A stretch of DNA of 6,605 bases from assembly GCA_003559395.1 (NCBI GenBank), contig PWLL01000017.1, forward strand, positions 1 through 6,605, written 5' to 3'. Made by a program: the position numbers and the translations under genes. Within the stretch, counting starts at the first letter, position 1, and each line of letters begins with the position of its first letter. The stretch comes from Candidatus Iainarchaeum sp. Its GTDB lineage: Archaea; Iainarchaeota; Iainarchaeia; Iainarchaeales; CSSED10-239. The notes under the pieces were generated by a model. That model was not told the DNA's origin and made no database searches. It saw only the letters and a program-made list of their open reading frames with translations. Positions 1 to 6,605 of the stretch are shown piece by piece.

Positions 1-2
1 AT

Positions 3-653
3 CATCATGATGATAATCTAGAATATGATAAATATCTGGATTGGTTAAATAATGTTTGGCAAGAAGTTAATAGAGTTCTGGTCTTAGGGGGCTGATTTTG
101 TTTAAATATTGCGCCAACAGGAATAAGTGATTTTATTTCTATTCATCATGATTTTACAAATCAATTAAGAAAAATTGGATTGAAATTTAGAACTGAAATT
201 ATATGGTATAAACAAACAATGTTAAAAAGAACAGCATGGGGTAGTTGGAAAAGTCCTTCAAATCCTCATATTATCCCATCTTGGGAATATTTGTTGATTT
301 TTAGTAAAGGTAAAAAAAAATAAGACGGAAATGCTAAAGATATAGATATTACTGCAGAGGAATTTAAGGAGTATTCTGATGGTTTTTGGAAAATTTCTCC
401 AGAAGTTAAAAGAAATGGTCATCCAGCACCATTTCCACAAGAATTAATCTATCGTCTTATAAAATTTTATTCTTATAAAAACCAAACAGTCTTAGATATG
501 TTTGGTGGTACAGGCACAGTAGCTGTTGTTGCAATGAAAACTCAAAGAAAATTTATTCATATTGATATTTCTGAAGAATATAATAAAACTGCAAAAGAAA
601 GATTAAATAAAGCAATTAAAAATCCAAAACAAATTTCTATTAAGTATTTTTGA
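3..653 (+). pseudogene. DNA methyltransferase, N4-cytosine/N6-adenine (DNA methylase N-4/N-6) family. The 5' end lies outside the window and two in-frame stop codons interrupt the frame.
   Basis: Frame +3 reads HHDDNLEYDKYLDWLNNVWQEVNRVLVLGG*FCLNIAPTGISDF...EIIWYKQTMLKRTAWGSWKSPSNPHIIPSWEYLLIFSKGKKK*DGNAKDIDITAEEFKEYSDGFWKISPEVKRNGHPAPFPQELIYRLIKFYSYKNQTVLDMFGGTGTVAVVAMKTQRKFIHIDISEEYNKTAKERLNKAIKNPKQISIKYF*. HPAPFPxEL, the FxGxG AdoMet motif (LDMFGGTGT) and the following RKFIHIDIS..Y block are hallmark C-terminal motifs of this family. The catalytic (D/S)PP(Y/F) motif would lie upstream of the window. In-frame TGA is at 93-95 and TAA at 321-323; the natural stop is TGA at 651-653. No frameshift is needed anywhere. 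Confidence 0.75.
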
Positions 654-655
654 TG

Positions 656-670
656 TTTTTTTTCATTTTT
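656..670 (+). terminator. Oligo-T tracts (T8 then T5) immediately after the methyltransferase stop, a candidate archaeal intrinsic terminator
   Basis: The sequence tga-tg-TTTTTTTT-ca-TTTTT begins 3 nt after the stop. Archaeal RNA polymerase terminates at oligo-T runs. T runs are common in this AT-rich DNA, so specificity is low. Confidence 0.3.
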
Positions 671-704
671 CAAACCATCTTGTTTTTATTAGTTTTTGTT
701 ATTA

Positions 705-714
705 TTTATTTATA
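705..714 (+). promoter_or_regulatory. TATA-box-like element upstream of pyrG
   Basis: TTTATTTATA is centred about 24 nt upstream of the ATG at 734. This geometry fits an archaeal TATA box driving a leaderless or near-leaderless transcript. No Shine-Dalgarno-like purine run lies before the ATG. Confidence 0.3.
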
Positions 715-733
715 GACCTTTTTTAGTGATATT

Positions 734-2362
734 ATGATTTCTCAGAAAGAAAAACTTAAACAAATGTACAAAGAAGTAAAAGAAAAAAACATAAAATTTA
801 TAGTGATGACTGGGGGTGTTCTTTCTGGGCTTGGTAAAGGGGTTGCTCTTGCTAGTATAGGCTCTTTAATATCAAATGATCTTAAAAAAGTACCCATAAA
901 GTGTGATGGGTATCTTAATTATGATCCTGGCACTTTAAATCCTGTAGAACATGGAGAAGTCTTTGTTCTTGATGATGGTTCTGAAGTGGATATGGATTTT
1001 GGTCATTATGAGCGTTTCTTAAACATAACTTGTAATGGAAAGCAAAATCTAACTATGGGCAAGATATACAAAGACATAATAGATTTAGAAAGAGAAGGCA
1101 AGTTTCTTGGAAAAACTGTTCAGTTAATTCCTGATGTCACTAATTTTATTCAACAGTCAATTTTTTCAATTGCTCTTTCTCAAAAAGCAGATGTTGTTCT
1201 TTTAGAGATTGGAGGTACTATAGGTGATATAGAAAACGAGCTTTATTTTTTTGCAGTTAAAGAAATGGCCAGATATCTTAAGTCAAATATTTTTAATGTT
1301 CATTTAACTTATGTTCCTGAGATATTAGGTGGTGAACAAAAGACAAAACCAGCACAAACTAGTTTAGAAAAAGTATTTCATAGAGGGTTACAACCAGACG
1401 TGGTTCTTTGTAGATCTAAAAAAAGAATAGATGCTTCTTGTGAAGATAAGTTAGGTGTTTTTTCTGGTTTGTCTTCTGACAAAATCATCTCTGCAGAAGA
1501 TGTAAAAAACATATATGAAATTCCATTAAATTTTAAAAAACAAAATCTTGACGATATTGTTTGTGATAGTTTACAAGTTCCAAAAAACCAAGATTTTGAT
1601 GTGTTTAAAGAAAAGGTAGAAAAAATAACAACCAACCACAAAAACTCAAAAATAAAAACTATTGGAATTTGTGGAAAATATACAAAAATTAATGATTCTT
1701 ATGCTTCTGTTATTGAAGCCATAAACCACGCATCAACTTTTTTTGATACCAAAACAATTGTCAAATGTATAGATACAGAGAACGTAGATTCAGAAACTTT
1801 AGAACAAATAGATGGTTTCATTGTTCCTGGTGGTTTTGGAAATAGAGGTGTTGATGGAAAAATAAACATTATTAAGTACGCAAGAGAAAATAAAAAGCCT
1901 TTTTTAGGTTTATGTTATGGTTTACAGTTAGCAATTATTGAGTATGCAAAAAACGTACTTAACATAAAAGAGTGTAATTCAACAGAAATTGATTCTAAAA
2001 CTCCAAATCCTATTATTAAAATTCTACCAAACCAAGATTTAAATCTGCTTGGTGGTACTATGAGATTAGGTGCATATGAGGCTTGTTTGTTAAAAGGTTC
2101 TAAAGTTTTTTCTCTTTATAACTCTGACAAAGTCTCTGAAAGACACAGACATAGATATGAGGTAAATCCTGAATACCACAAACATTTAGAAGATGATCAC
2201 TTTGTTGTTTCTGGAAAAAGTCCTGATGGTTCTTTAGTTGAGTTTATAGAACTTAAAGATCATCCTTTTTTTGTTGCCACTCAAAGTCATCCAGAGCTTA
2301 AGTCAAGGATTGTTAATGCGCATCCTTTGTTTGTTGGTTTTTTAAAAGCAGTAAATCTTTAG
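734..2362 (+). CDS. pyrG: CTP synthase (glutamine-hydrolysing)
   Basis: 542-aa ORF. The N-terminal synthetase domain has TGGVLSGLGKG (P-loop), YLNYDPGTLNPVEHGEVFVLDDGSEVDMDFGHYERF and EIGGTIGDIE. The C-terminal class-I glutamine amidotransferase domain has the nucleophile Cys in GLCYGLQ, RHRHRYEVN and the catalytic His in QSHPE. Length and domain order are canonical. Confidence 0.97.
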   Translation: MISQKEKLKQMYKEVKEKNIKFIVMTGGVLSGLGKGVALASIGSLISNDLKKVPIKCDGYLNYDPGTLNPVEHGEVFVLDDGSEVDMDFGHYERFLNITCNGKQNLTMGKIYKDIIDLEREGKFLGKTVQLIPDVTNFIQQSIFSIALSQKADVVLLEIGGTIGDIENELYFFAVKEMARYLKSNIFNVHLTYVPEILGGEQKTKPAQTSLEKVFHRGLQPDVVLCRSKKRIDASCEDKLGVFSGLSSDKIISAEDVKNIYEIPLNFKKQNLDDIVCDSLQVPKNQDFDVFKEKVEKITTNHKNSKIKTIGICGKYTKINDSYASVIEAINHASTFFDTKTIVKCIDTENVDSETLEQIDGFIVPGGFGNRGVDGKINIIKYARENKKPFLGLCYGLQLAIIEYAKNVLNIKECNSTEIDSKTPNPIIKILPNQDLNLLGGTMRLGAYEACLLKGSKVFSLYNSDKVSERHRHRYEVNPEYHKHLEDDHFVVSGKSPDGSLVEFIELKDHPFFVATQSHPELKSRIVNAHPLFVGFLKAVNL

Positions 2363-3219
2363 TTTCTTTTAAGACTTATTTCTGTTGCGTATTTTTGTTT
2401 ACCTAAATTTTGTCCTATTTTTATTTTTTTACAGTCTTTTCTATATTTTCTTACTTTATTTTCTTTTTTTTTAATACTTTTTTTAGAAATTATTCCTGGC
2501 CCACCAACACATCCTCCATGACAGAACAAAGCGTCTACAAATTTTGTGTTTTTATTAATTTTTTTTAAAGTTTTTTCTATATTTTCTGGTCCTTGACAAC
2601 AAAGGGTTTGATTTTTAGACAATATTTCTTTTGCGTGCATTGTTTCTGCTACTGCTCCTGCTAAAGGATATATTTTTGTATAGTCGTTATAATATTTATC
2701 AAAATCAGTTGTTTGGTTTTCTTTAGTATCTAAAAGTAGTTTATTTTTTTTTGCATAGTCTATCATTTGTTTTAGTTCTTTAAAGGTTATGGCATAGTCT
2801 ATATCTTTTTTATTTTCTAGTGCTTCTATTTTTTTAGTTATACAAGGTCCAACAAAAACACAGGTGTTTTTTTCTTTAAAATGTTTTTTAATAAATCTTC
2901 CCATAACCACCATTGGTGATGCAATATTTGCAAGATATTCTTTATATTCTGGATATTTATTTTCAATAGTTTTTACTAGTGATGGACAGTTTGTACAAAT
3001 GATTGGCTTTTTTGTTTTTTTAAGTTGTTTTTTGTATTCTGTATTTATTATTTTTGCAGCGAAAGTAAGTTCTGAGACTTTTGAAAACCCAAGTTGTTTA
3101 AGGGTTTTAATTATTTTTGGATATTTAAAATCTACAACAAAGCTAGGTGCTAACAAACAAACACATCTTTTGGTTTGTAGGACTTTTAGCAAGTCAACAA
3201 GTTCTTTTGATATTTCCAT
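2359..3219 (-). CDS. [FeFe]-hydrogenase H-domain-only (Fe_hyd_lg_C-like / Nar1-like) iron-sulfur protein, ultraminimal at 286 aa
   Basis: By-eye alignment to the Clostridium CpI H-domain: LLAPSF ~ AMAPSV; TLKQLGFSKV ~ ALRQLGFDKI; PIICTNCPSLV ~ PMFTSCCPGWV (motif 1, nt 2983-2997); FVGPCITKKIEA ~ VMPCTSKKFEA (motif 2); DIDYAITFKEL ~ DIDAVITTREL; ALFCHGGCVGGPG ~ VMACHGGCVNGGGQP (motif 3, CHGGC at nt 2509-2523). The four H-cluster [4Fe-4S] Cys ligand equivalents (C78, C126, C233, C237) and the PCxxK Lys are present. There are no N-terminal ferredoxin-like domains. Confidence 0.85.
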   Translation of the reverse strand: MEISKELVDLLKVLQTKRCVCLLAPSFVVDFKYPKIIKTLKQLGFSKVSELTFAAKIINTEYKKQLKKTKKPIICTNCPSLVKTIENKYPEYKEYLANIASPMVVMGRFIKKHFKEKNTCVFVGPCITKKIEALENKKDIDYAITFKELKQMIDYAKKNKLLLDTKENQTTDFDKYYNDYTKIYPLAGAVAETMHAKEILSKNQTLCCQGPENIEKTLKKINKNTKFVDALFCHGGCVGGPGIISKKSIKKKENKVRKYRKDCKKIKIGQNLGKQKYATEISLKRN

Positions 3220-3221
3220 AT

Positions 3222-4208
3222 TTATTCTTTTTTTAAAATATATTTTTCATATTTACTGTTTTTGTTTTTTAATAAAACAATCATCGATCTTTTACAATCG
3301 TCAACAATCTCAAAGCTATCTGATTCTTTTTCAACATCTTCTGCAAATTTCAAACAGTCTTCAAAAGAAGGCATGTTTTTTTCTTCTAGATTGTTTCTAG
3401 ATGCTCCCAGATACATATATGCTTTTATTTCTATAAAATCTGCTTTTGTTTTTTCAAAAATATCTATTAGTTGTTTTTGGTTTTCTTTTTTATCGTTTAT
3501 TTCTTTTATGAGTGTGTATCTTATGACTCTTCTTGTTTTTATATCTGGCATTAAAGCAATTGTTTGGTTTAGTCTTTTCCAAGAGTCTTTTATTTTTGGT
3601 TGATTTATAAATAAGTGTTGTTTTTCGTTTGCACTTTCTATTGACAAGTAAAGTTGTGTTGGCAGGCTATTTGTTTCGTTTAGTTTTTTAAGAATTTCTG
3701 TTTCAAGTCCGTTTGTTACTAAAAAAACGGTTTTTGTTTCTGGTCGTTCTTTTATTTTTTTTATCAGTTTATCAAGATCTTTATAAAGAGTTGGTTCGCC
3801 AGATAAAGAAATGGCCACATGGCTTGGAATCAGTGCTTCTTTATATTTGTTTTCGGACACTTTTTTGTTTCCTTTAAAGCCGCTTAGCAGTTTTTTTCTA
3901 GCTTCGTAAAGTCCATCAATCATCTCATCGATATCATCTGAAAACTCACAATCTATAACATCATAAGTCATCTTTTTTGCAGGTCTCCAACAAAAAATAC
4001 AGTTTTGTTGACACCACAAGACTGTTGGGGTTATTTGTACGCATCTATGACATTCAACATTATAAAATTTTTGTTTATAACAAACTCCTTCTTCTCTAAG
4101 TGCTTTTTTATTCCACGAACAAATAGCTATTGCTGAGTGTTTTCCGTAGATCCCATATTTTTTATGTTTTAGATCTTCTATATTTTCTTTTGATATTTCT
4201 TGAACCAT
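3222..4208 (-). CDS. taw1: tRNA 4-demethylwyosine synthase (radical SAM; archaeal Taw1 / TYW1 homologue)
   Basis: 328-aa ORF. The radical-SAM CxxxCxxC lies in WCQQNCIFCWRP (nt 3990-4013). It is preceded by the Taw1-specific auxiliary-cluster cysteines in the pattern AICSW..(12)..GVCYKQKFY..ECHRCVQITP (C30, C43, C56). The SLSGEPTLY (GGEP-type) SAM motif follows. Spacing matches Methanocaldococcus Taw1 (C26/C39/C52 and C62/C66/C69) with a +4 offset. The flavodoxin domain of eukaryotic TYW1 is absent. Confidence 0.92.
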   Translation of the reverse strand: MVQEISKENIEDLKHKKYGIYGKHSAIAICSWNKKALREEGVCYKQKFYNVECHRCVQITPTVLWCQQNCIFCWRPAKKMTYDVIDCEFSDDIDEMIDGLYEARKKLLSGFKGNKKVSENKYKEALIPSHVAISLSGEPTLYKDLDKLIKKIKERPETKTVFLVTNGLETEILKKLNETNSLPTQLYLSIESANEKQHLFINQPKIKDSWKRLNQTIALMPDIKTRRVIRYTLIKEINDKKENQKQLIDIFEKTKADFIEIKAYMYLGASRNNLEEKNMPSFEDCLKFAEDVEKESDSFEIVDDCKRSMIVLLKNKNSKYEKYILKKE

Positions 4209-4230
4209 AATATATCTTTAGTCCAAACTT

Positions 4231-4239
4231 TATTTAAAA
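4231..4239 (-). promoter_or_regulatory. TATA-box-like element for taw1 (leaderless geometry)
   Basis: The minus strand reads TTTTAAATA centred 27 nt upstream of the taw1 ATG (4208), inside the 38-nt gap after the upstream gene. There is no SD-like sequence before the ATG. Confidence 0.4.
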
Positions 4240-4246
4240 GGTGTTT

Positions 4247-4867
4247 TTAACTCACATATTTTAGTATTGTTTTGTTTGTGTTGATTTTGTGTTTTAGATT
4301 GATTATGATTTTATTAAGTTGTTCTATTTTTTTTATTGCTGTTTCTTTCTTAAAGTCTTGTTTTTTCTTATTTGCATCGCCTACGTTAAAGTTTTTATAA
4401 ACAACTGAGGTTGAGACTGTTTCTCCTAGTTTTTTACGATATTCAGAGTCTATTAAAAAGGTATCTAATAAAGCTTCGTATTTTGGGTCTGTAAGTGTTT
4501 CTTCTGAAAGTCTTGCTTTTTCAACATCTTTTTTATATTCTGCGTCTGTTGCCATTCTTAGTTTATGTTTCCAATATATTTTTTTAAAGTTTTTTTTAAA
4601 AGAGTTTATTTTATAATAATTTTCTGCTGATGTTTTTTCTTTTTCCCAAAACTTGTGTTCTTTTTTTTTATCGTCTATCATTTTTTGTGTTTCTTTAATT
4701 ATTTCGTTTATGTCTTTTTTTTTAGGATAGGTTATTTTTCGATTCTCAATTCTAACAAATTTTGTTCTAAAGAATGTTTCCCAATATTTCTTTTCTTCTT
4801 TTGGTATTTTCTTATTTATTTTTTCTTCAAGTTTTGAGATGTCATTTATTGTACTTGATGTGCTCAT
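4247..4867 (-). CDS. Hypothetical protein, very basic and Lys-rich with many aromatic residues; no family recognised
   Basis: 206-aa ORF on the same strand as taw1, ending 38 nt upstream of it. The composition is coding-like (K/E/I/N-rich like its neighbours) and a C-terminal heptad-like segment (IKKIEQLNKIIINLKHKI) suggests a coiled coil. It has no Cys and no recognisable catalytic motif. A purine-rich AAGGA lies about 9 nt before the ATG. Confidence 0.65.
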   Translation of the reverse strand: MSTSSTINDISKLEEKINKKIPKEEKKYWETFFRTKFVRIENRKITYPKKKDINEIIKETQKMIDDKKKEHKFWEKEKTSAENYYKINSFKKNFKKIYWKHKLRMATDAEYKKDVEKARLSEETLTDPKYEALLDTFLIDSEYRKKLGETVSTSVVYKNFNVGDANKKKQDFKKETAIKKIEQLNKIIINLKHKINTNKTILKYVS

Positions 4868-4901
4868 ATGTTTTTCCTTCTTTTGATATTTGTCCTTTCT
4901 C

Positions 4902-4910
4902 TTATAAAAA
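4902..4910 (-). promoter_or_regulatory. TATA-box-like element for the basic hypothetical gene
   Basis: The minus strand reads TTTTTATAA with 34 nt to the ATG at 4867, implying a short leader of about 10 nt containing AAGGA. Confidence 0.25.
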
Positions 4911-4939
4911 GATGTAGGTTTGTTTTTAAATATGTTTTT

Positions 4940-4977
4940 ATATGCTTTTTGTTACATAAATATATATGTAAGCATAT
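4940..4977. repeat. Imperfect inverted repeat in the divergent promoter region
   Basis: ATATGC(4940-4945)-tttttg-TTACATA(4952-4958)-aatata-TATGTAA(4965-4971)-GCATAT(4972-4977). Thirteen bases pair per arm, with a 6-nt bulge in the left arm. It is AT-rich, so chance occurrence is not negligible. Confidence 0.3.
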
Positions 4978-4990
4978 TAAAACATATGTT

Positions 4991-5011
4991 ATTTATAAAT
5001 TAAGGATGTGA
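4991..5011 (+). promoter_or_regulatory. Candidate nac expression signals: a TATA-like ATTTATAAAT and an SD-like GGATGTGA
   Basis: ATTTATAAAT (4991-5000) is centred about 23 nt before the ATG at 5019. GGATGTGA (5004-5011) lies 7 nt before the ATG and differs by one base from the GGAGGTGA anti-16S consensus. The two signals imply mutually exclusive models (leaderless versus SD-led from a more upstream TATA such as TAAATATATAT at about 4957-4967). Confidence 0.3.
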
Positions 5012-5018
5012 TTATTTT

Positions 5019-5357
5019 ATGTTTCCAAATATGGGTGGAATTGACCCTAGAAAAATAGATTCTATGATGAAAAAAATGGGTATTCAAAATAAAGAGCTTA
5101 ATGCAAAAAAAGTTGTTATTGAGACTGATACTGAGACAATTGTTATCAATAACCCAACAGTGACTGAAATAACTATGCAAGGTCAAAAAACTTTCCAGGT
5201 TGTTGGAGAGGTTTGTTCTGAAGAGCAAGGTCTTTCTGATGAAGATATAACTATGGTTGCTGAAACTGCAAGCGTTTCAAAAGAAAAAGCAAAGGAAGTT
5301 TTAGAAAAGAATGATGGCGATCTTGCTAAGACTATAGATGTTCTTAAGAAAGAATAA
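5019..5357 (+). CDS. nac: Nascent polypeptide-associated complex protein (archaeal NAC alpha homologue; NAC domain plus C-terminal UBA domain)
   Basis: 112-aa ORF. The N-terminus MFPNMGGIDPRKIDSMMKKMGI matches the conserved archaeal NAC N-terminus (MxPGGMNPxxMxxMMxQMGI). The NAC beta-barrel region is KKVVIETDTETIVINNPTVTEITMQGQKTFQVVGE. The C-terminal UBA-like helices are ITMVAETASVSKEKAKEVLEKNDGDLAKTIDVL. The size is typical of archaeal NAC. Confidence 0.93.
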   Translation: MFPNMGGIDPRKIDSMMKKMGIQNKELNAKKVVIETDTETIVINNPTVTEITMQGQKTFQVVGEVCSEEQGLSDEDITMVAETASVSKEKAKEVLEKNDGDLAKTIDVLKKE

Positions 5358-5363
5358 TTTTTT
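5358..5363 (+). terminator. T6 tract directly after the nac stop codon, a candidate archaeal terminator
   Basis: taa-TTTTTT immediately follows the stop codon. The signal is weak in this composition. Confidence 0.3.
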
Positions 5364-5512
5364 AAAAAGAAAAAGTAATTATAAGTGTATCCTAGAAAAG
5401 AAATAAATTACTAAAAAAGCAAAGAACCGAGATTCAAAACTTTTCAGAGATCAATTTCTTCATCTAGAATACATTAATATTAGATACCAAAAAGTTTATA
5501 TTTTTATCATTT

Positions 5513-6605
5513 TTATTGTTCTTCGGCATAATCTTCTATCTCTTCATCTAATCTTTCTTCTGCTCTCATCACCCACATCTGCAATATCTCGTTTCTTACA
5601 GCTATTCCTTGCACATCAAACAAAAGTTCTGTTTTGTTTATATCTTCTGGATATCTAAGATGTGTTTCTGTTATATCTTGTTCATAAACATGTTCTTTAT
5701 CATTAAAAACAAGGTCGTCTAGTTTTATGTTTGCTGATTTGTTTATTGATAAGATTTTTAGATTTTTTTCTTCTAGTATGTTTGTTATTGCTTCAACATC
5801 GATTGTTTCTTTATAAAACACAATCGATATGTTTCTTTTTGGTTCTTGAGTGATTTCATATTCTTCAAGTATTGAAGATATTTCTTCTTTTATGTTAATA
5901 TATTCTTCTACACTTATTTTTTCTTTAAAAGAGAGGATTATGTTTTCTTTAACAATCAAATCTTGCACTTCTTCTTTTTCTTTAATATAATCAAACTGAT
6001 TAGCATCTGTTATATTTTTATCAGGAACAACTTCTAGATTTTCTGAAACAAAAACATTTATTTCTTCTTCTGCAAATGTTTTTTTAAGATAATTTACATC
6101 TACTTCTGTGTAGATGTCTGTTTCTGCTGACAAGATGATTTTTTCGTTCCAAGATTCTATCTCATATACTTTTTGATCAAATATCATTTCTTGTTGTGTA
6201 CTTAGGTTTTGTTGTTCTTGTGCAACAAGATGTATAAGCGTATCTCCTTTAAACCAACCGACCACGCTTGCAAATAAAGCGTCTTCTTTTTCTGTATGGT
6301 ATGACATTATGGCTTCTACTTTTCCTGCAGGGTGAAAATATTCTTTTGTTTGGTTTGTGTCTGGATTTTTAAATTCAAGTTCTTTTGGAATTTCTAATAG
6401 TCCGTTTTGTAAAATATCTACTTGTTCAAAGATTTCAAGTTCTTGTAATTGCATATATATTTCTTCTTTTTTTTCTGAATCATATCCTACATGAATTAAA
6501 GCAACAATATCTTCTTCAATAGGAATAAAAGATATATCTACTGTGTTTACTCCTTCTATTTCTCTTAATGTGTTTTCTATTGTTGTTTCTTCATAAACGT
6601 TTGGA
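5513..6605 (-). CDS. Hypothetical protein, strongly acidic and Glu/Asp/Ile-rich; the 5' end probably lies beyond the right window edge
   Basis: The ORF track starts it at the ATG at 6452-6454. I translated the same minus frame upstream and it stays open to position 6604: PNVYEETTIENTLREIEGVNTVDISFIPIEEDIVALIHVGYDSEKKEEIYMQLQELEIF... The composition is identical to the rest of the protein. No TATA-like or SD-like signal lies directly upstream of the ATG at 6454. No known family is recognised, and no Cys cluster or transmembrane segment is present. Confidence 0.7.
   Translation of the reverse strand, partial: PNVYEETTIENTLREIEGVNTVDISFIPIEEDIVALIHVGYDSEKKEEIYMQLQELEIFEQVDILQNGLLEIPKELEFKNPDTNQTKEYFHPAGKVEAIMSYHTEKEDALFASVVGWFKGDTLIHLVAQEQQNLSTQQEMIFDQKVYEIESWNEKIILSAETDIYTEVDVNYLKKTFAEEEINVFVSENLEVVPDKNITDANQFDYIKEKEEVQDLIVKENIILSFKEKISVEEYINIKEEISSILEEYEITQEPKRNISIVFYKETIDVEAITNILEEKNLKILSINKSANIKLDDLVFNDKEHVYEQDITETHLRYPEDINKTELLFDVQGIAVRNEILQMWVMRAEERLDEEIEDYAEEQ

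Follow-up and report, generated by a model that had tools for sequence, protein, structure and literature searches.

The window, that is, the whole 6,605-nt stretch of DNA analysed here, carries two adjacent genes on its minus strand, TYW1 and hydA. The hydA ORF at 2359..3219 (-) runs from ATG to TAA and encodes a protein of 286 aa, which most likely represents an [FeFe] hydrogenase of group E (ultraminimal, H-domain-only), C-x-N-C-P subtype, judging from the ORF, its PF02906 match, its identity to a characterized group E enzyme, an AF2 model and Foldseek. TYW1 (4-demethylwyosine synthase, a radical-SAM enzyme with two [4Fe-4S] clusters) is located directly upstream at 3222..4208 (-) and matches TIGR03972 with 349.9 bits (cutoff 318). 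The spacer between the two genes is 2 nt long (AAA AAA GAA TAA at ATG), and hydA is almost certainly co-transcribed with TYW1. An archaeal TATA-box-like element, TTTTAAATA, was read at 4231..4239 (-), ending 22 nt upstream of the TYW1 ATG. It is a candidate promoter of a TYW1-hydA transcript; in a genome of 26-30% GC, TATA-like strings of this kind are common. The window also encodes an archaeal NAC (TIGR00264, 101.6 bits, cutoff 80), whereas tRNA and Rfam scans of the window returned nothing. Both TYW1 and NAC score above their cutoffs, which confirms the archaeal context proposed in the first-pass annotation. In addition, RadA accompanies a relative of 76% identity (L006), and the nearest named genomes belong to Iainarchaeota/Diapherotrites (GTDB scan with a single-protein query, five loci).

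PF02906 (Fe_hyd_lg_C) is the sole Pfam domain in the 286-aa product and is matched with E=7.6e-47 and 160.5 bits, residues 18-241 aligning to profile positions 2-245 of 245. This search, which the first-pass annotation had proposed, agrees with its description of a single-domain, H-domain-only protein. The matches to TIGR04105 and TIGR02512 are likewise confined to the H-domain part, and neither the sequence nor Pfam revealed a ferredoxin-type Cys motif in the product. The shortfall of about 80 aa relative to CpI, also recognized earlier, is distributed in the alignments over several short deletions, for example 8 residues after the APS motif. The product contains 11 Cys (19, 21, 75, 78, 120, 126, 207, 208, 233, 237 and 263), and beyond the four ligands of the H-cluster, appreciable conservation is found only at C75 and C21. 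A chance ORF or a mis-annotation is ruled out by the 160-bit Pfam match and hundreds of homologues; the assignment to the [FeFe]-hydrogenase H-domain is confirmed far beyond chance. Group B membership was considered on the basis of the best NCBIfam match (TIGR04105, 149.7 bits) and rejected, as the score is far under the cutoff (450), the alignment is confined to the C-terminal H-domain half of the model and Fer4 is lacking. The structure prediction proposed earlier was answered in part, by a confident AF2 model (pLDDT 90.4, pTM 0.89) that superposes on H-domains. Its top Foldseek matches are exclusively [FeFe]-hydrogenase H-domains, with E down to 7e-16 and query-normalised TM of 0.72-0.75.

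The active-site residues were mapped onto CpI by phmmer alignment (6glz and others, E ~3e-15). C78, C126, C233, C237 and K129 are aligned to CpI C300, C355, C499, C503 and K358 and are invariant in the family; the four ligand Cys and the Lys of PCxxK are kept, while C299, M353 and M497 are exchanged for Asn, Gly and Leu, exactly as the first-pass annotation had read them. Alignment and conservation together define three motifs. The L1 motif I-C75-T-N77-C78-P (2983..3000, (-)) provides the [4Fe-4S] ligand C78, and N77 replaces the proton-relay C299. The L2 motif G124-P-C126-I-T-K129 (2833..2850, (-)) harbors the ligand C126 and the Lys of the CN- salt bridge, K129, with G124 in the place of M353. 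The L3 motif L231-F-C233-H-G-G-C237 (2509..2529, (-)) contributes the ligand C233 and the bridging C237, with L231 in the place of M497. The corresponding stretches read CTNCP, VGPCITKK and DALFCHGGC in the hydA product versus TSCCP, VMPCTSKK and EVMACHGGC in CpI.

Three further elements belong to the predicted di-iron pocket. A24-P25-S26-F27 (3139..3150, (-)), the equivalent of the AP(S/A) motif, is invariant in the family and aligned to 'IAPA' of T. maritima HydA just ahead of the 8-residue deletion; we take A24-P25-S26 to be CpI A230-P231-S232, which line the proximal CN- ligand of the 2Fe subcluster. S101-P102-M103 (2911..2919, (-)) corresponds to S323-P324-Q325 of the pocket wall (CpI 'SPQ'), S and P being invariant and M present in 116/120 members. 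Y184-P185 (2665..2670, (-)) is invariant as well, and profile alignment to CpI 'aiFgatGG' places Y184 with CpI F417 and TmHydS Y223; for the latter, an alternative role in proton relay has been suggested in the literature on sensory enzymes. In both a 120-member and a 38-member set, little or no variation is seen at the four Cys, K129, APS, SP, E132 and Y184, and this near-invariance argues for selection on a di-iron pocket, beyond the cubane alone.

The first-pass annotation implied that the altered second-sphere residues are special to this protein. They are instead the family consensus, with N in 100/120, G in 97/120 and L in 108/120 members, and the catalytically active enzyme of Ca. Forterrea multitransposorum (Fm) has the same N/G/L replacements. 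C75 is a conserved Cys specific to the clade. The canonical proton relay is dismantled: C299 is replaced by N77, E279 falls within a deletion, Ala97 stands in the place of S319 and Gln in that of R286, so that E282, possibly retained as E61, is the sole candidate left. The group A set (TSCCP, MPCxxK, ExMxCxxGC and the C299-E279-S319-E282-R286 relay) has given way to CTNCP, GPCITK and ALFCHGGC. According to the literature, M497L in a prototypical enzyme keeps the 2Fe subcluster from being inserted properly, and replacing C299 by anything but Asp abolishes or severely impairs activity; activity of the hydA product would therefore depend on the group E context.

Membership in this group is apparent from the relatives. 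The hydA product is 55% identical to Fm, colinear across 285 residues with no large gaps, as compared with 30-37% identity to sensory-type proteins and 22-24% to group A structures. In a distance-based NJ tree without bootstrap, it falls inside the clade holding Fm (L001) and clusters with Fm, not with groups A-D; together with its 76-80% relatives it forms a separate early branch of this clade. It consists of a single H-cluster domain and has no accessory Fe-S or small-subunit domain, and its 286 residues equal the mean length of group E (PMC11216029). These observations support the earlier suggestion that it belongs to the very small active [FeFe] hydrogenases of DPANN archaea. For Fm itself, uptake of a synthetic di-iron cofactor and H2 production have been shown (Greening et al., Cell 2024, PMC11216029). 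It was found with an Fe/protein ratio of 4.2, develops H-cluster FTIR bands upon [2Fe]adt loading, and shows bidirectional catalysis with a bias to H+ reduction as well as H2 production in lysates. Its [2Fe] binding and H2/H+ interconversion have been demonstrated only after artificial maturation. By sequence, the hydA product is a further group E member of a family already described in 2024. The family is present in UGA=Gly CPR bacteria too, which shows that group E, as traced by homology, is not limited to archaea, and a DPANN host is thus not a strictly defining feature.

We conclude that hydA is most likely the gene of an 'ultraminimal' group E [FeFe] hydrogenase from a DPANN-type archaeon, given its domain identity and fold, the conservation of ligands and pocket, and the homology to an enzyme that binds [2Fe]adt and turns over H2. 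By analogy with Fm, the hydA product would bind [2Fe] and turn over H2. C78, C126, C233 and C237 would hold the [4Fe-4S] part of the H-cluster, with C237 bridging to a di-iron subcluster seated in the predicted pocket lined by APS, SP, PCxxK and Tyr184. The di-iron site is presumed to be assembled in vivo; activity has been seen only after artificial maturation. Because no accessory-cluster domain exists, the surface-exposed [4Fe-4S]H would have to exchange electrons with a partner protein directly. With C299, E279 and S319 absent, protons would have to travel another way, probably via water or via Asn77/Tyr184/Cys75 near the solvent-exposed site.

Nar1/NARF (IOP1) proteins also match PF02906; their four C-terminal cluster Cys are retained, and their clients are Fe-S proteins. 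They are eukaryotic (CIA pathway) and longer, and carry near the N-terminus a further Cys motif for a second [4Fe-4S] cluster; in yeast, Nar1 serves the maturation of cytosolic Fe-S proteins. The first-pass annotation had offered such a scaffold, never binding a di-iron subcluster, as its alternative. The hydA product would then remain without the subcluster in vivo and be a plain [4Fe-4S] protein that shuttles electrons, or one that delivers or repairs Fe-S clusters for enzymes such as TYW1 and RimO. The neighbouring Fe-S enzymes, and the NifU-SufDBC cluster adjoining hydA in Forterrea-type loci, would suit this role, and all activity data depend on synthetic [2Fe]adt. Moreover, the closed Forterrea genome, like most genomes with group E enzymes, lacks the HydE/F/G maturases (PMC11216029), and domain searches found no hydE/F/G within the 6.6-kb window; certain maturase-less eukaryotes nonetheless make H2 (PMC11216029). 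However, K129, APS, SP, Y184 and C237, whose contacts are with the di-iron site and its CN-/CO ligands alone, are invariant across a family diverged to ~40% identity, and in Fm the cofactor enters a well-defined environment and supports catalysis. In particular, the altered residues are family consensus and identical in active Fm, which undercuts the scaffold alternative. Set against the description of Nar1, the hydA product comes from an archaeal host, retains the pocket residues and lacks the N-terminal Cys cluster, its only N-terminal Cys, C19 and C21, being poorly conserved (present in 19/120 and 75/120 members). Its nearest relatives are genuine sensory hydrogenases rather than Nar1/NARF. 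We consider the scaffold or carrier role unlikely and retain the hydrogenase assignment.

The proximity to sensory enzymes raises a different question, namely whether the protein senses H2 like its group C/D relatives, with no metabolic turnover. The nearest multidomain relatives have sensory group C/D architecture, in agreement with the published placement of group E. Together with the literature on groups C/D, where M353 is Gly in about 51%, they bear out the earlier remark that similar replacements occur in sensory hydrogenases. In the hydA product, as in these enzymes (TmHydS, TamHydS), the canonical proton pathway is lost, M353 is replaced by a small residue and M497 by one other than Met, and Tyr occupies the place of F417; C299 is substituted as well, by Asn where groups C/D mostly have Ala. 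Yet the N-terminal Fer4, the C-terminal PF04060 cluster and the PAS, HisKA or other kinase, MCP and sigma54 output domains, which mark the group and are found in the nearest multidomain relatives, have no counterpart in the hydA product. There is no adjacent regulator gene, and Fm performs substantial bidirectional catalysis. A sensor function is therefore highly improbable, and a catalytic group E enzyme accounts better for the protein.

Group E divides into two clades with distinct active-site motifs and genomic partners, C-x-N-C-P (including the hydA product and Fm) and S-S-x-C-P. At the archaeal C-x-N loci with usable upstream flank, TYW1 is directly upstream on the same strand in the window, in 15/15 dereplicated clusters (with a gap of <=65 nt in 13 of them) and in L091-L093. 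The adjacency persists even where hydrogenase identity drops to 45%, and what follows on the downstream side differs between loci (pyrG, MFS, NifU-Suf, RadA, AAA_14). These loci share a wider conserved block of ArgRS, DsbA-like, TYW1, hydA, variable genes and RadA, and hence are not independent observations. The small ORFs between TYW1 and hydA in L011 and L014 have no Pfam match, and no hidden ferredoxin or flavodoxin was detected in them. In the UGA=Gly CPR bacteria, a MiaB/RimO-family radical-SAM gene lies on the same strand within 31-2730 nt of the hydrogenase gene in 9 of ~10 informative clusters, downstream in some lineages and upstream in others. Of 120 ORFs flanking members of the S-S-x-C-P clade, none is a radical-SAM gene; this clade is accompanied by RNase Z or pyruvate:ferredoxin oxidoreductase (POR). 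Our literature search found no published mention of a linkage of group E hydrogenases to TYW1 or RimO/MiaB-type genes.

This linkage suggests that the C-x-N-C-P enzymes are redox partners of two-cluster radical-SAM enzymes. In a tentative reading, which may well prove wrong, the clade, spread over DPANN archaea and UGA-recoded CPR bacteria by inter-domain transfer, would be a dedicated reductase of two-cluster radical-SAM translation enzymes, and not primarily a fermentative H2 valve. This would refine the group E identity without contradicting it. H2 oxidation, or electrons relayed via the exposed [4Fe-4S]H, would drive reductive SAM cleavage, in archaea by TYW1 and in CPR bacteria by a RimO/MiaB-type methylthiotransferase. 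At the partial pressures of the environment, however, H2 is a weak reductant for radical-SAM clusters, and Fm is biased to H+ reduction, not H2 oxidation. The constancy of TYW1 beside changing downstream genes, the recurrence of a radical-SAM neighbour in bacteria and its absence from the sister clade speak for the reductase role; against this, the archaeal loci share one block, and tight spacing is the rule in these compact genomes. The chance of the cross-domain coincidence, ~1e-3 to 1e-2 by a rough post hoc estimate, is not decisive. No radical-SAM/H-domain (Rosetta stone) fusion occurs among the best 150 representatives, whose long members are sensory architectures and one 4122-aa tandem-array artefact. 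In addition, three flavodoxins encoded in the SR1 genome make an alternative donor available there. On the biochemical side, all radical-SAM enzymes require a one-electron reductant, which eukaryotic TYW1 obtains through a fused flavodoxin, and the donor of archaeal TYW1 is still open in the literature (PMC8941971). The hydrogenase would fill the role of that flavodoxin domain.

The hydA product adds a sequence from a distinct early branch to the 2024 family, which comprises the smallest known H2 catalysts and is of biotechnological interest as a source of minimal scaffolds. The two-clade split with different partners outweighs this single new sequence in importance. It ties the C-x-N-C-P clade to radical-SAM enzymes across two domains of life, in organisms mostly without known maturases, and makes two questions experimentally addressable, namely the purpose of a hydrogenase in ultra-small symbionts and the in-vivo reductant of archaeal radical-SAM enzymes. 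If true, the reductase role would be the first case of redox pairing between a hydrogenase and a radical-SAM enzyme, and archaeal TYW1 would gain its long-missing physiological electron donor.

Compared with known systems, the hydA product agrees with the group A enzymes (CpI, CrHydA1, DdH) in fold (query-normalised TM ~0.72), the four Cys, the Lys and the APS and SP pocket elements, whereas it differs in most of its residues (22-24% identity), in the deletion of ~80 loop residues, in the absence of an F-domain and in C299N/M353G/M497L. Fm is much closer. Both proteins are 286 aa long, H-domain only, and contain I-C-x-N-C-P, V-G-P-C-x-x-K-K and D-x-L-F-C-x-G-G-C, and both genes follow TYW1 directly on the same strand. 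They differ in 45% of residues and in the downstream genes, NifU-SufDBC in Forterrea versus pyrG in the window. Eukaryotic TYW1 sets a precedent, in that its fused flavodoxin is an electron donor dedicated to the enzyme and physically joined to it (Young & Bandarian 2021, PMC8941971). The eukaryotic protein is a fusion with an FMN/NAD(P)H donor, while TYW1-hydA would combine an operon with an H-cluster, and the resemblance between the two is one of functional analogy only.

The window protein, the product of hydA, is supported as a member of group E of the [FeFe] hydrogenases, a family published in 2024. Its gene is an ATG-to-TAA ORF of 286 codons for amino acids (2359-3219, minus strand). PF02906 (Fe_hyd_lg_C, the H-cluster domain) matches the product significantly (E=7.6e-47, 160.5 bits), with the profile covered almost entirely, and the Pfam search found no second domain, in agreement with the first-pass annotation of an H-domain-only [FeFe]-hydrogenase-like protein. 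The group A/B NCBIfam [FeFe]-hydrogenase models align through their H-domain parts only, scoring far under their cutoffs. AlphaFold2, run with a 38-sequence alignment, gave a model of high confidence (pLDDT 90.4, pTM 0.89), which Foldseek matched in the PDB solely to [FeFe]-hydrogenase H-domains (E to 7e-16, query-normalised TM 0.72-0.75, 22-24% identity).

Residues were mapped to CpI, a prototypical group A enzyme, by phmmer alignment against PDB sequences. In motif L1, CTNCP (TSCCP in CpI) places N77 at C299 and C78 at C300. In motif L2, GPCITK (CpI MPCTSK) aligns G124, C126 and K129 with M353, C355 and K358, and in motif L3, LFCHGGC (CpI MACHGGC) aligns L231, C233 and C237 with M497, C499 and C503. 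The alignment reproduces what had been read by eye: the four H-cluster cysteines and the PCxxK lysine are kept, and C299, M353 and M497 are replaced by Asn, Gly and Leu. These second-sphere replacements are real but not peculiar to the window protein. A word-index protein search gave 346 relatives, the best 120 of which are all PF02906-only and mostly 270-300 aa; among these 120, N77 occurs in 100, G124 in 97 and L231 in 108. Since the family alignment and Fm, the characterised, active group E enzyme of Ca. Forterrea multitransposorum, show the same residues, the replacements are a family trait. The four Cys, K129, the APS and SP motifs, E132 and Y184 vary little or not at all among the aligned members.

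In the same phmmer alignment, CpI E279 is deleted and the positions of S319 and R286 are taken by Ala and Gln, so that little of the canonical proton pathway is left. The adt amine would receive its protons along a non-canonical route, for which Asn77, Tyr184, Cys75 and water are candidates. Cys75 (window 2992-2994), two residues ahead of Asn77, is kept in 98 of the 120 members and occurs specifically in the clade bearing C-x-N-C-P. Tyr184 (window 2668-2670), equivalent to CpI F417 and to Y223 of the sensory hydrogenase TmHydS, is invariant; either could be part of a substitute proton route. The product would act as a single-domain H-cluster enzyme and, without F-clusters, its surface-exposed [4Fe-4S]H would have to pass electrons directly to or from a partner.

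The earlier annotation also considered a pure Nar1-like Fe-S scaffold that never binds a di-iron subcluster. HydEFG is reported absent from most group E genomes, the closed Forterrea genome included (PMC11216029), and the group E activity data all rest on artificial maturation, both of which count in favour of this reading. Nevertheless, we regard it as improbable: a conserved N-terminal Cys cluster is found in neither the product nor the family alignment, residues contacting only the di-iron site are kept across the family, and Fm accepts the di-iron cofactor. Purified Fm contained about 4 Fe per protein and, when given synthetic [2Fe]adt, incorporated it and gave H-cluster FTIR states (PMC11216029).

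TYW1 (4-demethylwyosine synthase, a two-cluster radical-SAM enzyme; 3222-4208, minus strand) lies upstream of hydA, with 2 nt between its stop codon and the hydA ATG (AAA AAA GAA TAA at ATG). Read from the sequence, a single intergenic stretch, TTTTAAATA, is a plausible candidate promoter element; its end lies 22 nt before the ATG of TYW1. TYW1 (TIGR03972) and archaeal NAC (TIGR00264) flank hydA, both above cutoff, so the annotated archaeal context is real. Directly upstream of TYW1 is a Lys-rich 206-aa ORF (4247-4867, minus strand), which has a counterpart of 60% identity at the same position in the related locus L006; neither this nor a very acidic 313-aa ORF (5513-6454, minus strand) matches Pfam or NCBIfam. 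On the plus strand, pyrG is convergent with hydA and their stop codons overlap by 4 nt (2359-2362), so that neither strand has space for a terminator between the two genes. A type II N6/N4 DNA methyltransferase (3-653, plus strand, frame 3; motif IV HPAPFP, motif I DMFGGTGT) enters from the left edge. In-frame TGA (93-95) and TAA (321-323) interrupt it, the ORF comprising the last 51 aa only, and it probably represents a pseudogene or else a misassembly. None of the six intact window genes has an internal TGA, making recoding in the window unlikely.

The TYW1-then-hydA order recurs in the Forterrea locus and the other three archaeal GTDB loci. A 76%-identity relative keeps the entire window gene order (NAC, orf205, TYW1, hydA, pyrG), and a 45%-identity relative has TYW1-hydA with zero spacing. 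When the family alignment was used to scan metagenome contigs, at least 526 relatives emerged, of which 80 loci were kept, in 69 clusters at 85% identity. TYW1 is upstream on the same strand in 15/15 archaeal I-C-x-N-C-P clusters (dereplicated at 85% identity); the gap is at most 65 nt in 13, and one small unannotated ORF intervenes in two. Three further long contigs show this arrangement. The archaeal loci have a wider block in common, composed of ArgRS, DsbA-like, TYW1, hydA, variable genes and RadA. In many of them a DsbA/thioredoxin-like gene is divergently upstream of TYW1, and in Forterrea-type genomes a NifU-SufD-SufB-SufC gene cluster for Fe-S assembly is convergent with hydA (L001 6865-10383, L091 4864-8375; also L003, L004 and L013).

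The family also has bacterial members. About a quarter of public family members carry Trp at invariant Gly columns, which marks UGA=Gly (code 25) genes for which the wrong translation table was used. Among the UGA=Gly loci, with 1-12 in-frame TGA codons, are those of the closed SR1 genome CP006913 and of an Absconditabacteria MAG; the CPR members are loci L010, L012, L019, L028-L034, L036, L037, L059 and L094 (proteins such as P0023, P0026, P0042, P0087 and P0098). Many public protein records of such members were made with the wrong genetic code. In SR1 the copy bears the annotation "NtrC family histidine kinase"; it went unrecognised as a hydrogenase in the 2013 SR1 genome paper, which lists no hydrogenase for SR1. 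Of about 10 informative bacterial clusters, 9 have a radical-SAM methylthiotransferase gene at a distance of 31-2730 nt on the strand of the hydrogenase gene. It scores above the TIGR00089 MiaB/RimO cutoff, matches RimO best and, depending on the lineage, is found downstream or upstream of the hydrogenase gene.

In the other 40 clusters (loci L039-L090, e.g. L048 984-1874 and L043 3186-3974), likewise H-domain-only, the C-x-N-C-P motif gives way to S-S-[V/T/A/P]-C-P. No radical-SAM gene is among their 120 flanking ORFs, which include RNase Z (13), POR/OOR subunits (7), LSM and aminoacyl-tRNA synthetases. The hydrogenase gene lies downstream of LSM and RNase Z or adjoins POR/OOR subunits; the POR/OOR association had already been noted for group E (PMC11216029). 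Group E thus appears to hold two functionally distinct subfamilies. In a neighbour-joining tree (a distance method, no support values), the C-x-N-C-P proteins form one clade, in which the window protein and that of L006 branch early and bacterial groups are interleaved with archaeal ones.

The gene-order data suggest that the C-x-N-C-P clade may have a two-cluster radical-SAM enzyme as partner. All radical-SAM enzymes require a low-potential one-electron donor, and eukaryotic TYW1 obtains electrons via a fused flavodoxin. The published view of the group E role is ferredoxin-dependent fermentative H2 evolution. Functional coupling of the clade to the radical-SAM enzyme, instead of or besides ferredoxin, is a tentative proposal that we consider possible but rather doubtful, as the archaeal loci belong to one wider conserved block and are not independent, no fusion protein was found among the best 150 representatives from an exhaustive phmmer search, Fm favours H+ reduction and SR1 has three flavodoxins. 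TYW1, wyosine, radical SAM and CPR bacteria are not mentioned in the Cell paper defining group E (PMC11216029), and our literature search found no published link between TYW1 and hydrogenases. As the protein family is already known, the novelty of the protein itself is modest; the new leads are the radical-SAM linkage across two domains, the bacterial members and the two-clade structure.

The exhaustive phmmer search, covering 1.84 billion representatives, gave 2265 matches, including about 25 H-domain-only clusters. Next below, at 30-37% identity, are multidomain proteins with Fer4, H-domain and PF04060, then HisKA/HATPase, PAS, MCP or sigma54 activator, the domain layout of sensory groups C/D. 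In one match, the 4122-aa predicted protein P0137, a unit of Fe_hyd_lg_C and small subunit is repeated seven times in tandem, with flavodoxin and FAD-binding domains after the last copy; P0137 is unrelated to the hydA locus and probably arose when the genes of a eukaryote-type tandem hydrogenase array were merged into one model. In groups C/D, C299 is mostly Ala and M353 is Gly in about 51%, M497 is replaced as well, and Tyr occupies the F417 position, in line with the annotated resemblance to sensory hydrogenases, and group E was placed sister to group C (PMC11216029). The "ultraminimal" group E enzymes of DPANN archaea, defined by Greening et al. (Cell 2024, PMC11216029), are monomeric and H-domain only and average 286 residues; their loops are condensed and their proton-transfer residues altered. 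Catalysis by Fm is bidirectional with a bias to H+ reduction. We located the Fm gene on the Forterrea chromosome CP045477 by a GTDB genome scan. Fm is also 286 aa long, shares 55% identity with the window protein over residues 1-285 and carries the matching motifs ICGNCP, VGPCFSKK and DMLFCTGGC, which, together with the PF02906-only family, supports the earlier suggestion of a very small DPANN [FeFe] hydrogenase.

Follow-up and report, generated by a model that had tools for sequence, protein, structure and literature searches.

The stretch of DNA analysed here, referred to as the window, comprises 6,605 nt from Candidatus Iainarchaeum sp. (contig PWLL01000017.1, positions 1-6,605, forward strand). 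Its minus strand encodes a predicted archaeal single-domain 4-demethylwyosine synthase (TYW1/Taw1) of 328 amino acyl residues (taw1, 3222..4208; ATG 4206-4208, TAA 3222-3224, read from the sequence) and, directly behind it, a 286-residue protein consisting of a hydrogenase H-domain only (hydA, 2359..3219; ATG 3217-3219, TAA 2359-2361). On the plus strand, pyrG (734-2362; TIGR00337, 660 bits) converges with hydA, and both stop codons, as read, overlap by 4 nt (2359..2362), so that there is no space for a separate terminator. The same convergent arrangement is encountered in the related locus L081.

Archaeal Taw1 and TYW1 are defined by the formation of imG-14 on tRNA-Phe from m1G37 and pyruvate. 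With 349.9 bits as whole-protein profile score, Taw1 of the window exceeds the cut-off of 317.95 bits of the curated equivalog model TIGR03972 rSAM_TYW1, and in Pfam it matches both Radical_SAM (PF04055) and Wyosine_form (PF08608), the Pfam search detecting neither flavodoxin_1 nor any further domain in the 328 residues. Its PDB matches are 2YX0 from P. horikoshii (E = 1e-73) and 6DJT/2Z2U from M. jannaschii (E = 2e-61), and alignment with these structures locates the radical-SAM motif C66-x3-C70-x2-C73, the auxiliary-cluster cysteines C30/C43/C56 and, within CYK, the pyruvate Schiff-base lysine K45. The roles of the aligned residues are presumably those established for MjTaw1, and the predicted set of catalytic residues is complete. 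Upstream of taw1, an archaeal TATA-box-like element (5'-TTTTAAATAA-3', 4230..4239, minus strand, read from the sequence) is directly preceded by CACC (4240-4243) and centered about 27 nt from the ATG within a 38-nt spacer (4209-4246). It is likely the promoter of a leaderless taw1-hyd transcript, and a CACC-TTT(T)AWAW element is also situated 5' of taw1 in the loci L001, L002, L003, L004, and L006.

Residues 18-241 of HydA match the Pfam profile Fe_hyd_lg_C (E = 7.6e-47, profile positions 2-245 of 245), which is the sole Pfam domain of the protein, and accessory Fe-S domains are lacking. The H-cluster cysteines C78, C126, C233, and C237 and the lysine K129 align to C300, C355, C499, C503, and K358 of CpI. 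The motif A24-P25-S26, which we take to correspond to residues 230-232 of CpI, is conserved together with S101-P102 and K129, and across 22 family members the four cysteines, K129, P25/S26, and P102 are invariant. In contrast, the proton-relay cysteine of group A enzymes (CpI C299, within TSCCP) is replaced by N77 (within TNCP), and Asn or another residue different from Cys occupies this position throughout the hydrogenase family. An AF2 model of HydA (pLDDT 87.2, pTM 0.88), for which the best Foldseek matches in the PDB are the H-domains of CpI, HydABC (T. kivui HydA), and CbA5H (top matches with E ~1e-15, TMq 0.70-0.78), predicts that the protein adopts the H-domain fold.

The earlier note had called the partner of Taw1 a "hydrogenase-like Fe-S protein." The family to which it belongs is, however, one of active hydrogenases that has already been published (PMC11216029), and by its sequence features it is to be classified as a true group E ultraminimal [FeFe] hydrogenase rather than as merely hydrogenase-like. 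HydA is 55% identical over residues 1-285 to the enzyme of Ca. Forterrea multitransposorum (P0014; locus L001, from CP045477.1), for which H-cluster binding and H2 evolution have been reported (Greening et al., Cell 2024; PMC11216029). Like HydA, the group E enzymes, which are 286 residues long on average, consist of the H-domain only, with the four H-cluster cysteines and differing proton-transfer residues (PMC11216029), and the Forterrea gene, too, is located directly behind taw1. HydEFG are absent from most archaea carrying group E genes (PMC11216029), for which reason H-cluster assembly and H2 turnover by HydA in vivo are putative, a point that counts against a redox role of HydA.

The taw1-hydA junction (3217..3224, minus strand) consists of the taw1 stop codon TAA (3222-3224), a 2-nt spacer (3220-3221), and the hydA start codon ATG (3217-3219), exactly as the earlier note had described. 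Its statement that neither a promoter nor a Shine-Dalgarno (SD) sequence lies between the genes is trivially correct for a 2-nt spacer but does not carry over to the region where taw1 ends. In its final ~25 nt, taw1 has a TATA-like sequence (TATATTTTAAAAAAAG), TTTTATAA is found ~15-27 nt 5' of the hydrogenase ATG in most relatives, and the genome has a GC content of 28%, and for these reasons taw1 may harbor an internal promoter for hydA in its 3' end. In the window, no SD-like element is found ahead of hydA, and in many relatives GGAG, GAGGT, or AGGT is situated inside taw1, 6-12 nt before the hydrogenase ATG. In 16 of the 17 relatives in which gene calls could be made, the distance between both genes lies between -17 and +15 nt, and in the remaining one it amounts to 45 nt; outside this set, L081 has a distance of -4 nt (a 4-nt overlap) and L168 one of 132 nt. 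A tight junction is thus not confined by chance to a single contig. With a TATA box of its own at -27 of taw1 and the next gene starting 2 nt after its end, the co-transcription and translational coupling proposed earlier are plausible, and the gene arrangement shows taw1 and the gene for the group E ultraminimal [FeFe] hydrogenase as a predicted two-gene operon.

The gene-neighborhood survey that had been suggested was performed and revealed a conserved linkage. In 18 of 80 GTDB species-representative loci, taw1 is encoded directly upstream of the hydrogenase gene on the same strand, and these 18 together with the window constitute all archaeal members of one hydrogenase superclade (linked in 19/19). 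Additional linked pairs are present on metagenome contigs (L081, L083/84, L127/132, L150/159, and L168). The concern that the adjacency might be unique to this genome is thereby removed, as the pair is clade-wide down to 51% identity for Taw1 and 45% for the hydrogenase, the lowest pairwise values in the linked clade. Pairwise identities of the two proteins are correlated (r = 0.79), a value reached by none of 2000 Mantel permutations. Phylogenetic distribution and sequence comparison therefore show the predicted operon as inherited and conserved in one clade of DPANN (Iainarchaeota/Forterrea-type) archaea, in which the linkage has a single origin. The flanking genes differ: in the window and in L081 the order is NAC, a 205-aa ORF, the pair, and pyrG, in Forterrea-type loci a DsbA-like gene, the pair, and sufU/D/B/C, and in other loci the pair, a variable gene, and radA. 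The pair survives these differing flanks; nevertheless, the wider neighborhood within the clade is also largely syntenic (ArgRS, DsbA-like gene, taw1, hyd ... radA). The members of this clade are tiny archaea.

Just outside the clade, an adjacent hydrogenase is absent in 4/4 sampled Taw1 relatives, all with at most 50% identity, and Taw1 in general therefore needs none. A search for domain fusions, which had also been suggested, identified no Taw1-hydrogenase fusion among the best 120 Taw1 relatives, all of them of 321-365 residues with PF04055 and PF08608, or among the best 150 matches of the hydrogenase profile from 1.84 billion representatives. Compared to what would be expected of a dedicated reductase-radical SAM module, gene linkage across diverged genomes is observed, whereas physical fusion is not among these relatives and matches.

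Other group E clades have other neighbors. Code-25 CPR bacteria encode, one after the other, uvrB, a RimO-like radical-SAM methylthiotransferase, hyd, and a HemW-like radical-SAM protein; RimO adjoins hyd even where the gene order is inverted. Speaking against a redox partnership, this array consists of co-directional housekeeping genes that are separated by gaps of 27-127 nt and do not overlap. In a deep-branching clade (~15 loci), hyd is located between genes for a TrhP/UbiU-like U32 enzyme and a TIGR04084 radical-SAM/SPASM enzyme. Directly upstream of hyd, further clades encode the alpha/beta subunits of 2-oxoacid:ferredoxin oxidoreductase (OFOR), a 4Fe-4S ferredoxin, or an FTR-beta-like protein, the order OFOR-hyd being found in ~10 Nanoarchaeota-type loci. 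Radical-SAM families account for 4 of the 16 neighbor families recurring in three or more loci at ±1, as compared to 1/51 at a distance of at least three genes, that one being RimO itself (Fisher p = 0.01; p = 0.0025 without RimO). At many group E loci, radical-SAM neighbors are entirely absent. The text of Greening et al. (PMC11216029) mentions neither wyosine nor radical SAM, and it contains no description of a linkage to Taw1, of members from CPR (code 25), or of the radical-SAM neighbor pattern.

The clade-wide operon suggests that the hydrogenase supplies electrons to, or exchanges them with, such iron-sulfur enzymes, and we tentatively favor, from the gene neighborhood, that in the window this enzyme is Taw1. 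The presence of other radical-SAM or Fe-S redox enzymes next to other group E clades lends circumstantial support to the redox partnership raised in the earlier note. The TATA box at -27 would give rise to a leaderless taw1 transcript, and translation of the hydrogenase, starting 2 nt past the taw1 stop codon, would rely on coupling or re-initiation. With its exposed H-cluster and without accessory clusters, the hydrogenase could act as a plug-in H2/H+ redox module exchanging low-potential electrons with the Fe-S enzyme encoded next to it, directly or via a small ferredoxin; in the present case, it would oxidize H2 and reduce the radical-SAM [4Fe-4S]2+ cluster of Taw1. A point against this is that, compared with radical-SAM clusters, H2 has little reducing power when its partial pressure is low. 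The background given earlier for TYW1 is borne out, the eukaryotic enzyme carrying a flavodoxin domain as in-situ reducing system and the archaeal one being single-domain (PMC8941971). Assays of archaeal TYW1 have relied on dithionite or free flavins only, and the natural reductant of archaeal Taw1 is not established (PMC8941971). If the proposal is true, the hydrogenase does in trans the job of the fused flavodoxin domain of eukaryotic TYW1.

Somewhat on the doubtful side, in our opinion, is the main rival reading, that the operon is one of convenience, in which an ordinary fermentative group E hydrogenase without functional link to Taw1 would oxidize ferredoxin and evolve H2 (PFOR to ferredoxin to HydA to H2). 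Its gene would have been inserted once behind taw1 in the ancestor of the clade and would have stayed put because of its dependence on the taw1 promoter and the conservative gene order of the clade; once so placed, it would depend on that promoter, and the adjacency would be kept whatever its function. This agrees with the single origin of the linkage inside a broader syntenic block, with the unlinked Taw1 genes of the outgroup, and with the lack of fusions among the best matches inspected. According to the interpretation of Greening et al., who note the adjacency to OFOR, group E enzymes oxidize ferredoxin, evolve H2, and are fermentative (PMC11216029), the Nanoarchaeota-type OFOR-hyd loci conform to such a role, and Forterrea encodes PFOR and ferredoxin (PMC5905446). 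However, convenience leaves unexplained why independent group E clades are found beside four different families of radical-SAM enzymes, a U32 Fe-S hydroxylase, and an FTR-like protein. A main catabolic enzyme would also be oddly placed as a second cistron that lacks an SD sequence and follows the gene of a low-abundance tRNA-modification enzyme, and the hydrogenase misses the proton-relay cysteine. The N77 replacement and the second place behind such a tRNA enzyme would be more in keeping with a partner of low flux than with an enzyme of bulk catabolism.

It is quite improbable that the hydrogenase functions as a Nar1-like Fe-S carrier or repair protein, loading or repairing both clusters of Taw1 and, elsewhere, those of RimO and similar enzymes, and the cluster loading envisaged by the earlier note finds no support in a protein without the N-terminal Cys cluster and without CIA context. 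In the absence of HydEFG, which are missing in most archaea with group E genes (PMC11216029), the main cofactor of such a protein in vivo would be a [4Fe-4S] cluster. The genes sufU-sufD-sufB-sufC adjoin the pair in the Forterrea subclade, L081 encodes a cysteine desulfurase and NifU at a distance of 7 kb, and neighboring client enzymes possess auxiliary clusters. In the family alignment, though, a Nar1-type N-terminal four-Cys cluster is not found, only C19 and C21, both unconserved, preceding the H-domain motifs, whereas the contacts of the 2Fe subcluster (K129, the APS motif, and the bridging cysteine C237) are invariant. Moreover, the Forterrea homolog binds a functional H-cluster (PMC11216029), the suf adjacency is limited to one subclade, convergent, and not co-transcribed, and ferredoxin, OFOR, and FTR neighbors point to electron transfer. 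A reverse dependence, with adjacent radical-SAM enzymes providing an alternative H-cluster maturation in place of HydE and HydG, is highly improbable, since, even if active group E enzymes occur in archaea without HydEFG, for which an alternative pathway was postulated (PMC11216029), and hyd is flanked by radical-SAM genes in three lineages, the flanking family differs from lineage to lineage, Taw1 scores above the TYW1 equivalog cut-off and retains the pyruvate-binding lysine and auxiliary cysteines of the tRNA enzyme, the RimO-like and HemW-like proteins are housekeeping types, and many group E loci lack a radical-SAM neighbor.

Electron exchange between the hydrogenase and Taw1 can be compared to known systems. 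In the group E paper (PMC11216029), adjacency to OFOR and a fermentative role are discussed, different from the link to Taw1 considered here. Eukaryotic TYW1 (Young and Bandarian, 2021; PMC8941971) is the same catalytic enzyme, with the flavodoxin electron module tied to it by fusion and NAD(P)H as source, whereas here a separate H-domain polypeptide would be the candidate module, tied by the operon, and H2 the proposed source. FldA/Fpr of E. coli and, for MiaB, the ferredoxins and FNR of T. maritima are reducing systems for radical-SAM enzymes (cited in PMC8941971) that perform the same proposed job, the one-electron reduction of a radical-SAM [4Fe-4S]2+ cluster; in contrast to the same-operon hydrogenase, they are general carriers encoded elsewhere that draw on NADPH. 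Nar1/NARFL of the eukaryotic CIA pathway, in which TYW1 is an Fe-S client, shares the Fe_hyd_lg_C fold; it carries one more cluster at its N-terminus and lacks a catalytic 2Fe site, and HydA, judged by its residues, is the reverse on both counts. HydA1 of Chlamydomonas, with its ferredoxin PetF, likewise consists of the H-domain only and docks its redox partner directly; as accessory F-clusters are absent, docking has to take place close to the [4Fe-4S]H subcluster, and the same would apply here. HydA1 differs in being a group A enzyme of 457 residues that keeps the proton-relay cysteine and is matured by HydEFG, and its partner is a ferredoxin, whereas the partner proposed for HydA is a radical-SAM enzyme.

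The gene for archaeal 4-demethylwyosine synthase, taw1, and the hydrogenase gene that follows it form a conserved operon, taw1-hydA(E). Both genes lie on the minus strand. The first (328 aa) occupies 3222..4208, from an ATG at 4206-4208 to a TAA at 3222-3224, and hyd (286 aa) occupies 2359..3219, its ATG (3217-3219) being separated from the taw1 stop by a 2-nt spacer (3220-3221). Reading of the sequence confirms these coordinates and this spacing, which an earlier note had reported. The protein of 328 aa is a genuine archaeal Taw1, with the domains Radical_SAM and Wyosine_form, a score of 349.9 bits against TIGR03972 (cut-off 317.95), and matches to the structures 2YX0 from P. horikoshii (E = 1e-73) and 6DJT/2Z2U from M. 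jannaschii (E = 2e-61). The alignment retains the radical-SAM triad C66/C70/C73, the auxiliary-cluster cysteines C30/C43/C56, and the lysine K45 of the CYK motif, the residue forming the Schiff base with pyruvate. A flavodoxin domain is absent from this Taw1 according to the domain search. This agrees with the distinction made in the earlier note between eukaryotic and archaeal enzymes and with the literature, in which eukaryotic TYW1 is self-sufficient with NAD(P)H through its flavodoxin domain, whereas the reductant in assays of archaeal Taw1 was only dithionite, methyl viologen, or free flavins (PMC8941971).

The 286-aa product had been described as a hydrogenase-like Fe-S protein; this wording is too cautious, as the sequence is that of a genuine group E hydrogenase, with 55% full-length identity to the Forterrea gene (P0014; locus L001 from CP045477.1). 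Group E, the ultraminimal [FeFe] hydrogenases of DPANN archaea, was defined by Greening et al. (Cell 2024, PMC11216029) and has a mean length of 286 residues, precisely the length of our protein. The group E enzyme of Ca. Forterrea multitransposorum (Fm), like ours an H-domain protein, bound the H-cluster and evolved H2 after artificial maturation, and the standard maturases HydEFG are missing from most group E host genomes (PMC11216029). The only Pfam match of our protein is Fe_hyd_lg_C, over the whole profile (E = 7.6e-47). In an alignment with 21 relatives, C78, C126, C233, and C237, the H-cluster ligands, are invariant, as are K129, the A24-P25-S26 motif, and S101-P102. The TSCCP motif of CpI reads TNCP, with N77 in place of the proton-relay Cys299, and G124 and L231 are the counterparts of CpI M353 and M497; the proton-transfer residues of group E are known to differ from those of other hydrogenases (PMC11216029). 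The fold modelled by AlphaFold2 (pLDDT 87, pTM 0.88) matches known H-domains, TMq being 0.70-0.78 in the superpositions on those of CpI, T. kivui HydA, and CbA5H. Among other protein matches, P0242 is a predicted protein of 4122 aa with 14 separate group E profile matches (E = 7e-113), the alternatives being a giant repeat protein and an artefact of assembly or gene calling.

Promoters were assessed by reading TATA-like elements. The 38-nt spacer upstream of taw1 holds 5'-CACC-TTTTAAATAA-3' at 4230-4243 of the minus strand. The centre of the TATA-like box is located 27 nt before the taw1 ATG, a spacing that corresponds to the geometry of a leaderless archaeal transcript, and a CACC plus TATA-like element is also encountered upstream of taw1 in L001-L004 and L006. 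The earlier claim that neither a promoter nor a Shine-Dalgarno (SD) sequence exists between the two genes stands in its second part, since no SD-like sequence precedes the hyd ATG in the window. Its first part is trivially correct for the 2-nt spacer but does not extend to the 3' end of taw1: in nearly all relatives, the final codons of the gene (TTTTATAA), which encode a conserved NFI(I)K tail, resemble a TATA box, and therefore an internal promoter for hyd may reside there. Many relatives possess GGAG, GAGGT, or AGGT 6-12 nt before the hyd ATG, within the end of taw1, which is the usual arrangement for the downstream cistron of an archaeal operon.

Scanning GTDB species representatives with a hydrogenase alignment yields 277 loci; the analysis covered the 80 best. 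Taw1 (52-66% identical) is encoded directly upstream and on the same strand in 18 of these 80, so that the pairing, for which the earlier note had proposed a neighbourhood survey, is not unique to this genome but recurs on other contigs. Stop-to-start distances could be called in 17 loci: 16 lie between -17 and +15 nt, and one is 45 nt. In a neighbour-joining tree of the hydrogenases, the 18 linked loci and the window make up all 19 archaeal members of one superclade, and the remaining archaeal (Nanoarchaeota-type) hydrogenases form a separate clade. Pairwise identities of the two proteins (51-96% for Taw1, 45-96% for the hydrogenase) co-vary with r = 0.79, a value that 0 of 2000 Mantel permutations reach, which means that the two genes were passed on together. 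A Taw1 of only 52% identity is still linked to hyd, and none of four relatives at about 50% identity (L082, L165, L166, and L167) has hyd beside it, the downstream genes being unrelated; given this clean boundary on the Taw1 side, the linkage arose once and has been kept since. Searches for fusions of the two domains, as suggested in the earlier note, found none among the best 120 Taw1 relatives or the top 150 hydrogenase-profile hits versus 1.84 billion representatives. In the long profile hits, extensions at both the N- and the C-terminus flank the H-domain (residues ~60-330), and these proteins are taken to have group B/C/D-like architectures. An apparent in-frame TGA in the hydrogenase of L013, a candidate for recoding or selenocysteine, was rejected because the tblastn alignment ran across the taw1 stop.

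Flanking genes differ between subclades. The commonest order is ArgRS, a DsbA-like gene, taw1, hyd ... radA, and further linked pairs are found in L083/84, L127/132, and L168. In the Forterrea subclade (L001, L002, L005, L006, L083, L084, L127, L132, and L168), the SUF Fe-S assembly genes sufU-sufD-sufB-sufC converge directly on the hyd end; in L081, genes for a cysteine desulfurase and NifU are located ~7 kb away. L081, the closest long relative, has the same context as the window, with a taw1/hyd overlap of 4 nt; both are flanked by NAC and a ~205-aa ORF upstream and by pyrG downstream. In L150/L159, a 192-aa ORF (4408-4986; function unassigned) is inserted between taw1 and hyd, overlapping taw1 by 4 nt and ending 2 nt before the hyd ATG. 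Packing thus stays tight, and the operon therefore comprises three or four cistrons in this lineage.

Group E genes are also common in bacteria of the CPR that use code 25 (UGA = Gly), i.e., in Absconditabacteria/SR1 and Gracilibacteria-type bins; the survey in the defining paper covered archaea only (PMC11216029). Our sample consists of 35 loci within L008-L063 (e.g., L010, L023, and L048). In the neighbour-joining tree, their 35 sequences are sister to one of the two Taw1-linked archaeal groups, a position that suggests gene transfer across domains, between DPANN and CPR. The typical order in these bacteria is uvrB, a RimO-like radical-SAM methylthiotransferase of the MiaB/RimO family, hyd, a HemW-like radical-SAM protein, and nusA. 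RimO is encoded at most three genes from hyd in 26 of the 35 loci, most of the others being truncated contigs; nine loci show the reverse order, hyd preceding RimO, and the two therefore stay adjacent through rearrangement. For a deep-branching archaeal clade, on which a metagenome scan was centred, we see ~15 loci (among L078, L085-L101, and L105) in which a TrhP/UbiU-like U32 enzyme, from the prephenate-dependent hydroxylase family, precedes hyd and a TIGR04084 (AF0577-type) radical-SAM/SPASM protein follows; an RsmB/NOL1-like RNA methyltransferase is encoded nearby. In other small clades, the gene directly upstream of hyd codes for an 81-aa 4Fe-4S ferredoxin, a ferredoxin:thioredoxin-reductase beta-like protein, OFOR alpha/beta, or, among proteins without Fe-S clusters, LSM and RNase Z. 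Fe-S and radical-SAM neighbours thus recur in group E clades besides the Taw1-linked one. Radical-SAM families account for 4 of the 16 families recurring at ±1 (at least 3 loci) vs 1 of the 51 recurring at least 3 genes away, and in this post hoc comparison, whose families are not fully independent, Fisher p is 0.01, or 0.0025 if the single distal radical-SAM family, RimO itself, is set aside. The pattern is that group E hydrogenases repeatedly adjoin enzymes that need or supply low-potential electrons.

The hydrogenase is devoid of accessory clusters, and the H-cluster of group E was modelled as solvent-exposed (PMC11216029); we propose that it exchanges electrons with its encoded neighbour, directly or via a small ferredoxin. 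In the taw1 operon, this would mean H2-dependent reduction of the radical-SAM cluster of Taw1, the hydrogenase acting in trans like the flavodoxin domain of eukaryotic TYW1. Whereas the reducing module of the eukaryotic enzyme is a fused flavodoxin using NAD(P)H, the proposed archaeal pair would employ a separate hydrogenase and H2. We infer such an electron transfer to Taw1 only tentatively. Greening et al. understood group E as ferredoxin-dependent fermentative hydrogenases (PMC11216029), and Forterrea possesses PFOR and ferredoxin (PMC5905446); in the main rival reading, which we hold to be slightly less probable, the present enzyme is likewise a fermentative, ferredoxin-oxidising hydrogenase and its linkage to taw1 is historical. 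A single origin together with dependence of hyd on the taw1 promoter is indeed a neutral route to keep the pair together. Delivery of clusters in the manner of Nar1, an alternative raised in the earlier note, is very unlikely, as the defining N-terminal cluster is absent, which also led us to reject Nar1-like membership of the protein, and as the residues of the 2Fe site are conserved. That the radical-SAM neighbours substitute for the H-cluster maturases is scarcely credible, because the housekeeping families involved differ from lineage to lineage and the tRNA-enzyme signature of Taw1 is complete. Taw1 as a neofunctionalised maturase was rejected as a leading idea, the TYW1 equivalog cut-off being passed and all catalytic residues being present.

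An extension of the proposed H2-driven reduction, which we consider unlikely, is that group E hydrogenases in these lineages are not primarily fermentative H2 producers but dedicated H2-driven activases of radical-SAM and other Fe-S RNA-modifying enzymes (Taw1, RimO, the HemW-like protein, the AF0577-type SPASM protein, and the U32 hydroxylase). In ultra-small DPANN and CPR organisms, H2 from the environment or from a host would then be the direct reductant for radical-SAM chemistry, and the module would have spread between the two domains by horizontal transfer. Should the hydrogenase with H2 be able to take the place of dithionite for Taw1 or RimO, tRNA and ribosome modification in episymbiotic microbes would draw electrons directly from H2, and two proteins would suffice as a minimal system for radical-SAM catalysis driven by H2; if not, the locus is simply a housekeeping gene with a known hydrogenase in its transcript. 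Taken singly, taw1 and hyd belong to known families. Searches of the full-text literature find no paper linking Taw1 or TYW1 to a hydrogenase, in line with the impression given in the earlier note, and the text of the Cell paper mentions neither wyosine nor radical SAM (PMC11216029). The conserved taw1-hydA operon, the group E genes of code-25 CPR bacteria, and the radical-SAM neighbourhood pattern appear to be undescribed so far, and together they point to a candidate functional setting that is new for this known type of enzyme. The finding bears on the physiological reductant of archaeal radical-SAM enzymes, Taw1 included, and on the in vivo role of the smallest known hydrogenases in genome-reduced hosts devoid of standard maturases. 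The operon offers a concrete and cheap test case, and the parallel linkages in CPR bacteria and other DPANN clades widen its scope.

A multi-pass membrane protein of ~181 aa with a conserved HPQW motif and no Pfam or NCBIfam match is encoded immediately beside hyd in several unrelated clades (L049, L050, L074, L080, L104, L106, L107, L112, L122, L135, L150, and L159), its gene overlapping the hyd stop in L150/L159. It may be a membrane partner of the hydrogenase and may be comparable to the 'hyd6TM' described for group A (PMC11216029).

The window has a GC content of 28% (25-31% throughout) and no compositional break, and its composition profile gives no sign of a recent transfer of the hydrogenase gene; tRNA and Rfam scans of it return zero matches. 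Upstream of taw1, a Lys-rich 206-aa ORF (4247-4867, minus strand; no Pfam or NCBIfam match) ends 38 nt before the gene and has a 205-aa counterpart in L081. It is followed by the archaeal NAC gene (5019-5357, plus strand) and a very acidic 313-aa ORF (5513-6454, minus strand), again with no Pfam or NCBIfam match. A DNA methyltransferase frame (N6_N4_Mtase; 1-653, plus strand, frame 3) starts at the window edge and is interrupted by an in-frame TGA (93-95) and a TAA (321-323), so that an ORF remains for just its final 51 codons (498-653); the gene is probably a pseudogene in decay. Downstream of hyd, pyrG (CTP synthase; 734-2362, plus strand) lies in convergent orientation, the stop codons of the two genes overlapping by 4 nt, as in L081. 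In an unrelated Nanoarchaeota-type clade (L144-L146), pyrG is also situated downstream of hyd, there in co-directional orientation, and its recurrence beside hyd in two clades is probably a coincidence.
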